A DNA stretch of 64,000 bases from Parcubacteria group bacterium M10-OD1-1 (lineage in GTDB: Bacteria > Patescibacteriota > Minisyncoccia > Moranbacterales > UBA2206): NCBI GenBank assembly GCA_003056145.1, contig LSNL01000003.1, forward strand, positions 137,993 through 201,992. The letters are read 5' to 3'. Each line of letters opens with the position of its first letter. Position 1 is the stretch's first letter. The translations under genes were made by a program, and so were the position numbers. Positions 1-64,000 of this stretch are shown piece by piece. The notes below the pieces were generated by a model that made no database searches, was not told the DNA's origin, and saw nothing but the letters and a program-made list of their open reading frames with translations.

Positions 1-2
1 TA

Positions 3-143
3 ACTGATATTACGAAAATGGTTGAACTAGGTGCTATGAGTAGCCCAGTTTTTGCTATTAATAATAAAATAATTACGGCTGGTAGAATTCCAAATGAAGA
101 AGAAATTAAATCAGCAATTGAAGAAAATAGTAGCAATAATTAA
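3..143 (+). CDS. thioredoxin-fold 'redox-active disulfide protein 2'-like protein, C-terminal fragment (5' end outside window)
   Basis: Frame-3 translation ...TDITKMVELGAMSSPVFAINNKIITAGRIPNEEEIKSAIEENSSNN* matches the C-terminal pattern of small thioredoxin-family proteins that are often encoded next to ArsP/DUF318 permeases. Confidence 0.5.
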   Translation, partial: TDITKMVELGAMSSPVFAINNKIITAGRIPNEEEIKSAIEENSSNN

Positions 144-267
144 ATCTAAAAAATATGGAAAAATATACTGGGCGATGTTATGGAAAAAAGGATGAAAATT
201 TTAATGTTTAAGGTTGGATTTTTTGTAAAAAAATAGCTTTAATTTTAATCAATTAAAAAAGCGAAAG

Positions 268-531
268 ATGAAAAGAAAAGAAGCAGGAAAAAATGAACTA
301 ACTTTGTTTGATCTAAGAATAGGACGAGAAGGGATTGTTGGAGAAATTTTAGCTCCTTATTTCATTAAAGAAAGACTGCATCATTTGGGTATCATTAGTG
401 GTATCATGATTACTCCAATTGAAGCTACTCCTTTAGGTTCTCCCAGGGTTTACCTATATTTACATACTCAAATTGCGATTAGAAATGATTTAGCTAGAAA
501 AATTAGAATAAAGTATGTTGATAAAAACTAA
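268..531 (+). CDS. feoA: ferrous iron transport protein A (FeoA)
   Basis: 87 aa with an SH3-like FeoA motif (LTLFDLRIGREGIVGEI); sits upstream of feoB. Confidence 0.7.
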   Translation: MKRKEAGKNELTLFDLRIGREGIVGEILAPYFIKERLHHLGIISGIMITPIEATPLGSPRVYLYLHTQIAIRNDLARKIRIKYVDKN

Positions 532-587
532 AATTCTAAGAATGCTTTAATAGAAAGAATTAATAGCTGAAATAAAAAAGATTAATC

Positions 588-1019
588 TTGAACAAAATAA
601 AAATAATGAAAGTTAAAAAAGCAATTCGGAAAAGTTTAAATAGCTTAAAAACAATGGTGCCAATTTTAATTGGAATTTTATTATTAGTAAATTTAATTAC
701 TGTTGCATTTAGTGATAGTTATTCAAAGTTATTTACAGGAAATTATATTAGAGATTCTTTTATTGGTGCGTTGGCAGGAAGTGTTTCTTTCGGAATTCCC
801 GTAACTAGTTATATTATTGGAGGGGAACTATTAAAGGATGGTGTTAGTTTATTAGCGGTTACAGCTTTTATTTTAGCTTGGTCAACAGTTGGATTCGCAA
901 TGTTACCACTAGAGATATCTTTTTTAGGAAAAAAATTTGCTATCGTTCGTAATATTATCAATTTTATTTTTTCGATTATAATTGCAAGTATAGTAGTTTT
1001 AATTTTAAAAATAGTCTAG
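588..1019 (+). CDS. integral membrane protein (possible N-terminal half of a split DUF318-like permease)
   Basis: 143 aa with several hydrophobic segments; adjacent to a second membrane ORF whose sequence resembles the C-terminal half of the 3400..4371 permease. Confidence 0.4.
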   Translation: MNKIKIMKVKKAIRKSLNSLKTMVPILIGILLLVNLITVAFSDSYSKLFTGNYIRDSFIGALAGSVSFGIPVTSYIIGGELLKDGVSLLAVTAFILAWSTVGFAMLPLEISFLGKKFAIVRNIINFIFSIIIASIVVLILKIV

Positions 1020-1030
1020 GTTTTAAAAAT

Positions 1031-1552
1031 ATGTTAAATAAACTACAATTGAAAAAAATTCCAGGAACAGTTAAATTTTTAATTGGTGTGCTTTTTATTT
1101 ATGGTTTGATATTTTTTATTAATAAATCCTTGATTATTTCTGGAATTGAAAAAACTTACTGGATGCTTCTTAAGATTGTTCCCTTGTTGATATTTGTTTT
1201 GGTGATTATGATAATAGTAAATCTATACGTTGATTCTGGAAAAATTAAAAAACATTTAGGGAAGGAATCTGGTTTTAGGGGGTGGATTTATGCTATAATA
1301 ATAGGAATTTTAATTTCTGGACCACCATATATTCTTTATCCAATGCTAAAAGAATTTAAAGAAAATGGTATGAAGAATAGTTTATTGGCAGTGTTTTTAT
1401 ATAATAGAAATGTAAAAATTGCTTTTATCCCTGTGATGATTTATTATTTTGGATTGAAATTTACTATAATAATATCACTAGCTATAATCTTATTCTCTAT
1501 TTTAAATGGTTTATTGATTGGATTTTTTGTAAAAGATGAATCACTTATATAG
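1031..1552 (+). CDS. integral membrane protein (possible C-terminal half of a split DUF318-like permease)
   Basis: 173 aa. The segment ISGPPYILYPMLKEF...AFIPVMIYYFG resembles ASGVIPIVQSLVTKG...AIVGISLPEAL in the 3400..4371 permease. Confidence 0.4.
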   Translation: MLNKLQLKKIPGTVKFLIGVLFIYGLIFFINKSLIISGIEKTYWMLLKIVPLLIFVLVIMIIVNLYVDSGKIKKHLGKESGFRGWIYAIIIGILISGPPYILYPMLKEFKENGMKNSLLAVFLYNRNVKIAFIPVMIYYFGLKFTIIISLAIILFSILNGLLIGFFVKDESLI

Positions 1553-1588
1553 ATTAATGATTTTTTAAATGAGTTTAAATTAGAAAAT

Positions 1589-3385
1589 ATGTTTAAAGAT
1601 ATGCACATTGCTTTAATGGGCAATCCCAATTCTGGTAAAACCTCCTTGTTAAATTCTTTAGCAGGGCTAAAATTACATGTGGGAAATTGGCCGGGGAAAA
1701 CTGTTGAACGTAAAGAAGCTAAAATTAATTTTGCAGGTCAAGAATTAAAAATTACTGATTTGCCAGGAACTTATAGCTTGTCGTCTTTTAGTGAGGAGGA
1801 AAAAATAGCTGGTAATTTTATTATTAAAAATAATCCTGAAGTTATTATTCAAATTGCAGATGTAAATTCATTAGAAAAGAGTTTGTTTTTATTTTTTGAG
1901 ATTTTAGCTTTAGGAAAAAAAGTTGTTTTAGCTTTTAATTTTAATAAAGAAAGTAAAGCTAAAGGCATAAAAATAAAAATTAGAAAGTTGGAAGAAATTC
2001 TAGGAGTGCCAATAGTAAAAATTGAAGCTAATACTGGAGAAAATAAAGGAGTTCTTTTAAAAACTGTTATTCATACTCAGAAAAATAAATTTCAAGAACC
2101 AACTTATTTAAAGGAGTTACTAAATAAAGATCAAAAAATTAGTCATAGTCGGGCAATGAAGTTTATCAAAAAAAATGTTTATCCTGCTTATAAAAATAAA
2201 AATAAAAATCAGAAATCAAAAAAAATTGATAGAATTATTTTAAATAAATTTACTGCTTTTCCTATCTTTTTAGCTTCAATGTTTCTTCTATTTCAGATAA
2301 CTTTCGTTGTTTCTACTCCAATAACTAAAGGAATAGGGTGGGTAGTTAGTTTTTTCTCTCATTTAATTACTAATAATTTTTCTGGTTGGCTAGCTTCTTT
2401 TTTTTCACAAGGAGTTTTAGGCGGTATGGGTTCGGTCTTATCTTTTGTTCCCTTAATCTTTATTTTATTTTTCTTAATTGCAATTATTGAAGACTCTGGT
2501 TACTTAGCGAGAATAATTGTTTTATTGGATAGGCTTTTTGCTAAACTGGGTGTTTCTGGGCGTTCGTTCATTCCGATGATTTTAGGTTTCGGCTGTAATG
2601 TCCCAGCTATTTTAGCTACTAGAACAATTAAAAATAGAAGAGAAAGAATGATTGCTATTTTCATCAATCCTTTTATATCTTGCTCAGCACGATTAGCTGT
2701 TTATGTTTTATTCACTGCTATTTTCTTTCCAGGAAAAGAAATATACGTTATTATGTTTCTTTATTTACTAGGAGTTGTAACTGCTTTAATGGCTACCTTA
2801 ATACTTTCTAAATTAGTTCCTGATAAGAAAGAAGAAGTTTTAATTATTGAATTACCACCATACAGAAGACCAACTCTAAAAAATGTTTTCAATCGTGCTT
2901 GGTGGCAAACGAGTTTATTCATCAAAAAGGCGGGAACGATTATTTTTCTAGCTATTATAGTAGTTTGGTTATTAGCTAGTTTACCACCAGGTACTCATTA
3001 TGGCTCTGTCGGCAGTTGGTTGGGAACAATTGGACAATGGGTCGCTCCTATTTTTAAGCCTCTTGGTTTTGGTAATTGGGTTTTTGCAGTGGCGCTTATT
3101 TTTGGATTGGTGGCCAAAGAAGCAATTATTGGAGCCTTAGGTACATTGACAGGAGCTGGTGGCGTAGGTTTGTTAGTAACCTTACCTCATTTGATATCTC
3201 CTTTGGGGGCCTTATCTTTTCTAGTTTTTGTTTCACTCTATATGCCTTGTTTGGCAACGATTGGAGCAATTAAATCGGAAACTAATCAATGGCGTTTTAT
3301 TATTGGACAAACTATAACGACAATTATAGTCGCTTGGCTTTTTGCTGGGGTAGTTTTTTATGTCGGTAAATTCTTAATGGGTTAA
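1589..3385 (+). CDS. feoB: ferrous iron transport protein B (FeoB), G-domain plus membrane domain
   Basis: N-terminal P-loop MGNPNSGKTSLLNSLAG and DLPGTYSL G-motifs, followed by a polytopic membrane domain; 598 aa. Confidence 0.9.
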   Translation: MFKDMHIALMGNPNSGKTSLLNSLAGLKLHVGNWPGKTVERKEAKINFAGQELKITDLPGTYSLSSFSEEEKIAGNFIIKNNPEVIIQIADVNSLEKSLFLFFEILALGKKVVLAFNFNKESKAKGIKIKIRKLEEILGVPIVKIEANTGENKGVLLKTVIHTQKNKFQEPTYLKELLNKDQKISHSRAMKFIKKNVYPAYKNKNKNQKSKKIDRIILNKFTAFPIFLASMFLLFQITFVVSTPITKGIGWVVSFFSHLITNNFSGWLASFFSQGVLGGMGSVLSFVPLIFILFFLIAIIEDSGYLARIIVLLDRLFAKLGVSGRSFIPMILGFGCNVPAILATRTIKNRRERMIAIFINPFISCSARLAVYVLFTAIFFPGKEIYVIMFLYLLGVVTALMATLILSKLVPDKKEEVLIIELPPYRRPTLKNVFNRAWWQTSLFIKKAGTIIFLAIIVVWLLASLPPGTHYGSVGSWLGTIGQWVAPIFKPLGFGNWVFAVALIFGLVAKEAIIGALGTLTGAGGVGLLVTLPHLISPLGALSFLVFVSLYMPCLATIGAIKSETNQWRFIIGQTITTIIVAWLFAGVVFYVGKFLMG

Positions 3386-3399
3386 TTTTTTAAAATTTT

Positions 3400-4371
3400 A
3401 TGCATATCTTTTATCCTTTCCAATGGTTGGCAGACTGGCTGACCTTTAAATTGTTGGCTTTAAATGTAGGCTCACATTTAGCGAATTCGGTTCAGTTTTT
3501 CTTTTTTGATTCTTTTAAAATTTTAGCTTTGATTGTGGTCATTACGCATTTAATGAGTTGGTTACGCTATTATTTGCCAATTGAAAAATTGCGAGATTTT
3601 TTGACCAAACATAAATTTTACGGGTTAGATTATTTCTTGGCAACTGTTTTTGGAGCTGTTACGCCTTTTTGTTCTTGTTCATCTATTCCACTTTTCATCG
3701 GTTTTATCGAAGCTGAAATTCCTTTAGGTGTAACTTTTTCTTTCTTAATTACTTCGCCTTTAGTTAATGAAGTAGCGTTAGCTTTATTCATTGGAATGTT
3801 TGGTCTCAAAATTACGGTCATTTATGTTTTGGCTGGGATAATTATTGGAATGGTTGGTGGTTTCGTGATTGGGAAGTTACATTTAGAAAAATATGTAGAA
3901 GATTTTGTTTGGAAAATGAAAAGTCAAAAACAAAATCCAGAAGCTAAAAAACTTTCTAGAATAAAAGTTTTTAAAATAATTTCCAACGAAGCTTTTGATA
4001 TTACTAAAAAAATATCTTTGTACGTTTTGGCAGGAGTTGGATTAGGGGCATTTATTCATGGTTATGTCCCGCAAGGATTTTTTGGAAAATATTTGCAAAA
4101 AGCTGGTTGGTGGGGAGTGCCATTAGCAGTTATTTTAGCCGTACCGTTGTATTCAAACGCCAGTGGGGTTATTCCTATTGTTCAGTCCTTAGTAACGAAA
4201 GGAGTACCGATTGGAACAGCTTTGGCTTTAATGATGGCGATTGTCGGTATTTCTTTACCAGAGGCTTTGATTTTAAAAAAGGTTATTAAATGGCAATTAC
4301 TAGCTATCTTTTTTGGGATAGTTACGCTAGGTATAATTATTATTGGATATCTATTTAATATATTTTTGTAA
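3400..4371 (+). CDS. DUF318/ArsP-family permease
   Basis: 323-aa polytopic membrane protein with the hallmark TPFCSCSSIPLF cysteine motif of 'predicted permease' PF03773. Confidence 0.65.
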   Translation: MHIFYPFQWLADWLTFKLLALNVGSHLANSVQFFFFDSFKILALIVVITHLMSWLRYYLPIEKLRDFLTKHKFYGLDYFLATVFGAVTPFCSCSSIPLFIGFIEAEIPLGVTFSFLITSPLVNEVALALFIGMFGLKITVIYVLAGIIIGMVGGFVIGKLHLEKYVEDFVWKMKSQKQNPEAKKLSRIKVFKIISNEAFDITKKISLYVLAGVGLGAFIHGYVPQGFFGKYLQKAGWWGVPLAVILAVPLYSNASGVIPIVQSLVTKGVPIGTALALMMAIVGISLPEALILKKVIKWQLLAIFFGIVTLGIIIIGYLFNIFL

Positions 4372-4544
4372 TTAAATGATTGAAATTTGATGATATTATT
4401 TTGTAATGTATTATAATAACAATGGAGTTGAGTTAATAGCACTGGACAATATTTTAATCTTTGCTATAATAGAATTCAGTTTTTGAGTAGAAACAGTATT
4501 CATTAAAAATGAGTAAAATTTGAGAATAGAATTAAAATTTAGTT

Positions 4545-4617
4545 GGGCCCTTAGCTTAGTTGGTAGAGCGCCTCGTTTGCACCGAGGAGGTCAGGAGTTC
4601 GAGTCCCCTAGGGTCCA
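4545..4617 (+). tRNA. tRNA-Ala (anticodon TGC)
   Basis: Cloverleaf GGGCCCT...AGGGTCCA; anticodon loop TTTGCAC; G3:U70 alanine identity pair; T-arm GGTTCGAGTCC. Confidence 0.85.
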
Positions 4618-4655
4618 CAAAAAATAGAATAGATAAAATAGCATCTCAAATATTT

Positions 4656-4729
4656 CGGGCGATTAGCTCAGTTGGTTAGAGCGCATCACTGATAATGATG
4701 AGGTCCCAGGTTCGAGTCCCGGATCGCCC
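4656..4729 (+). tRNA. tRNA-Ile (anticodon GAT)
   Basis: Cloverleaf GGGCGAT...ATCGCCCA; anticodon loop CTGATAA; T-arm GGTTCGAGTCC. Confidence 0.85.
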
Positions 4730-4753
4730 ACTAGGATGAGAAAAGGTTTTTTA

Positions 4754-4780
4754 TTGACAAAAAATTATAATTGCTATAAT
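4754..4780 (+). promoter_or_regulatory. sigma70-like promoter for the secE-nusG-rplK-rplA operon
   Basis: TTGACA, 15-nt spacer, TGcTATAAT (extended -10) about 75 nt upstream of secE. Confidence 0.5.
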
Positions 4781-4856
4781 ATAAAGATGACCAAAAAGAG
4801 CCCGAGAGGGCTTTTAAAAAAGCCTTAAAAATAGATTTAAGATTTTAAAAAACAAT

Positions 4857-5042
4857 ATGAATGTTGTTACTAAGTTTATTAAAGAAGCTCAAGATGAGCT
4901 GAGAAAAGTTAATTGGCCATCTCGTGAGCAAGCTATAAATTATACATTGATAGTTATTGGGGTGAGTATTGCAGTAGCTTTATTTTTGGGTGGATTAGAC
5001 TATTTTTTTGAAGGCTTATTAAAAACATTTATAATAAAATAA
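4857..5042 (+). CDS. secE: preprotein translocase subunit SecE
   Basis: 61 aa with a single C-terminal TM helix; conserved position immediately upstream of nusG. Confidence 0.85.
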   Translation: MNVVTKFIKEAQDELRKVNWPSREQAINYTLIVIGVSIAVALFLGGLDYFFEGLLKTFIIK

Positions 5043-5043
5043 T

Positions 5044-5589
5044 ATGGCAAAGCAAACACAACATCATGGAAGAGCCTGGTATGTTCTTCATACTTATTCT
5101 GGCTATGAAGACAATGTGGCAAGAAACCTAAAGCAAAGAATTGAATCTATGGATATGCAAGATTTAATTTTTGATGTAATGGTTCCAATTGAAAAAAAAA
5201 TCAAAATTAAAAGTGGAAAAAGAACAGTAGTAGAAGAAAGAATTTATCCAGGTTATGTTTTAGTAGATATGATAGTTACTGATGCTTCTTGGTATGTCGT
5301 AAGAAATACTCCAAATGTGACTGGATTTATCGGCTTAGGAACAACTCCAACTCCTGTAGATCCTTTGGAAATTGAAACTTTAAAGAAGAGAATGGGAGTA
5401 GCAGAGCCTAAATATAAAATTGATGTTAAAAATGGTGATTCAGTTAAAATTATTGACGGTCCCTTCAAAGAATTTGATGGAAAGATTGACGAAATAGATG
5501 AAGAGAAAGGGAGAGTAAAGGTTCTAGTTTCAATCTTTGGAAGAGAAACTCCAGTAGAATTAGATTTCTTACAAATTAATAAATTATAA
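5044..5589 (+). CDS. nusG: transcription termination/antitermination factor NusG
   Basis: NGN domain (WYVLHTYSGYE) followed by a KOW motif; secE-nusG-rplK-rplA synteny. Confidence 0.9.
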   Translation: MAKQTQHHGRAWYVLHTYSGYEDNVARNLKQRIESMDMQDLIFDVMVPIEKKIKIKSGKRTVVEERIYPGYVLVDMIVTDASWYVVRNTPNVTGFIGLGTTPTPVDPLEIETLKKRMGVAEPKYKIDVKNGDSVKIIDGPFKEFDGKIDEIDEEKGRVKVLVSIFGRETPVELDFLQINKL

Positions 5590-5648
5590 ATATTTATATT
5601 TTACAATCTTTATCAGTTAGAAAATTGTAAAATTAGCAGATAAAATAT

Positions 5649-6074
5649 ATGGCTAAAAAAATTAAAACAATTATTAAATTGCAAATTCCAGCTGGAAAAG
5701 CTAATCCAGCTCCTCCTGTTGGACCAGCTTTGGGTCAACATGGTTTAAATATTCAAGAATTTTGCACTAGATTTAATGATGCAACGAAAGATAAAATGGG
5801 TGATATTATCCCAGCAGAAATTACAGTTTTTGAAGATAGATCTTTTGATTTTATCCTAAAAACTCCTCCTGCTTCGGATTTATTAAAAAAAGCAGCGGGA
5901 GTAACTAAAGGAGCAGGAAATCCTTTGAAAGATAAAGTGGGTAAAATTACTAAAGGACAATTAAAAGAAATTGCTAAAAAGAAAATGCCTGATATCAATG
6001 CTAATGATATTGAAGCAGCTATGAAAATTGTTTGTGGAACGGCTAAATCAATGGGAATAAAAATAGAAGAATAA
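5649..6074 (+). CDS. rplK: 50S ribosomal protein L11
   Basis: [35 protein letters not shown] is a canonical L11 N-terminus. Confidence 0.95.
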
Positions 6075-6133
6075 ATAATTTTTTAAATTAATTAAGTGGA
6101 AGACTTCGGTCGTTATTACCACTAAAAAAATAT

Positions 6134-6823
6134 ATGAAACATGGTAAAAAATATAGAACAGTAGCTGAGAAAGTTAATCTTGATAAGATTTATGATTTAG
6201 AAGAAGCAATAAAGCTAATCAAAGAAAATAAAATTGCTAAATTTGACGAGACAGTAGAGGTCCATATTAAATCTAATATCAACCCTAAAAAAGGTGATCA
6301 GCAATTAAGAGGAACAGTTTCTCTTCCTTATGGAACTGGTAAAACGAAAAAAATTGCAGTTATTACTACTACCCATACAAAAGAAGCCAAAGAGTCAGGA
6401 GCAGATATCATTGGGGGAGAAGAAATAGTTGAAAAAATTAAAAATGGTAAATTTTTTGAAGATAAAATTCCAGTAGATGTCTTAGTTGCCACTCCAGAAA
6501 TGATGTCAAAGTTAGCTTCAGTGGCTAAAATTATTGGTCCTAAAGGTTTAATGCCAAGTCCGAAAGCTGAAACGGTTACAACTAAAATTAAAGAAACTGT
6601 TGAAGCTTTAAAAAAAGGAAAAGCTGCTTTTAAAAATGATAATTCTGGTAATGTCCATCAGGCAGTCGGAAAAATTTCTTTTTCAGAGGAAAAGTTAATA
6701 GAAAATATTAAAATTTTTGTAGAAGGAATTGAAAAAGCTAAGCCAGAATCATTGAAAGGAAAATTAATTGCTAATATTAGTATTTGTTCTACAATGGGAG
6801 TAGGAATTAAAATTAAATTATAA
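6134..6823 (+). CDS. rplA: 50S ribosomal protein L1
   Basis: 229 aa; L1 signature region with operon synteny. Confidence 0.9.
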   Translation: MKHGKKYRTVAEKVNLDKIYDLEEAIKLIKENKIAKFDETVEVHIKSNINPKKGDQQLRGTVSLPYGTGKTKKIAVITTTHTKEAKESGADIIGGEEIVEKIKNGKFFEDKIPVDVLVATPEMMSKLASVAKIIGPKGLMPSPKAETVTTKIKETVEALKKGKAAFKNDNSGNVHQAVGKISFSEEKLIENIKIFVEGIEKAKPESLKGKLIANISICSTMGVGIKIKL

Positions 6824-6845
6824 AAAACTTTAGTTTATATCTATA

Positions 6846-6877
6846 AAAATCTGTCGTAAGGCAGATTTTTTATTTTG
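6846..6877 (+). terminator. rho-independent terminator after rplA
   Basis: AAAATCTGtc-GTAA-ggCAGATTTTTTATTTT: stem closed by a GNRA tetraloop, followed by a T-run. Confidence 0.6.
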
Positions 6878-6883
6878 AGTTGA

Positions 6884-6912
6884 CGAGAATTAAGAGAGTT
6901 GGTAAAATAAAC
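6884..6912 (+). promoter_or_regulatory. sigma70-like promoter upstream of the first dNMP-kinase-like gene
   Basis: TTGACG, 17-nt spacer, TAAAAT. Confidence 0.35.
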
Positions 6913-6944
6913 TGGTGATTAAAAAATTAAAACTTACTTAAAAA

Positions 6945-7523
6945 ATGAATAATAATAAAATTGTTATTGGTTTAATTGGTGAAAAAGGCGCTGGGAAAGG
7001 GACGGTGGCTAATTATCTAATTGAAAAATATAAAGCTGTCCATTATGGAACTTCAAAAATTTTAAGAAGGACCTTGGAAGATTTGCATGTTCCAATTACA
7101 AGAGATAATTTAGTTAAACTAGCTTTGGTTTTAAAAGAAGGATATGGCCCATCTATTATTATTGATTCTTTAATTCAGGATATGGAAAAAAATGGATCAG
7201 ATATCATCATTGCAGATGGGATTAGGATGCATGGAGATGTAGAACCATTTCGTAAAAAATATGGAAAAAATTTTTATTTAGTCTATGTAACGGCTAATTT
7301 AAAGCTTCGTTATGAAAGAACAAAGATAAGAAAGCAAAATGCTGGCGAAGAAAAAGCTACTTTAGAAGAATTTTTAGAAGAAGAAGGAAAATTGACAGAA
7401 GTTTCTATTCATGAAATTGGTCGGGGGGCCGAATTTAAACTTAATAATAATCACACAGAAAAAGACCTTATTCAACAAACCAATGAAATAATGAAACAGT
7501 TAGGTAAACAAGTAAAAATTTAA
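6945..7523 (+). CDS. P-loop deoxynucleoside-monophosphate kinase-like protein (T4 gp1-like), paralog 1
   Basis: N-terminal IVIGLIGEKGAGKGTVANYL P-loop. It is about 190 aa and paralogous to 8162..8719. The pattern resembles phage dNMP kinase (GxxRSGKDT-like). Confidence 0.45.
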   Translation: MNNNKIVIGLIGEKGAGKGTVANYLIEKYKAVHYGTSKILRRTLEDLHVPITRDNLVKLALVLKEGYGPSIIIDSLIQDMEKNGSDIIIADGIRMHGDVEPFRKKYGKNFYLVYVTANLKLRYERTKIRKQNAGEEKATLEEFLEEEGKLTEVSIHEIGRGAEFKLNNNHTEKDLIQQTNEIMKQLGKQVKI

Positions 7524-7536
7524 GAAAAAAGAGTCT

Positions 7537-7565
7537 AAAACACCTAAGAAGGTGTTTTATAAAAT
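7537..7565 (+). terminator. rho-independent terminator
   Basis: AAAACACC-taagaa-GGTGTTTT followed by TATAAAA. Confidence 0.55.
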
Positions 7566-7593
7566 TGACTAAAAAAGATAGAAAAACTATAAT
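7565..7593 (+). promoter_or_regulatory. sigma70-like promoter for the dCMP deaminase/thyX-like/tmk/mazG/gatB gene string
   Basis: TTGACT, 17-nt spacer, TATAAT; consensus-quality. Confidence 0.55.
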
Positions 7594-7657
7594 TAAAAAA
7601 AGAAGACTTAATTAATTCAAAAAATGTTTCTGAAAGGGGGTAGAGATTATAAAAAAT

Positions 7658-8140
7658 ATGAAGAATAATAGACCGTCTTGGGATGAATATTTTCTAGAGT
7701 TAGTAGAATTAGTAGGAAAACGATCTACTTGTGATCGAGGTAAATCCGGATGTGTTATCACTAAGGATAATAGAATTTTATCTACGGGTTATATTGGTTC
7801 TCCAGCAGGAGCAAAACATTGTGATGAAGCTGGACATGAGATGCATGAAGTTATTAATATAGACGGAACTCATACTAAACATTGTATTAGAACAACTCAT
7901 GCAGAGCAAAATGCTATTAGCACAGCGGCTCGTTTTGGCGTAGCTTTAGAAGGAAGCACTCTTTATTGTCATATGACGCCTTGTTATGTATGTGCTAAAA
8001 TAATTATTAACGCTGGAATTAAGAGAGTTGTTTGCAATAAAGATTATCATGCTGGAAAAAGAAGTAAGGAATTATTTCAAGAGTGTAAAATAAAATATGA
8101 ATTAGTTAATAATGAAGTAGAAACATACGAAAATATGTAA
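7658..8140 (+). CDS. dCMP deaminase (ComEB/deoxycytidylate deaminase family)
   Basis: Zinc-binding motifs HAEQNAI and PCYVCAKIIINAGI (H-A-E ... P-C-x-x-C). Confidence 0.85.
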   Translation: MKNNRPSWDEYFLELVELVGKRSTCDRGKSGCVITKDNRILSTGYIGSPAGAKHCDEAGHEMHEVINIDGTHTKHCIRTTHAEQNAISTAARFGVALEGSTLYCHMTPCYVCAKIIINAGIKRVVCNKDYHAGKRSKELFQECKIKYELVNNEVETYENM

Positions 8141-8161
8141 AGTTTTTAGTTAATAATTATT

Positions 8162-8719
8162 ATGATGAATAGAATTATTTTAGGTTTAGCGGGAGAAATA
8201 GCGAGTGGCAAAGGAACAGTTGCTCAATATATCATTGATAATTATCAAGGGAAGTCATATCGGTTTTCAACTGTTTTACGGGACATTACTAAACGAATGC
8301 ATCTTGAAGAAAGTAGAGAAAATTTACAAAAAATATCTACTATTTTTCGTCAAAATTTTTTTGATGATATTTTATCCTCAGTAGTTGCTCAAGATATAAA
8401 AAATGATGATTGTAAAACTATCGCTGTGGACGGAGTAAGAAGAATTGCTGACATTAAATATCTAAAACAATTTCCTAATTTTAAGTTAGTTTATATTGAT
8501 ACTGAAATAGAAATAAGGTATCACAGGATAACTAAAAGAGGAGAAAATACTGATGATAACAAAAAAACTTTTAGTCAGTTTCAAAAAGATCATCAACGAG
8601 AAGCTGAGTTACAAATTAAAAAACTTATAAATAAAGCGGATTTTGTTATAAACAATAATGGGAATTTTAAATCTCTTTATCAGCAAGTAGATGAAATAAT
8701 TAAAAAACTGACTAAATAA
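8162..8719 (+). CDS. P-loop deoxynucleoside-monophosphate kinase-like protein (T4 gp1-like), paralog 2
   Basis: IILGLAGEIASGKGTVAQYI P-loop; same architecture as 6945..7523. Confidence 0.45.
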   Translation: MMNRIILGLAGEIASGKGTVAQYIIDNYQGKSYRFSTVLRDITKRMHLEESRENLQKISTIFRQNFFDDILSSVVAQDIKNDDCKTIAVDGVRRIADIKYLKQFPNFKLVYIDTEIEIRYHRITKRGENTDDNKKTFSQFQKDHQREAELQIKKLINKADFVINNNGNFKSLYQQVDEIIKKLTK

Positions 8720-8734
8720 ATTTAAATTAAATAT

Positions 8735-10090
8735 ATGACTAATAAAATTTCAGCTAAACATATTACGGAAGATTTAAATCAAGGAGGATTCGTTTTAGTT
8801 CTTAATAATGGAGCAGAAATTGATGGACAAGCGGAGGCTATGCTACAAGGGCTTCATTCTCGTTCGACGGGAGGAATTAAGCATCATTTGCAGATTTTAG
8901 ATGAGAAGGGAGCTGAAAATTTTATGGAACGTTTTTATGTTGGTTATGGACATAAATCAATTGGTGATTGTGGATCAGCAACTGTTTTTGTAGAAGGGAT
9001 TTCAATGTTGGCAGCTAAAGCAATTCAAGATTGGAGATTATATTCTGGACAAGAAGCTTCAACTAGATATGTAGATTTTTCTCAGCAGAAATGTTTAGAT
9101 GCTACTAATACTAAAGAAGGCGAGAAGATTTTAGAAGATTGGATAAAATTTTATTTAGAAGCTCAAAAACCAGTTCAGGAATATCTTAAAAAACAATTTC
9201 CTAAAAAAAGTAATGAGGAAGAGGATTTATACAATAAAGCTATTAAGGCTAGAGCTTTTGATGTAACACGCTCTTTTTTACCGGCAGGAGCTACAACTAA
9301 TGTGGCCTGGAGAATGAATTTTCGTCAATTTGCAGATGAATTAATGCTTTTGCGACATCATCCCTTGGCTGAAGTTCGTGATATAGCAGAAAAAACAGAA
9401 AAAGCTTTAGGGAAAATGTATAATAATTCTTTCGGACAAAAGAGATATTCAGCTACGGAAGATTATAATCAACAATGGATGCAAAAGGGTTATTATTATC
9501 GTAATAATCAAGCCAAAGATTTTTCTCTAATTTATGATTATGTAGATCGAAATTTATTAGCTAATTATGAGGATTTTCTCAAAAATCGTCCAGCTAAAAC
9601 TGAGCTACCAATGGCTATTGCTGAATGTGGAGTTTTATCTTATGAATTATTACTAGATTTTGGTTCTTTTCGTGATTTGCAAAGGCATCGAGCTATTGTT
9701 CAAAGAATGCCTCTTTTGGTTAGGAAACATGGGTTTAACCAGTGGTACTTAGATTCTTTACCAGTAGATTTAAGGGAAAAAACTGAGAAGTTTATTAAAC
9801 TTCAAGAAGAAAGAATTGATAAAATTAAAGCTAGCGATGAAGATAAACAGTACCTAACAGCTATGGGTTATAAAGTTCCTTGCCGTTTTTCTGGAGACTT
9901 AAAAGCCTTAGTCTATTTAGTAGAGCTTCGTTCTACTCGTTTTGTTCATCCAACATTAGTAGCACAAGTTTTAAAGATAATTAAAAGTCTAAAAACATTA
10001 TTTCAAGAAAATGGTTTAGTTTTACATTTAGATGAAGAACCTAATCGTTTTGACATAAAACGAGGAGAACAAGATATTTTAGAAAAATAA
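8735..10090 (+). CDS. tandem-duplicated Thy1-domain protein (flavin-dependent thymidylate synthase ThyX-like)
   Basis: The first half aligns to ThyX: GHKS...ATVFVEGISMLAAKAIQDWRLYSGQEASTRYV versus [40 protein letters not shown]. Also TRSFLPAGATTNVAWRMNFRQFADELMLLRHH versus [32 protein letters not shown]. The second half repeats the fold with an intact RHR (FRDLQRHRAIVQRMP). Total length is 451 aa. Confidence 0.65.
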   Translation: MTNKISAKHITEDLNQGGFVLVLNNGAEIDGQAEAMLQGLHSRSTGGIKHHLQILDEKGAENFMERFYVGYGHKSIGDCGSATVFVEGISMLAAKAIQDWRLYSGQEASTRYVDFSQQKCLDATNTKEGEKILEDWIKFYLEAQKPVQEYLKKQFPKKSNEEEDLYNKAIKARAFDVTRSFLPAGATTNVAWRMNFRQFADELMLLRHHPLAEVRDIAEKTEKALGKMYNNSFGQKRYSATEDYNQQWMQKGYYYRNNQAKDFSLIYDYVDRNLLANYEDFLKNRPAKTELPMAIAECGVLSYELLLDFGSFRDLQRHRAIVQRMPLLVRKHGFNQWYLDSLPVDLREKTEKFIKLQEERIDKIKASDEDKQYLTAMGYKVPCRFSGDLKALVYLVELRSTRFVHPTLVAQVLKIIKSLKTLFQENGLVLHLDEEPNRFDIKRGEQDILEK

Positions 10091-10100
10091 ATATAATAAT

Positions 10101-10787
10101 ATGAAACGAGGTAAATTTATTGTTTTAGATGGTACCGATGGAAGTGGAAAAGCTACTCAGACCAAACTTTTAGTAAAAAAATTGAAAGCAGAAGGATATA
10201 AAGTTAGAACTGTAGATTTTCCTCAATATTATAAAAATTTTTTTGGTAAAATGATTGGAGAATGTTTGGTTGGTAAATATGGAGATTTTGTTTCCATTGA
10301 CCCTCATGTAGCTTCAATTTTATATGCAGCTGATCGATGGGAATCTAGCGAAAGAATTAAAAAGTGGCTAAAAATTGGAGATATTGTAATTGCTGATCGT
10401 TATTCTAGCTCTAATCAAATTCATCAGGGCGGTAAAATAAAGAGCAATAAAGAACGTAAACTTTTTTTGAAATGGTTAGAGAAGATGGAATTTGAAGTTT
10501 TTAAAATTCCTAAACCAGACGCAATTATTTATCTAGATGTTCCTTCTAAAATAACTAGAGAATTATTAGGGAAAGTTTCAGCGAAAAAGAAAAAATATTC
10601 TCAAGGTAAAAAAGATTTAGCAGAATCAAATAATAAATATATTCAAAATTCAAGAAAGAGTGCCACCAAGTTAGTAAGTGAATATAATAATTGGGTTAAA
10701 ATAACTTGCGTAAGACAGGATAAAATATTAAGTATAAATCAAATAGCCGATATTATTTATAGTAAAGTCCAAAATATTATTAAATAA
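10101..10787 (+). CDS. tmk: thymidylate kinase
   Basis: FIVLDGTDGSGKATQ P-loop and DRY motif (ADRYSSS) typical of dTMP kinase. Confidence 0.85.
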   Translation: MKRGKFIVLDGTDGSGKATQTKLLVKKLKAEGYKVRTVDFPQYYKNFFGKMIGECLVGKYGDFVSIDPHVASILYAADRWESSERIKKWLKIGDIVIADRYSSSNQIHQGGKIKSNKERKLFLKWLEKMEFEVFKIPKPDAIIYLDVPSKITRELLGKVSAKKKKYSQGKKDLAESNNKYIQNSRKSATKLVSEYNNWVKITCVRQDKILSINQIADIIYSKVQNIIK

Positions 10788-10809
10788 TTTCTTTAGCTAA
10801 ATTATAAAT

Positions 10810-11139
10810 ATGGAATTTAATGAATATCAAAAAAAATCGCGTAAGACAGCTATTTATCCTCAGGCTGGGAAAAATTTTATTTATCCTACCTTAGGATTGG
10901 CTGGTGAATCAGGAGAAGTAGCAGAGAAAATAAAAAAGGTGATTCGTGATAAGGAAGGAATTATTGATGAAGAGACTCGTAAGGCAGTGGAAAAAGAGCT
11001 AGGAGATGTTCTATGGTATGTTACTCAAATAGCTACAGAATTAAATCTTACAATGGATGAAATAGCAGAACATAATATAGAAAAGCTTTATAGTCGATTA
11101 GAAAGAAATAAAATAAAGGGAAATGGAGATAATCGATAA
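10810..11139 (+). CDS. MazG-like nucleoside triphosphate pyrophosphohydrolase
   Basis: 109 aa with the EExGE...ELGDVLWY all-alpha NTP-PPase motif. Confidence 0.7.
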   Translation: MEFNEYQKKSRKTAIYPQAGKNFIYPTLGLAGESGEVAEKIKKVIRDKEGIIDEETRKAVEKELGDVLWYVTQIATELNLTMDEIAEHNIEKLYSRLERNKIKGNGDNR

Positions 11140-11174
11140 TTTTATAATTAAAACAAATTTAATATTTAAATGTT

Positions 11175-12641
11175 ATGTCAAAATATACACCAGTTATTGG
11201 GATGGAAGTCCATGTTGAGCTAAAAACTAAATCTAAAATGTTTTGTAGCTCTAAAAATAGTTTAGGTTTAGAAAAAAAACCAAATATCAATATTTGTCCA
11301 GTTTGTACTGGTCAGCCAGGAACTTTACCAGTACCTAATGAGCAAGCTATTGAATTTGTTCAAATGGCTGGCTTAGCTTTAAATTGTGAGTTGGCATTAG
11401 AAAGCAAGTTTGACCGAAAGAATTATTTTTACCCAGATCTTCCGAAAGGTTATCAAATTTCTCAATATGATCAACCTCTTTGCGAAAACGGGTTACTTAA
11501 GGTTAATGGTAAGAGTGTTGGGATTACCAGAATTCATTTAGAAGAAGACACAGGAAAATTAATTCATCCTAAAGGAGTCGGTTATACTCTAGTGGACTTC
11601 AATCGAGCAGGAGTACCTTTAATGGAGCTAGTAACGGAACCAGATATCAAAACTGGGGATGAGGCAAGAGCTTTTTGTCAAAAATTACAACAAATTTGCC
11701 GTTATCTAGAAATTTCTGATGCTGATATGGAGAAGGGGAATATGCGTTGTGAAGCTAATATTTCTCTTCATCGAGAAGGGGAAGATAAATTATCAGGAAC
11801 AAAGGTAGAAGTTAAGAATATAAATTCTTTCAAGTTTGTTGAGAAAGCTATTAATTATGAAATAAAAAGACAAACTAAGCTATTGGAAAAAGGTGAAAAA
11901 GTTAAACAAGAAACGATGGGTTGGGATGCTAATAAAGGAAAAACTATTTCCCAAAGAGCTAAGGAATCAGCTCACGATTATCGATACTTTCCTGAACCAG
12001 ATATTCCGCCACTAAAGTTTACTAAAGAGACAATAGAATTATTAAAGAGAAGGCTACCAGAATTACCAGAGCAAAAAGCTAAGCGTTTTCAGGAAGAATA
12101 TCAACTTCAGCCAGAAGCTATTGAGGTTTTAATATCTCAAAAAGAGTTAGCTTCTTATTTTGAAGAAGTAGTGAGTGAGATTTTAGAAAAAATTAAAGCT
12201 GGTGAATTTAAAGCTAATCAAGAGAAAGCTTTAAAGTTAGCAGCTAATTATATTATTACAGAGTTAAGAAAACATTTAATTAACCATCACGAAAATATTC
12301 AAGCTATAAAAATTACCCCAGAGAATTATGCTGAGTTAATTACTATTTTGGCTTCTGGAGCAATAAACTCTAGTGCTGCCCAGACTATTCTTGAGGAAAT
12401 GTATAAAACAGGAGGAGATCCATCACAAATAATCGAAGAGAAAAATTTAGCGCAAATGAATGATAATGGAGAACTGGAAAAAATAGTCCAAGAAGTTGTT
12501 ATTGCTAATCAAGACTCGGTGGTGGCATATAAAGATGGTAAGAATAAGGCTCTACAATTTTTAGTAGGGCAAATAATGAAAGAAACCAAAGGAAAAGCTA
12601 ATCCAGAGAAAGCAATGAAATTGATTAAAAAGAATATTTAA
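11175..12641 (+). CDS. gatB: Asp-tRNA(Asn)/Glu-tRNA(Gln) amidotransferase subunit B
   Basis: Canonical GatB N-terminus (YTPVIGMEVHVELKT) and C-terminal YqeY-like domain; 488 aa. Confidence 0.9.
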   Translation: MSKYTPVIGMEVHVELKTKSKMFCSSKNSLGLEKKPNINICPVCTGQPGTLPVPNEQAIEFVQMAGLALNCELALESKFDRKNYFYPDLPKGYQISQYDQPLCENGLLKVNGKSVGITRIHLEEDTGKLIHPKGVGYTLVDFNRAGVPLMELVTEPDIKTGDEARAFCQKLQQICRYLEISDADMEKGNMRCEANISLHREGEDKLSGTKVEVKNINSFKFVEKAINYEIKRQTKLLEKGEKVKQETMGWDANKGKTISQRAKESAHDYRYFPEPDIPPLKFTKETIELLKRRLPELPEQKAKRFQEEYQLQPEAIEVLISQKELASYFEEVVSEILEKIKAGEFKANQEKALKLAANYIITELRKHLINHHENIQAIKITPENYAELITILASGAINSSAAQTILEEMYKTGGDPSQIIEEKNLAQMNDNGELEKIVQEVVIANQDSVVAYKDGKNKALQFLVGQIMKETKGKANPEKAMKLIKKNI

Positions 12642-12775
12642 ATCTCACAATTTTTAAAAAAATGGAGAGATGTATATAGATTTTGGTTGTTAGATTTTTA
12701 TGACTGTGTTATGATAAAAAAAATATGAAGTATTTGATATCAAAAAAGAAAGGTGTATTAAATAAGTGATTTAGG

Positions 12776-12802
12776 TGAATCGTCTTTGACGGTTCTTTTT
12801 TT
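12776..12802 (+). terminator. rho-independent terminator downstream of gatB
   Basis: GAATCGTC-tttg-ACGGTTC (one G:U pair) followed by TTTTTTT. Confidence 0.5.
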
Positions 12803-12859
12803 ATAGCTCTTTTTATATAATGAGAAATTTTAGAATAATCTAAAAAAGGGAGGTAGAAT

Positions 12860-13060
12860 ATGAATGCTGTCATTAAAAGATGTGCCTTGTGCAAAAAATC
12901 AGGAATTGATCGATTATATTTTAAAGATAGGAGTCGAGAATATTGGAGTAACGAAGAGAAGGTTAGAAAAATTGCTTTAAGTCAACATGAGTCAGATGTA
13001 TTAGAGACTGATGACCCCTTAGGTCATATTCCATTTGTTCTTTCTTGCGGTTATCATTGA
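12860..13060 (+). CDS. small cysteine-containing hypothetical protein (66 aa)
   Basis: Strong SD (AAAGGGAGG) 7 nt upstream; CxxC near the N-terminus and CGYH at the C-terminus; flanked by terminators. Confidence 0.45.
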   Translation: MNAVIKRCALCKKSGIDRLYFKDRSREYWSNEEKVRKIALSQHESDVLETDDPLGHIPFVLSCGYH

Positions 13061-13084
13061 TATAGTCAAAAAATTGGCAAAAAA

Positions 13085-13120
13085 GGGTCGAGAATATAAT
13101 CTCGGCTCTATATTATTTTT
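13085..13120. terminator. hairpin between the convergent small ORF (+) and miaA (-)
   Basis: GGGTCGAGA-atataa-TCTCGGCTC hairpin with T-rich flanks. Confidence 0.35.
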
Positions 13121-14042
13121 AGAGAAAAATTGAAACAGTTTTTTCAATTTTAGAATATCTTTCTAACCAAATTATCCTCTTGTCTTTTTGAAACCAAGTT
13201 ATTTGTCGTTTGGCGTAGTTTTTTTCCGCTAGGTAAATTTTTTCTTTTAACTCTTCTTCAGTTTTTATTTCCCCACGCAGATATTGAGGAATTAATTTAA
13301 AACTTAAACCAAAACTTTCAATTTTTTCCCAACTTAAATTTTTATGTAATCTTTTAATTTCAGTAATCATTCCTTTGCGCATTCTATTTTTGACATTTAG
13401 TTTTATTTTTTGATGTATTTCTTTTTTGGTTCGTTGAATTCCAATTTGTAGAAATTCTAAATGATTTAATGTTCTTATTTCAGGTCGTGGAACTTTACCG
13501 AGCGTTTTACAAATTTCTAAAGCTCGAATTAAACGTACTTTATTTTTCGCATCAATGTTTTTAGCACGAATAGAATCGATTCTTTTTAAGCTAGTAAATA
13601 ATTCTTCTGTACTATTTTTGCTTAATTTCTCGCGCAGTTCCCAATTAGGTTTTACTTTAGGAAAAACAACGTTATCAATAATCGCTTTAATCCAAAAACC
13701 TGTTCCTCCACAAATAATAGGAACTTTCTCGCGGTCTAAAATATTAGTAATTACTTTTTCTGCTTCTTTTTTAAATTTGGCAACACTATATTCTTCGGTA
13801 GGGTTAATAATGCTGATAAAATAATGAGAAATACCATCGCTAGTTAGTATTGCTTTGCCGTCAATAATTTTCTTTTCTATAGGCACAGCGCCACTATTAA
13901 TTTCCATTCCCTTATAAATTTGTCGGCTGTCGGCAGAAATAATTTCGCCGTTAAATTTTTTGGCAAGTTTAATAGCCATTCCAGATTTTCCCACTGCCGT
14001 CGGTCCCAAAATCACTATTATTTTACTGTTGACATTCTTCAT
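13119..14042 (-). CDS. miaA: tRNA dimethylallyltransferase MiaA
   Basis: IIVILGPTAVGKSGMAIKLAKKFNGEIISADSRQIYKGM is the canonical MiaA N-terminus. Confidence 0.9.
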   Translation of the reverse strand: MKNVNSKIIVILGPTAVGKSGMAIKLAKKFNGEIISADSRQIYKGMEINSGAVPIEKKIIDGKAILTSDGISHYFISIINPTEEYSVAKFKKEAEKVITNILDREKVPIICGGTGFWIKAIIDNVVFPKVKPNWELREKLSKNSTEELFTSLKRIDSIRAKNIDAKNKVRLIRALEICKTLGKVPRPEIRTLNHLEFLQIGIQRTKKEIHQKIKLNVKNRMRKGMITEIKRLHKNLSWEKIESFGLSFKLIPQYLRGEIKTEEELKEKIYLAEKNYAKRQITWFQKDKRIIWLERYSKIEKTVSIFL

Positions 14043-14059
14043 AGAGTATGCTATATTGA

Positions 14060-14463
14060 AACATCGTAGAATTTATTAAAAATATCCGCTACAGAGTTAT
14101 TTAAGCATACAATAGCTTAAATATGCAATGGATAATTTAAAGCCTATGTAGGCGAGGAGGTAATTATGATGTAAATCTACGGTCGTCTCTCCGTTATGAG
14201 GCAGGGTGCTCTGAGTTGCATTCACATTAGAACTTGGGTAAGTTTGAGAGACTTGTTAAAAAAATCGGATTTCTGCTGAAAGGGAATATCATATCCTTTG
14301 ACGAATGTTTTCTGTGGAAGATATTTGGTGGCGGTTTGAAAGTTTTTTTTGGCAAGAATTGTGCAATGACACGATTGACTTGCGGTCAAAATCTCTTATT
14401 ATTTTGCGGGAATAACAATAATACTGTTACTCCCGCTTTTTTTATTTTATTGAACTATATCTC
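14060..14463 (+). ncRNA. candidate structured ncRNA (possibly a divergent RNase P RNA); identity unresolved
   Basis: A roughly 400-nt non-coding gap that is richer in GC than its surroundings. There is an upstream extended -10 (TGcTATATT at about 14049). A sequence order reminiscent of M1 RNA is present: GAGGAGG...AAATCTACGG...CTCCGTTATGAGGCAGGGTGC, then CTGAAAGGG, then ACACGATTGACTTG. Two strong hairpins with T-runs lie at 14404-14447 and 14464-14498. No convincing ORF is present (the 78-aa ORF has no SD and odd composition). Confidence 0.3.
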
Positions 14464-14498
14464 ATCATAGCGACCTGTTCGCTATGATATATTTTTTC
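14464..14498 (+). terminator. rho-independent terminator (+ strand) overlapping the miaB stop
   Basis: ATCATAGCG-acctgtt-CGCTATGAT perfect 9-bp stem, then ATATTTTTT. Confidence 0.6.
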
Positions 14499-15807
14499 CT
14501 TCCAAATTCCAAATATTAGCTTTGATGATTTTTATTTTGACGAATTTGCCAATTAAGTGTTTATTTTTTCCAATCGGTAGCTTTACATTTTTAGCGGTTC
14601 GGGTTTTGCCATAATAAAATCCAGCTTTTTCTTTCTCAACTAATATATCAATAACTTTATCAACATAGTTCTTATTATTGGCATAAGTTGTTTTTTTAAG
14701 AATATCATTAAGATATTTTTCACGACGAACTTTTTCTGATTTAGCTGTCTTATCAGGAAATTCCCAGGCGACGGTTCCAGGACGGGGGGAGAATTGTCCA
14801 AAAAAAACCATGTCAAATTTGGCTTTTCGCATAATTTCAGCACTATCGGCGAATTGTTTTCGAGTTTCTCCAGGAAAACCGACGATAATATCTGAGGTTA
14901 AAGCAAATGGAATATCGGGCTTATATTTTTTGAAAGTAGATTTTATTTTTTGGACGATTCTTATGTATTCCTTAGCAGTGTATTTGCGGTTCATATTTTT
15001 TAAGACTTCATCGTTCCCAGCTTGCAGAGGGAGATGAAAATTTTCACAAACTTTTTTGCATTTAGCGACCATTTCAATCATTTCATCTGTGACATCTTTT
15101 GGATGATTACTAATAAAGCTAATCCAGAATTTTCCAGGAATTGCGTCAATTTTTTTTAAAAGTTTGGGGAAATTTATTTTTTGTTTTGGACTTATTTTTG
15201 AATCGTAACTATTTACATTTTGTCCTAAGAGAATTATGTGTTTAGTACCAGTTTTAATTAAGGTTTTTATTTCAGAAATGATTTCATCGACTGGTCGGGA
15301 AAATTCACGCCCTCTAGCATAGGGAACGACGCAGTAAGCACAGAAATTATTACAGCCAGTCATAATAGGAATATAGCTAATGAATTTATTTTTATAGCGA
15401 GGCTTTATATGAAAATAATTTTTAATTAACTTGGATGTTTTAGAAGAAGAATCTTTAAATATAGGAGGATAATTAAGAATTAGCATTTTTTCTATTTTTT
15501 GAGGAAAATCTTGGATAGAAGTAAATAAATCTACTTTATTTTTTAATCTTGCTTGAATATCAGGACGATTAGCTAAACAGCCAGTTAAAATAATTTTTAG
15601 ATTAGAATCATTTTTTCGTAAATTATGAATTTGCCCATAGACTCGGTCTTCCGCCATTTGACGTACGCCACAAGTATTAAAAATTACAATATCAGATTGA
15701 GTTAGATTTTTAGTTGGCTGAAAATTCCTCGCTTCTAAAAAACTACTAATTCTTTCAGAATCAGAATAATTCATTTGGCAACCAAAGGTTTTTATGTAAT
15801 AATACAC
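14482..15807 (-). CDS. miaB: tRNA-i6A37 methylthiotransferase MiaB (radical SAM, MTTase family)
   Basis: UPF0004 N-domain (KTFGCQMN), radical-SAM CNNFCAYC motif, C-terminal TRAM domain; adjacent to miaA. Confidence 0.85.
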   Translation of the reverse strand: MYYYIKTFGCQMNYSDSERISSFLEARNFQPTKNLTQSDIVIFNTCGVRQMAEDRVYGQIHNLRKNDSNLKIILTGCLANRPDIQARLKNKVDLFTSIQDFPQKIEKMLILNYPPIFKDSSSKTSKLIKNYFHIKPRYKNKFISYIPIMTGCNNFCAYCVVPYARGREFSRPVDEIISEIKTLIKTGTKHIILLGQNVNSYDSKISPKQKINFPKLLKKIDAIPGKFWISFISNHPKDVTDEMIEMVAKCKKVCENFHLPLQAGNDEVLKNMNRKYTAKEYIRIVQKIKSTFKKYKPDIPFALTSDIIVGFPGETRKQFADSAEIMRKAKFDMVFFGQFSPRPGTVAWEFPDKTAKSEKVRREKYLNDILKKTTYANNKNYVDKVIDILVEKEKAGFYYGKTRTAKNVKLPIGKNKHLIGKFVKIKIIKANIWNLEGKNIS

Positions 15808-15889
15808 GGATAGTTATTTTATAATTAAAAAGTTGATATTTAATAGAATATCCTAAATCTTTAAAAACATCAATAAAAGGAGAAAAATA

Positions 15890-16111
15890 ATGGAAAAGGG
15901 AATGGAAGATATTTTAAGGCGAAATTTCTATTTTTTTGAAGAAAATGAGAAGTTGCAAGCGTATGAGATCCAATCGTTGTTTTGCGCTAAAGAGCAGGAA
16001 AAGATAGTAAAAAAAATGTTAGAAAACGGGATACTTAAAAAAGAAGTAAATGGCTGTATCTCTATTGACGAAAAAGGCAATAATTTGATTGCCGATATGC
16101 ATCTCAAGTAG
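15890..16111 (+). CDS. small hypothetical protein (73 aa)
   Basis: Strong SD (AAAGGAG); followed by a perfect 13-bp terminator hairpin. Confidence 0.45.
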   Translation: MEKGMEDILRRNFYFFEENEKLQAYEIQSLFCAKEQEKIVKKMLENGILKKEVNGCISIDEKGNNLIADMHLK

Positions 16112-16127
16112 TTTTTTTAGGAAAATC

Positions 16128-16165
16128 AGGCTCTAGCGATAGCAATCGCTAGAGCCTTTTTAAAT
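16128..16165. terminator. bidirectional terminator between the small ORF (+) and thrS (-)
   Basis: AGGCTCTAGCGAT-agca-ATCGCTAGAGCCT perfect 13-bp stem with T-runs on both sides. Confidence 0.7.
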
Positions 16166-16176
16166 TTAATTTTTAA

Positions 16177-17952
16177 TTATTTTTTTTCTTTAATTTCTTG
16201 TTGAATTTTTTGGATTAATTCTGAAAGAGATAATTTTTCTTGTTTTTTTTCATTTCTTTTTCTTAGGGTAACTGTTTTGTTCTCTCTCTCTTTCTCTCCA
16301 ATAATTAACATATAAGGAATTTTTTGTTTTTCGGCTTCCCTGATTTTTTTACCGAGAGAATCATTTTGTTTAAAAATACTAACTCGGATGTCGGCTGCTA
16401 GTAAATCTTTTTTTAGCGTTTCTCCGTAATCTTCAAATTTTTCACTAACTGGAATAATAGCTATTTGCTGAGGTGAAAGCCAAAGTGGAAATGCACCGGC
16501 ATATTTTTCAACTAAGAAAGCAAAAAAACGATCAAAAGAACCCATAATAGAACGATGGATAATAATTGGTCTTTCTTTTTTCCCTTCTGAATTAATAAAC
16601 TCAATATCAAATCTTTCTGGAGAATATAAATCAACTTGGATAGTAGCAAGAGTATCTTCTTTACCGAGAACATTTTTTAATTGAACATCAATTTTTGGTC
16701 CGTAGAAAGCTGCCTCTCCAGTTATTTCTTTAAATTTTTCACCAGAATTTTCTAAAGCGGTTCTAGCATATTCAGTTGACTGCTTCCAAAGCTTTTGATT
16801 GCTAATATCGCCATATTTTTCTTTATCTTCTATGTCTGGTAAAGAAAGACGAAACCAATAATCTTGTATTTTAAAATCTTGATAAACTTTTTGAAAAAGA
16901 GAAAGGACTTTATCTAACTCATTATTAACTTGATCTTTAGAGCAATAGATATGAGCATCGTTTTGAGAAAAAGTTCTAGCTCTAATTAAACCAGAAAGAA
17001 CACCTGATCTTTCAAAACGGTGTAAAGGACTAAAATCAGCTAGACGAAGAGGTAAATTGCGATAACTCATCGGTTTATTTTTATAAATCATATGATGATG
17101 AGGACAATTCATTGGTTTTAAATAATAATTCTCTCCTTCTATCTCTATGGGATTGTACATATCTGCTCGGTAATGAGAAAGATGTCCAGATTTTTTGTAT
17201 AAATTTTCGTGAGTTAGCATTGGAGTATAAACAAAATCGTAACCATTCTTTCTTTCTAGCTCATACATATAATCTTCTAATTTTTTACGGATAAAAGCTC
17301 CTTTAGGAAGCCATAAAGGGAGTCCTTTCCCAATTTCTTCTGAAATCATAAAAAATTCTAATTCTTTTCCTAGCTTACGATGATCTCTTTTTTCGGCTTC
17401 TGCTAATAGTTGGAGATGCTTTTTTAATTCTTTTTGAGAATTAAAAACTGTTCCATAAATTCTTTGAAGCATCTTATTTTTTTCATTACCTTGCCAATAA
17501 GCACCAGAAATTTTGGTTAATTTAAAAGCTTCTGTTTTTATTTCCCCTGTAGAATCTAGATGAGGACCTTTGCAAAGATCAATGAATTTTCCTGTTTTAT
17601 AAATAGACACCTTAGCTTCTCCTTTTTGAATAAGTTTTTTAATGAGTTGAATTTTATAGGGTTGTTTACTGTCTTCAAATTTTTTTAAAGCTTCTTGAAC
17701 GGAAATTTCTGCATATTCAAAAGGATAGTTAGCTTGAATAATTTTTTTCATTTTTTCTTCTAGGATTGGCAAATCTTCAGGGATAAGGGTTCTCGGTAGA
17801 TCAAAGTCATAATAGAAACCATTCTCAATAGCGGGACCAATAGCGAATTGAGCTTCAGGAAACATCTCTAAAATAGCTGAAGCTAAGATATGGGCAGTGG
17901 AGTGGCGAAGGATTTCTAATGTGTTGAGTTTTTTCTCTAGCTGTTTTGACAT
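16177..17952 (-). CDS. thrS: threonyl-tRNA synthetase
   Basis: Class II motifs and editing-domain HxxxH (RHSTAHIL); 591 aa; lacks the N-terminal TGS extension. Confidence 0.9.
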   Translation of the reverse strand: MSKQLEKKLNTLEILRHSTAHILASAILEMFPEAQFAIGPAIENGFYYDFDLPRTLIPEDLPILEEKMKKIIQANYPFEYAEISVQEALKKFEDSKQPYKIQLIKKLIQKGEAKVSIYKTGKFIDLCKGPHLDSTGEIKTEAFKLTKISGAYWQGNEKNKMLQRIYGTVFNSQKELKKHLQLLAEAEKRDHRKLGKELEFFMISEEIGKGLPLWLPKGAFIRKKLEDYMYELERKNGYDFVYTPMLTHENLYKKSGHLSHYRADMYNPIEIEGENYYLKPMNCPHHHMIYKNKPMSYRNLPLRLADFSPLHRFERSGVLSGLIRARTFSQNDAHIYCSKDQVNNELDKVLSLFQKVYQDFKIQDYWFRLSLPDIEDKEKYGDISNQKLWKQSTEYARTALENSGEKFKEITGEAAFYGPKIDVQLKNVLGKEDTLATIQVDLYSPERFDIEFINSEGKKERPIIIHRSIMGSFDRFFAFLVEKYAGAFPLWLSPQQIAIIPVSEKFEDYGETLKKDLLAADIRVSIFKQNDSLGKKIREAEKQKIPYMLIIGEKERENKTVTLRKRNEKKQEKLSLSELIQKIQQEIKEKK

Positions 17953-18133
17953 AATTTTGAATAGTTTAATTATTTAAAAATAAAACGCCTAAAAATCATT
18001 TGATTTCGGGTCCTGAACAATCAGGAGGTTCCACCCGAATTCCTATAATCTTTAGGCACTCTTTAAGCTGTTTTGCCAGCTTACCACAGAAACTCCACGA
18101 TTGGTTAGTTCGTATCAAGGTTTCATTTCATTG
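17953..18133 (-). promoter_or_regulatory. candidate T-box leader of thrS
   Basis: On the - strand, about 90 nt upstream of the start, GAATTCGGGTGGAACC resembles the T-box consensus AAUUAGGGUGGNACC. It is followed by the hairpin CCTGA-ttgt-TCAGG and a T-rich tract. ACC (Thr) codons occur in the putative Stem I region. Confidence 0.35.
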
Positions 18134-18140
18134 TAAATAT

Positions 18141-18168
18141 ATTATATAACTTGCTGGAAATTAGTCAA
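18141..18168 (-). promoter_or_regulatory. sigma70 promoter of thrS
   Basis: On the - strand: TTGACT, 16-nt spacer, TATAAT; consensus. Confidence 0.55.
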
Positions 18169-18338
18169 ATTTTAAAAAATTAGGCGCGGATAATCTTAAT
18201 AAAAAAGTAAAAATCAGCTTAGCTTAATCTTTGTTTTCAGACAGAGAAAAGAATTTTTTAAAAGGGGGGCTTGTAAACATTTTAAAAATCCTTATAATAT
18301 AAATAAATAGGGGAGTTAATTATTTAAATAAAAATGTA

Positions 18339-18620
18339 ATGGCAAAAATGACAAAGGCACAAATGCTAACCGCTCTAGCGGAAAAAACTGGTTACACTAA
18401 AAAGGAAGTAGCTAGCTTTATGGATACTTTAGCTGAAATGGCGTATTCAGAGGTTAAAAAAAATGGAGAATTTATTCTTCCTGGATTTGGCAAATTAATT
18501 AAGGCCCATAGAAAAGCTAGAATGGGTGTTAATCCAGCTACTGGAGAAAAAATTAGTATTCCAGCTAAAACTGTAACTAAATTTAGATTAGCTAAAGCAG
18601 CTAAAGAAGCCGTTTTGTAA
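18339..18620 (+). CDS. hup: DNA-binding protein HU
   Basis: 93 aa; the GFGKF...RKARMGVNPATGEKISIPA arm motif is canonical HU/IHF. Confidence 0.9.
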   Translation: MAKMTKAQMLTALAEKTGYTKKEVASFMDTLAEMAYSEVKKNGEFILPGFGKLIKAHRKARMGVNPATGEKISIPAKTVTKFRLAKAAKEAVL

Positions 18621-18651
18621 TTTAAAAAAATAGTCTCAGTTATTTTTAAAA

Positions 18652-18688
18652 ACCATCTTACGAAAGTAAGATGGTTTTTTATTTTTAA
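18652..18688 (+). terminator. rho-independent terminator after hup
   Basis: ACCATCTTAC-gaaa-GTAAGATGGT perfect 10-bp stem with GNRA loop, then TTTTTTATTTTT. Confidence 0.7.
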
Positions 18689-18734
18689 TCTTGATATAAT
18701 AAAATTATTATAAAACTAAAATAACTTTAATAAT

Positions 18735-18932
18735 ATGGAACAAGACTTAGAAATAAAATTAGAAGCTCAAGATAGAAAGCTAGAGGAAATTTATAAATCT
18801 ATTGAAAGAATGCGGAAATATTTTCTTTGGACCTTGCTTATTACTATTGCTACTATTATTCTTCCCTTAGTAGCCTTTGCTTTTGTTATTCCTTGGTTTA
18901 TCAAAGCTATAACTTCGGCTTATGGAATATAA
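18735..18932 (+). CDS. small membrane protein (65 aa), hypothetical
   Basis: N-terminal charged/coiled segment plus one TM helix; no clear SD. Confidence 0.3.
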   Translation: MEQDLEIKLEAQDRKLEEIYKSIERMRKYFLWTLLITIATIILPLVAFAFVIPWFIKAITSAYGI

Positions 18933-18944
18933 AATAAGCAATAA

Positions 18945-19508
18945 TTGACTATGATAAAAGAAATAATTTTAAAAGATAAAAAAATAGAGTATAAAATTAG
19001 AAAAAGCAAAAAAGCTAAACATCTAAAATTAGTTATTAATAATAATGCTGAAATTTTAGTGGTTATTCCATGGAGATTAAGTAATCAAATAGCGGAAGAA
19101 TTTCTTTATCAAAAAATCGATTGGGTTTTAAAAATATTAAGGTCATTAAAAGATAAACCAGTTAGCTTAATATCTAAATCTAATGAAGAAGATTATCAAA
19201 AATATAAAAAATTAGCTCTAGAGGTGGTTAAGAAAAAAATAAATTATTTTAATACCTTTTATAAGTTTTCTTTTAATCGGATTACTATTAAAAATCAAAA
19301 AACTAGATGGGGTAGTTGCTCAATTCAAGGTAATTTAAACTTTAATTACAGAATAATATTTTTAAATGAAAAACTTTGCGATTATATCGTTGTCCACGAA
19401 TTATGCCACCTAAAAGAGATGAATCATTCTAAAAGATTCTGGGGTTTAGTAGCGAAGACTATTCTAGATCATAAAACTAGAAAAAAAATTATTAGAAGTT
19501 TGGAATAA
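18945..19508 (+). CDS. YgjP-like metal-dependent hydrolase (DUF45/M48-like, HExxH)
   Basis: WGSCS ... HELCHLKEMNHSKRFW signature of the YgjP/UTP-pyrophosphatase family. Confidence 0.7.
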   Translation: MTMIKEIILKDKKIEYKIRKSKKAKHLKLVINNNAEILVVIPWRLSNQIAEEFLYQKIDWVLKILRSLKDKPVSLISKSNEEDYQKYKKLALEVVKKKINYFNTFYKFSFNRITIKNQKTRWGSCSIQGNLNFNYRIIFLNEKLCDYIVVHELCHLKEMNHSKRFWGLVAKTILDHKTRKKIIRSLE

Positions 19509-19533
19509 GGTTAAAAGATAATAGTTTTACAAT

Positions 19534-22500
19534 TTAGCTAATTTCAATCTTACTATTAGGAGCTATTTTTAAAATAGTTTTTTCTAGCTCAAGATTATTT
19601 TCAATAGAATAGGGAGTTTCTAATTTGGCAGAGCCAATAGAGATATAGATTTTCATCTGACCAGTTTTACATTGACTAAAAAAAGTAGACAATTGTTGAA
19701 TAGTTTCTTTTTGAAAATGTTCTGGTAGGTAGATGATTAATTTAGAAGCAGAATTATTAAGTGTTTGGTCGGCAATTTGATTAGAGGAATTTTCGTTAGC
19801 TTTTTGAGTGGCTAAAATTCTTTGAAAATCATTTATTTCCTGTGGAGTAATAATTTTAATACTATCAGCTAAGAGTTTGTAGGTTCCGTCTTTGTCAGAT
19901 ATTTTTCCACTGGCAACAATAATCCTTTCTTCAGTCCAAAGTGAACCAGTAGCTTCAAAAATTTTAGGAAAAACTAAAATTTCTATACTAGCATTCATAT
20001 CTTCTAAAGTTACAAAAAGCATTTCTTTTTGGTTTTTTAAGTATATTTTTTTAATTTTAGCTATAATTCCTCCAATGCTAATATTTTGATTGATATGTTG
20101 ATCAGAAATATTCTTGATAGGTACAGTTATTTTTTGAAAATATTCTTGGTATTCTCTAATGGGATGGTCACTAATATAAAGTCCTAGTAATTCTTTTTCC
20201 CAACCTAAACGTTCTTTTTTAGAGGAAGCTTGAGTTTTAGCTAAACTAATATCAGGGAATTTAATGTCACTAGCTCCAAAAAGACTAACTTGATTAGAAT
20301 TTTTTATTTTCAGAAAGTTTTTGCTGTGAGTTAATATATTGTCAATAGAAGCAACTACTGCGTTTCTTTCAGCAAATTTTTCTAAAGCGCCAACTTTAGA
20401 TAAGGCTTCTACAGATTTTTTATTCAGATCTTTGTGTTCTACTCTTTCTATAAAATTAGTTAGACTAGTAAATTTGCCGTTTGTTTCTCTCTCTTTGACT
20501 ATTTCGTGAGCAATTGTATGTCCAACATTTTTTATAGCATTAAGTCCAAAACGGATTCTCTCAGTTTTTGTTTGAGGATCAATAATAACTGAGAATTCTT
20601 CAAAACTTTCATTGATATCAGGCGGTAAAACTTCAATTCCCATTTCTCGGCATTCAGCTACTTCAATAGCTACCCGGTCAATATTATCTTGATCAGAGGT
20701 TAATAAAGCAGCCATGAATTCAGATGGAAAGTGGGCTTTTAGATAGGCTGTTTGATATCCAATTAAGGCGTAACAAGCAGCGTGAGACCGATTGAAACCA
20801 TATCCAGCAAAAGGCTCAATGTAAGCAAAAACTTTTTCAGCTACTTTTTTATCAATTTTTTGCTTGATACAACCATCAATAAATTTAATTTTTTCTTTTC
20901 TAATTAAAGCAAAAACTTTTTTCCCCATAGCTTTTCTAAGTACATCAGCTTCTCCTAAGGAGAATCCAGCCAAGGCTTGGGCAATTTGCATGACCTGTTC
21001 TTGATAAACAGCTACACCGTAAGTTTTTTCTAAAATTGGTTTGAGCTTTGGATGTAGATAACGGATTTCTTTCTCTCCATGTTTTCTAGCGATAAAATCT
21101 GGAATCCAGTCCATTGGTCCAGGACGATATAAAGCCACCATTGCGATAATATCCTCAAGAACGTTAGGACGCAAAAGTTTTAGATATCTTTTCATTCCTG
21201 AGCTTTCTAACTGGAAAACACCAGTGGTTTTAGCCTGTTGTAAAAGCTCAAAAGTTTTTTTATTATCAGTAGGTATTTTTTCAATATCAATATCTTTTCC
21301 TTTAGTTCTTTTAACAATTCGTAAGGTATTTTGAATAATAGTTAAGTTTTTTAGACCTAAAAAATCCATTTTTAATAAACCAATTTTTTCAATGAAACTG
21401 TATTTAGTAGAAGAAGAATATTGAGTTACAACCCCAGAGCCTTTGCCAGTCATTTTTTGAATAGGCGTGTATTCTACGACTGGATTTTTAGTTATTACTA
21501 CTCCGCAAGCATGCATAGAAGCATGACGTACCACACCCTCTAATCGTTTAGCGGAATCAATAAGTTTTTTTCCGACTGGGTCTCCTTCATAAAGCATTTT
21601 AAAATCCTTAGAATTTTCTAAAGCCTCTGGAATAGTAGAAAACATTGGAATTAGTTTGGCAGTTTTATCACAAAAAGCGTAAGGAATATCTAACGCTCGT
21701 CCCGCATCTCTAATAGCGGCTCTGGCTGCCATAGTTCCGAAAGTAATGATTTGGGCTACATGATCATTGCCATATTTTTTTCGTACATAGTCTAAAACAT
21801 CATCTCTTCGGTCATCAGCAAAATCCATATCTACATCGGGCATAGAAATTCTTTCTGGGTTTAAAAATCTTTCAAAAAGTAAATCATATTCAATAGGATC
21901 TAAATTAGTAATTCCAATTAAATAAGAAACTAAACTTCCAGCCGCACTGCCACGACCAGGTCCAACTACAATTCCTTGTTTTTTCGCCCAATTCACAAAA
22001 TCTTGTACGATTAAAAAGTAAGAAGGATAGCCCATTTTGTTAATAATAGAAAGCTCATATTCTAAGCGTTGACGATATTCTTCGGTAATATTATCGCCAA
22101 ATTTTTCTCTTAAACCTTCTTCGGTTAAATGACGTAAATAACTTTTATCATCAAAACCTTGAGGAACTTCAAAAAATGGTAATTGGGTTTCTCCTAAAGA
22201 TATATCATAATTGCACTTAGCTACAATTTCTTGAGTATTAGCAATAGCTTCGGGTGTGTCCTTGAAATTATCAATCATTTCTTCGGATGATTTCATAGAC
22301 AAATCAAAATTTAAGAGATTCATTCTATTTTCTTCATGCACTTTACGATTCATCTGAATACAAAGTAAAATGTCTTGAGTTTTAGCGTCTTCTCGTCTAG
22401 CGTAATGAATATCTCCAGTAGCGACTACCGGAATACCAGTTTTTTGAGAAATTTCTAACAAGCCTTGATTAGCAATTTGTTGTTTTTCATAGTTAGGATG

Positions 22501-23040
22501 ATGTTGGAGCTCCATATAAAAATTTCCTTGACCAAAAACTTTCTCATACCATTGAGCAATTTCTGTAGCTTGGGGGATGCCTTTATTAATAATTGTTTGA
22601 GGAATTTCTCCTTGGATACAACCACTCATTCCAATTAGACCTTCTCCATATTTCGCTAGAATTTTTTTGTCAATTCTTGGTTTATAATAGAAACCTTCTA
22701 GGTGGGCGATAGAAACCAATTTCATTAGATTTTTGTAGCCAGTTTCATTTCTAACTAAAAGAGTAAGATGATAACGAGTTTTATCTTCTTGAGTATTATT
22801 TTTACTATGCCGACTACCAGCTGTTAAATACATTTCACAACCAATAATTGGCTTTATGCCTGCTTCTTTAGCTTTGATATAAAATTCTACAGCTCCATAC
22901 ATTACACCGTGGTCTGTTAGGGCTAAAGAGTCCATTCCAAGTTCTTTGGCTCGATTAATTAAATCATCAATTTTAGCTAAACCATCTAAAAGAGAATAAT
23001 GAGAATGGACATGAAGATGAGTAAATTTTTGTTGAAGCAT
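19534..23040 (-). CDS. dnaE: DNA polymerase III alpha subunit
   Basis: N-terminal PHP domain (HLHVHSHYSLLDG), polymerase core, OB fold; 1168 aa. Confidence 0.95.
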   Translation of the reverse strand: MLQQKFTHLHVHSHYSLLDGLAKIDDLINRAKELGMDSLALTDHGVMYGAVEFYIKAKEAGIKPIIGCEMYLTAGSRHSKNNTQEDKTRYHLTLLVRNETGYKNLMKLVSIAHLEGFYYKPRIDKKILAKYGEGLIGMSGCIQGEIPQTIINKGIPQATEIAQWYEKVFGQGNFYMELQHHPNYEKQQIANQGLLEISQKTGIPVVATGDIHYARREDAKTQDILLCIQMNRKVHEENRMNLLNFDLSMKSSEEMIDNFKDTPEAIANTQEIVAKCNYDISLGETQLPFFEVPQGFDDKSYLRHLTEEGLREKFGDNITEEYRQRLEYELSIINKMGYPSYFLIVQDFVNWAKKQGIVVGPGRGSAAGSLVSYLIGITNLDPIEYDLLFERFLNPERISMPDVDMDFADDRRDDVLDYVRKKYGNDHVAQIITFGTMAARAAIRDAGRALDIPYAFCDKTAKLIPMFSTIPEALENSKDFKMLYEGDPVGKKLIDSAKRLEGVVRHASMHACGVVITKNPVVEYTPIQKMTGKGSGVVTQYSSSTKYSFIEKIGLLKMDFLGLKNLTIIQNTLRIVKRTKGKDIDIEKIPTDNKKTFELLQQAKTTGVFQLESSGMKRYLKLLRPNVLEDIIAMVALYRPGPMDWIPDFIARKHGEKEIRYLHPKLKPILEKTYGVAVYQEQVMQIAQALAGFSLGEADVLRKAMGKKVFALIRKEKIKFIDGCIKQKIDKKVAEKVFAYIEPFAGYGFNRSHAACYALIGYQTAYLKAHFPSEFMAALLTSDQDNIDRVAIEVAECREMGIEVLPPDINESFEEFSVIIDPQTKTERIRFGLNAIKNVGHTIAHEIVKERETNGKFTSLTNFIERVEHKDLNKKSVEALSKVGALEKFAERNAVVASIDNILTHSKNFLKIKNSNQVSLFGASDIKFPDISLAKTQASSKKERLGWEKELLGLYISDHPIREYQEYFQKITVPIKNISDQHINQNISIGGIIAKIKKIYLKNQKEMLFVTLEDMNASIEILVFPKIFEATGSLWTEERIIVASGKISDKDGTYKLLADSIKIITPQEINDFQRILATQKANENSSNQIADQTLNNSASKLIIYLPEHFQKETIQQLSTFFSQCKTGQMKIYISIGSAKLETPYSIENNLELEKTILKIAPNSKIEIS

Positions 23041-23242
23041 AATTTTTGGAAAATAAAAAACCTAATCTTTAAAAAGACAAGGTTAAAATTATAAAAAATG
23101 AGAGACAAATAAATTCATTGTTTTTTATCTAACTGCATAGCTCTGATTGCTCAATGAGTTTTGCCAATTAGGATAATTTAAAGCTTTTTTATTATAGCAT
23201 ACCTAGTAATTTTATCCAGTTTCTCCAGAAAAAAATAAAAAA

Positions 23243-23271
23243 GAGTTGAGACAAAAATTTTGTCTCAACTC
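23243..23271 (-). terminator. rho-independent terminator (- strand)
   Basis: Perfect 14-bp palindrome GAGTTGAGACAAAA/TTTTGTCTCAACTC, followed on the - strand by TTTTTTATTTTTTT. Confidence 0.6.
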
Positions 23272-23278
23272 TTTATCG

Positions 23279-23485
23279 CTAGCGCCGACCAAGGTTGGTC
23301 GGTCGAGAAAGAATTCTCCCTCTTTTGTAAAAAAATATTAAGGATTTAATATATAGACACGGTAAAAATAATAGTATTTTTCTAATCGCAAAAACTACAA
23401 CTACCACTAGAAAAATAGGTATCAACAATATCGCAAAAAATGTTGCAATCATATCTCCCAAAAAAATCATTATTTCCTCCTTCAT
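23279..23485 (-). CDS. small hydrophobic ORF (68 aa), doubtful
   Basis: One TM helix; the 3' end is encoded by a perfect palindrome (CCGACCAAGGTTGGTCGG); no homology recognised. Confidence 0.2.
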   Translation of the reverse strand: MKEEIMIFLGDMIATFFAILLIPIFLVVVVVFAIRKILLFLPCLYIKSLIFFYKRGRILSRPTNLGRR

Positions 23486-23572
23486 TTTCTAATTTTTAAG
23501 AAACTAAAATTAAATTAGCTAGAGCTAATTCTCAAAGTAGTATATAATTAAATTAATTATAATGCAAGCTTT

Positions 23573-24292
23573 ATGCAAATACCAGATTGGAAAATTGAAG
23601 AAAAATTATGGCAAGATGGTTGGAACCTAATCATTGGAATTGATGAAGCGGGAAGAGGCCCGTTGGCTGGTCCAGTAGTGGCGTGCGCACTTGCCTTACG
23701 TAAACAAGAAAACCCTCAGTTAAGAACAACTGGCTTAATTGAAACCTCAGAAAGTTCTCAATTAATTGAAGAAAATGATAAAAATTGGGATTTGGTAAGA
23801 GATTCAAAAAAACTTTCTGCTCAGCAACGAGAAAGAATTTTTGATTTTATTCAAGATAATTTTTATGTTGGTGTTGGTATTTGTAATCATCAAACTATTG
23901 ATAGGATAAATATTTTACAATCTTCGTTCTTAGCTATGAAAGAAGCAATCACCAGTCTAGAAAAAAATATTCCTTTAATTAAGAAAAAATCTCAAGATAA
24001 TTTTAGAAATATTATTTTGGTTGATGGAAATAAAAAAATTCCTAATCTCAGTAGAGAACAGGAAGCGATTATTAGTGGAGATAAAATTGTGAAATCAATT
24101 TCGGCGGCTTCAATTATAGCTAAAGTTACTAGGGATAGAATAATGTTAAAAGCTCATAAAAAATATCCTCAATACCGGTTTGATAAACATAAGGGATACG
24201 GGACAAAAATTCATATGGAAGCACTCTCGCAATTTGGTCCCTGCGAAATCCATAGGCAAAGTTTTAAGCCAGTAAAGAGATGTTTGAAATAA
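23573..24292 (+). CDS. rnhB: ribonuclease HII
   Basis: IIGIDEAGRGPLAGPVV catalytic motif. Confidence 0.9.
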   Translation: MQIPDWKIEEKLWQDGWNLIIGIDEAGRGPLAGPVVACALALRKQENPQLRTTGLIETSESSQLIEENDKNWDLVRDSKKLSAQQRERIFDFIQDNFYVGVGICNHQTIDRINILQSSFLAMKEAITSLEKNIPLIKKKSQDNFRNIILVDGNKKIPNLSREQEAIISGDKIVKSISAASIIAKVTRDRIMLKAHKKYPQYRFDKHKGYGTKIHMEALSQFGPCEIHRQSFKPVKRCLK

Positions 24293-24365
24293 TTTAAAAG
24301 TGAGAATAGTAAAAGAGGCTATTTTTTCATCAATAGAGATGGATTAAGTTGATTTTATTAGTTAA

Positions 24366-25994
24366 ATGCGATACTATGGCGACATGAAAAAAGAAATTCA
24401 AAAAATGGTAAAAAAAGCTGTTCAAGAGCTTAAAAAAGAAAAAAAAGCTGAATTTAAGTTACCTGAAATTGAGATAGAATACTCTAAGAATATTATTTTT
24501 GGAGATTATACTACTAATATAGCGATGATTTTGGCTAAATCACTTAAAGAAAATCCGTTAATAATAGCTCACAAAATTATTCAACTGCTAGGAGAAAAAA
24601 AATTTTTGGCAAAAGTTGAAGCTGTAGCTCCTGGTTATATAAATTTTCATTTAGCAGAAAAATATCTTCAAACTAAATTAGAAGAAATTTATATACAAGA
24701 TAAAAAATTTGGGGATAGCACTATTGGTATCGGAAAAAAAGTTAATAATGAATTTATTTCGGCTAATCCTACTGGTCCCTTGCATCTTGGTAATGGCAGA
24801 GGAGGTTTTTATGGTGATGTTATTGGAAGGATATTAACTAAAGCTGGTTATTTAGTAACTAATGAATACTATGTTAATGATGCTGGAGAACAGATTATAA
24901 AATTAGGACATAGTGTACTAAAGGATCAGAAAGCAGTTTATCAAGGTGAATATATTGATGAATTACATAGAAAATTTTCTCTAGAAAAAGAGGCGAAAAC
25001 AATTGGACAAAAATCAGCTCAAGAAATATTAGAAAAAACAATTAAAAAAGTTGTTCAAGAGCAAATGAATATTAAAATTGATTCTTGGGTTTCAGAAGTA
25101 GCTATTCAAAAAGAACATTATATTGAGAAAGCCTTGGATATTTTTCAAAAGAAAAATTTAATTTATCAAAAAGAAGGAGCTACTTGGTTAAGAACTACTA
25201 AATTTGGCGACGATAAAGATAGAGTGCTAATTAAGAAAAATGGGCAAAAAACTTATTTTGCTTCAGACTGTGGCTATTTACTTAGTAAAAAAGAAAGAGG
25301 CTTTGATAAATTGATTGAAATTTGGGGAGCTGATCATCATGGTTATATGGCTAGATTTCAATCAGCTGCTCGTGCATTAGATTTTTTAGGAGAGCTAAAG
25401 TTTATCATTGTTCAATTGGTTCGTTTAGTCAAAGAAGGAAAAGAGGTTCGGATGTCAAAGCGGGCTGGTAATGTGGTTTATATTGATGAATTAATCAATG
25501 AAGTCGGTCAAGATGTAACGAGATTTTTTTTCTTAATGTATTCACCTAATACTCATATGGATTTTGACTTGGGACTAGCAAAAGAAAAATCGCAAAAAAA
25601 TCCAGTTTTTTATGTCCAATATGCTCATGCTAGAATTAGTTCTATTCTAAGAAAAAATAAATTAGATTTACAATCTTCCTTGGGATCTAAAAAAGTAAAT
25701 TTATCATTATTAAATCATCCGAAAGAATTAGAATTGATGAGAGAATTAAATAAATTTCCTGAATTAATAGAAGAGCTGGCTAATAATTTAGAGGTGCATA
25801 AATTACCTTATTACGCTACTAAATTGGCAGATAAGTTTCATTCGTTTTATGCTCAATGTCAAGTTAATGATAAAGATAATCAGGAACTTTCTTTAGCTAG
25901 ACAAAAACTAGTTAAAGCTGTTAAAATAGTATTAGCAGAAACTTTGAATCTGATTGGCGTAGAAGTTCCTGAACGAATGGAAAAACAAGATTAA
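24366..25994 (+). CDS. argS: arginyl-tRNA synthetase
   Basis: Class I HIGH-like motif (ANPTGPLHLGNGR), DALR anticodon-binding C-terminus; the start may instead be the ATG at 24384. Confidence 0.9.
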   Translation: MRYYGDMKKEIQKMVKKAVQELKKEKKAEFKLPEIEIEYSKNIIFGDYTTNIAMILAKSLKENPLIIAHKIIQLLGEKKFLAKVEAVAPGYINFHLAEKYLQTKLEEIYIQDKKFGDSTIGIGKKVNNEFISANPTGPLHLGNGRGGFYGDVIGRILTKAGYLVTNEYYVNDAGEQIIKLGHSVLKDQKAVYQGEYIDELHRKFSLEKEAKTIGQKSAQEILEKTIKKVVQEQMNIKIDSWVSEVAIQKEHYIEKALDIFQKKNLIYQKEGATWLRTTKFGDDKDRVLIKKNGQKTYFASDCGYLLSKKERGFDKLIEIWGADHHGYMARFQSAARALDFLGELKFIIVQLVRLVKEGKEVRMSKRAGNVVYIDELINEVGQDVTRFFFLMYSPNTHMDFDLGLAKEKSQKNPVFYVQYAHARISSILRKNKLDLQSSLGSKKVNLSLLNHPKELELMRELNKFPELIEELANNLEVHKLPYYATKLADKFHSFYAQCQVNDKDNQELSLARQKLVKAVKIVLAETLNLIGVEVPERMEKQD

Positions 25995-26022
25995 AAAAAT
26001 AGTGAAGTTCTAAAATAATTTT

Positions 26023-27186
26023 ATGAAAATAGGTATAGATGCTAGAACAATTTTAAATCCCGAAAAAGGTGAAGCAATTGGTATTGGGCATTACACTTAT
26101 CAGCTAATCCGTTACCTTTTACAAATTGATCAAGAAAATGAATATGTTCTTTTCTTTGATTTTAGGGTAAGAGAAAAAGATGTTAAAAAATTTACTAAAC
26201 CAAATGTTAAGATAAAATTTTATCCTTTTTCTGATTACAAAAAATATTTACCAGGTGCTTACAATGAAATTTTAGGATCAGCTACTCTTGCTAAAGAGCA
26301 TTTAGATGTTATACATACTACCTCTCCTTTGAGTAGAATTCCAATTAGTTATCGAGGAAAAACAATTGTTACCGTACATGATTTAGCAATTTATAAAGTG
26401 CCAGAAGTATTTCCAAAGATTAGGAGAACTAAAATGAAAGCCACACTCAGTTTAATGGTTAATAAAGCTAATAAAATAATTACTGTTTCAGAATCTACCA
26501 AAAAAGATGTAACGGAAATATTTCATTATCCAGAAAAAGATATTCAAGTAGTTCATAGTGGTTTTGATAAACGTCTTTTTGAAGAACCAAAAATTAGTCG
26601 GGAAAAAACTTTAGCCCAATATGGGGTTAATCATAACAAGAAATACATTTTATTTTTAGGTACTATTGAGCCAATCAAAAATATTACTAGACTTTTTGAA
26701 GCTTTCAAAAATTTTCAAGATCAATGGTTGAAGAAAAACAAAGAAAAAGAGTACCAGTTAGTTTTAGCTGGAAAAAACGGTTGGTTAGCTTCAGAATATA
26801 AACAAATAGCTAAAAATATAGGAATTGCTAAAGATGTTATTTTTACGGGATATGTAGTTGGCGATGAATTAGTGCCTCTCTTTAAAAATGCTGATTTTTT
26901 TATAATGCCATCCTTATATGAAGGATTTGGAATGACGGTTTTAGAGGCTTTTGCTACTAAAACTCCAGCTATTGTTTCTAATGTTTCTTCTATTCCAGAA
27001 GTAGCTGGCGAAGCAGCTTTATTGGTTGATCCTTGGAACGTAAAAGATATTACAGAAGCAATGATGAACTTTTCTCAAAATGAAGAGTTGAAAGATAAAT
27101 ATAGAAAATTAGGCAGTGAGCAATTAAAAAAATTTAATTGGGAAAAATGTGCTCGAGAAACGTTGGCTATTTATAAAAGTATTTAA
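26023..27186 (+). CDS. GT4-family glycosyltransferase
   Basis: C-terminal EGFGMTVLEAFATKTPAIVSNVSSIPEVAG motif of GT-B GT4 enzymes. Confidence 0.8.
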   Translation: MKIGIDARTILNPEKGEAIGIGHYTYQLIRYLLQIDQENEYVLFFDFRVREKDVKKFTKPNVKIKFYPFSDYKKYLPGAYNEILGSATLAKEHLDVIHTTSPLSRIPISYRGKTIVTVHDLAIYKVPEVFPKIRRTKMKATLSLMVNKANKIITVSESTKKDVTEIFHYPEKDIQVVHSGFDKRLFEEPKISREKTLAQYGVNHNKKYILFLGTIEPIKNITRLFEAFKNFQDQWLKKNKEKEYQLVLAGKNGWLASEYKQIAKNIGIAKDVIFTGYVVGDELVPLFKNADFFIMPSLYEGFGMTVLEAFATKTPAIVSNVSSIPEVAGEAALLVDPWNVKDITEAMMNFSQNEELKDKYRKLGSEQLKKFNWEKCARETLAIYKSI

Positions 27187-27300
27187 TTAAAATAAATATT
27201 ATCAAGCCAGCATATAAGTAATATTGACTTTATTACTGCAATAGGTTTAAAATAGAAAAATGATACTTGTAAAAAATATTAAAATTTTAATATAGAAAAA

Positions 27301-27612
27301 ATGTTTAAATCAATTACTAAAGAAGAAGCTGAAAAATTATTAGCTGAAAAAACTCAAGATAAAAATTTTGCTATCATAGATGTTCGTACACCTCAAGAAT
27401 TTGCTATGGGATATATTGGTGAGGCAATGAATATTGATTTGTATGATTCTGATTTTGTAGAAAAAATAAAAAAATTAGATAGAAATAAAGTTTATTTTAT
27501 CTATTGCAGGAGTGGTAGTCGATCTAAAGCCGCTTTGGAAGTAATGGAGCAAGTAGGTTTTGAAGAGGTATATGAATTGATGAACGGAATTTTAGATTGG
27601 AATTTTAGTTAA
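27301..27612 (+). CDS. rhodanese-domain protein
   Basis: 103 aa; rhodanese fold with active-site loop CRSGSRS. Confidence 0.8.
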   Translation: MFKSITKEEAEKLLAEKTQDKNFAIIDVRTPQEFAMGYIGEAMNIDLYDSDFVEKIKKLDRNKVYFIYCRSGSRSKAALEVMEQVGFEEVYELMNGILDWNFS

Positions 27613-27679
27613 AAATTTTAAAGGCGGTAGAAAGAGTTATCAACTCTTGAATTCTAATTCTTATTTTTAGAATACGCTA

Positions 27680-27825
27680 TGAAAAGAAATTCTTTATTTG
27701 ATAAAGAAGAGTAGAATTCATCGGGTAAGCCCGTAACAGCTATCATTAAGTTCTGGCTAGCCAGAAGAATTAAGGTGGTACCACGATTATTCGTCCTTAA
27801 ACATTTTGTGTTTAAGGTTTTTTAT
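27680..27825 (+). promoter_or_regulatory. T-box riboswitch leader of ileS (with intrinsic terminator)
   Basis: AATTAAGGTGGTACCACG matches the T-box consensus (AAUUAGGGUGGUACCGCG). It is immediately followed by the terminator CCTTAAACA-ttttg-TGTTTAAGG plus TTTTTT. AUC (Ile) followed by a purine occurs in the upstream stem region (GAATTCATCGGG). A putative promoter (TTGAAT, 15-nt spacer, TAGAAT) lies at 27647-27673. Confidence 0.6.
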
Positions 27826-27914
27826 TAACGGATCTAGATTTGTTTTAATAAAAATAAGGATTTATTGGAATAAATATAAATGGGTTATATATAAAAATTA
27901 AAAAAATTAAAATT

Positions 27915-30900
27915 ATGTTTAAGGAAGTAGATTCAAGAAAAAAGTATTCAGAAATGGAGGAGGAAGTTTTAAAGTTTTGGGAAAATAATAAAATTTTTGA
28001 AAAATCAATAGAAAATCGTAAAAATGTTAAGCAATATAATTTTTATGATGGACCGCCTTTTGCTACTGGCTTACCACATTACGGACATATTGTCGGGACA
28101 GTTTTAAAAGATGTTATACCGAGATATTGGACAATGAAAGGACGAAGAGTTGAACGTCGTTGGGGTTGGGATTGTCATGGCTTACCAATTGAAAATATTG
28201 TAGAAAAAAAATTAGGCAGTAAAACTAAAAAAGAAATTGAAAAATTGGGTGTTGATAAATTTAATGAACTTTGCAGAAGCAAAGTCTTGGAATATGCCAG
28301 TGAATGGGAAAAAATTATCCCGCGACTTGGTCGTTGGGCGGATATGAAAAATGCTTATCGAACAATGGATTTGGATTATATGGAAAGTGTTTGGTGGGCT
28401 TTCAAACAACTATGGGAGAAGGATTTAATTTACAAAGATTATCGTTCAATGCATGTTTGTCCGCGTTGCGAAACCACTCTTTCACAATCAGAGGTTAGCG
28501 AGGGATATAAAGACGTGAAAGATTTAAGTGTAATAGCTAAATTTCATCTAAAGCCCAATCAAGAATGGTCAGGTGGAAAATATAAAACTAAAGATAGTGT
28601 TTATATTTTTGCTTGGACGACTACTCCATGGACTTTGCCAGGAAATGTAGCGTTAGCAGTGGGAGAAGATATTGATTATACGCTTATTGAAAAAGATAAC
28701 GAAAATTCCTGTAAAAAAGAAGGGTTTATTTTAGCTAAAAATAGATTGGGAGAAGTTTTTGGAGCAAATACAAATAAAAAAGTATTTTTACTTTCTGGCA
28801 AACATGCTTTTGCCTCTCGAGAATATTTTCCAAAACTAAAAAAAGATTTAGAGAAAGCTGGTTATGAAGTAACTATTATTGATCATATCAATCCATCAAG
28901 TCCTATTCTTAAAGATAATTTGGAAAATTTAAAAAAATATGATTTCAATAATGCTTATGTTATAACTCATTCTTTGGGTGCTAGCACAATTTTAAAATAT
29001 TTAAATGATTCTAGTATTCAATTATCGTCATTAACAATGATTGCCCCACCAAATCCTGGGATAAAATTTGTGTCAACAAATCCTCAATGGGTGAAAGAAT
29101 CTGGTTATCTTGATCTTACTATTGACTATAAAAAAATAGCTTCTCAAATTGCTAATCAGCCAGTAATTATCTATTCTGATGAAAATAGTATTTCTGAAAA
29201 CGATTTTAAACAGCTCGGTAAAAATTTGAATGCCCAATTAATCAAAGAAAATAACAAAGGACACTATTTTGAAATGGAAATAAATAATTATCCTGATTTT
29301 GATATTGTTAACAGTTTATCTAGCTATATAAATTACAAAATCATCAAAGAATTTAAAGGCTCTGATTTAATTGGTCTAGAATATGAGCCGTTGTGGAATT
29401 TATATGCCGACGATGAAAAGTTGGAAAATAGAGAAAATGGTTGGAAAATTTACGGAGCAGATTTTGTAACAACAGAAGAGGGCACTGGCGTTGTTCATAT
29501 TGCTCCAGCTTTTGGTGAAGACGATATGGAACTAGGAAAAGAAAAAAAACTTCCTTTTGTGCAACATGTGGGGATGGATGGTGTAGTCAATGACAGCGTG
29601 GAAGCTATTGGTGGTTTAAATGTGAAACCAATTGATAATCCGCAAGCTACGGATGTAGAAGTGATTAAATATTTAGCTAGTAAAGGTTTATTATTTCACA
29701 AGGAAAAATACGAGCATAGTTATCCACATTGTTGGCGTTGTGATACTCCATTGATAAATTATGCAACTAGCTCGTGGTTTGTAGCGGTAACAAAAATTAA
29801 AAAAGAATTATTAAAAAATGCTGAAGATATTAATTGGTCACCAGAACATATTAAAAAAGGTCGTTTTGGAAAATGGTTGGAGGGTGCGCGTGATTGGTCA
29901 ATTTCTCGTCAGCGTTTTTGGGCTAGCGTAATACCAGTTTGGGAATGCGACAAATGCGGCAAACGAAAGGTTTTTGGCTCTGTAGCAGAATTAGAAAAAG
30001 AAGTTAATCTTGGCAAATTTTATATTATGCGTCATGGTGAAGCAGAATCTAATGCGAAAAAAATATATGATACAAATATAAAGTCAGAAATACATTTAAC
30101 AACCAAGGGTAAAATGGATGTTAGTAAGGTAGCTAAAAAAATAAAGGATATAAATATTGATATAATAATATGTTCTGATTTTATGCGAACCGAAGAAACA
30201 GCTGAAATTGTAGGTAAGGAAATTGGTGTTAAAGTAATTAAAGATAAAAGGATAAGAGAGATAAGCGTGGGTGATTTAGATGGTCAACCATATGACATGG
30301 AAATAATTAAACGTAGAAATAATGGGGAAGATTTATCATATCCAAATGGTGAAAATTGGACAGATGTAAAAAAAAGAATTGATGATTTTTATCGTGATAT
30401 AAGTTTTAAGTATAGGGACAAAAAAATTCTAATTGTTTCTCATGGTGATGTTTTATTAAGCATAGAAGCTTCATTGGCTAGCGGAAATTTTTTGGAAAAT
30501 ATAAAAAAAATTATTAATAATAACGCCTATATTCAAAAGGCAGAATTAAGAGAGTTGAGGCATAAAGTTGTAGATATCCATAAGCATATTGTTGATAAAA
30601 TAACTTTTCCGTGCGAAAAATGTGCCAATTCAATAAGTTCAGAACAAACTGGCGTAATGAAAAGAATTCCAGATGTCTTAGATACTTGGTTTGATAGTGG
30701 TTCAATGCCTTATGCACAAAAACATTACCCATTTGAAAATAAAGAAGAATTTGAGAATATTTTTCCGGCGGATTTTATTGCTGAAGGAATAGATCAAACT
30801 AGAGCTTGGTTTTATTATCTGCACACTATTGCCGGTGGAATTTTTAATAAGCAAGCTTTTAAAAATGCGATTGTAAATGGAATAGTTTTAGCAGAAGATG

Positions 30901-32084
30901 GAAAAAAGATGAGTAAAAAATTACAAAATTATCCTGATCCAATGAAAATGGTGGAAAAATATGGAGCTGATCCGTTGCGTTTTTACCTTTTGCAATCGCC
31001 AATTGTTAGTGCTAATAACTTAAATTTTAGTGAAAAAGATTTGAGTGAAATTTCTCGGGGGACATTTAGGATGCTTTGGCAATCTTATAGTTTTTTTGTG
31101 ATGTATGCTAATATTGATAAATTTAAAATTCCAGGTTCAAAATTTGAAATTGGTAGTAATTTATTGGATAAATGGATTGTTTCTGAATTACAAATGTTAA
31201 TTAGGGGTATTAATGAACAGATGGAAAAATATCAAGTAATGCAAGCTACTAGACTATTTATTTCTTTTGTGGATAATCTTTCCAATTGGTATATCCGTCG
31301 TTCACGAAAAAGATTTTGGAAAAGTGAAAATGATAATGATAAAAATGAGGCGTATACAACTTTACACTATGTTTTAGCAGTGTTATCAAAATTAATGGCT
31401 CCGTTTGCACCGTTTGTAGCGGATGAAATCTATAGAAATTTAACTGGCAAAGAATCGGTGCATTTAGCTGATTTTCCGGTAGCGAATGAAAAATTAATCA
31501 ATGAAAAATTGAATACAGAGATGAAAAAAACACGGGAGATAATTAGCGAAGGGTTACAACTGCGGGCACAAGCTAAAATAAAAGTAAGACAACCGTTAGC
31601 ACGGTTATGTCTAAATTTCTCTTCAAATAATTATAAAATATCAGCTTGGTATAATGATAAAATCTGGGAAAAAATGGAGAATATTATGAAAGAAGAGTTA
31701 AATGTTAAAAAGATAGTTTTTAAAACGAGCGTAGGGAATAGCTTTAAAAACGAAGGAGATATTATTTGGAATAAAGATAAAATAGTTGGGTTGGATATTA
31801 AAATGACAGAAGAATTAGAAACAGAGGGACAAGCGCGAGAAATTATTCGTCATATTCAGCAAATGCGAAAAGAGGTTGACTATCAGCTTGACGATCGTAT
31901 AGAAATAGGCTATAGTGGAATGTCTGAAGTTTTTGAAAAATTTAACGATTTAATTACTAGAGAAACTTTGGCAATTAATACGGAACTTTTACAACAAAAT
32001 AAACTAAATCAAGAATTTGACTTGAAAAAGGAATTCAAGATTGATGAAAAAAAATTGATTTTAGCAATAAAAACTATAAATTAA
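27915..32084 (+). CDS. ileS: isoleucyl-tRNA synthetase (eukaryote-like type 2) with two inserted extra domains
   Basis: HIGH (PHYGHIV), WTTTPWTLPGN, editing motif GTGVVHIAPAFGEDD, KMSKK and DTWFDSGSMPYAQ are all present. About 170 aa after WTTTPW (nt 28776-29280) carry RBBP9/YdeN-type serine hydrolase motifs (HSLGA ... GHYF). About 170 aa (nt 30012-30494) carry a histidine-phosphatase RHG motif (IMRHGEAESN ... VSHGDV), inserted between CDKCG and CEKCAN. Total length is 1389 aa. Confidence 0.9.
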   Translation: MFKEVDSRKKYSEMEEEVLKFWENNKIFEKSIENRKNVKQYNFYDGPPFATGLPHYGHIVGTVLKDVIPRYWTMKGRRVERRWGWDCHGLPIENIVEKKLGSKTKKEIEKLGVDKFNELCRSKVLEYASEWEKIIPRLGRWADMKNAYRTMDLDYMESVWWAFKQLWEKDLIYKDYRSMHVCPRCETTLSQSEVSEGYKDVKDLSVIAKFHLKPNQEWSGGKYKTKDSVYIFAWTTTPWTLPGNVALAVGEDIDYTLIEKDNENSCKKEGFILAKNRLGEVFGANTNKKVFLLSGKHAFASREYFPKLKKDLEKAGYEVTIIDHINPSSPILKDNLENLKKYDFNNAYVITHSLGASTILKYLNDSSIQLSSLTMIAPPNPGIKFVSTNPQWVKESGYLDLTIDYKKIASQIANQPVIIYSDENSISENDFKQLGKNLNAQLIKENNKGHYFEMEINNYPDFDIVNSLSSYINYKIIKEFKGSDLIGLEYEPLWNLYADDEKLENRENGWKIYGADFVTTEEGTGVVHIAPAFGEDDMELGKEKKLPFVQHVGMDGVVNDSVEAIGGLNVKPIDNPQATDVEVIKYLASKGLLFHKEKYEHSYPHCWRCDTPLINYATSSWFVAVTKIKKELLKNAEDINWSPEHIKKGRFGKWLEGARDWSISRQRFWASVIPVWECDKCGKRKVFGSVAELEKEVNLGKFYIMRHGEAESNAKKIYDTNIKSEIHLTTKGKMDVSKVAKKIKDINIDIIICSDFMRTEETAEIVGKEIGVKVIKDKRIREISVGDLDGQPYDMEIIKRRNNGEDLSYPNGENWTDVKKRIDDFYRDISFKYRDKKILIVSHGDVLLSIEASLASGNFLENIKKIINNNAYIQKAELRELRHKVVDIHKHIVDKITFPCEKCANSISSEQTGVMKRIPDVLDTWFDSGSMPYAQKHYPFENKEEFENIFPADFIAEGIDQTRAWFYYLHTIAGGIFNKQAFKNAIVNGIVLAEDGKKMSKKLQNYPDPMKMVEKYGADPLRFYLLQSPIVSANNLNFSEKDLSEISRGTFRMLWQSYSFFVMYANIDKFKIPGSKFEIGSNLLDKWIVSELQMLIRGINEQMEKYQVMQATRLFISFVDNLSNWYIRRSRKRFWKSENDNDKNEAYTTLHYVLAVLSKLMAPFAPFVADEIYRNLTGKESVHLADFPVANEKLINEKLNTEMKKTREIISEGLQLRAQAKIKVRQPLARLCLNFSSNNYKISAWYNDKIWEKMENIMKEELNVKKIVFKTSVGNSFKNEGDIIWNKDKIVGLDIKMTEELETEGQAREIIRHIQQMRKEVDYQLDDRIEIGYSGMSEVFEKFNDLITRETLAINTELLQQNKLNQEFDLKKEFKIDEKKLILAIKTIN

Positions 32085-32168
32085 TCGCTATTACCGCAAA
32101 TATTTGTAAGAAGCTATAAGTATTTGTGGTAATAATGAAAAAGCGGAGATTATCCGCAAGGAGAAATT

Positions 32169-32300
32169 ATGAGCTTTTTTGATAAAACCCTTATTGTCTC
32201 AGCCATAGGAGTTTTTTTCCTCTTAATAAGGGAATTAAACAAAAATAAAAAAGAAACCGAAAAATTTAAGGAAAACTTAAAGAAGAGGGACTCAGACTGA
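32169..32300 (+). CDS. small membrane peptide (43 aa), hypothetical
   Basis: AAGGAG SD 5 nt upstream of the ATG; hydrophobic core (LIVSAIGVFFLLI) then a K/E-rich tail; not in the ORF track because it is shorter than 60 aa. Confidence 0.35.
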   Translation: MSFFDKTLIVSAIGVFFLLIRELNKNKKETEKFKENLKKRDSD

Positions 32301-32345
32301 GATTGAATCTAAATCTCTTATTTATCAAAAAGAAGGAGGAATTCC

Positions 32346-32540
32346 ATGGTATTTTTTCAAAAAAAATGGAAAACCTTTTGGAGAAAGGTTTTCTTAAAGA
32401 GAATCTATTGTGAGAGTTGCAAGGATTCAGTGACTGTTAAAACGCCGGTAGGTATTAGCAGTCAGCGGGGCGTCGTAATCGTAGAAATACGATGCTCCAT
32501 TTGCCGAAAAGTTCTAGCTAGAAAGAAGATACTATTCTAG
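32346..32540 (+). CDS. small zinc-ribbon-like protein (64 aa), hypothetical
   Basis: AAGGAGGA SD; two CxxC pairs (CESC ... CSIC); strong terminator immediately downstream. Confidence 0.4.
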   Translation: MVFFQKKWKTFWRKVFLKRIYCESCKDSVTVKTPVGISSQRGVVIVEIRCSICRKVLARKKILF

Positions 32541-32551
32541 CTGGGATGAAA

Positions 32552-32589
32552 AGGCTTAGACTGAAATTTTAGTCTAAGCCTTTTATTTA
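32552..32589 (+). terminator. rho-independent terminator
   Basis: AGGCTTAGACT-gaaatttt-AGTCTAAGCCT perfect 11-bp stem followed by TTTTATTT. Confidence 0.65.
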
Positions 32590-32737
32590 TGCTTAAAAAA
32601 TAAAATTGAGAGCTAATTCTATTTTTAAAGTTTATTTTGATAATCTAGTTATTTAAGTTATTTTAATTTAAAGTATGATATACTAATATAATAAGAAAAG
32701 GTTTGTCTAAGAGTTATTATTAGAAAAATTATAAATT

Positions 32738-33727
32738 ATGAAGAAATATAATATCGTAACTATTGGGGGAGGAACAGGTAGCTTTACTCTTCTCTCAGGG
32801 CTAAAGAAGTACCCAGTTAATATATCAGCGATTGTTTCAATGGCGGATGATGGTGGATCAACTGGCAGACTACGAGATGAATTAGGTGTTCTTCCTCCAG
32901 GAGATGTTCGTCAATGCTTAGTGGCCTTGAGTGAAGAATCAAAAACTTTGCGAGAATTAATGAGCTATCGTTTTGAGAATGGAGGTTTAGAAGGGCATAG
33001 CTTTGGTAATATCTTTTTATCGGCTTTAGAAAAAATGGAAAAAAGTTTTTCTGGTGGTGTTAAAGAAGCAGCCAAAATATTACGCATTAAGGGAGAAGTT
33101 ATTCCAGTTATTGATGGTAATGTGAGAATGCATATTAAATTAAATAATGATAAAATCATAGTTGGTGAAAACAATCTTGATAAAAATGAAGAGATAAGGA
33201 AAATTGGAATAAAAGAAATATTTCTTCAGCCCTCAGTTTTTGCTAACAAAGAAGCAATTAAAAAAATAAAAGAAGCTGATTTAGTTATTATTGGTCCAGG
33301 GGATTATTTTGGATCTATTGTGCCTAATTTTTTAGCACGTGGAATTCCTAAATCCTTAAGGGAAACTAAAGCCAAAATTATTTATGTTTGTAATTTAACT
33401 AATAAAAAAGGTCAGACTGATAATTTTAGTTTAGAAAAATATGTAGAAGAAATAAATAAACTTATTAAAAAAGAAAGAATAGATGCAGTTATTTTTAATA
33501 ATAAAAAAATTAACGCTAGCCTCATTAAGAGATACGAAAAAAGGGAAGGAAAAAACTCGGTAGTGAAAATTGAGAATAAGAAAGTTAAAAATTATAAAAT
33601 TTTACAAGTTGATTTAGTAAATGGAGCTAAAAAGGGCTTATTATGTAAAGAGCAATCTTTTATTCGTCACGATTCAGTTAAATTAGCTCGGGCTATAATG
33701 GAATTACAGAGCTTTCTCTGTAATTAA
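32738..33727 (+). CDS. YvcK/CofD-like gluconeogenesis factor family protein (UPF0052)
   Basis: N-terminal IVTIGGGTGSFTLLSGLK ... ADDGGSTGRLR motif. Confidence 0.8.
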   Translation: MKKYNIVTIGGGTGSFTLLSGLKKYPVNISAIVSMADDGGSTGRLRDELGVLPPGDVRQCLVALSEESKTLRELMSYRFENGGLEGHSFGNIFLSALEKMEKSFSGGVKEAAKILRIKGEVIPVIDGNVRMHIKLNNDKIIVGENNLDKNEEIRKIGIKEIFLQPSVFANKEAIKKIKEADLVIIGPGDYFGSIVPNFLARGIPKSLRETKAKIIYVCNLTNKKGQTDNFSLEKYVEEINKLIKKERIDAVIFNNKKINASLIKRYEKREGKNSVVKIENKKVKNYKILQVDLVNGAKKGLLCKEQSFIRHDSVKLARAIMELQSFLCN

Positions 33728-33754
33728 AAAAGTAATTAATTTTAATTTAAGCCT

Positions 33755-35590
33755 ATGTGTGGAATTGTTGGTTATATTGGGAAACGAAAAGCCGTTCCGA
33801 TTTTAATAGAAGGACTTAATCGCTTAGAATATCGTGGTTATGATAGTGCTGGTCTATCCGTTATAAATAAAGGAAAGATAAAATCTTTTAAATCAGTAGG
33901 GAGAGTAAGTGAGTTAGAAAAAAAAATTAAAGATAATCTTCTAGGACAAATAGGAATTGCTCATACTCGCTGGGCTACTCATGGTAAACCTTCGCAAAAA
34001 AATTGCCATCCTCATTATAGTTGTGAAAAGGACATCCATATTGTGCACAATGGAATAATTGAGAATTATGATGAATTAAAAAAACAACTTATCAAAAAAG
34101 GGCATCAATTTAAATCGGATACCGACAGTGAAGTAATTGCTCACTTAATAGAGGAATTTATTAAAAAGGCAACCTTAAAAACAGCCGTTGTTAAAGCCGT
34201 AAAGATGTTACAAGGAACTTATGGCGTGGCTGTAATAAGCAAAAAAGAACCGCATAAAATAATAGTAGCTAGGAACGGAAGTCCTTTAGTGATTGGAGTA
34301 GGAAAGGAAGAATTTATAATTGCTTCTGATGTGAGTGCTATTGTTCGTTACACAGACGAAGTTATTTATTTGAATGATGGAGAGATAGCAGAAATCAGTG
34401 AAGATAATTTAGAAATAACTAATTTAAAAAGAGAAATTGTCAATAACCCAATTAAAAAATTAGATTGGACAATTGAAAAATCACAAAAAGGTGGTTTTGA
34501 TCACTTCATGTTAAAGGAAATATTTGAACAACCAGAATCAATCAGAAATGCTTTAAGAGGGAGAACGGAAAAATTTATCTCAGAAGATTTTTTACCGACT
34601 TTAGGAGGGCTAGAATCGGTTACCAAAAAATTAAGAAAAATTAAGAAAATAATTATTATTTCTTGCGGTACTTCTTATTACGCTGGATTGATAGGGGAAT
34701 ATATGTTTGAGGAATATGCTGGTATTCCAACGGAAGTGGAATATGCCTCGGAATTTCGTTATCGGAAATCAGTTTTAGATGAAACAACGGCCGTTATTGC
34801 TATTTCTCAATCAGGAGAAACAGCGGATACACTAGCAGCAGTACGAGAGGCTAAAAATAAAGGAGCTTTGACTTTAGGAATAATCAATGTTGTTGGTTCT
34901 ACTATTGCTCGACAAACAGAGGCCGGTACTTATACTCTTTCTGGTCCTGAAATTGGAGTAGCTTCTACCAAAGCTTTTACTAGTCAACTTTCTACTTTAA
35001 TTCTTTGGACTTTAGTTTTGGGTCGACAAAGAAATATGTCATTTGCTATGAGTAAAAAAATTGCTCAAGAACTAAATAAAATACCTACTAAAGTAGAAAA
35101 GATACTTAAAAAATCTAGAGAGATTAAAAAAATTGTTAAAAAATATATTACGGTCAAAGATTTTTTATATTTAGGTCGAAAATATAATTTTCCTATTGCT
35201 TTAGAAGGAGCACTAAAAATTAAAGAAATATCTTATATTCACGCTGAAGGTTATCCGACTGGTGAAATGAAACATGGTCCGATTGCGTTAATTGATAAAG
35301 ATTTTCCTGCGCTCTTTATTGTGCCTCAAGATAGTATTTATGAAAAAAATCTAAGTGGGATGCAAGAAATTAAAGCACGAGGTGGAAAAATTATTGCTTT
35401 AGCCACAGAAGGAGATAAAAAAATTATTAATTTAGCAGATGATGTAATTTATATCCCGAAGACTTTGGAAATGTTAACTCCGCTAATTTCAGTTATCCCT
35501 CTACAATTGTTGGCTTATTATTTTGGAGTAATGAAAGGGCTAGATGTAGATAAACCGCGTAATTTAGCTAAAAGCGTGACTGTAGAATAA
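33755..35590 (+). CDS. glmS: glutamine--fructose-6-phosphate aminotransferase
   Basis: MCGIVGYIG Ntn-amidotransferase start; two SIS domains; C-terminal ...KSVTVE. Confidence 0.95.
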   Translation: MCGIVGYIGKRKAVPILIEGLNRLEYRGYDSAGLSVINKGKIKSFKSVGRVSELEKKIKDNLLGQIGIAHTRWATHGKPSQKNCHPHYSCEKDIHIVHNGIIENYDELKKQLIKKGHQFKSDTDSEVIAHLIEEFIKKATLKTAVVKAVKMLQGTYGVAVISKKEPHKIIVARNGSPLVIGVGKEEFIIASDVSAIVRYTDEVIYLNDGEIAEISEDNLEITNLKREIVNNPIKKLDWTIEKSQKGGFDHFMLKEIFEQPESIRNALRGRTEKFISEDFLPTLGGLESVTKKLRKIKKIIIISCGTSYYAGLIGEYMFEEYAGIPTEVEYASEFRYRKSVLDETTAVIAISQSGETADTLAAVREAKNKGALTLGIINVVGSTIARQTEAGTYTLSGPEIGVASTKAFTSQLSTLILWTLVLGRQRNMSFAMSKKIAQELNKIPTKVEKILKKSREIKKIVKKYITVKDFLYLGRKYNFPIALEGALKIKEISYIHAEGYPTGEMKHGPIALIDKDFPALFIVPQDSIYEKNLSGMQEIKARGGKIIALATEGDKKIINLADDVIYIPKTLEMLTPLISVIPLQLLAYYFGVMKGLDVDKPRNLAKSVTVE

Positions 35591-35593
35591 ACG

Positions 35594-35962
35594 ATGAATA
35601 TTAAAACTATTAAAAATGATAGAGATTATTTTTGGACTAATCATTCTAAATATAAATTATTGGAATATAATGTAAGTCCTAATATAGTTAAGTTGGTAAT
35701 TAAAAGTCCCGAGAGAATTGAGGAGGGTGTAGCTCCAGAAACAATTGCTGTAATGAAAAGAAAGGATACTAAAAAAACACAAAGAGAAATTTGGGTAATG
35801 TATCAAAAAAATAAAAAAAAGAAAGCTCAAAAAACTAAACACATTTCTATTTTATCAAGAATGAAAATTATTAGTGTTTGGATTTATCCTGGTACTAGTC
35901 CAAAAGGAAAAGAAATTTTTATTCCAGATGATGTTTGGGAAATTATCAATGAGAATAAGTAA
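35594..35962 (+). CDS. hypothetical protein (122 aa, basic)
   Basis: No recognisable catalytic motif; K-rich central region. Confidence 0.4.
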   Translation: MNIKTIKNDRDYFWTNHSKYKLLEYNVSPNIVKLVIKSPERIEEGVAPETIAVMKRKDTKKTQREIWVMYQKNKKKKAQKTKHISILSRMKIISVWIYPGTSPKGKEIFIPDDVWEIINENK

Positions 35963-35989
35963 GATTTAATTTTTTAATGTAGGTAATTA

Positions 35990-37030
35990 ATGGACATTGA
36001 AAAGCTAGAAAAGATTTTAGTAAATAATCAGCAACCAAAATTTCGCTTAGCTCAAATCAAAAAAGCTATTTTTCAAGAAGGTAAAACTTCCTTTTCAGAA
36101 ATTTCTAATATTCCCAAAGCTTTAAGAATAATTTTAGAAAAAGAAGTGGGAATATTATTATTTCAAGTGGTTAAAGTACTAGTTTCTATAGACGGACAAT
36201 CAATTAAAGCTCTTTTAAAAATGGAAGACGGAAAATTAGTAGAAACAGTTTTGCTTTCACCAAAACCTAGGATTTGGTCGGTTTGTCTTTCTAGTCAAAT
36301 TGGGTGTCCGATGGGATGCCAATTCTGTGCGACTGGAAAAATGGGCTTTGTTAGAGATTTAAAGGCAGAAGAAATTTTTGATCAAGTTTTATTTTGGCGT
36401 CAATATTTAGCTAAAAATAAAGTAAAAGGAAAATTAACCAATATTATTTATATGGGAATGGGCGAGCCATTTTTAAATTGGAAAAATGTTAAGCAGAGTT
36501 TGTTAGTCTTAATTAATAAAAAATATTTTGATTTTAGAACAAGGGCCATTTCTATTTCTACAGTTGGTTTTCCGACCGGAATAGAAAAAATTGCTAGTGA
36601 ATTTCCTCAAATAAATTTAGCTCTTTCTCTACATTTTACTCAAGATAAATTGCGAAACGAGTTGATGCCAATTAATCAAACTTTTAACTTAGCAAAATTA
36701 AAGGATAGCTTAGAAAAATATATTGAAAAATGTAACCGAAAAGTTTTCTTGGAGTATGTAATGTTTCAAGGTTTAAATGATAGCGAGAAAGACGCTCAAA
36801 ATTTAGTTAAGTATGTTCAAAGTTTTCAAAAAACTTATTTGATTCATATAAATTTAATAAGGTATAATGAAACATCAACTAAATTTAAGGCTACTTCTTA
36901 TGAGCAAATGCAAAAATTTAAAGACTATTTAATTCAAAATAGAATTAAGGTTACTATTAGGAAGAGTCTAGGAACAGATATTAAAGGCGCTTGTGGACAA
37001 TTAGCAGGAATTATAAATATTAAAAACTAA
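35990..37030 (+). CDS. rlmN: 23S rRNA/tRNA m2A methyltransferase RlmN (radical SAM)
   Basis: CLSSQIGCPMGCQFCATG radical-SAM motif and C-terminal GTDIKGACGQL. Confidence 0.9.
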   Translation: MDIEKLEKILVNNQQPKFRLAQIKKAIFQEGKTSFSEISNIPKALRIILEKEVGILLFQVVKVLVSIDGQSIKALLKMEDGKLVETVLLSPKPRIWSVCLSSQIGCPMGCQFCATGKMGFVRDLKAEEIFDQVLFWRQYLAKNKVKGKLTNIIYMGMGEPFLNWKNVKQSLLVLINKKYFDFRTRAISISTVGFPTGIEKIASEFPQINLALSLHFTQDKLRNELMPINQTFNLAKLKDSLEKYIEKCNRKVFLEYVMFQGLNDSEKDAQNLVKYVQSFQKTYLIHINLIRYNETSTKFKATSYEQMQKFKDYLIQNRIKVTIRKSLGTDIKGACGQLAGIINIKN

Positions 37031-38886
37031 TGAAAAAAGAAGAAACTGAAAAAATTTTAGATTCAATTAATTTTCCTCAAGATATTAGAAATCTTCCAGA
37101 AAAAAAAATTCCTCAACTTTGCGATGAAGTCAGAGAATTTCTTATTGAAAGCATTGCTGAAACAGGTGGACATTTTGGCTCTAATTTAGGAGTAGTAGAA
37201 TTAACAGTGGCTTTGCACAGAGTTTTTGATACCCCGAATGATTTATTAGTTTGGGATGTAGGTCATCAAGCTTATCCTCATAAAATTCTAACTGGAAGAA
37301 AAGGTAGATTAAAGACTATTAGAAAAAAAGGAGGTTTAGCTCCTTTTCCCAAAAGAGAAGAGAGTCAATACGATAGTTTGAGCGTGGGTCATACTAGTAC
37401 TTCTATTAGTGCTGCCTTAGGGATGACCGTAGCTCATCAAGGAGAAAAAGAAGCTCCTCAAGTTGTTGCAGTAATTGGTGATGGAGCGTTAGCTGGAGGG
37501 ATGGCTTTAGAAGCTCTTAATCACAGCGGGGATATAGAAGCTGATTTACTAGTTATTTTAAACGATAATAAAATGTCTATTTCTCCAAATGTAGGTGGAA
37601 TTAGAAAACATTTAACTAGATTAATTTCATCACCTCTGTATGTTTATTGGCACACCAAAGGAAATAAATTTCTCCGCCGAGTTCCAATGTTAAGAGAATT
37701 TATTCGTCGAGCCGATAAGTATATAAGAGGAATGATTACTCACGGAACCCTTTTTGAGGAGTTAGGTTTTAAATATTACGGTCCAATTGATGGTCATGAT
37801 ATTAAAACTCTTTTAGATGTTTTAATTAATTTAAAAAAAGTTAAAGGTCCAAAATTTTTACATATTATTACTAAAAAAGGCAAAGGTTATTTACCAGCCG
37901 AGCAAGATGAATTTTCTCTTCATGCGGTTAAGCCTTTTGATGTAGCGACTGGTCAAATAAAAAAAACAAAACCAAAAGTTATTTCTTATTCAGATGTTTT
38001 TTCTGATTGGATTTGTGCTAAAGCAGAAAAAGATAACAAACTTCATAGTATCACTCCAGCTATGGGTGAAGGGTCTGGCTTAGCTGAGTTTAGAAAAAAA
38101 TTTCCTGAACGTTTTCATGATGTCGGAATTGCTGAACAACACGCCGTAACTTTTGCTGTGGGTTTGGCTTGTGAAGGGAAACGACCAGTAGTTTCAATTT
38201 ATTCCTCTTTTTTACAAAGAGCTTATGACCAATTTATTCATGATGTTGCTTATCAAAACTTAAATATTCTTTTTGCTATTGATAGAGCAGGAATAGTTGG
38301 ACCAGATGGGGCGACACATAATGGAAGTTTTGATCTTTCTTTTATGCGGATTGTTCCTAATTTGATTGTTATGGTTCCAGCTAATAAAAATGAGTGTTAC
38401 TCAATGCTAGAAACAGGATATAGATACAAAGGACCAGTGGCGATTAGATACCCTAGAGGAGGAGAAAAAGGTGAATATAATCAGAAGGCTTATCTGATTG
38501 AAATTGGTAAAGCTAAGATTATTCAACAAGGAACTAAGATAGCAATTTTATCTTTTGGAGCTATATTAGAAAAGACTAAAAAAGTAGCTCAAAAACTAGA
38601 GGCTACTTTAATTAATATGCGATTCGTTAAACCTTTAGACGAAGAATTACTAAAAAATTTAGCTCAAGAATATGATTTTTTTATTACAGTAGAAGACAAT
38701 ACTATTTTAGGTGGAGCTGGAAGTGCAGTTAATGAATTTGTTTTAAATAATTCGTTAGAAGTTAAAGTGAAAAATATTGGACTGCCTGACAAATTTTTGG
38801 GAGCTGGAACTAGAGAGGAAATTTTAGCTGATAATAATTTAAATGAAGAAAAAATTTTAAAAACAATAGAAAAGTTTATTTCATAA
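37030..38886 (+). CDS. dxs: 1-deoxy-D-xylulose-5-phosphate synthase
   Basis: GGHFGSNLGVVELTVALH and TPP-binding GDGAL...N motifs; 618 aa; start overlaps the rlmN stop (ATGA). Confidence 0.9.
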   Translation: MKKEETEKILDSINFPQDIRNLPEKKIPQLCDEVREFLIESIAETGGHFGSNLGVVELTVALHRVFDTPNDLLVWDVGHQAYPHKILTGRKGRLKTIRKKGGLAPFPKREESQYDSLSVGHTSTSISAALGMTVAHQGEKEAPQVVAVIGDGALAGGMALEALNHSGDIEADLLVILNDNKMSISPNVGGIRKHLTRLISSPLYVYWHTKGNKFLRRVPMLREFIRRADKYIRGMITHGTLFEELGFKYYGPIDGHDIKTLLDVLINLKKVKGPKFLHIITKKGKGYLPAEQDEFSLHAVKPFDVATGQIKKTKPKVISYSDVFSDWICAKAEKDNKLHSITPAMGEGSGLAEFRKKFPERFHDVGIAEQHAVTFAVGLACEGKRPVVSIYSSFLQRAYDQFIHDVAYQNLNILFAIDRAGIVGPDGATHNGSFDLSFMRIVPNLIVMVPANKNECYSMLETGYRYKGPVAIRYPRGGEKGEYNQKAYLIEIGKAKIIQQGTKIAILSFGAILEKTKKVAQKLEATLINMRFVKPLDEELLKNLAQEYDFFITVEDNTILGGAGSAVNEFVLNNSLEVKVKNIGLPDKFLGAGTREEILADNNLNEEKILKTIEKFIS

Positions 38887-39271
38887 ATCCAAAGTGTTTA
38901 AGTGTCGGAAGAATATTGGGTGCCAAATTTTCTTTTTTTAAATCTTCTAATAAAATCCACTCAGACTTTCTAATATCTTGACCTAGTTTAATTCTTCCTA
39001 TTCTTTTAGCCAGATAATGAACTAGAATAACATCAACTTTTTCGTCTTTAATTTCTTTAATAGTATGGAAGAGAAAAGGAGTTGGATTTAAAATTTTTAT
39101 AGTTATTCCTATTTCTTCTTTAGCTCTTCGGATAGCTGTTTCCATTAAAGATTCTCTTTCCTTTCTTTGTCCTCCGCAAAATTTCCAAAATTTTGTATCA
39201 CCGTGTTGATTAAGAATAACTTTGTTACTTTCAACAATAACTGGACCAGAAGCGATAATTATTTTTGACAT
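38876..39271 (-). CDS. NUDIX hydrolase
   Basis: Nudix box GGQRKERESLMETAIRRAKEEIGI; converges on and overlaps the dxs 3' end. Confidence 0.85.
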   Translation of the reverse strand: MSKIIIASGPVIVESNKVILNQHGDTKFWKFCGGQRKERESLMETAIRRAKEEIGITIKILNPTPFLFHTIKEIKDEKVDVILVHYLAKRIGRIKLGQDIRKSEWILLEDLKKENLAPNILPTLKHFGFMK

Positions 39272-39316
39272 AATAGTTTAATTTAAAAATAATCAATATG
39301 TTTAAATATATTTTAC

Positions 39317-39366
39317 CATATAAGTATCTTTTAATCGATAGCCGAGTTTTCGGTAGTAATCACGGA
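39317..39366. repeat. 50-bp direct repeat copy 1 (duplicate of the ELP3-like gene 3' end)
   Basis: CATATAAGTATCTTTTAATCGATAGCCGAGTTTTCGGTAGTAATCACGGA is identical 50/50 to 40381..40430. Confidence 0.9.
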
Positions 39367-39566
39367 TATTCTTTAAGTTGAGAATATTTTAAATAAACCA
39401 ATAAGTAACTAATAATTAATTTGATAGCTTGATAAAAGGCTGAAAATATGTATATAATATATCAATACGCTGAATATTAGCGTAAAGTTCTTTAACTAGA
39501 AGGCGAGTCTAGTGCTTTGGTATAATACTAAGGCGAGAGAAGAGCCAATATCGGAGGAGAGTTGAC

Positions 39567-40232
39567 ATGGGAAAGGAAATATGGGTTGAAAGCTTTGTGA
39601 GTGTCCTTATAAAAGATCTTGACGAGCTAGGAGTAGATAAAGGAAAACTAAAAGATTATAGAGTAATAGCTCGTTTGTGTGCTGAAAAAATTGCGAAAGT
39701 GGCTAATAGTAAAAAGAATGATTTAAGGGAGGTGCCACCTTTACTCAGTTTATCAGTTGACGTTGCAATCATACCCGATCGAGATGAAGATTTTATTGTT
39801 AAAAAAAGCTTTGTAAAATATTACGGAAGTAATTTTAATAAATGGTTTTTAGATAAGGTGGAGAGTCCGATATCTGGAGTCACTTTGGGTGCTTGTCTGC
39901 TTATGAGCCGTTCAATGGATCCAGGAATTATTTCCGAACTTGGAGGGAATCTTAAAGCGAGGATAACCCTTGCTGATATAGACCACGCCAAAAAAATCGG
40001 AGCTCTAGAAAAAAGTTGTATCTATATTGGTTATATGGAAGATGAGATTCGTTTTCTGTCCGATAAGCTTTTTATGTATATAAACGAGAAAGGCGAGAAA
40101 AAAGTTCTTCGAGCTGTTTATTTCAATTGGATTAATGGCGACGGGTGGTTTGTAGATGCTTATCCAATCAATGATTTGAAGGGTTGGTATAGGGGGCGTT
40201 GGATAATCTCTCCTCTAAATTTTAGGTCTTAA
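39567..40232 (+). CDS. hypothetical protein (221 aa) on the DR-flanked cassette
   Basis: Own extended -10 promoter (TGGTATAAT at about 39513) and GGAGGAG SD; visibly GC-richer than its neighbours; no motif recognised. Confidence 0.55.
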   Translation: MGKEIWVESFVSVLIKDLDELGVDKGKLKDYRVIARLCAEKIAKVANSKKNDLREVPPLLSLSVDVAIIPDRDEDFIVKKSFVKYYGSNFNKWFLDKVESPISGVTLGACLLMSRSMDPGIISELGGNLKARITLADIDHAKKIGALEKSCIYIGYMEDEIRFLSDKLFMYINEKGEKKVLRAVYFNWINGDGWFVDAYPINDLKGWYRGRWIISPLNFRS

Positions 40233-40255
40233 TTTTTTAGTTCTTTGCTTCTTTG

Positions 40256-40300
40256 ACTCTTTGGAAAAATTTCTTCGGAAACATCCAAAGAGTTTTTTTA
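40256..40300 (+). terminator. rho-independent terminator after the cassette gene
   Basis: ACTCTTTGGA ... TCCAAAGAGT 10-bp stem (inner UUCG-type sub-hairpin) followed by TTTTTTT. Confidence 0.6.
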
Positions 40301-40365
40301 TTTAAAAGTATATTAAGTGATATTTTTTGTGCATACTGTGGAAGATTAGAAAAAGGATTAAAAGA

Positions 40366-41955
40366 TTATAGCTTCTTAATCATATAAGTATCTTTTAATC
40401 GATAGCCGAGTTTTCGGTAGTAATCACGGACACCTACCCCAGAAATGATTGCGATCTTATTAATTTTGAATTCTTTGCGAGCAATTTTCTCAGCTTCTTT
40501 GATTAGTTTTCTCCCTAGCCCAATATGCTGTGGGGAAGTTTTATCTTTTTTGTCTATCCGTGCGAGTTTTCCATAGGTGTGTACTTCTCGGATGATAGCG
40601 GAGTTTTGAAGTGTCTGGATAAAATGATCGTTATTATTTTTAGAGGGAATGCGTAAACGTAAAAGAGCAAAAAGTTTTTTCTTATCTGGAGAAACGAATC
40701 GTAAAAATATTTCCTTACCACCTGAGGCATCGTAGTTAATTCTATCTAAAATAATCTGTTCTTTAATTTTGTATTTCGCTCCAACTTCACGGCAACGAAT
40801 ACAGGGACATTTTGATTGAGGAATGATAATTTGTCGAAGATTAGAAACTTTTGGTCCAGCGATAATAGATGTTTCTGGAATATCACGCACAATTCTGGCA
40901 ATGCGGACATAGGGAACGATAGTCTCGTTTTTTATTTTAAGAACCAATCTTTTAAAAACTTTGTCTGAAAGTGGTTTGTAATTACCTCTTTTCCATAAGT
41001 TATACAAAAAACTACTTTTAACAACTACGGTCGGATAAATTTTAAGCATATCTGGTTGGAAATTAGAATTTTTAAAAAGTTCGTGAAACATTTTAAAATC
41101 TCTGACGGGAGTACTCTTAGGAAGTCCAGGCATCATATGATAGTTTATTTTGAAACCGGCGTCTTTAAGGAGTTGAGTGGCACGGATTGTTTCGTCAGTT
41201 AAATGTCCACGTTTATTAAATTTTAAAACATCATCAAAAATACTTTGCACTCCTAATTCTACCCGAGTGCATCCAAGATTGCGAAAATTTTTGATGTCTT
41301 GTTTATTAATATAATCTGGACGAGTTTCCAGCGTGAGCCCAATAATTCGGTGTTTAGCTTTTTCATTTCGGCTTTGTTCTTTTTGGAGATTACTTTTATA
41401 TTTTTTTATTTTTTTATTTTTGTGGTTATAATCATTGGCTGCACGAAAACATTCAGTAACAAATTTTTTTTGATAGGTCTTTGGTAAATAGGAAAAAGTT
41501 CCGCCCATAACGATAAGTTCAATCTTGTCAGTAGCATGTCCGTTGAGTTCTAACGCACGAATTCTATTTTGCACTTGGCGACGTGGAGAAAAGTGTGCGG
41601 TGATAGCACGCATAACTGCTGGTTCATTGGAAAGGTAACTTTTAGGCATACCTTTTTCGTTTGGACAATAAATGCATTTTCCCGGACATGAATAGGGTTT
41701 AGTGAGAACTGCAACGACGGCCACTCCAGATTGGGTTCGGATTTTTTTGCTCAAGAGATTTTTTTCCAAAAGAGGATTAGGAGCTATTTCTTTTTTAATA
41801 ACTAATTTATTGTAAACTTCTCTCAGGTCGGCATTAGTTGGTAAGGGAAGAGAAAGCTTCTTAGATATCTTTTTTTTGAGACGTAAAAAATCATTCAGAT
41901 TTTTGGGCTGTTCTTGTGTTGCTAACTTTATAAATTTGTCATATCCTTTAAGCAT
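40366..41955 (-). CDS. ELP3-family radical SAM/GNAT protein (tRNA U34 modification, ELP3 homolog)
   Basis: Radical-SAM core CPGKCIYCPN and C-terminal GNAT acetyltransferase region (HIGLGRKLIKEAEKIA); 529 aa. Confidence 0.8.
   Translation of the reverse strand: MLKGYDKFIKLATQEQPKNLNDFLRLKKKISKKLSLPLPTNADLREVYNKLVIKKEIAPNPLLEKNLLSKKIRTQSGVAVVAVLTKPYSCPGKCIYCPNEKGMPKSYLSNEPAVMRAITAHFSPRRQVQNRIRALELNGHATDKIELIVMGGTFSYLPKTYQKKFVTECFRAANDYNHKNKKIKKYKSNLQKEQSRNEKAKHRIIGLTLETRPDYINKQDIKNFRNLGCTRVELGVQSIFDDVLKFNKRGHLTDETIRATQLLKDAGFKINYHMMPGLPKSTPVRDFKMFHELFKNSNFQPDMLKIYPTVVVKSSFLYNLWKRGNYKPLSDKVFKRLVLKIKNETIVPYVRIARIVRDIPETSIIAGPKVSNLRQIIIPQSKCPCIRCREVGAKYKIKEQIILDRINYDASGGKEIFLRFVSPDKKKLFALLRLRIPSKNNNDHFIQTLQNSAIIREVHTYGKLARIDKKDKTSPQHIGLGRKLIKEAEKIARKEFKINKIAIISGVGVRDYYRKLGYRLKDTYMIKKL
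40381..40430. repeat. 50-bp direct repeat copy 2 (inside the 3' end of the ELP3-like CDS)
   Basis: Identical to 39317..39366; encodes ...RDYYRKLGYRLKDTYM of the ELP3-like protein on the - strand. Confidence 0.9.
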
Positions 41956-41962
41956 ATAGATT

Positions 41963-42670
41963 ATGAAGAAAAAAAGAATTAATAAAATTTTAAAAAATTT
42001 AGAAATCGGCTACGATTTAATAGCAGATAAATTTTCTGGAACTAGAAATTTTTTTTGGCCAGATCTGGAGTTTATTCAAGGCTATGTGAAAAATGATGAC
42101 CGTGTTTTGGATTTTGGCTGCGGTAATGGTCGTTTGTTGGAGATTTTGAAGAATAAGGCTATCACGTATGTCGGCACAGACATTTCTCAGAATTTAATAG
42201 AGCTAGCTAAAGCTAAATATCCTCAGCGCCAAAATGATTTTATAAAACTAAGTGGTCAAAGCATTCTACCATTTAATAACAATTATTTCAATGTAGTTTT
42301 TTCCATTGCGGTTTTTCATCATTTTCCCAGGGACTATGCTCAAATAATGGCTCGGGAAATTTATCGGATTACCGCTCCTAATGGGAAGCTAATTATTACT
42401 TGTTGGAATTTAAAACAGAAAAAATATTGGCGCAAATTATTTAATCTAAAATTAATTCTGCAAAAAATATTTCATACTAAAGAAGCCAAGAATTTAGGCT
42501 GGAAAGATGTTTATATTGACTTTAAAAATAATAAAGGGGAAATTTTTCAGCGTTTTCATCATTTTTATTCTTTGAAAGAGCTGCAAAAAATATTTTCTTC
42601 GGTAGGCTTTTCAATAGAGAAATGTTTTATTAAAGAAGGGAAAAATATCATTTTAATTGCCCAAAAATAA
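41963..42670 (+). CDS. class I SAM-dependent methyltransferase
   Basis: Motif I VLDFGCGNGRL. Confidence 0.75.
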   Translation: MKKKRINKILKNLEIGYDLIADKFSGTRNFFWPDLEFIQGYVKNDDRVLDFGCGNGRLLEILKNKAITYVGTDISQNLIELAKAKYPQRQNDFIKLSGQSILPFNNNYFNVVFSIAVFHHFPRDYAQIMAREIYRITAPNGKLIITCWNLKQKKYWRKLFNLKLILQKIFHTKEAKNLGWKDVYIDFKNNKGEIFQRFHHFYSLKELQKIFSSVGFSIEKCFIKEGKNIILIAQK

Positions 42671-42786
42671 TTTTTCAAAATTGCTATTTAATTAAGAAAA
42701 ATATATAATAAAAATAATAATTCTCTGAGAAGTATTTAAAAGAGGTTAAACCTCTATATTCTATAAAATTCTAACAAAAATTTAGA

Positions 42787-44100
42787 ATGGATAATCCGAT
42801 TATTGAAGTTGAAAATTTAAAAGTTATTTATAATCAAGGGAAACAGAATGAGGTACGATCCCTAGATGGTATAAATGTCAAAATATACCCTAAGGAATAT
42901 GTAATTATCTTTGGTCCTTCTGGTTGTGGTAAATCAACCTTACTTTATTCGATGTCAGGTCTTCAAGCTCCAACAAAAGGGAATATTATCATTGAAAACA
43001 AAAAACTATCTCAAATGACCAAAAAAGAAAAAGTAACACTTCACCAAACTGAAATAGGAATGGTTTTTCAAGCTTTTTATTTAATTCCTTCTTTGACAAT
43101 CTTAGATAATATTTGCTTGCCAAGAGTTTTTTTAGGCGATTCAGTCGCTGAAAGAAAAGAGGCAGGCATAAAATTATTACATCGTTTTGAAATTGTGGAA
43201 CAATCGGATAAATTTCCTAGCCAACTTTCTGGAGGGCAAAAGCAAAGAGTTTCTATTGCTCGTTCTTTGGTTAATAATCCACAAATAATTTTTGCTGATG
43301 AGCCAGTAGGAAATTTAGATAGTATTTCCTCAGAAAATGTGATGAAAATATTTAAAGAACTGAATGAAAGGGATAAAAAGACTATTGTTTTAGTAACGCA
43401 TAATCCAGAGCATCTACATTATGCTGATCGAGTTATTTATATTAAAGATGGTAAATTAATCAAGGAAGAAGTTAATAAAGAAAAAAGACCAGGAGAGGCG
43501 TTAGAAAAGGCGCCTGATGTTAATTATGATGACCTAAGTAATGAGTTGAAACTTTTAATGAGAACCTTTAAAAATCTTTCTCTTCAACAAGTTGGTTCTC
43601 TTTTGGTTCCTTTTAAATCAGATCAATTGATGTCGCACATTTTATCTGAGCTTACTCAAGAGCAAATTCAGACTGCTGGCGCTTACTTGAAAGAATATCT
43701 TTTTCATAATATTGATTTAGAAACTTTTCAAAAAGATTTAGACATAGACTATACTAAAGGCGGAGCTAGTTGGAATAAACAACGAGTTAAAAGTTTCACT
43801 CAACGAATACAAAAAATAATTAACATTGCTGAATTAATTACTCAAGGAAAAGATCAAGAGGCTCTAAGAATATTATTAGAATATCTCTCTCAATTATTTA
43901 AACTTAAATTAACTGAAGAAAATAAAAGACTGTTTAACTCTTTTGTGGGAATGAGAATTAAAAATAAAATAGACAGGTTGGAGTTAGAAAAAAAATTAGA
44001 TACTCCAAAAATTTTAGGAGGTATTGGATTATATAAAAGTACAGCAGAAAAAATTTCTCGTGAAATAGAAATTATTATGCTGATGAAATATACTAATTAA
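42787..44100 (+). CDS. ABC transporter ATP-binding protein with a roughly 200-aa C-terminal extension
   Basis: Walker A GPSGCGKST, signature LSGGQKQRVSIARSL, Walker B IIFADEP within the first about 230 aa; unknown C-terminal domain. Confidence 0.8.
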   Translation: MDNPIIEVENLKVIYNQGKQNEVRSLDGINVKIYPKEYVIIFGPSGCGKSTLLYSMSGLQAPTKGNIIIENKKLSQMTKKEKVTLHQTEIGMVFQAFYLIPSLTILDNICLPRVFLGDSVAERKEAGIKLLHRFEIVEQSDKFPSQLSGGQKQRVSIARSLVNNPQIIFADEPVGNLDSISSENVMKIFKELNERDKKTIVLVTHNPEHLHYADRVIYIKDGKLIKEEVNKEKRPGEALEKAPDVNYDDLSNELKLLMRTFKNLSLQQVGSLLVPFKSDQLMSHILSELTQEQIQTAGAYLKEYLFHNIDLETFQKDLDIDYTKGGASWNKQRVKSFTQRIQKIINIAELITQGKDQEALRILLEYLSQLFKLKLTEENKRLFNSFVGMRIKNKIDRLELEKKLDTPKILGGIGLYKSTAEKISREIEIIMLMKYTN

Positions 44101-44117
44101 TAAAGCATTAATTTAAA

Positions 44118-45341
44118 ATGAAATTTAGAGATTTATTTTTACTTTCAACGAGGATGTTTAAAGCGAGAGCTTCGCGAACATTTTTGACAATTCTAGGAAT
44201 GAGCGTAGGAATTGGAGCAATTCTTTTCTTGGTCTCTCTTGGCTATGGTTTGCAAAAAACATTACTAGAAAAAATTACTACTTCTGATTCTCTTTTAACG
44301 CTAGATGTAACGTCCAATAGAACTAAAAAAGTAGAGTTGAATAAAGATTTTATTGATCAAATTAAATCTATTAGTGGTGTAGCTAAAGTCAGTCCAGCAT
44401 ATCAATTAGAAGCTCAAGGCAAAATGGATAATCTAAGGACTGATTTAAATGTTACAGTCGTAGATTCAGATTATTTAAAATTAGCTGGAATAAAATTAGT
44501 AGCTGGACAGCCAATTAGCGGTAAGAATATTAAGGGAATTGTTATTTCTACTCCAATAGCTAAAATATTTGGGAAAGACGCTCAGAATGTTATTGGTCAA
44601 GAAATGTCTTTTTCCTTTTCTTTGGGTGGGGAAAATAGAGCTATTCAGTTAAAAAATAATAATGGAGACATTTCTAAAAATCAACTTCATTATAATCCAG
44701 TTGGTGAATTTAAAATTGTTGGAGTTATAGATAGTGATGAAAGTGTGGTTTATCTCAATACACAAGCGTTAAAAGAACTAAAAATTTTAAGATTTAGTCA
44801 ATTAAAGGTAAAGTGTCAGAATAGTAAAATGATACCAGCCGTTCAAATTAAAATTACTCAATTAGGTTTTTTAGTCTCTTCTCTCTCTGATACTGTTGAC
44901 CAAGCAAATAAAGTTTTTCGAGTAGTGAAAATAGTATTGATGCTTTTTGGTATTATCGCTTTGATTGTTAGTGCTATCGGTATGTTTAATACTATGACTA
45001 TTACACTCTTAGAAAGAACGGAGGAAATCGGGATAATGAAATCTATTGGAGCTTCTGATGCAATGATTTCTTTAATGTTTGTTATGGAGTCTACTATTAT
45101 GGGACTGTTAGGGGGAATAGTTGGGATTATTATTGGTTGGCTGGAGGGTGAAATTTTTAATTTTGCTGTTAATTTAGTAGCTACTCACTTTGGAGGAGAA
45201 AAAGTAAATTTATTTTATAGTCCTCTTTGGTTTGTTTTATCAATTATTATATTTTCAGCGGTGGTAGGATTTTTAACTGGAGTTATACCTGCTAGAAGAG
45301 CTAGTAGGATTGATCCTTTAGAAGCTTTGAGGTATAAATAA
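44118..45341 (+). CDS. FtsX/MacB-family ABC transporter permease
   Basis: N-terminal TM helix, large extracytoplasmic domain, C-terminal 3-TM FtsX core, ending PARRASRIDPLEALRY. Confidence 0.8.
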   Translation: MKFRDLFLLSTRMFKARASRTFLTILGMSVGIGAILFLVSLGYGLQKTLLEKITTSDSLLTLDVTSNRTKKVELNKDFIDQIKSISGVAKVSPAYQLEAQGKMDNLRTDLNVTVVDSDYLKLAGIKLVAGQPISGKNIKGIVISTPIAKIFGKDAQNVIGQEMSFSFSLGGENRAIQLKNNNGDISKNQLHYNPVGEFKIVGVIDSDESVVYLNTQALKELKILRFSQLKVKCQNSKMIPAVQIKITQLGFLVSSLSDTVDQANKVFRVVKIVLMLFGIIALIVSAIGMFNTMTITLLERTEEIGIMKSIGASDAMISLMFVMESTIMGLLGGIVGIIIGWLEGEIFNFAVNLVATHFGGEKVNLFYSPLWFVLSIIIFSAVVGFLTGVIPARRASRIDPLEALRYK

Positions 45342-45515
45342 AAAAATATTTAAATATAAAAAAACAGACTGGAGTCTATTTTTGAAAAAAGCTTTATTTG
45401 TTATGCATATGATTTTATTTTCTAAAGGAGATTTTCTATTTGTCAGTAGACCAGAAGTTTTCATCGTTTGAGAATAATAGCAAACAAATTAACTATGGTC
45501 ATATATAAATTCTAG

Positions 45516-45599
45516 TGCCTCGGGAGAGACTTGAACTCTCACGATGTTGCCATCGCGGGATTTTGAATCCCGTGCGTCTACCAATTCCGCCACCGAGGC
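45516..45599 (-). tRNA. tRNA-Leu (anticodon CAA), type II with long variable arm
   Basis: Reverse complement reads GCCTCGGTGGCGGAATTGGTAGACGCACGGGATTCAAAATCCCG CGATGGCAACATCGTG AGAGTTCAAGTCTCTCCCGAGGCA. Confidence 0.85.
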
Positions 45600-45652
45600 C
45601 TATTTTGTTTTTAAGATAGTTTATAGTACAATAAACTTATCACTTATAGATT

Positions 45653-46441
45653 ATGGCAAAAATTATTTCACTCGTCAACCAAAAAGGTGGAGTAGGAAAG
45701 ACTACTTCAGCAATTAATCTAGCGACCTATTTAGCGTCAGCTGGAAAATTTGTTTTGCTAGTAGATCTTGATCCGCAAGGGAATGCTTCTTCGGGACTGG
45801 GCTTGGATATTCGGAAAATAAAGAAAAGTCTTTACCATTCTATGATAATTGGAGAACATCCATCAAAAATTATTCTCAGAACTCAAACTTTTGGACACGA
45901 TTTAATCCCTGCTTCGCAGGATTTAGCGGGAGCCGGGATAGAATTAGTACATATGGATAACCGAGAATTTAGATTGTACAATGTTTTGCGAGAAATTAGA
46001 ACTAATTATGATTATATTATAATTGATTCTCCTCCTAGTCTGGGTTTATTGACAATTAATGGTTTAGTTGCTAGTGATGCAATTATAATTCCAGTTCAAA
46101 CCGAATATTTTGCATTGGAAGGACTCAGTCAGCTCTTAGGAACTATTGATTTGGTGCGAGAAAATCTTCAGCCTAATTTAGAAATAATGGGAGCTCTTTT
46201 GACGATGTATGATAAACGAAATCGTTTGGCTCGGCAAGTAGTTAAAGAGATTCAGGATCATTTTCCAGGACATGTTTTTGAAAGTCTCATACCTAGAAGC
46301 GTTAGATTAGCTGAAGCTCCTGGATTTGGAAAATCAATTTTAAATTTTGATTCTTTTTCTAAGGGGGCCAGAGCTTACAAAAATTTAGCTCGAGAAATTA
46401 TAAAAATGGAAAAAAATGAAAAGAAGAGCTTTACAGTTTAA
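45653..46441 (+). CDS. parA: chromosome partitioning ATPase ParA/Soj
   Basis: Deviant Walker A NQKGGVGKTT; 262 aa. Confidence 0.9.
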   Translation: MAKIISLVNQKGGVGKTTSAINLATYLASAGKFVLLVDLDPQGNASSGLGLDIRKIKKSLYHSMIIGEHPSKIILRTQTFGHDLIPASQDLAGAGIELVHMDNREFRLYNVLREIRTNYDYIIIDSPPSLGLLTINGLVASDAIIIPVQTEYFALEGLSQLLGTIDLVRENLQPNLEIMGALLTMYDKRNRLARQVVKEIQDHFPGHVFESLIPRSVRLAEAPGFGKSILNFDSFSKGARAYKNLAREIIKMEKNEKKSFTV

Positions 46442-46733
46442 AGTAGTTTAACTATGGTATAACTAATAATTATAATCTATAAAGTGTACAAAAATATTAT
46501 AATTATAGCAGAATTTAGGGAATAATAAATTTGAATAAATTTATTATTTATGGTACTGTTTAGTAGTAGTAAATTCTTGATTGTGTTGTAGAAAACCTAA
46601 ATTAGAAAAATAGATAAAAGACACGAGAACTATTTAAGGGAAGTAGGACAGTAGTTATTTTAGAAAATAAAGTAGAGATATTAAAAAGTAAAAAATTGAG
46701 TCCGGAAAACTTAATTTTAAAAATAGAAAAAAT

Positions 46734-47714
46734 ATGGCACAAAATTATGGATTAGGGAGAGGATTGTCTTCTCTTATTCCACAAAAAAAAGCTACTATTG
46801 GTTATGGTAATAATATAGGAGCTAAAAAAATAAATAAAAAGATTTCTGAGCCGAAAGAGGATTTTAACTATTTTAGTCAAACAAACAATAGCTTGCAAGT
46901 TAAGACAGAAGAAAAAGAAAAGACTATAAAAAATGTCAGTTCTGGAGTTAATGAGGTTGATATCAAAGAAATTTCACCTAATCCTTATCAACCAAGAACG
47001 GTTTTTAATGAAACTAAATTATTGGAGCTAGCAGAATCAATCAAAGAACATGGAATAATTCAGCCAATCATAGTGATTGGTAAAGATGGAAAGTATGAAA
47101 TTATCGCTGGCGAAAGACGATTTCAGGCAGCTAAGATAGCAGGACTATCTAAAGTACCAGTAATTATTGAAAAAGATAAAAGTAATCAGAAAAAATTAGA
47201 ATTAGCTATTGTAGAAAATGTTCAGCGTCAAGATCTTAATCCTATTGAAGAAGCTAAATCTTATCAACGGTTAATGGAGGAATTTGATTTAGGACAAGAA
47301 GAAGTGGCTAAAAAAGTAGGTAAAAATCGGAGCGTGGTGGCTAATAAATTAAGATTTTTAAAATTACCTATTGAAATTCAGAGAAGCTTAATAGAAGGAA
47401 AAATTACAGAAGGTCATGCTAAGGCGATTTTAGCTCTTGAAAACCCAGAAAAGCAAAGAGCCTTATATGAGATGATTATTAAACTTAAATTGACCGTTAG
47501 ACAAACAGAAGAAAAAACTAAAGAAATTTCAGTACGCCCACACAAAAGAAAATTAAATGTTGATCCGTTAGTTAAACAAATTGAAGAACAGCTTTTTCAA
47601 TTATTAGGTACAAAAGTGAAAATTCAAAAATCTGGACAAGGTGGAAAAATTATTATTGATTATTATTCTCAAGAAGAATTAAATAATATTGTTAGTAAAT
47701 TTCAAACTAATTAA
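46734..47714 (+). CDS. parB: chromosome partitioning protein ParB/Spo0J (with about 70-aa N-terminal extension)
   Basis: ParB box GERRFQAAKIAGL and HTH; 326 aa. Confidence 0.85.
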   Translation: MAQNYGLGRGLSSLIPQKKATIGYGNNIGAKKINKKISEPKEDFNYFSQTNNSLQVKTEEKEKTIKNVSSGVNEVDIKEISPNPYQPRTVFNETKLLELAESIKEHGIIQPIIVIGKDGKYEIIAGERRFQAAKIAGLSKVPVIIEKDKSNQKKLELAIVENVQRQDLNPIEEAKSYQRLMEEFDLGQEEVAKKVGKNRSVVANKLRFLKLPIEIQRSLIEGKITEGHAKAILALENPEKQRALYEMIIKLKLTVRQTEEKTKEISVRPHKRKLNVDPLVKQIEEQLFQLLGTKVKIQKSGQGGKIIIDYYSQEELNNIVSKFQTN

Positions 47715-47791
47715 ATAAGTTAGTTATTAAAAAACTAGTTTACTAAAAATAGAATTTTTTAGTAACTACTTGTTGAATTTAAAAGTGTCTT

Positions 47792-49270
47792 TTAAATCAT
47801 TCCTTCTTTTTTCATAAATTTTCTAATATGACTTTTAGCCGAAGAAGTTTTAACGAATCTTAGCCAATCACGACTAGGATTTTTGTTTTCTTTAGAAGTG
47901 ATGATTTTAACGACATCTCCATTTTTAATTTTATAATCAAGAGGGACAATTCTTCCGTTAATTTTAGCTCCTGAAGTACGACTACCAATTTCACTGTGGA
48001 CTTTATAAGCAAAATCAATGGGAGTAGATTCTTCCGGTAAATCAATAATGTCACCTAAAGGAGTAAAAGCAAAGATATGATTTTTAAAAAAATCAATTTT
48101 TAGGCTTTCCATAAATTCTTTATCGTCCTTGCCTAAATCATTTTGCCACTCACGTAATTGTTTTATCCATGCTATTTCTTTGGCTGGAACTTTGGATTTT
48201 TCTGGAAAAAGGAAATTTTTAAGTCCTCGTTTTTTTTCGGAATATATCCAGTGAGCTGCAATTCCGAATTCAGCTTCATTATTCATTTTTTCCGTCCGAA
48301 TTTGAATTTCTAAAAATTTTCCTTCTGGTCCAAAAATAGTTGTGTGAATAGACTGATAGCCATTAGGTTTAGGTAAAGAAATATAATCTTTAATTCGACC
48401 AATTAAGGGACGATATTCTTTATGCACGATACCAAGAGTTTCATAACAATTAACAACCTCAGGAACAATAATTCTAATTCCAGCTAAATCGTAAATTTTA
48501 TTGATATCCATATCGTGTCTTTGTAATTTTTGAAAAAGACTATAGGGATGTTTATTGCGTCCATAGATAGCTAGAACTTTTATTTTTTCTTTAGCTAACT
48601 GTTTTTTTAAAGTTTCAACAGTTTTTTGAATATACTTTTTCCGCTGGATTTTTTCAGTGGAAGACATTTTTACAATATCAGCGTAATTTTTTGGGTCTAA
48701 GTGTTTAAAAGCTAAATCCTCTAAGCGAGCCTTAATATCTCCAATGCCTAAACGATTAGCAATAGGAGCATAAATTTCTAAGGTTTCTCTTGCAATTCTT
48801 TCTTGTTTGTCCGGAGGAAGACTAGCTAAGGTTTCCATATTATTTAAACGGTCAGCTAGCTTAATGAGAACTACTCTGATATCAGCTGCCATAGCTAAAA
48901 ACATTTTGCGGAGATTTTCTAAATAAATTTCTTCTTTAGTTCCGCGTAATTTTATCTTACCTAATTTTGTCACTCCATCTACTAACTGGGTAATCTCTGG
49001 ACCAAATTTTTTTTCTAATTCTTTTAAAGTAACTTCTGTATCTTCAGGGACATCATGAAGCACACCAGCCGCTATGGTTTTAGATCCCATTCCAATTTTA
49101 GCTAAATTAATAGCAGTATGAAGAGGATGTTGAATATAATCTTCTCCTGATTTTCTCTTTTGCCCTTGATGAGCTTTTTCTGCAAAATCGCAAGCACTTC
49201 TAATAAGTACTTCTCTTTTAGAGCTTAATCTGACACGAACATTTATTAAAACATCTTTAACGGTAACCAT
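47792..49270 (-). CDS. rel: bifunctional (p)ppGpp synthetase/hydrolase Rel/SpoT (short form)
   Basis: HD domain (HDVPEDT), synthetase domain and TGS domain; 492 aa; no ACT domain. Confidence 0.85.
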   Translation of the reverse strand: MVTVKDVLINVRVRLSSKREVLIRSACDFAEKAHQGQKRKSGEDYIQHPLHTAINLAKIGMGSKTIAAGVLHDVPEDTEVTLKELEKKFGPEITQLVDGVTKLGKIKLRGTKEEIYLENLRKMFLAMAADIRVVLIKLADRLNNMETLASLPPDKQERIARETLEIYAPIANRLGIGDIKARLEDLAFKHLDPKNYADIVKMSSTEKIQRKKYIQKTVETLKKQLAKEKIKVLAIYGRNKHPYSLFQKLQRHDMDINKIYDLAGIRIIVPEVVNCYETLGIVHKEYRPLIGRIKDYISLPKPNGYQSIHTTIFGPEGKFLEIQIRTEKMNNEAEFGIAAHWIYSEKKRGLKNFLFPEKSKVPAKEIAWIKQLREWQNDLGKDDKEFMESLKIDFFKNHIFAFTPLGDIIDLPEESTPIDFAYKVHSEIGSRTSGAKINGRIVPLDYKIKNGDVVKIITSKENKNPSRDWLRFVKTSSAKSHIRKFMKKEGMI

Positions 49271-49373
49271 AAAATTTTAGTTTAAATAAGATCAAACTTA
49301 CTTAAATTATACTCCTATTTTTAATTTTAGCTATGAAAATAATTTTAGAAATTAAGTAAGTAGCTTAAGTAAT

Positions 49374-51629
49374 CTAGCTTAAGTTTTCTTTTTCAAAATG
49401 ACATTCTTTTTTAGAACATTTTATTTTATTTTTTCCAACATAGACTAATAAACTATTGCATTGAGGACAAGTTTCTCCTGTTGGCTTATTCCAAAGTGCA
49501 AATTTACATTTAGGATAAGCATTACATCCATAAAATACTCGTCCTCGTTTAGATTTTTTTTCTACTAATTCACCTTCTTGGCATTCAGGACATTTCACCC
49601 CAGTTTTATTTTCAATTTTTTTAATATTTTTACAATTAGGATAATTAGAACAACCCAAGAAAAACCCAAAGCGACCCTTTTTAACTACCATTGGAGCTCC
49701 ACAAAGTTCACAAGTTTTACTGCCATTTTCTTTTTCAAATTTTTCTTCTACGGCTTTTTCTTCAGGCGTTTTTTCAGTATAACGGCAATTGGGATAGTTG
49801 GAACAAGCAATGAATTTTCCAAATCTTCCAAATTTAACAATTAAATCTCCACCACAATCAGGACAACTAGTGTCTAATTTTTCTTGAAAATCTTCTTTTT
49901 TTATTTCTTTAGTTTTACTTTCTAAATTCTTATGGAAAGGCTCATAAATCTTTTTTATAACAGGTACCCACTCTTTTTTCCCTTCGGCAATTTTATCTAA
50001 ATCTTTTTCTAACTGAGCGGTAAATTGATAATCTACTATTTGAGAGAAGTGTTTTACTAATAAATCTGCTACTAGCACCCCAATTTCTAAGGGATAAAGT
50101 TTTTTATTTTCATCTTTATCAACATAATTTCTTTCTATAATCGTAGAAATAGTAGGAGCATAGGTAGAAGGACGACCAATGCCATTTTCTTCTAAGGTCT
50201 TAACTAAAGTAGCTTCACTATATCTAGCTGGGGGAGCAGTAAATTTTTGTTCAGGAATTATTTTAATTAATTTCAAGTTAGTTTGCTCTTCAATAATAGG
50301 TAATAATTTTTCAGTTACAGGTGGTTTCTCTCCGTAAATTCTGAGATACCCAGCAAACTTGATAGTAGATCCGTTAGCGCGTAAAGAATAAATAGTCGTT
50401 TCTTTTTCTTTTTGAGCTGAAATATCTAAAGTCAGGCTATCCATAATAGCTGGAGACATTTGACAAGCAATCATTCTTTGCCAAATTAATTTGTATAGAC
50501 GATATTGCTTGGACTCCAAAAATTCCTTAATAGACTCTGGATCTTTTTCGGGAAAAGTCGGACGGATAGCTTCATGAGCTTCTTGAGCGCCTTTAGCTTT
50601 AGTTTTATAAAATCTAGGAGTGGCTAGAGAATATTCTGGTCCAAACTTTTTATCGATAGTTTTTTTAGCAGTTAAAAGGGATTCCAATGATAAGTTAAAA
50701 CTATCAGTACGCATATAGGTGATCAGTCCAACTGAGCCTTCTGAACCTAATTTAATTCCTTCATACAGTTGTTGAGCTAACATCATTGTTTGTTTAGTGC
50801 TGTAGCCTAATTTACTATTGGCATCTTGTTGAAGTGTGGAAGTTGTGTAAGGAGCAGGAGGATTTTTATGTACTTCTTTTTTTGTAACTTTAGAAACTTT
50901 ATAATCAGCTGTTTCTAAAAAATCAACAATTTTGGTAGATTGTTTTTTACTTTTAATGCCTAATTTGCCAAAGGCTTTATTATTTTCTTTAACTACTCTG
51001 GCTTCAAAGCTAGTTATTTTTTCTGGTTTTTTAGTTGGAGGCTTTAGTTGAGCTAAAATATTCCAATATTCTTGAGGCTTAAATTTTTCAATCTCTTTTT
51101 CTCGTTCTACGATTAAACGGAGAGCAACTGATTGAACTCGCCCAGCACTTAAACCCCTTCTAATTTTTTTCCAGAGAAAAGGAGATAGTTCATAGCCGAC
51201 TAATCTATCTAATACTCTTCTGGCTTGTTGAGCATTAACTAAATTTTCATCAATTTGACGAGTATTTTCTAATGCTTTTTCAATAGCTTTTTTAGTAATT
51301 TCATGAAAAACAATTCGCTCTATTTTGCTATTTTCTAAGCCTAAAGCTTTAACTAGATGCCAAGAGATAGCCTCTCCTTCACGGTCTTCATCAGTTGCTA
51401 AAATTACTTCCTCAGCTTTCTTAACTAGTTTTTTTAATTCTGAAACTCGGGTCTTAGCTTTATTTGGAATAACATATTTGGGAGTAAAATTATTTTCTAA
51501 GTCAATGCCCATTTCCTTTTTCGGAAGGTCTCTAATATGTCCATAAGAAGATTTGACTAGAAACTTCTTACCTAAAAATTTAGTGATAGTTTTAGCTTTA
51601 GTGGGTGACTCTACAATGACTAGTTTCAT
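49374..51629 (-). CDS. topA: DNA topoisomerase I
   Basis: TOPRIM N-terminus (LVIVESPTKAKTI ... YGHIRDLP); active-site Tyr region; C-terminal Cys4 zinc ribbons. Confidence 0.95.
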   Translation of the reverse strand: MKLVIVESPTKAKTITKFLGKKFLVKSSYGHIRDLPKKEMGIDLENNFTPKYVIPNKAKTRVSELKKLVKKAEEVILATDEDREGEAISWHLVKALGLENSKIERIVFHEITKKAIEKALENTRQIDENLVNAQQARRVLDRLVGYELSPFLWKKIRRGLSAGRVQSVALRLIVEREKEIEKFKPQEYWNILAQLKPPTKKPEKITSFEARVVKENNKAFGKLGIKSKKQSTKIVDFLETADYKVSKVTKKEVHKNPPAPYTTSTLQQDANSKLGYSTKQTMMLAQQLYEGIKLGSEGSVGLITYMRTDSFNLSLESLLTAKKTIDKKFGPEYSLATPRFYKTKAKGAQEAHEAIRPTFPEKDPESIKEFLESKQYRLYKLIWQRMIACQMSPAIMDSLTLDISAQKEKETTIYSLRANGSTIKFAGYLRIYGEKPPVTEKLLPIIEEQTNLKLIKIIPEQKFTAPPARYSEATLVKTLEENGIGRPSTYAPTISTIIERNYVDKDENKKLYPLEIGVLVADLLVKHFSQIVDYQFTAQLEKDLDKIAEGKKEWVPVIKKIYEPFHKNLESKTKEIKKEDFQEKLDTSCPDCGGDLIVKFGRFGKFIACSNYPNCRYTEKTPEEKAVEEKFEKENGSKTCELCGAPMVVKKGRFGFFLGCSNYPNCKNIKKIENKTGVKCPECQEGELVEKKSKRGRVFYGCNAYPKCKFALWNKPTGETCPQCNSLLVYVGKNKIKCSKKECHFEKENLS

Positions 51630-51679
51630 AAGTAGTAAATTTAAATTTATTTAAATAAATAATAAGTGGAGTTAGTTTA

Positions 51680-52753
51680 TTATAATTGAATATAGTTTTG
51701 TCCGCCAATATTTTTAATCCAGCCTTTAATTTCTAGCATTGCTAAATTAGAAGCGACAATGGCAGTTTGAAGTTTAACTAGTTTTGCAATATTGTCAATG
51801 TGAATAGGCGTGGAGGATAAAATTTTCATTATTTTTTCTTCTTCTAAATTAGCAGGTTTCTGAGTTGGAGTTACCGGGGATGGAATAAAAGAAAAATTTA
51901 TTTCTTCTAAAATATCTTTTAAACCGGTAACTACCTTAGCCCCGTTTTTAATCAAATTATTAGTGCCTTTAGACTCTGGAGATAGAATAGAACCCGGAAC
52001 AGCTAAAACTTCTCTATTATATTCTAACGCCATTTGAGCAGTTATTAAAGTTCCACTTTTTTCTCCAGCTTCTATTACTAGGGTGCCAAGAGTCAAACCA
52101 GCTACAATTCTATTTCTAGCAGGAAAAGTCATTCTTCCCGCTGGAGTTTCTAATGGATATTCACTTAATAAAGCCCCATTTTGGATTATTTCTCTAGATA
52201 AATTAAAATTATATCGAGGATAGATATTTCTATCGTCTAGGCTGTTACCTAAAATAGCCAGAGTCTTTCCTTCTCCTTGGATAGCTCCTTGATGAGCAAA
52301 AGCATCAATTCCTAAAGCCATACCACTAACAATAATTATTCCTAGTTTTGCTAATTCTTTAGCTATTTTGAATGCAACTTGAGAGCCGTAAGGGGTATAT
52401 TTACGAGCACCTACAATAGCTAACATTGGCGATTGGTTAAAACTAAATTTACCGCGTTGATATAAAATATAAGGGGGATTATGAATTTCTTTTAGAAGGG
52501 TGGGATAATTTTTATCAGAGAGAGCAATTATATTAATGGATTCCTTTTGTAACTTATCCCATTCTTCAATAGGGTTGATTTGTTTTCTGGCAAAAACTAT
52601 TTTTTCAGCTAATTTTTCACTAATTGGAGCATTCTTTAAAGCAGTTAAATTAGCTTTCCAAATATTTTCAGGAGAGGCAAATTGATTAAGCAGAAGTCTA
52701 ATTTTTTGAGAGCCAACACCAGAAATTTTATTGAGGGCGTTAAGATATTTCAT
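51680..52753 (-). CDS. dprA: DNA processing protein DprA/Smf
   Basis: Rossmann-like DprA core (GMALGIDAFAHQGA) with N-terminal SAM-like and C-terminal winged-helix regions. Confidence 0.85.
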   Translation of the reverse strand: MKYLNALNKISGVGSQKIRLLLNQFASPENIWKANLTALKNAPISEKLAEKIVFARKQINPIEEWDKLQKESINIIALSDKNYPTLLKEIHNPPYILYQRGKFSFNQSPMLAIVGARKYTPYGSQVAFKIAKELAKLGIIIVSGMALGIDAFAHQGAIQGEGKTLAILGNSLDDRNIYPRYNFNLSREIIQNGALLSEYPLETPAGRMTFPARNRIVAGLTLGTLVIEAGEKSGTLITAQMALEYNREVLAVPGSILSPESKGTNNLIKNGAKVVTGLKDILEEINFSFIPSPVTPTQKPANLEEEKIMKILSSTPIHIDNIAKLVKLQTAIVASNLAMLEIKGWIKNIGGQNYIQL

Positions 52754-52871
52754 TATAAGTTGAATAATAGATCTTTTATTTAGAATAGCATAATCATAAT
52801 TATCTTGACAAATATTTAATATATGCTAAAATAGTTGGAACTAAAAATAATCATTTAAAATTGTTAATTCA

Positions 52872-53933
52872 ATGGATAATAATCAAAAAAGAAGCCAGAT
52901 GAAAAAGAATCAAAAAGCTCAATGGCTATTTTTAACTTTAACTAATAATTTAATTGCTGATTTAGGTGAAAGATCACAAGAAATTATTAAGAAGAGATTT
53001 GGTCTTTCTGTTGAGAAAGGGGAAACTTTAGAGAAAATTGGAACACGCTACGAAGTAACAAGAGAGAGAATTAGGCAAGTAATTGCAGAATCTTTAAAAA
53101 AAGTTACTGATAAGATTAAAGAAGAAGAATTTGAAAAAGTCCAACAAAGAATTATTTTTACAATTGATAAAAATAATGGTATTATTAAAGAAACGGATAT
53201 TATTAAAAAATTTAATTTAGAGGAAACTAAAGAGGCTAACGCTATAAAGTTTTTTGTTATCTGTTTACAAGATATCTATTCAATAGAAGAAAAAGGATTG
53301 ATTGAAAAATCGTGGATTATGTCTAAAGAAATTCTTCAAAATGTTAAAAAAATTATTTTAACTGCTGAAAAAATTTTTCAAAAAGAAAAAAAGATTTTAT
53401 CAGAAAAAGATATTGTGGAAAAAATTAGTTTATTAAACCCAAGTTTTTCTTCAGAACAAATTCTTAATTTGTTAAGAGTTTCAGTCCGAGTTAAAAAAAA
53501 TAATTTTAATAAGTGGGGTTTATCAACTTGGGATGAAATTAGCCCTAAGGGTACAAGAGAAAGAGTCTACTTATTATTAAAAGAAAAAAATAAACCTCTG
53601 CATTTTACAGAAATTGCTCAATTAATTGATAAGTATAAAATAGGTAAGAAAAAAGCTCATCCTCAAACTATTCATAATGAATTAATTAAAGATGATAGAT
53701 TTGTACTAATTGGGAGAGGAGTTTATGCTTTAAAGGAGTGGGGATATTTTAAGGGCACAATTAAAGAAGTAATAAGAGATATTTTAAAAAAATATCGTCA
53801 ACCATTGAATAAAGAAACAATTGTTGGGGAAGTTTTAAAAATTAGAAGAGTTAAAAAAGCCACTGTAATAATTAATCTGAATAACTCTCAACTATTTCAA
53901 AAAAAGAATAATTTATATGAATTAAAAAAGTAA
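52872..53933 (+). CDS. sigma-70 region-4-like HTH protein with a long C-terminal domain
   Basis: N-terminal LGERSQEIIKKRFGL...TLEKIGTRYEVTRERIRQV matches sigma-70 region 4; the remaining about 270 aa are unassigned. Confidence 0.5.
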   Translation: MDNNQKRSQMKKNQKAQWLFLTLTNNLIADLGERSQEIIKKRFGLSVEKGETLEKIGTRYEVTRERIRQVIAESLKKVTDKIKEEEFEKVQQRIIFTIDKNNGIIKETDIIKKFNLEETKEANAIKFFVICLQDIYSIEEKGLIEKSWIMSKEILQNVKKIILTAEKIFQKEKKILSEKDIVEKISLLNPSFSSEQILNLLRVSVRVKKNNFNKWGLSTWDEISPKGTRERVYLLLKEKNKPLHFTEIAQLIDKYKIGKKKAHPQTIHNELIKDDRFVLIGRGVYALKEWGYFKGTIKEVIRDILKKYRQPLNKETIVGEVLKIRRVKKATVIINLNNSQLFQKKNNLYELKK

Positions 53934-54018
53934 ATAGTTTAGTAGGTTGCGACTACTAGGATAGAAAGATATTAGAAATGAATAGTAGAATAGCTAAAAA
54001 TAAAGAAAACAAAAATCA

Positions 54019-55290
54019 ATGAATAATATTAATCAGTTTTTTCAAATCATTAAAGTTATTGGTGAAACTATTTATTTTTTTTGGTGGATTATTTTCCCTA
54101 TTACTTTTTATTATATTTTTAAAATTATTTGGATTGACTTTGTTGCTATATATTCATCTCATTCTTGGTATAACAGTCAGAAGTGGTCTTTACTGGAAAT
54201 TATTCCTCCCAGAGAAATTGAGAAAGGTCCTCAAATGATGGAGAATATTTTTATTGGTTTAACTGGAGTTTTAACAACTTTTGATACTTTCTCGGAATAT
54301 ATTACAGGGGCGTGGTATCATGATCGTTTCACTGTTGAATTAATAGGAGCAGAAGGAAAAATTCATTTTTATATTCGTACTCAGAAAAAATATAGAAATA
54401 TGGTTAGGTCGCATATTTATGCACAATATCCAGATGCTCAAATTCTAGAAGTAGAGGATTATGTGGAAAATTTTCCTAAAGTTGTACCTAATAAACACTG
54501 GGATATGTGGGGAACTGATTTTGAATTTGTGGCTAATGATGCAATTCCTATTAAAACGTATGATAAATTTGAAGAAAATGTAACTGGTGAAATGATTGAT
54601 CCGATGGCAGCTTTAACGGAATCTCTTGGCTCTTTAGCTCCTGGACAACATCTTTGGCTTCAATTTATTTTGCAACCTTTGCCAGAGCCAAGAAAGAAAG
54701 AGTTGGAAGGAATTATTAAAGAATTAAAAGGTGAGGCAAAGGAATCATTTAACGGCGTAGCTCAGGATTTATTAGAAGTTTTAAATTTGAAAAATATTAT
54801 TAAAGGTCTTTTTACGAAGATAGAATTTCAGGGCACTGAAAAGGATGTTTTACAACCTTTAGAGTTTAGACTTTCTCCAATGGAAAAAGAGCGTTTAAAG
54901 GCGACAGAAGAAAATTTAGGGAGAAATCTTTTTAGCACTAAAATGAGAATGATTTACTTGGGACGAAGAGAAAATTTTGATAAATCTAATATGTCAGCTT
55001 TTATTGGAGCCATCAAACAATTTAATGATTTAAATTTAAATCAAGTAAAGCCAGAGGATATAAGTAAAACTTACGCTAATATTTTTTTTACTGAGGGTAG
55101 ATTAGCACTAAGAAAAAGAAAGCTGTACGATCGTTATAAAAAAAGAAATATGGATGGGAAAAAGATAATATTTTCTACTAAAGAATTAGCGACAGTATTC
55201 CATTTTCCTGATATGGGAGTTAAGACTCCAGCCATTCAAAGAGTAGACTCTAAATTGGGTTCAGCGCCGGGTAATTTACCAATAAAATAA
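54019..55290 (+). CDS. membrane-anchored hypothetical protein (423 aa)
   Basis: Two N-terminal TM helices then a large soluble domain; likely translationally coupled to the downstream ATPase (20-nt gap). Confidence 0.5.
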   Translation: MNNINQFFQIIKVIGETIYFFWWIIFPITFYYIFKIIWIDFVAIYSSHSWYNSQKWSLLEIIPPREIEKGPQMMENIFIGLTGVLTTFDTFSEYITGAWYHDRFTVELIGAEGKIHFYIRTQKKYRNMVRSHIYAQYPDAQILEVEDYVENFPKVVPNKHWDMWGTDFEFVANDAIPIKTYDKFEENVTGEMIDPMAALTESLGSLAPGQHLWLQFILQPLPEPRKKELEGIIKELKGEAKESFNGVAQDLLEVLNLKNIIKGLFTKIEFQGTEKDVLQPLEFRLSPMEKERLKATEENLGRNLFSTKMRMIYLGRRENFDKSNMSAFIGAIKQFNDLNLNQVKPEDISKTYANIFFTEGRLALRKRKLYDRYKKRNMDGKKIIFSTKELATVFHFPDMGVKTPAIQRVDSKLGSAPGNLPIK

Positions 55291-55310
55291 TTTTTTTTAT
55301 TAAATAAACA

Positions 55311-57203
55311 ATGAGTGAAATAAATTTTTTTGCCAAAACTAACTTTAGGAATCAAGAACAAATTTTTGGTATCAAGAGAGACGATCGACGTCGTCATGCT
55401 TATATAATCGGAAAGACCGGAATGGGAAAGTCTAGTTTATTAGAAAATATGGCCATTCAAGATATTAAAAATGGTGAAGGTGTTTGTGTTGTAGATCCTC
55501 ATGGAGAATTTGCTGAAAAAATGGTGCGAGCTATCCCTGAAAATAGAATTAATGATGTTGTTTATTTTAATCCAGCTGATTTAGATTTTCCTATTGCTTT
55601 TAATATCTTAGAATCTGTTGATGAAGATAAAAAAAACTTAGTCGCTTCAGGAATGATGGGAGTTTTTAAAAAGATTTGGCCGGATGTTTGGAGTCCGAGA
55701 ATGGAATATATTTTGAATAATACTATCTTAGCTTTATTGGACTATCCTGGCTCAACGATGTTGGGTGTTAATAGGATGATGAGTGATAAAGATTTCAGAA
55801 AAAGAGTTTATCCAAAAATAAAAGATCCTGTGGTAAAATCATTTTGGATTAATGAATTTGACAAATGGGAGGATAGATTCAGAAAAGAAGCTGTAGCTGC
55901 TATCCAGAACAAGGTAGGACAGTTTCTTTCTTCCCCGGTTATTAGACATATTATTGGACAGCCGAAATCAACTATTGATATGCGAGAAATTATGGATAAC
56001 AAGAAGATATTAATAGTTAATCTTTCAAAAGGAAAAATCGGTGAAGATGCTATGCATCTTTTGGGAGGAATGGTAATTACAAAAATTCAATTAGCAGCCA
56101 TGGGGAGAGTTGATATCCCTGAAGAAAAACGAGATGATTTTTATCTATATGTAGATGAATTTCAAAACTTTGCTACCGAATCATTTGCTAACATCTTGAG
56201 TGAAGCCAGAAAATATAGATTGAATTTAATTTTGGCTCATCAGTATATAAATCAATTGATTTTTGACGGTAATGCAACAGTTAAAGATGCTATTTTTGGT
56301 AATATTGGAACCATAATTTCTTTCCGAGTAGGAGCTGATGATGCTGAATATTTAGAAAGGGAATTTGAACCAGTTTTTATAGCAAGTGATATTGTTAATT
56401 TATCTAAATACCAGGTTTATTTAAAATTAATGATTGATGGAATTGCTGGCGATGCTTTTTCAGCGGCAACTTTACCACCAATTGACGTAACTAGATTAGA
56501 GGGTAACACTCAAAAAGTTATAGAAGCTTCCAGAGGTAGATATGGTGGAGTTAGAAAAGAAATTGAAGAAAAGATTGCTCGTTGGAGTGGAATGTTTGAT
56601 TTCGATGAAATAGAAAAAATGAAGAAAAAAAATATTATAAATCAGAAATCCAGGTTAATTAACAAAAATAATTTATCAGAAAAAAAAGAAGATTTTAATA
56701 TTAACCAAACAAAAAAAAATCTTAATCAGACAGCAAAAAATGATTTAGTTACCTCAGAAACTAACAGTAAGCTTAAAAATAGACAATTATCAGAAAATCA
56801 ACAATTAACAGAGAATAGAGAATTGCACGATGCTGTGTGTGGTACTTGTGGAGGGGAAATAAAAGTTCCTTTTAGACCAGATCCTCAACGACCAACTTTT
56901 TGTCGGGAGTGCTTAAAAGATTATCAACGAGCTAAAGCTAGAGATGAAAATGAAAAAAGAGAAAAAGGAAGAGTTCAAGATAAAGATTATCAGAAAAATA
57001 GAAATGATTCATTGAAGAAAAAATATTCTCAAGCGGAAAGTTCTCGTCCAGTAGCTTTTATTTCACGAGAAAAACCAATAAGCTTAAATCAGGTTAGCCA
57101 TATAGGACCTAAGAAATTTGGATCTCGGAGAAACAAAGTAGGTGTTAATTTAAAAGAAGTCAAAAAATTGATGGATAAAGCTCAAAATAATAAAGATGAA
57201 TAA
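55311..57203 (+). CDS. FtsK/HerA-superfamily ATPase (VirD4/TraG-like or HerA-like) with C-terminal zinc ribbon
   Basis: Walker A IIGKTGMGKSSLL, VVDPHGE motif, Walker B FYLYVDEFQNF, SEARKYRLNLILAHQ motif; C-terminal CGTCGG...CRECL; 630 aa. Confidence 0.55.
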   Translation: MSEINFFAKTNFRNQEQIFGIKRDDRRRHAYIIGKTGMGKSSLLENMAIQDIKNGEGVCVVDPHGEFAEKMVRAIPENRINDVVYFNPADLDFPIAFNILESVDEDKKNLVASGMMGVFKKIWPDVWSPRMEYILNNTILALLDYPGSTMLGVNRMMSDKDFRKRVYPKIKDPVVKSFWINEFDKWEDRFRKEAVAAIQNKVGQFLSSPVIRHIIGQPKSTIDMREIMDNKKILIVNLSKGKIGEDAMHLLGGMVITKIQLAAMGRVDIPEEKRDDFYLYVDEFQNFATESFANILSEARKYRLNLILAHQYINQLIFDGNATVKDAIFGNIGTIISFRVGADDAEYLEREFEPVFIASDIVNLSKYQVYLKLMIDGIAGDAFSAATLPPIDVTRLEGNTQKVIEASRGRYGGVRKEIEEKIARWSGMFDFDEIEKMKKKNIINQKSRLINKNNLSEKKEDFNINQTKKNLNQTAKNDLVTSETNSKLKNRQLSENQQLTENRELHDAVCGTCGGEIKVPFRPDPQRPTFCRECLKDYQRAKARDENEKREKGRVQDKDYQKNRNDSLKKKYSQAESSRPVAFISREKPISLNQVSHIGPKKFGSRRNKVGVNLKEVKKLMDKAQNNKDE

Positions 57204-57423
57204 ATTTAACTTAAATAGAAGTGTTCCGACACATTTAGCTTTCGTGATGATTTTAGTAGTAAGTTTTTTAGTTGCTGTTATTTGCTTAAAAACAGCTAAT
57301 AAAATAATTACTAACGCTAGAAAATCAACTGAGTTTAATGTTAATCAAAGGATGAAGCGACTTATGCTGAAGCATAATCAATTAAGAATGATAGAAAAAA
57401 ATGGTACACAAGAAAATGAATAA
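57196..57423 (+). CDS. small membrane protein (75 aa), hypothetical
   Basis: One TM helix; overlaps both neighbouring genes (possible translational coupling); no SD. Confidence 0.3.
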   Translation: MNKFNLNRSVPTHLAFVMILVVSFLVAVICLKTANKIITNARKSTEFNVNQRMKRLMLKHNQLRMIEKNGTQENE

Positions 57424-58501
57424 AAAAAAAGTAGTAGTTGGTATGTCAGGGGGAGTTGATTCTTCGGTAGTTGCAGCTTTATTAAAGAAAAGAGGCTATG
57501 AAGTGCATGGTTTTTTTATGCGTTTTTGGAAAGATAATTTAATAGAGGGGATAGACCAAGCATTAGCGGACGCTCAAGAAGTAGCTAAAATTTTAGAGAT
57601 ACCGTTGCATGTTATAGATGCTAGAGAAATTTTTCAACAAAAAGTAGTAGGTTATTTTCTTCAAGAGTATAAAAATGGGCGGACGCCTAATCCGTGTATT
57701 TTTTGTAATGAAAATATTAAATTTAAAATTCTTTTTGATGAAATGATAAAAATTAAGGCTGATATGATGGCCACTGGACATTATGCTCAGATAAAAAGAG
57801 GTTTTTTTAATAGAAAATTAAAAGCACATTATAATCTGTTGGAAGCAAAAGATAAAAATAAAGATCAATCTTATTTTTTATATCGTTTAAAACAAAAGCA
57901 ATTAGCTAGAATAATTTTTCCTTTAGGAAAATATAAAAAAACAAAAGTCAGAAAAATAGCTAAAAGAATGGGTTTACCAGTTTTTCAAAAAGCTGAATCG
58001 CAAGATATTTGTTTTTTAGCCAATAGCTCGGTAGAAACTTTTTTACAAAAAAATTTAAAGATGCAAAGAGGAGCTATTATTAATCAGCAGAATAAAGTGA
58101 TTGGAACACATCAAGGGTTACCTCTCTATACCTTAGGTCAGAGAAAAGGGATTAATATTGGTGGAACGGGCCCTTATTATGTAAAAGCTAAAGATTATCT
58201 TAAAAATAGGTTGGTTGTAACTAATAATAAAAAAGAACTTCTATTGCAATCAGGAACTATAATTCTAGAAGCGATTAATTGGATAGTAATACTTACTGAT
58301 TTGCCAAAGAAACTCTTAGTTAGAACTAGATATCGAAATCCTTTAGTTCATGCTACTATTATTAAAAGAAAGGATGGTTTATATGAGTTAAAATTGATGG
58401 AAGTTCAAAAAATAGTAGCTCCAGGTCAATCAGTAGTTTTTTATAATCGAAGCAAGCAAGTTATAGGAGGAGGAATAATTAAGGATATTATCCAATACTA
58501 A
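57416..58501 (+). CDS. mnmA: tRNA-specific 2-thiouridylase MnmA
   Basis: PP-loop VVVGMSGGVDSSV. The more likely start is MNKKKVVVG at 57416; the ORF track gives 57401. Confidence 0.9.
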   Translation: MNKKKVVVGMSGGVDSSVVAALLKKRGYEVHGFFMRFWKDNLIEGIDQALADAQEVAKILEIPLHVIDAREIFQQKVVGYFLQEYKNGRTPNPCIFCNENIKFKILFDEMIKIKADMMATGHYAQIKRGFFNRKLKAHYNLLEAKDKNKDQSYFLYRLKQKQLARIIFPLGKYKKTKVRKIAKRMGLPVFQKAESQDICFLANSSVETFLQKNLKMQRGAIINQQNKVIGTHQGLPLYTLGQRKGINIGGTGPYYVKAKDYLKNRLVVTNNKKELLLQSGTIILEAINWIVILTDLPKKLLVRTRYRNPLVHATIIKRKDGLYELKLMEVQKIVAPGQSVVFYNRSKQVIGGGIIKDIIQY

Positions 58502-58552
58502 ATTTAGAAATAGAGATAGTTAAGAAAATTAATTAGCTTAAAAAAGAAAATT

Positions 58553-58834
58553 ATGTATGCTGATGACGAATTGGGACAATTAAGCGAAGAAGAGAAAAAA
58601 AGAAAATTTCGGGCCTTACAAATGCAGATAATTATGCTGGAATCAGATAATCGAAAAATAGTTAACGAGAAAAATTTATTAGAGGCAGAAATGAGAAAAT
58701 TAAAAACTGATCAAGAAAGAATAAAAATAGAATTAACCAATAGAAAGCAGAGATTTGATAAAATAGGTTTTCGGCTAACGCAAAATGAAGAGGAATTAAA
58801 AAAAATGAAGAAAAAATTAAATTTAGTCAGATAG
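58553..58834 (+). CDS. coiled-coil hypothetical protein (93 aa)
   Basis: Heptad-rich K/E sequence. Confidence 0.4.
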   Translation: MYADDELGQLSEEEKKRKFRALQMQIIMLESDNRKIVNEKNLLEAEMRKLKTDQERIKIELTNRKQRFDKIGFRLTQNEEELKKMKKKLNLVR

Positions 58835-58857
58835 TTAATAATTATTAAATTAAAAAT

Positions 58858-59079
58858 ATGATTTCAAATTTCAAAAGAATTGTTATGCCAATTGTTGAGG
58901 CTAAAAAAACAAAAGTTTTTAATCCAGAACAAAAAATTAGAGAGATTGAAAGAAAACTAGATAAAGGGTTAATTGACTCAGCTGGAGCTATGAAAGAACT
59001 CAGAGGAATGTTTAGTTATCATTTAGATAATAATGATTATAGAAAGATAGAAAAAGAAATAGCTTACAATATAAAATAA
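58858..59079 (+). CDS. hypothetical protein (73 aa)
   Basis: ORF with regular spacing in a three-gene string; no motif recognised. Confidence 0.35.
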   Translation: MISNFKRIVMPIVEAKKTKVFNPEQKIREIERKLDKGLIDSAGAMKELRGMFSYHLDNNDYRKIEKEIAYNIK

Positions 59080-59097
59080 TTATTTTTTCTAATTTTT

Positions 59098-59838
59098 ATG
59101 AGAAGAAATGAATTGGGGCCAATAGAGCAGTTAGCGAAAAAAGAAAATTTTAACCAAGAAGAAAAAAAAGAAAGTCAGCAAAAACATCAGGAAACTATTT
59201 TTGAACATTTAGGAATGTATCAAAGTGCTTGGGAAACAGAATATATGCAGGTTTCTAGGCATCAAAAAGCAATTGGTTTTACTAAGCCAGAGCAAAGAAT
59301 AGCTCAAAAAGAAATATTAGAGCTAAGAGAAGTTTTAACTCAATTTTTTAAGGATAAAAATTTCTTAATCGGTGCAGATAATAATCTTAATCATATTTTT
59401 GGTAATGCTATCTGTGCTCGTAGTTTAATGATTAATTTTTCTAAAGGGAAATATTATGATAAAGAATTCCCTTTCGAGAAATTTAAGATTGTTAAAAGGG
59501 AGATTGAGGCTTTGAGAAATTATACAAAGTTTATATTAGAAAAAAAAGAGATTTTAGAGGCTGAATTATCTTCCAGTGTTGGTTATCTAGGAAAGTATTT
59601 AAATTTTTTTCGATGTGATTTACCTAAATCATCGGTGAGATATATCACTGTTTTAAATTTTTTTCTAGATTTAGAGAAAGGAATGATTAGAAGAGATGAT
59701 TTTGCGGAACGCTTAAAAAAAGTGCAAAATGACACTCAGGATTCTAGAGTCAAAGATATTTTAGATGAAAAAATAATAGAGAAAAATATTTTTTTATTTA
59801 ATCAAGAAGGAAAAGAATATTATAAATTAAATCAATAA
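59098..59838 (+). CDS. hypothetical protein (246 aa)
   Basis: No motif recognised. Confidence 0.45.
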   Translation: MRRNELGPIEQLAKKENFNQEEKKESQQKHQETIFEHLGMYQSAWETEYMQVSRHQKAIGFTKPEQRIAQKEILELREVLTQFFKDKNFLIGADNNLNHIFGNAICARSLMINFSKGKYYDKEFPFEKFKIVKREIEALRNYTKFILEKKEILEAELSSSVGYLGKYLNFFRCDLPKSSVRYITVLNFFLDLEKGMIRRDDFAERLKKVQNDTQDSRVKDILDEKIIEKNIFLFNQEGKEYYKLNQ

Positions 59839-59845
59839 AGTATTT

Positions 59846-61687
59846 ATGATTAAAATGACAGCTCAAGAATTACGTCAAAAATATTTAACTTTTTTTAAAA
59901 AGAAGGGGCATACAATTATTTCTTCAGCTTCTTTGGTACCGGAAAATGATCCGACAACACTTTTTACGACTGCTGGAATGCATCCATTAGTGCCGTATAT
60001 TATGGGTGAAAAGCATCCTGGTGGAAAACAAGTGGCAAATGTTCAAAAATGTGTTCGGACGACAGACATTAATGAAGTTGGAGATGCAACACATCACACT
60101 TTTTTTGAGATGATGGGAAATTGGTCTTTTGGTAGTTATTTTAAAAAAGAAGCAATTGAAATGAGTTTTGAGTTTTTGACTTCAAAAGAATTTTTAGGAT
60201 TAGACAAAAGTAGATTGGCAGTTTCGGTTTTTGCTGGAGATGAAGACGCTCCATTTGATAAAGAGTCTTTTGAAAAATGGAAAGAACTTGGAATATCGGA
60301 AAAAAGAATTGCACGGTTGCCCAAGGAAAATAATTGGTGGGGACTAGCGGGAAAAACTGGACCATGCGGACCTGACACAGAAATGTTTTATTGGGTAGGG
60401 GATGCTAATAAAGTTCCAGAGAGTTTTGCTGATGATAATGATTTATGGGTGGAAATTTGGAACGATGTTTTTATGCAATATGAAAAAACCAAAGATAAAA
60501 AGTTTATTCCACTTGCGCAACAGAATGTGGATACTGGAATGGGGCTAGAAAGAGTTTTGGCAGTGATAAACGGTTTAGATGATAATTATAAAACAGAATT
60601 ATTTTCTGATTTGATTTCTAAAATAGAAGATTTTTCTGATAAAAAATACGATAAATCTAAGGAAATTACTAGCAGTATGAGAATAATTGTTGATCATATT
60701 AAAGCAGCTGTAATGATAATGGGAGACAACAGAGGAATTGCTCCATCAAATACTGATCAGGGCTACATAGTCAGGCAATTAATTCGTAGATCAATTATCC
60801 GTGGTCATAAATTAAAAATTGACAAAGAAGAATGGGTGACTGAATTAGCAGAAAATATTATTGAAATTTATAGAAAAGTGTATAATGAGTTAGATAAAAA
60901 CAGAGATTTTATTTTAACTGAAATAAAAAAAGAAGAGGTTAAATTTACTAAAACAGCAAATAAGGGATTAAAGGTGTTTGAAAAAGCAATTTCTGCTAAT
61001 CGGAATGATTTAGATATGACTCAGAATAAAAATGATTATAATTGGGATAGTAAAAAGTTAACAGGGAAATTGATATTTGATTTAGTTACGACACATGGAT
61101 TTCCGAAGGAGCTCATAAAAGAAGAGGCTGAAAATAGAAAAATTATTATACCCAAGAATGAGTGGAATAAGTTTGATGAATTATTTAAGAAGCATCAAGA
61201 GCTTTCTCGAACGGCCAGTGCCGGAAAATTTAAAGGTGGCTTGGCTGATAATGGGGAGGAGACTGTGAGGCTACATACGGTGGCACATTTAATGTTAGCG
61301 GCTCTCAAAAAAGTTTTAGGCGGTGATGTTCATCAAAAAGGATCTAATATCACGGCTGAAAGATTGCGTTTTGATTTTTCTTACGGCGAGAAACTTACTG
61401 ATGAGCAAAAAAAGGAAGTAGAAAAATTAGTAAATGAAATCATTGAGAAAAAAGTTCCAGTTGAAATTGATGAAATGACACTTGATGAGGCAAAAGAAAA
61501 AGGAGCGGAAGGAGTTTTTGAAAACAAATATGGAGAAAAAGTAAAAGTGTATACTATTGGAGATTTTTCTAAAGAAATTTGTGGCGGACCACACGTGAAA
61601 AACACTGGGGAACTTGGGAAATTTAAAATTAAAAAAGAACAAAGCTCAGGCGCTGGAGTACGAAGAATAAAAGCAGTAGTAGAATAA
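59846..61687 (+). CDS. alaS: alanyl-tRNA synthetase, short form (catalytic, tRNA-binding and editing domains; no C-Ala domain)
   Basis: N-terminal class II AlaS core (FTTAGMHPLVPY, WSFGSYFK); editing-domain Zn motifs HTVAHLM and CGGPHV; 613 aa. Confidence 0.85.
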   Translation: MIKMTAQELRQKYLTFFKKKGHTIISSASLVPENDPTTLFTTAGMHPLVPYIMGEKHPGGKQVANVQKCVRTTDINEVGDATHHTFFEMMGNWSFGSYFKKEAIEMSFEFLTSKEFLGLDKSRLAVSVFAGDEDAPFDKESFEKWKELGISEKRIARLPKENNWWGLAGKTGPCGPDTEMFYWVGDANKVPESFADDNDLWVEIWNDVFMQYEKTKDKKFIPLAQQNVDTGMGLERVLAVINGLDDNYKTELFSDLISKIEDFSDKKYDKSKEITSSMRIIVDHIKAAVMIMGDNRGIAPSNTDQGYIVRQLIRRSIIRGHKLKIDKEEWVTELAENIIEIYRKVYNELDKNRDFILTEIKKEEVKFTKTANKGLKVFEKAISANRNDLDMTQNKNDYNWDSKKLTGKLIFDLVTTHGFPKELIKEEAENRKIIIPKNEWNKFDELFKKHQELSRTASAGKFKGGLADNGEETVRLHTVAHLMLAALKKVLGGDVHQKGSNITAERLRFDFSYGEKLTDEQKKEVEKLVNEIIEKKVPVEIDEMTLDEAKEKGAEGVFENKYGEKVKVYTIGDFSKEICGGPHVKNTGELGKFKIKKEQSSGAGVRRIKAVVE

Positions 61688-61737
61688 TATAATATAATTT
61701 ATGATAAGATTTTCACTGAGGTGAAAATAATAAAAAT

Positions 61738-62970
61738 ATGGAAAAAATAGTGACGGATGAAAAATTAATAGATGAATTATTGGAGCGGAGTGTAAAGGAA
61801 GTGCTTCCTTCTAAAAAAGAACTCAAAGAGAAAATGATGTCTGGTAGAAAATTAAAGATATATATTGGAACTGATCCTACCGGAACATCTTTGCATTTAG
61901 GACATGCTACTAATTATATGATTCTAGAGAAATTTAGACGTTTAGGACATGAGGTAATATTTTTAATTGGAGATTTTACGGCTAGAATTGGTGATCCAAC
62001 AGATAAATTTTCAGCGCGTAAACAACTTACTCGTCAGGATGTAAATAAAAATGTTAAAACTTGGTTGAAACAAATTGAACCAATAATTGATTTTAAATCA
62101 AAAATAAACCCTGTTAAAATTAAATATAATCATGATTGGCTTTCTAAATTGACATTTGAAGATGTTATTAGTTTAGCAGCTAATTTTACGGCTCAGCAGA
62201 TGCTAAAGAGAGATATGTTTGAAAAAAGAATGAAAGAAAAGAAACCCATATATTTACACGAATTTTTTTATCCGCTTATGCAAGGATACGATAGTGTGGC
62301 TATGAATGTAGATATTGAAATGTGTGGGAATGATCAGAAATTTAATGCTTTAATTGGACGTACGCTACTAAAGAAAATTAAGAATAAAGAAAAATTTGTA
62401 TTTATCACTACTCTATTGGAAAATCCCGTGACTAAAGAAAAAATGATGTCAAAGAGTTTAGGAACAGGTGTATTTTTAGATGAAAATAATCTTAATATGT
62501 TTGGACAAATTATGTCACAAGCAGATGAAAATATTCTTCAATTATTTACTGATTGTACATATGTTTCCTTAAGTGAAATTGAAGAAATAAAAAAACAATT
62601 GAAAGAAAATAAAGTTAATCCTCGTGATATCAAAATGAGGTTGGCTTTTGAAATTGTAAAAATCTATCATAAAGAAGAAGGGGCGAAAAAAGCTCAAGAT
62701 TATTTTATTAGAACTGTTCAACAAAAAGAAATACCAAATGATATTTTATCGGTTACTTTTAAAGAAGGAAAAAAACTAATAGAATTAATGGCTCAAGAAG
62801 ATTTAGCTCAAAGTAAGGGTGAAGCAAAAAGAAAGATTAAACAAGGTGGAGTTAAGATCAATGAGAAAATCATTAAAGATTTGAATAAAATTTTAACTAA
62901 GGACGATGCAGAGAAAATTATCAAAGTTGGAAAGAGAGAATTTAGAAAATTATTAATTCAATCAATCTAG
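61738..62970 (+). CDS. tyrS: tyrosyl-tRNA synthetase
   Basis: HIGH-type HLGH, KMSKS, C-terminal S4 domain. Confidence 0.9.
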   Translation: MEKIVTDEKLIDELLERSVKEVLPSKKELKEKMMSGRKLKIYIGTDPTGTSLHLGHATNYMILEKFRRLGHEVIFLIGDFTARIGDPTDKFSARKQLTRQDVNKNVKTWLKQIEPIIDFKSKINPVKIKYNHDWLSKLTFEDVISLAANFTAQQMLKRDMFEKRMKEKKPIYLHEFFYPLMQGYDSVAMNVDIEMCGNDQKFNALIGRTLLKKIKNKEKFVFITTLLENPVTKEKMMSKSLGTGVFLDENNLNMFGQIMSQADENILQLFTDCTYVSLSEIEEIKKQLKENKVNPRDIKMRLAFEIVKIYHKEEGAKKAQDYFIRTVQQKEIPNDILSVTFKEGKKLIELMAQEDLAQSKGEAKRKIKQGGVKINEKIIKDLNKILTKDDAEKIIKVGKREFRKLLIQSI

Positions 62971-63190
62971 TTTTAAGATAAATACAGTTATAAAAATTTT
63001 GAAATAAGAGGGATAACTATTAAAAATAATTTTGTTCATTTTTAGTTTGTCAGAATGCCATATTTATTTTATAATCAAGAAGTAGTGATTAATTAATCTG
63101 GGTGATTAGTTACACAGAGAGATATGAATTATCAGTTTAACTAATTATTGATTAGCAAAAGAATCAGAAATAAAAATATAATTTTTTGTA

Positions 63191-64000
63191 ATGGGAATTT
63201 TTTCTAAAATTTTAGGTCTTAAACGGTCTTCTTCGGAGCATTATCTTTCTTTAGATATTGGGACAGAAGTAGTTAAAGTTCTTATTTTTAAAATAGACAA
63301 AGAATTGGGAATAGGAAGAGTAATGGGGGTGGGTAGAGTACGGCAAGGTTTTAAGGATATGCATAGTGGGGCAGTATCAGATATTTCTGGAGTAATTAAT
63401 AATTGTCAGGAAGCCATTGAAAAAGCTAAGGCGATGGCGAGAGTAAAAAAAGTGGATAAAGCTATTATTGGAATAGCTGGAGAATTAGTTAAAGGAACCA
63501 CTACGACTGTTCATTATGAAAGAATCAATTCATCTATTAGAATTGATATTCCTGAATTGAAAAATATCATTCAAAAGGTCCAATGGAAAGCTTTTGATAG
63601 AATTCGCCAACAACTAGCGTGGGAAACTGGACATAGTGAAATTGAAGTAAAACTTATTAATGCAGTTATTATTGATGTTCGGATAGATGGCTATAAAGTT
63701 TCTAATCCAGTCGGTTTTCAAGGCAAGGATGTTTCTATCTCTGTTTTTAACGCTTACGCTCCGATGATTCATTTAGGAGCTTTGCAAAAGATTGCTGATG
63801 AATTAAAATTAAATCTTCTTAATATTGCGGCTGAACCTTATGCTGTCGCTCGGTCTATGAGAGTAGAAGATGTAACTGATTTTAGCGCTATTTTTATTGA
63901 TATTGGAGGAGGAACTACTGATATTGCAGTAGTAAGAAATGGAGGTTTAGAAGGAACTAAAATGTTTGGTTTAGGAGGAAGAGCTTTTACCAAAAGATTA
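63191..64000 (+). CDS. actin-like ATPase FtsA/PilM family, N-terminal part (3' end outside window)
   Basis: LSLDIGTEVVKVLIF ... IDIGGGTTDIAVV phosphate-binding motifs of the FtsA/PilM/MreB superfamily; the open frame runs to the window end. Confidence 0.6.
   Translation, partial: MGIFSKILGLKRSSSEHYLSLDIGTEVVKVLIFKIDKELGIGRVMGVGRVRQGFKDMHSGAVSDISGVINNCQEAIEKAKAMARVKKVDKAIIGIAGELVKGTTTTVHYERINSSIRIDIPELKNIIQKVQWKAFDRIRQQLAWETGHSEIEVKLINAVIIDVRIDGYKVSNPVGFQGKDVSISVFNAYAPMIHLGALQKIADELKLNLLNIAAEPYAVARSMRVEDVTDFSAIFIDIGGGTTDIAVVRNGGLEGTKMFGLGGRAFTKRL

Follow-up and report, generated by a model that had tools for sequence, protein, structure and literature searches.

A tandem ThyX-like protein with catalytic residues divided between its two halves, encoded in a probable housekeeping thymidylate operon of Candidatus Moranbacteria

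The dNTP-synthesis set of phage T4 comprises the gp1 dNMP kinase, the cd dCMP deaminase, td and the gp56 dCTPase-dUTPase. A similar grouping of activities (NMP kinase, dCMP deaminase, thymidylate synthase and NTP pyrophosphatase) is found in the gene cluster described here, which differs in being cellular and chromosomal, in having a synthase of the ThyX rather than the ThyA type and in having a separate Tmk. ThyX (Thy1, PF02511), as known from Thermotoga maritima, Mycobacterium tuberculosis and PBCV-1, is a homotetramer of chains of ~220–250 aa with four identical sites, each assembled with residues from three monomers. In the PBCV-1 enzyme Ser88 and Arg182 are contributed by different monomers (PMC3498832), and S88, R90 and Y91 of ThyX are catalytically critical while dUMP is activated by R174 (PMC8316439, PMC11940539). 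In contrast, the synthase of this cluster is a single chain of ~450 aa predicted to hold two diverged ThyX folds. It shares with ThyX the predicted fold of both of its halves, the catalytic residue set when these halves are combined, and pathway neighbors for dUMP supply and Tmk.

The cluster lies within a window (the whole stretch of 64,000 nucleotides that was analysed) matching contig LSNQ01000010.1 of GCA_003056095.1, a Candidatus Moranbacteria chromosome; these bacteria belong to the Patescibacteria (CPR) and have very small genomes. An earlier note on this DNA had listed six co-oriented ORFs plus gatB, and all of these were found on the forward strand where it had placed them. K1 (6945–7523) encodes a 192-aa P-loop NMP-kinase-like protein, a divergent and lineage-restricted paralog of K2 (8162–8719), whose 185-aa NMP-kinase-like product is the conserved copy adjoining the tandem thyX across Patescibacteria. 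Between them is dcd (7658–8140), encoding a dCMP deaminase of the ComEB/DCTD type with HAE and PCxxC zinc motifs (PF00383, 83.7 bits). The tandem ThyX of 451 aa (8735–10090, stop codon included; Thy1, 71.6 bits) was identified from its ORF, profile matches and predicted fold. It is followed by the thymidylate kinase gene tmk (10101–10787; 84.5 bits, and 87.1 bits for TIGR00041 against a cut-off of 83.25) and by mazG (10810–11139; 44.6 bits), whose product is a small all-alpha, YpjD-like NTP pyrophosphohydrolase of the MazG type (phrog_229, E 8e-39; 5ie9, 2gta). The last gene of the run is gatB (11175–12641), identified by its ORF and family match, which follows tmk/mazG in many Patescibacteria. 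By these profile scores the families proposed for dCMP deaminase, Tmk, MazG and Thy1 all hold.

A single promoter (7565–7593) had been proposed for all seven genes. This sigma-70-like site (TTGACT-17-TATAAT, + strand, 11/12 matches) is located downstream of K1 and therefore cannot drive it, and K1 has a match of its own upstream (6880–6908, + strand; TTGACG-17-TAAAAT with an extended TG, 10/12 matches). Both sites are only plausible as promoters, because promoter-like matches are no more numerous here (27) than in shuffled sequence (28.7). A terminator-like hairpin after rplA (6845–6870, + strand), with an 11-pair stem and then a T-rich tail, parts the ribosomal-protein genes from the cluster, and a perfect hairpin of 10 bp that separates K1 from dcd (7536–7559) may be the terminator of K1. 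The site at 7565–7593 is likely the start of a transcription unit running from dcd to gatB, the end of which is likely a terminator-like hairpin with a T-run found by hairpin scan after gatB (12777–12795, + strand).

The 451-aa protein had been read as two Thy1 domains. This is clear for the N-terminal half (~aa 28–240, 8816–9454), defined by its Thy1 match and alignments, while support for the C-terminal half (~aa 260–451, 9512–10087), delimited from ortholog C-halves, the AlphaFold model and alignments, is indirect. The C-half of this protein gave no match in a Pfam search or in a PDB sequence search, even when used as a profile, and the profile comparison between the two halves was weak (hhalign probability 8.7%). 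Among orthologous C-halves, 20 of 38 matched Pfam Thy1, the best with an E of 3e-8 and aligned to profile positions 52–190 of 191. When the C-half was modeled alone with AlphaFold (pLDDT 92), ThyX structures were present at all 50 ranks listed and 107 structure matches had E <= 0.001. The full-length model (pLDDT 96.2, pTM 0.93) repeats the order of secondary structure between the halves, and its structure matches were to ThyX/PolB only, with PolB (a UMP/dUMP methylase) at rank 49. Each covered about half of the length, and none of the PDB matches listed was a solved tandem protein. Secondary-structure order, model and ortholog matches concur in supporting a predicted Thy1 fold for the second half. 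Identity to solved ThyX structures is 15–18%, and the protein is regarded as a divergent family member because its score does not reach the thyX equivalog cut-off of NCBIfam (49.1 vs. 87.9 bits).

Catalytic residues were mapped by alignment to ThyX, and their conservation was followed over 142 family members of 33–100% identity. As the earlier note had read it, the first domain has DWR in place of RHR, with the downstream Ser and Arg-Tyr retained, and the second half has RHR but lacks the Ser. The DWR is D99-W100-R101 (nt 9029–9037), and the residue seven positions after the second-half RHR is Leu. The N-domain retains H73, S75, Q106, E107, S109, R111, Y112, and R179, and has L205 in place of the dUMP-activating Arg. 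Retained in the C-domain are R313, R317-H318-R319 (nt 9683–9691) and R399 (nt 9929–9931), with L327, V329, and Y373 at the positions of the Ser, the Arg-Tyr and the Arg172-type residue. Across the 142 sequences, S109 and R111 are invariant, H73 and E107 are each conserved at 97%, Y112 at 96% and R179 at 93%, with D/x/P-or-R at the RHR position of this domain and a variable residue at that of the activating Arg. Invariant in the C-domain are R313, R317, and R399, with R319 found in 141/142 and H318 in 89%, while Leu, Thr and Tyr occupy the positions of the Ser, the Arg and the Arg172-type residue. An intact RHRx7S motif never occurs within one domain of the tandem family. The suggestion of a fused pseudo-dimer with complementary half-sites thus describes a family-wide and strongly conserved pattern rather than a quirk of one sequence. 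As judged from these alignments, the two halves together form one complete canonical ThyX residue set, with all mapped catalytic residues. Invariant residues for which no canonical counterpart can be named (R43, D176, R285, D308, D314, Y338, H405, and R443) may point to a change in how cofactor or substrate is handled.

It is very unlikely that only one half is catalytic, with the C-domain as a structural or regulatory pseudo-domain, or that the whole protein is inactive and thymidylate is obtained from salvage. Patescibacteria are generally thought to be heavily reliant on salvage, and this background would suit such a reading, as would the failure of Pfam to detect the C-domain in the 451-aa protein and the presence in the PDB of a structurally atypical Corynebacterium ThyX that is dispensable for thymidylate synthesis (titles of 3ge9 and 3fnn). 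However, the N-domain lacks both RHR and the dUMP-activating Arg, which are invariant in the C-domain, and therefore neither half is complete alone. The invariance of catalytic residues over the 142 sequences, down to 33% identity, argues for selection on catalysis, and an inactive protein would have no use for neighbors such as dcd and tmk or for the dcd fusions described below.

The paralogy of K1 and K2 was confirmed (33% identity, E 1e-38). Their proposed likeness to T4 gp1 rather than Adk was not, the closest solved structures being SSO1041 and adenylate kinase 1, with T4 gp1 (1dek) matched at E 0.15 through the P-loop of K2 only. The best solved relative of both kinases over the full length is the Sulfolobus "AdkA-like" protein SSO1041 (UPF0200; PDB 3h0k, 3lw7; E ~4e-11), and the best full-length NCBIfam match is PRK08356 (87.8 and 61.4 vs. 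a cut-off of 189); these closest relatives give no substrate because the family is without an assigned function. Full-length family matches also include adenylate kinase 1 and the UMP-CMP kinase family, and K2 matches the phage dNMP kinase phrog_139 (E 5e-18). The Pfam DNMK match was below cut-off and limited to the P-loop, and neither K1 nor K2 reached the curated cut-off of any Cmk, Adk, Gmk or T4 gp1 model. Of the two outcomes that the earlier note had set against an unusual product, half-sites adding up to a canonical site were found, while ordinary Cmk/Gmk kinases were not. GKGT and DG[IV]R occur in the sequences, K2 having also a LID-like stretch (KRGENTDDN), and such features are usual in short NMP kinases. 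K1 and K2 are regarded as short-LID NMP-kinase-like proteins.

A role for K1 and K2 outside the thymidylate pathway, either as dephospho-CoA kinases or as non-catalytic nucleotide-binding partners of the dCMP deaminase, is unlikely. Homologs are labeled "dephospho-CoA kinase" by JGI and K2 has weak CoaE matches around the P-loop (PF01121, 28.5 bits; TIGR00152, 41.5 bits), but these span residues 5–69 only, the latter falls short of the NCBIfam cut-off of 65.55, and the full-length matches and motifs fit NMP kinases. A partner role would have a parallel in DcdV-type deaminases, the action of which needs a related kinase domain of undefined chemistry (bioRxiv 10.1101/2021.04.26.441389; 10.1101/2021.03.31.437871). 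Against both, the conserved place between dcd and thyX argues for a deoxypyrimidine role of the K gene. The most probable substrate of K2, and with it of the extra copy K1, is a deoxypyrimidine monophosphate.

Anti-phage fusions of kinase and deaminase (DcdV; defensive dCTP deaminase) have the K1/K2 and dcd families as their two building blocks, and the K1-dcd order mirrors their fused domain order. The PADLOC dCTPase model matches K1 (E 1e-11), K2 (3e-15) and dcd (1e-19), all three match the NCBIfam anti-phage dCTP deaminase model, and PHROG matches were obtained for all six proteins. A phage origin of the cluster is nevertheless hardly credible, as is its being a defense element in which K1 and dcd form a split anti-phage kinase-deaminase depleting dCTP. 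The NCBIfam scores of 28.8–57 bits are far below the family cut-off of 400, and, while defense proteins need both a kinase and a deaminase domain (bioRxiv 10.1101/2021.04.26.441389; 10.1101/2021.03.31.437871), these are separate housekeeping genes with a hairpin and a promoter-like site between K1 and dcd, which would be expected to feed dTMP synthesis. No defense-island context was found around the cluster. It lies between secE-nusG-rplK-rplA and gatB-miaA-miaB-thrS, with no integrase or phage structural genes among these core translation neighbors, and its GC content (0.30–0.31) is like that of the remainder of the window. The label "phage-like" given to it earlier does not fit such a chromosomal cluster, syntenic across Patescibacteria classes.

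Tandem ThyX-like proteins do occur in phages. Jumbo Vibrio phages BONAISHI (ORF269) and vB_VmeM-Yong and Microcystis phage LMM01, in its 491-aa "thymidylate synthase," have the same full-length two-domain architecture. The BONAISHI N-domain has D-F-V for RHR and keeps S-T-R-Y, and its C-domain has RHR and ELRS..VHPT, a split as in the 451-aa protein. The predicted tandem fold matched a viral 461-aa protein with a TMq of 0.88 and that of LMM01 with 0.68. However, the phage copies are rare and distant (29–33% identity, full-length form in 5/50,697 records), and their neighbors are hypothetical phage genes without the dcd-K-thyX-tmk operon.

The protein is annotated as ThyX in public records. More than 3,800 close homologs were found, all of ~450 aa, and there were 477 clusters at 50% identity (E < 1e-30), with nearly all of the 150 listed aligning over most of the query. 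Loci in species-level genomes number at least 564; the best 80 of these bear mostly Patescibacteria names, several being binned MAGs with other names. The core dcd-K2-thyX-tmk-gatB was found again in many Patescibacteria classes, and in 53 loci flanked by 3 kb or more in both directions the neighbors within 3 kb included tmk (33), a K gene (22) and dcd (19). There are also natural fusions, in single polypeptides, of the tandem ThyX with a dCMP deaminase or with a dCTP-deaminase-like domain, which make dUMP its likely substrate.

In the proposed pathway, the dCMP deaminase would convert dCMP to dUMP, the 451-aa enzyme would methylate dUMP to dTMP and Tmk would phosphorylate this to dTDP, with the small MazG probably hydrolysing dCTP or dUTP and so supplying or sanitising dCMP/dUMP. 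The synthase probably arose by ThyX duplication and fusion into a single chain, with roles then divided between the halves. The N-domain would provide the flavin-stacking His, the Glu-x-Ser-x-Arg-Tyr substrate loop and the Arg172-type phosphate ligand, and the C-domain the RHR motif and the dUMP-activating Arg. Two chains would pair as a pseudo-tetramer (N, C, N', C'), and, in place of the four identical sites of ThyX, this dimer is likely to have two working sites, the other two being degenerate.

The earlier note took the canonical dTTP route as the simplest explanation, and this is strongly favored by the retained residues, the dcd/tmk linkage and the deaminase fusions. The room that it left for a non-canonical pyrimidine (a 5-substituted dUMP, or UMP methylation as in PolB, with the duplicated kinases phosphorylating the product) has gained no positive evidence, and we consider such a product highly improbable. 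The low identity and sub-cut-off score of the protein, PolB among its structural matches, the additional family-specific invariant residues and the duplicated kinases of unassigned specificity may be cited in its favor. However, every mapped canonical catalytic residue is kept between the two halves, an ordinary Tmk above its equivalog cut-off comes directly after, hundreds of Patescibacteria species carry the enzyme as their apparent thymidylate synthase, the deaminase fusions indicate a dUMP substrate and the cluster contains no glycosyl-, amino- or other hypermodification transferase genes. The product is probably plain dTMP.

Taken as a whole, the locus is likely a housekeeping thymidylate operon of Candidatus Moranbacteria with a two-fold, split-site tandem ThyX. 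A fused double thymidylate synthase of this kind is previously undescribed, and it is the apparent thymidylate synthase of hundreds of Patescibacteria species.

The seven co-oriented genes described in the earlier note were found at the claimed place on the plus strand in the ORF listing. They comprise K1 (6945–7523, 192 aa), the dCMP deaminase gene dcd (7658–8140, 160 aa), K2 (8162–8719, 185 aa), a ThyX-like gene (8735–10090, 451 aa), tmk (10101–10787, 228 aa), a mazG-like gene (10810–11139, 109 aa) and gatB (11175–12641, 488 aa), where K1 and K2 denote the two paralogous P-loop kinase genes flanking dcd. Intergenic gaps from dcd through gatB are just 10–35 bp, with a spacer of 134 bp between K1 and dcd, and the assignment of GatB was confirmed by both Pfam and NCBIfam. 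A second assembly (GCA_003056095.1, contig LSNQ01000010.1) encodes an identical 451-aa protein, and there the cluster is flanked by secE-nusG-rplK-rplA and by gatB-miaA-miaB-thrS, with dnaE farther along. The nearest relatives of the protein carry the names Candidatus Moranbacteria or Moraniibacteriota. The GC content of the cluster (0.30–0.31) is the same as that of the remainder of the window, whose other genes are ordinary chromosomal genes. A prophage or defence island was rejected on the neighbours and synteny, which likewise did not uphold the description of the cluster as phage-like; the locus is chromosomal housekeeping, an ordinary thymidylate operon in a CPR bacterium.

A number of smaller features were observed around the operon. 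Between gatB and miaA lies a 66-aa ORF with a CxxC motif (12860–13060, plus strand), which is a gene call in all three copies of the locus (L001–L003) and is without a Pfam family. In L002, from a different sample with an identical ThyX protein, an IS1595-family transposase (11447–12256 of that locus) occurs 3′ of miaB, in the place taken by thrS in L001 and the window. Many loci of other Patescibacteria classes (L035–L080) have an rplK (L11)-like gene near thyX, on the minus strand just downstream, and because of this the linkage of thyX to the secE-nusG-rplKA region seems to predate the Moranbacteria arrangement.

Transcription signals were assigned from pattern matches. The promoter-like match at 7565–7593 (plus strand), which had been proposed to serve all seven genes, is real as a match (11/12), but as it lies downstream of K1 and past a hairpin it cannot drive that gene. 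K1 has a promoter-like match of its own (6880–6908, plus strand), situated after the terminator-like hairpin that follows rplA, and a further terminator-like hairpin (12777–12795) follows gatB. The hairpin between K1 and the dcd promoter-like site is a perfect 10-bp inverted repeat, TAAAACACCT...AGGTGTTTTA (7536–7559); the scan calls it terminator-like on the minus strand only, though it is located 3′ of a plus-strand gene. Promoter-like matches in the AT-rich stretch numbered 27 versus 28.7 in shuffled sequence, and these promoter assignments are thus only plausible, as are the terminator-like ones. A riboswitch in the K1-dcd spacer was considered and dropped, since no Rfam family was found in or around the cluster (6700–13200).

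To the 451-aa protein the earlier note had attributed two Thy1 domains. Domain boundaries could be drawn by HMM for the first of these, with Pfam Thy1 (PF02511) matching the N-domain at aa 47–225 (71.6 bits vs a cut-off of 24.8), but not for the second, as the C-half found no Pfam match in its own sequence. The protein scored 49.1 bits against the NCBIfam thyX equivalog TIGR02170, below its cut-off of 87.9. A profile of the C-half searched against PDB sequences returned no ThyX and chance terpene-synthase matches only, an HMM of the N-half gave nothing significant against C-halves, and alignment of the two halves by hhalign was weak (probability only 8.7%), with the aligned stretch in register. 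Because these direct sequence tests of internal duplication were weak, reliance was placed on Thy1 matches among orthologs and on structure prediction. When 38 orthologous C-halves were scanned singly, Thy1 was matched by 20 (best E 3e-8), aligning to profile positions 52–190 of 191, and two exceeded the gathering cut-off (27.9 and 28.7 bits). An AlphaFold2 model of the full chain, built with a 142-sequence alignment, reached a pLDDT of 96.2 and a pTM of 0.93, and the order of secondary structure in aa 10–228 recurs in aa 263–426. Searched against the PDB, the full model retrieved only ThyX and its homolog PolB, each matching about half of the query (TMq about 0.36), with no tandem architecture among the solved structures matched. 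The C-half modelled alone (pLDDT 92.4) gave 107 PDB matches at E ≤ 0.001, and all 50 of the matches listed were ThyX structures (TMq 0.50–0.67). Structure prediction settles the question in favour of a second, C-terminal Thy1 domain, and the 451-aa protein is, as modelled, a tandem ThyX. No second Thy1 domain was found elsewhere in the window.

Residues of the N-domain were placed by HMMER alignment to Mycobacterium tuberculosis ThyX. By this approach H73 is equivalent to His69 (His53 of T. maritima ThyX), D99-W100-R101 to Arg95-His96-Arg97 (RHR 78–80), S109 to Ser105 (Ser88), R111-Y112 to Arg107-Tyr108 (Arg90-Tyr91), R179 to Arg172 (Arg147) and L205 to Arg199 (Arg174). Those of the C-domain were placed by motif inspection and by profile alignment to the M. 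tuberculosis and C. glutamicum sequences: R317-H318-R319 forms the RHR motif, R399 is the counterpart of Arg199 (T. maritima Arg174), Y373 stands where Arg172 would be, and in the substrate loop the Ser and Arg are replaced by L327 and V329. A contiguous RHRx7S is absent from either domain, the N-domain having DWRx7S and the C-domain RHRx7L, and the motif is complete only when both are combined, with the same split family-wide. Both of the observations made from the sequence alone, namely DWR in place of RHR in a first domain that keeps the Ser and Arg-Tyr, and RHR without the Ser in the second, were borne out.

Conservation was computed over 142 family members, down to 33% identity. In the N-domain S75, S109 and R111 are invariant, while H73 (97%), E107 (97%), Y112 (96%) and R179 (93%) are kept; the RHR position is D (79%), then variable, then P or R, and residues also vary where the dUMP-activating Arg would be. 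In the C-domain R313, R317, R399 and H405 are invariant, R319 is present in 141 of the 142 members and H318 in 89%, with Leu, Thr and Tyr at the Ser, Arg and Arg172-type positions. With the roles of catalytic residues taken from published work (PMC3498832, PMC8316439, PMC11940539), the full set, consisting of the flavin-stacking His, the E-x-S-x-R-Y loop, RHR, the Arg172-type residue and the dUMP-activating Arg, is present and 89–100% conserved, divided between the two domains. What each domain has lost matches what the other keeps, and jointly they hold one full canonical set.

In ThyX, Ser88, Arg90 and Tyr91 are critical and dUMP is activated by Arg174 (PMC8316439, PMC11940539), and in the PBCV-1 enzyme Ser88 and Gln89 come from one monomer with Gln75 and Arg182 from another (PMC3498832). 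The roles of the two domains were therefore assigned from the residue split together with these published subunit contributions: in a working site, the ‘Arg174/RHR’ part would have to be played by a C-domain, and the ‘Ser88 loop’ and ‘His53’ parts by N-domains. If two fused chains pair (N, C, N′, C′), the resulting dimer would contain two complete sites and two degenerate ones. A further group of invariant or near-invariant residues has no nameable counterpart in canonical ThyX (R43, D176, R285, D308, D314, Y338 and H405), as is also the case for the C-terminal RGxQDI tail (R443-G444-x-Q446-D-I448), and these family-specific residues may be located at the degenerate sites or where the domains meet.

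The tandem form is widespread, with more than 3,800 close homologs, all of about 450 aa. These searches gave 2,022 clusters at 50% identity with E ≤ 0.001 (477 of them with E ≤ 1e-30), and nearly all of the 150 clusters listed align across most of the query. At least 564 loci were confirmed in species-level genomes. The best 80 of these are mostly named as Moranbacteria, Paceibacterota, Nomura-, Kaiser-, Komeili-, Buchanan-, Uhr-, Magasanik-, Dojka-, Yonath-bacteria and similar groups, and also include several binned MAGs under other names that are probably unreliable. The proteins are publicly labelled ‘FAD-dependent thymidylate synthase’, and no relevant description of a tandem, fused or CPR ThyX was found in the literature searched. 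Chlamydial ThyX is unusually long. A fused, subfunctionalised double ThyX seems to be standard across Patescibacteria. Outside bacteria, five jumbo Vibrio phage records have the tandem form (31–33% identity, 94% coverage), and ORF269 of phage BONAISHI (L084, 5902–7344) has the same split motifs as the bacterial proteins; in BONAISHI and the vB_VmeM-Yong records (H2–H5) the gene is surrounded by hypothetical genes. The 491-aa ‘thymidylate synthase’ of Microcystis phage LMM01 (BFVD A0A7D4) matches the tandem ThyX by fold.

K1 and K2, which share 33% identity (E 1e-38), are paralogs and, judged by sequence, NMP-kinase-like. Neither passed a curated cut-off for Adk, Cmk, UMP-CMP kinase, Gmk, CoaE or T4-type DNMK, the best cellular kinase models of NCBIfam giving 16–28 bits vs cut-offs of 102–334. 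The proposed resemblance to the T4 gp1-type dNMP kinase was not confirmed, as Pfam DNMK (PF21448) covered residues 7–47 only and scored 19.6 bits with K1 and 23.8 with K2 vs a cut-off of 27.1, and T4 gp1 itself (1dek) matched only the P-loop of K2 (E 0.15). K1 is matched along its entire length by structures of adenylate kinase 1 (E 1e-5), and the fold class is therefore the one shared with Cmk/Adk-type kinases, with both proteins scoring outside those families. In full-length comparisons the two proteins come closest to the PRK08356 family, which has no assigned function, to Sulfolobus SSO1041 (E about 4e-11) and to vertebrate adenylate kinase 1, and K2 is in addition matched from end to end by the phage dNMP-kinase family phrog_139 (E 5e-18). 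Both translations contain GKGT and DG[IV]R, and K2 contains KRGENTDDN, which resembles the short LID of AK1/UMP-CMP kinases. Homologs are publicly named ‘AAA family ATPase’ or ‘dephospho-CoA kinase’, and the latter was rejected for K1 and K2, the similarity being confined to the P-loop. A literature search for UPF0200 gave nothing.

K2 is the conserved copy adjoining thyX, and the copy upstream of dcd evolves fast and is restricted to some Moranbacteria. The K-dcd-K-thyX layout occurs in several of these (L004, L007, L008, L014, L021 and L025, at ~3,600–6,000 in each locus), where the dcd-upstream copy is far more divergent than the thyX-adjoining one. Three K copies occur in L021 and an additional downstream copy in L025; no K paralog was found elsewhere in the window. 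The K-dcd pairing parallels the fused kinase-deaminase of the anti-phage proteins DcdV and dCTP deaminase, in which both domains are needed (bioRxiv 10.1101/2021.03.31.437871; 10.1101/2021.04.26.441389), and both K1 and K2 match the PADLOC dCTPase model in its kinase domain. However, the anti-phage enzyme is one chain whose N-terminal part is a kinase and whose C-terminal part is a deaminase, whereas the genes here are separate and have housekeeping neighbours, and the cluster scores 28.8–57 vs a cut-off of 400 for the anti-phage model (NF041025). On these scores, the separate genes and the context, membership of DcdV or PADLOC dCTPase was rejected.

The remaining enzymes are those of a thymidylate pathway. 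The dCMP deaminase scored 83.7 bits against PF00383 (cut-off 25) with the zinc motifs HAE and PCxxC present (HAEQNAI and PCYVCAK in the translation), and Tmk passed the TIGR00041 equivalog (87.1 bits vs 83.25). The 109-aa protein (MazG, PF03819, 44.6 bits vs 22; phrog_229, E 8e-39; PDB relatives 5ie9 and YpjD 2gta) is a YpjD-like small MazG. It would yield dCMP/dUMP from dCTP/dUTP, or clear dUTP, either of which would fit the pathway. Polyubiquitin matches of low E-value in the PDB were discarded as an artefact of repeated weak matches, because no single matched stretch passes.

Neighbours of thyX were counted in the 53 species-level loci that extend at least 3 kb to either side of it. Within 3 kb were tmk (33/53), a K-family kinase (22/53), dcd (19/53), gatB (17/53) and mazG (11/53), and the order dcd-K2-thyX-tmk-(mazG)-gatB is repeated in several classes. 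In seven Patescibacteria proteins of 612–635 aa (P0398, P0414, P0439, P0442, P0454, P0470 and P0508) a dCMP deaminase (PF00383) stands in front of the tandem ThyX in one polypeptide, and in P0489 (660 aa) the tandem ThyX is joined to a dCTP-deaminase-like domain (PF22769) in its stead; P0398, P0470 and P0489 were re-scanned with Pfam, the other fusions being taken from precomputed domains. Each of these fusion partners turns deoxycytidine nucleotides into deoxyuridine nucleotides. Because of these fusions, the intact residue set and the adjoining bona fide Tmk, plain conversion of dUMP to dTMP is by far the best reading of what the tandem ThyX would catalyse. For the methylation of dUMP to depend on FAD, NADPH and CH2-THF, as expected of ThyX, the fusions and the linkage to tmk give indirect support. 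The earlier note, largely right in what it observed, had left room for a non-canonical product, but no positive sign of a modified pyrimidine was found in the cluster analysis, and this part of its framing does not stand.

A joint reading can be put forward tentatively, although as a whole it is on balance doubtful. By this reading the thymidylate synthase of Patescibacteria would be an obligate single-chain ‘heterodimer’ of two ThyX folds, dimeric with only two catalytic sites. The degenerate sites, with invariant residues of their own (e.g., D99, D176, D314, Y338 and the C-terminal RGxQDI), would perhaps be re-used for regulation or for another reductant or one-carbon donor, in organisms largely without folate and nucleotide synthesis. 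The constant partner K2 would stand for a family of (d)NMP kinases not yet characterised, and would be the free-standing form from which the kinase domain of anti-phage dCTP deaminases descends.

The finding points to neither a new DNA base nor a new pathway, and the remaining interest is in the enzyme architecture of a fused, subfunctionalised double ThyX. ThyX, besides being a drug target, poses a mechanistic puzzle, since three identical subunits together form each active site. In the tandem family, a natural enzyme, evolution has distributed the subunit roles over two different domains, and this family offers a ready-made asymmetric version for dissecting the contribution of each subunit, as well as a clean instance of duplication and fusion with complementary degeneration. 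It also highlights a conserved partner kinase without an assigned function. Within a bacterial radiation that is very large and poorly understood, the family seems to serve as the standard thymidylate synthase, and the recognition of one canonical site split in two aids the metabolic reconstruction of Patescibacteria.

Follow-up and report, generated by a model that had tools for sequence, protein, structure and literature searches.

An orphan homologue of diversity-generating retroelement targets in a repeat-bounded insert at the 3′ end of an ELP3-like gene in Moranbacteria

How did a single gene come to lie between an ELP3-like gene and a NUDIX hydrolase gene, framed on both sides by the same sequence, and what does this gene encode? 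In the window, by which the whole 64-kb stretch of analysed DNA is meant, the ELP3-like and NUDIX genes are separated by an insert of 1,014 bp that is bracketed by a perfect 50-bp direct repeat (Table 1). The repeat had been pointed out in an earlier note on this DNA and is fully borne out: the 50-mer is present in exactly two copies in the window, in direct orientation, with 0 mismatches and a spacing of 1,064 bp, 0 matches are expected in shuffled sequence, and the identity cuts off sharply at either end. As the same note had described, and as can be read from the sequence, copy 2 is the coding 3′ end of the ELP3-like gene, and the non-coding copy 1 would give the ending ...YMVKYI* (asterisk, stop codon). 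Copy 2 encodes ...RDYYRKLGYRLKDTYM of the 529-aa protein; the distance of copy 1 from the start of NUDIX is 30 bp. Only one ORF, of 221 aa, is found between the two copies. No terminal inverted repeats were found at the insert, and neither the 50-mer nor the cargo family had matches in IMG/VR. An integron cassette and a Xer/dif module were also considered and set aside, as neither an attC-like or dif-like feature nor an IntI was seen when judged by eye.

Table 1. Features of the insert and the flanking genes (positions within the window).
Feature	Position	Strand	Remarks
NUDIX hydrolase gene	38876..39271	-	Pfam NUDIX, E 4e-12; in the ancestral order directly downstream of ELP3
Displaced original ELP3 tail, codons VKYI + TAA, now non-coding	39302..39316	-	Direct reading
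Direct-repeat copy 1, attL-like pseudo-3′-end of ELP3	39317..39366	.	ELP3 homology stops sharply at 39366
Insert 5′ flank, promoter-like sites and Shine-Dalgarno	39367..39566	+	
Cargo gene, 221 aa, DGR variable (target) protein homologue	39567..40232	+	
VR-equivalent segment (VLRAV...), static, partly degenerate	40104..40229	+	Aligns to VRs of L001, L094, L095, L096
Conserved hairpin, UUCG-capped inner stem, then T-run; terminator	40255..40301	+	
Candidate promoter stub TGTGCATACT	40328..40337	+	Aligns with TATACT box
Insert-borne ELP3-type tail, IKKL + TAA, terminates the functional ELP3 ORF	40366..40380	-	
ELP3-like radical-SAM/GNAT gene, integration target, 529 aa	40366..41955	-	Pfam Radical_SAM, Radical_SAM_C, weak GNAT
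Direct-repeat copy 2, attR-like, coding 3′ end of ELP3	40381..40430	.	

The two ends of the ELP3-like gene bear on the origin of the insert. The relatives of the ELP3-like protein, with up to 73% identity, are from Moranbacteria/Parcubacteria, and the gene in the window ends in IKKL*. The stretch next to copy 1 reads VKYI*, which fits the tail pattern of the relatives, YMVK.[LI]*, so that the tail predicted earlier from copy 1 is of the ancestral type; its mean identity to the tails of the relatives is 10.1/15 nt against a null of 5.97 (P 0.0004). The tail within the insert is also of ELP3 type, with a mean identity of 9.7/15 nt against a null of 5.97 +/- 1.29 (P 0.0026), and the ending IKKL was found in 3/47 relatives. 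The two tails are equal in length and differ at 8/15 nt; a repeat identical at 50/50 nt followed by so different a tail is not predicted by a simple model and speaks against an integrated element. The insert brings its own ELP3-type ending in place of the displaced original one, as is typical of elements integrating into gene 3′ ends.

Comparison with other species points in the same direction. Among about 35 related Moranbacteria, the ELP3 stop and the NUDIX gene are separated by 0-100 bp with no cargo gene between them, and no cargo homologue was found within 6 kb of ELP3 in these genomes. The previously suggested insertion into the ELP3 3′ end with att-like duplication is therefore supported, with ELP3 directly followed by NUDIX as the ancestral order. 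No cargo homologue or DGR (diversity-generating retroelement) was found beside ELP3 among the loci of 80 relatives, and a second ELP3 3′ copy was absent in all 66 relatives, so that ELP3 is no demonstrated recurrent att site.

Within the species, the same arrangement was found in at least three other assemblies or samples. The assembly GCA_003056095.1 has the identical layout at 99.9% identity, and a contig of GCA_006243105.1 runs across copy 1 into the cassette. In several runs, Logan k=31 contigs are interrupted at 39346 and at 39337..40410, as must happen at precisely those points with a 50-bp repeat. The SRR6439370 contig ends at 40311, possibly an alternative right end of the insert. The arrangement is not an assembly artefact, a possibility raised in the earlier note, as the same structure is present in independent assemblies. 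The cassette is present in every recorded genome or sample of the species, and an empty site was not found among them; the 90% cluster of ELP3 comprises 2 sequences, both ending in IKKL, with no empty-site allele (...YMVKYI), while the NUDIX protein look-up returned solely sites with the cassette in place or contigs interrupted by the repeat. The search for empty sites proposed earlier was thus successful in other species, about 35 relatives, but not within this one; what had been named as speaking against an insertion, namely no empty site together with no compositional deviation, was found by half, the species being occupied throughout and other species being empty. A circular junction was not found within the species either, k=31 contigs being uninformative on excision. 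The lack of a within-species empty site or circular junction, like that of an integrase in the 64-kb window, counts against an integrated element.

The cargo gene was found to have an extended -10 promoter, a Shine-Dalgarno sequence and a terminator as had been claimed for it, all of which could be located in the sequence. Its upstream region contains a promoter-like TTGATA-18-TATAAT at 39429-39458, the extended -10 TGgTATAAT at 39518-39526 and the Shine-Dalgarno GGAGGAG at 39553-39559, and at the DNA level this flank resembles none of the sequences upstream of homologous loci. The composition of the gene is foreign, with a GC of 0.366 against a gene mean of 0.306 (z 2.2, rank 1/47), a GC3 of 0.302 against 0.194 (z 3.1, rank 1/47) and the worst codon usage fit (z -3.0), the most atypical of the 47 genes. 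The higher GC remarked on earlier therefore stands as a first rank in GC, GC3 and codon atypicality, but the difference is modest and neighbouring genes attain the same GC in 300-bp windows. As the GC3 of ELP3 is the second highest, co-transfer of ELP3 itself was also considered; this candidate was dropped, since ELP3 exceeds its neighbours in GC3 in 83% of relatives.

The cargo protein had been described as having no recognisable motif and had been suggested to be a defence or toxin gene product. The first statement did not hold, as the protein is a member of a DGR variable-protein family, with 53% identity to P0002 (E 8e-49) and 45-53% identity to DGR variable proteins. The second found no support: the relatives are DGR targets, scans of Pfam, PHROGs, PADLOC and NCBIfam gave no match (PADLOC, 0 families at E <= 1), and the protein had no matches in phage or plasmid records. 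A profile search with the family retrieved 828 clusters at 50% identity; the family has no Pfam model, and neither scanning 95 of its members against Pfam nor searching PDB sequences with its profile returned anything. The family alignment spans the VLRAV...W...GW...W..G block, and the protein may comprise an N-terminal helical region and a putative C-terminal C-type-lectin-like core. Its C-terminus is WIISPLNFRS in place of the family motif G.QVFSRNS, which is kept in 83/95 members. In four loci that carry cargo homologues (L001, L094, L095 and L096), the VR/TR pairs are mismatched solely at TR adenines (TR, template repeat); L001 contains a bAvd (PF22296, E 2e-15) and L094 a reverse transcriptase (RT; RVT_1, E 4e-22). 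The closest members of the family belong to canonical DGRs with VR/TR, bAvd and RT. Between assemblies of the species 13 SNPs were found, of which 5 are located in the cargo gene (4/5 non-synonymous), all outside the VR, and the VR segment has 0 SNPs across L004-L007.

The relationship with DGRs extends beyond the coding sequence. The hairpin downstream of the cargo gene is the same element as that found after the VR in homologous DGRs; its core, AAATTTCTTCGGAAA, is invariant in five loci, and in the section 40255-40294 15/15 pairs are kept at 100% in the 5 loci, three of them with compensatory changes. Further downstream, the candidate stub might be a promoter, as suggested by its alignment with the TATACT box which, in the same four homologous loci, precedes the TR-containing RNA region. 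The DGR homology fades past ~40345, ~40 bp short of the att-like repeat, where the TR would come.

The remaining parts of a DGR are absent from the window. No YxDD-type RT ORF was found in six frames of the 64 kb, the ORF list of which consists of housekeeping genes only, and no small four-helix-bundle ORF representing Avd is present beside the cassette. Adenine-tolerant scans of the window revealed no TR for 40060-40232, while the same scan recovered the TR/VR pairs in all four homologous loci. The cargo is an orphan DGR target, as the complete set of RT, TR/VR and Avd is not present in the window. Likewise, no integrase, transposase or other recombinase was found among the ORFs of the window, to which extent the earlier remark on their absence holds. 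No such flanking repeats were found around the intact DGR in L094 or at the other DGR loci, an observation which speaks against the view of an integrated element.

On balance, the insert is probably a non-autonomous remnant of a site-specifically integrated element with a fossil DGR module, and most likely a decayed integrative element and no new kind of system. A circular DNA element would have entered the ELP3-like gene within its final 65 bp through one crossover of the Campbell type, most likely catalysed by a site-specific recombinase that is encoded elsewhere or has since been lost. The element would have borne a mimic of the ELP3 3′ end, consisting of 50 bp identical to the host followed by its own four-codon tail and stop, and consequently ELP3 would have stayed intact, now ending in IKKL*, while the original 3′ end (50 bp and VKYI*) would have been displaced by 1,064 bp to a position beside NUDIX. 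The attP-type junction expected for such a circle would be ...CTTCTTAAT + 50-mer + TATTCTTTAAG.... The template repeat, Avd, reverse transcriptase and any integrase would then have been lost, presumably through internal deletion of a once larger element, leaving one expressed gene for a DGR-type variable protein, the hairpin and the stub of the TR-RNA promoter; a larger parent element carrying the cassette was not recovered. With TR, Avd and RT gone, the cargo gene would represent a frozen former hypervariable ligand-binding protein.

A rather unlikely alternative dispenses with a recombinase and assumes uptake of DNA from a related CPR cell whose ELP3 was closely followed by a DGR, the duplication being a by-product of RecA-dependent single crossover of a circularised fragment or of homology-facilitated illegitimate recombination for which the ELP3 3′ end served as anchor. 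The real ELP3 3′ end within the insert, as if it had been excised from a genome beside ELP3, would agree with such an event, as would the window's lack of an integrase, its DprA and T4SS-coupling-protein-like genes and the restriction of the duplication to this species. However, a donor with 8/15 differences in the tail should not match the host at 50/50 positions beside that tail, the identity block is sharp at both ends, 50 bp lies at the lower limit for RecA-mediated exchange, and a DGR adjoins ELP3 in 0 of the 80 relatives' loci.

The fossil nature of the cargo might also be questioned, since the gene could still be an active DGR target, or have some other adaptive or defence function, and be served at a distance by a DGR elsewhere in the genome, with the insert as a functional accessory module. 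DGRs of CPR/Patescibacteria correspond to DGR clade 2 of Roux et al. 2021 (PMC8144416). RTs of the clade abound in Moranbacteria: a search with a DGR RT gave more than 8,000 hits, and none of the best 120 fitted the contig of the window. The ORF is intact with promoter, Shine-Dalgarno and terminator, the hairpin that is required downstream of VRs is retained with compensatory changes, and the share of SNPs in the cargo gene, mostly non-synonymous, could likewise be taken as a sign of activity. This reading is nevertheless doubtful, as the SNPs spare the VR, of which all samples have the same sequence, the IMH-proximal motif at the C-terminus is degenerate, a TR is absent within 64 kb, a TR-derived ORF is absent among homologues, and PADLOC gave no match. 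There is also a slim chance that the 1,064-bp unit is a live minimal non-autonomous integrative cassette, with an ELP3-mimicking attP and one gene for a DGR-type binding protein, which is shuttled between CPR genomes by an unlinked recombinase; if so, DGR target modules would circulate as att-bearing single-gene cassettes independently of the retroelement.

A transposon-like or target-primed insertion would account for the perfect direct repeat and its sharp boundaries if cuts staggered by 50 bp had been filled in, producing a target-site duplication of that length, but is very improbable. A plain target-site duplication leaves unexplained the 15 nt of ELP3-type tail inside the insert at copy 2. 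The insert also lacks terminal inverted repeats, a transposase and an RT, and we know of no bacterial DNA transposon that produces 50-bp duplications; adenine mutagenesis is absent from the repeat, which is thus no product of a DGR RT. Finally, it is scarcely credible that a free 1,064-bp circle or a contig of another strain was threaded into the chromosome via the shared 50-mer, for although k=31 graphs are unable to resolve the repeat and all Logan contigs break there, three NCBI assemblies from different projects join NUDIX, repeat and cassette, and two of the three also join cassette, repeat and ELP3 at 99.9% identity.

Hardly any integrative elements or att sites have been described from CPR/Patescibacteria, and this locus offers a clean, datable insertion into the 3′ end of a housekeeping gene, to which the insert itself brought a replacement tail. 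It also suggests that the target gene of a DGR can persist, fixed and expressed, after its retroelement has gone; such orphan targets matter for counting and interpreting DGR-like C-lectin proteins in reduced genomes. Moreover, the large target family, for which there is no Pfam model, together with the post-VR hairpin could be used to annotate DGR targets. Current understanding is not overturned by these findings.

Among known systems, the prophage e14 and phage 21 of E. coli integrate within the 3′ end of icd and supply an alternative 3′ end, so that icd stays functional, with its original 3′ end remaining on the far side as a pseudo-fragment. The insert similarly sits inside the 3′ end of a housekeeping gene and has a replacement 3′ end. 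In contrast to e14 and phage 21, which are full prophages with an integrase and a 3′ mimic of ~165 bp, it is a one-gene remnant with a mimic of 65 bp. Unlike the CPR DGRs with C-lectin-fold variable proteins, it lies in a window without TR, Avd and RT, and its VR is invariant with a degenerate terminal motif, whereas the homologous cargo protein and the same post-VR hairpin are shared with them. Cis-mobilizable elements (CIMEs) of Streptococcus are integrase-less decayed integrative elements which retain attL and attR (PMC5704250). The insert differs from CIMEs in being 1 kb long with one gene, in its CPR host, and in having no known cognate integrase or parent element. Like CIMEs, however, it has a short cargo between direct repeats where a conserved gene has its 3′ end, without recombination genes, and is presumed to be a deletion derivative of a larger integrated element.

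The 50-bp direct repeat described in the earlier note was confirmed as two exact copies, since the window has two and only two occurrences of the 50-mer CATATAAGTATCTTTTAATCGATAGCCGAGTTTTCGGTAGTAATCACGGA, both in direct orientation (0 matches expected in shuffled sequence), and the identity stops abruptly at either side of both copies. The only ORF between the copies, hereafter the cargo, is preceded by an extended -10 and a strong Shine-Dalgarno sequence, and after it come a hairpin and a T-run. The present ELP3 C-terminus in the window reads ...DTYMIKKL*.

Features discussed in the text, in window positions
Feature	Position	Strand	Remarks
Isoleucyl-tRNA synthetase	27915-32084		1,389 aa
122-aa ORF	35594-35962		between GlmS and RlmN
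NUDIX gene	38876-39271
Repeat copy 1	39317-39366		non-coding, 30 bp off NUDIX start; potential reading ...DTYMVKYI*
Cargo ORF	39567-40232	+	221 aa
Hairpin	40255-40294		after cargo
TATACT-like box, TGTGCATACT	40328-40337		similarity to DGR loci reaches here
ELP3-like gene, radical-SAM/GNAT	40366-41955	-	529 aa; Pfam Radical_SAM, Radical_SAM_C, weak GNAT
Repeat copy 2	40381-40430		coding 3' end of ELP3-like gene
DprA gene	51680-52753
T4SS coupling-protein-type gene	55311-57203		630 aa

Searches with the ELP3 protein returned matches in Moranbacteria/Moraniibacteriota and other Parcubacteria (CPR) with identity up to 73%. The gene order methyltransferase / ELP3 / NUDIX / (DXS) / RlmN is kept in ~35 relatives, in which the comparison for an empty site found the ELP3 stop 0-100 bp from the NUDIX start, and a cargo homologue is encoded in none of the 80 relatives' ELP3 loci. 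The relatives' ELP3 proteins end in YMVKLI*, YMVKKI*, YMVKNL* and the like; therefore, the copy-1 tail VKYI* is of the ancestral type, and 39367-40380 is the insert. Within the species, no empty site was found, as every contig with an identical NUDIX protein is occupied or broken at the repeat, and both members of the ELP3 90% cluster end in IKKL. In several related species, unrelated insertions occupy the ELP3-NUDIX spacer (L025, L027, L035, L044, L050 and L087), namely a 344-347-aa ORF, a DnaG-type zinc-ribbon ORF, a 247-aa membrane-like ORF and a GIY-YIG ORF, with no flanking repeats around them, which suggests that the spacer is a variable spot.

The identical arrangement recurs in GCA_003056095.1 (99.9% identity), and a contig of GCA_006243105.1 starts in NUDIX, passes through copy 1 and enters the cassette. 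In several sequencing runs, Logan contigs (k=31) end at 39346 and span 39337-40410, just the limits that a 50-bp repeat sets for unitigs. Since the layout is shared by the assemblies and the Logan contigs break at the repeat, an assembly artefact, considered earlier, is very unlikely. Among the window's 47 genes, the cargo ranks first for GC (0.366, z 2.2) and GC3 (0.302, z 3.1) and is the most atypical in synonymous codon usage (z -3.0); the higher GC noticed previously thus holds by gene, but in sliding windows the cargo is no higher than some neighbours. GCA_003056095.1 differs from the window by 13 SNPs over 12.4 kb, five of which, at 39882-40097, fall in the 666-bp cargo gene; four of the five cluster at 39882-39949, and four of the five are non-synonymous (T106A, A109T, N128S, E177D). 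At the edge of this cluster, at 39881, lies the end of the GCA_006243105.1 contig. In addition, a Logan contig of SRR6439370 covering 39337-40311 stops just past the hairpin, its equivalents in other runs continuing to 40410, and this stop may reflect a population variant with another cassette right end or a drop in coverage.

The cargo matched nothing in family libraries, and an index of 5.8 billion proteins yielded nothing beyond a 99% variant and a single 53% homologue (P0002). The locus of the latter (L001) is a canonical diversity-generating retroelement (DGR), whose variable region (VR) occupies the final 112 nt of the gene (2832-2943), with a template repeat (TR) 484 nt downstream (3316-3427, 85% identity), mismatches all at TR adenines and a bAvd gene (PF22296) after the TR. 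When 1.84 billion representatives were searched with a profile, 828 clusters fell into the cargo family, most of whose proteins, among the matches listed, have ~200-250 aa and whose common C-terminal block is VLRAV.V.W..DGW.V.A.SV..P..W..G.QVFSRNS; no member scanned had a meaningful Pfam match, and PDB sequences gave none. Three further loci of close homologues (L094, L095, L096) all have adenine-only VR/TR pairs, joined in L094 by an RVT_1 reverse transcriptase (RT). The cargo, previously said to lack a motif, therefore belongs to a DGR target family, and the guess of a defence or toxin gene was not right, its homologues being DGR targets. In L095 (1600-2250), an ORF with an IS200-like Y1 transposase domain lies directly 3' of the TR, at the place expected for Avd and RT. 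Moreover, a ~270 nt non-coding stretch from hairpin to TR is strongly conserved among L001, L094, L095 and L096 (e.g. ATGCGATA.GCA.CGG...GGAGAGTATTC...), with target proteins only ~45-50% identical to the window protein, and probably belongs to the DGR RNA.

The hairpin after the cargo is the element found 3' of the VR in L001, L092, L094, L095 and L096, with an invariant core AAATTTCTTCGGAAA, 15/15 pairs in all five aligned loci and compensatory changes at three pairs. Similarity to the DGR loci is gone by ~40345, ~270 nt short of the TR start in intact loci. No TR-like sequence (adenine-tolerant scans), RT motif or recombinase/transposase was found in the window, whose ORFs can be recognised as housekeeping genes (a Pfam check covered part of them). 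Across all assemblies and samples the VR-equivalent segment does not differ, the five cargo SNPs all lying outside it, and the C-terminus reads WIISPLNFRS, versus a family motif kept in 83 of 95 members. With the VR invariant, this motif lost and TR and RT absent from the window, the cargo has the look of a one-time DGR target whose diversification has ceased, its gene nevertheless being intact. The locus is not itself a DGR, since tests for RT, TR and Avd found none of them in the window; one of its genes belongs to a DGR target family. The 122-aa ORF, 3.4 kb from the cassette, has no Pfam match and does not occur at the ELP3 locus in any of the 80 relatives; it shows 34% identity (E 4e-22) to the ORF directly after the L094 RT (L094 8516-8953) and is perhaps a second leftover, accessory or DGR-associated.

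The 15 nt from the repeat to the present ELP3 stop (ATTAAGAAGCTATAA, IKKL*) equal the ancestral tail in length, and the IKKL tail is found verbatim in 3 of 47 relatives. They match the relatives' tails at a mean of 9.7/15 nt (P = 0.0026; 5.97 +/- 1.29 for random four-codon-plus-stop 15-mers of the window), and the displaced VKYI* tail at 10.1/15. Both tails being ELP3-like, the true duplicated ELP3 segment is 65 bp, namely 50 identical nt and two different, genuine ELP3 tails. By analogy, this pattern is that of single-crossover integration into a gene 3' end with a replacement end supplied, for which e14/phage 21 in icd are best known.

The best reading, which we hold with modest confidence, is Campbell-type integration, probably recombinase-mediated, with subsequent loss of all but the target-gene module. 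The integrating element would have been circular, with an attP resembling the ELP3 3' end, and everything save that module would then have been lost, leaving an integrase-less, att-flanked remnant. The earlier interpretation of insertion into the ELP3 3' end with att-like duplication is largely right; against Campbell-type integration stand the lack of an integrase in the window, of a detected parent element or excision product, and of a second case of ELP3 as att site among relatives. The main rival, recombinase-independent insertion of transformed DNA through short ELP3 homology, appears rather unlikely, given how short that homology is and that 50/50 identity directly abuts a tail differing at 8/15 positions. 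A second ELP3-type tail would not be expected from a simple staggered-cut target-site duplication, and no terminal inverted repeats were found at the insert.

Elsewhere in the window, a 630-aa protein combines TrwB/TraG-type T4SS coupling-protein domains with a treble-clef zinc finger and is encoded near DprA; both bear on the uptake or transfer of DNA in this CPR genome. As well, the isoleucyl-tRNA synthetase bears an inserted histidine-phosphatase domain (His_Phos_1, aa 702-886, E 3e-33) and a weak serine-hydrolase-like stretch (aa 309-450) within its catalytic domain.

The novelty is limited, as the locus represents kinds already known, in a phylum that has received little study, and it would be of greater interest only if the 1-kb unit were actively mobilised in trans. 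The remnant would be of the CIME type, a decayed integrative element that keeps attL and attR after loss of the integrase (PMC5704250), a definition that the locus fits in every testable feature except the recombinase.
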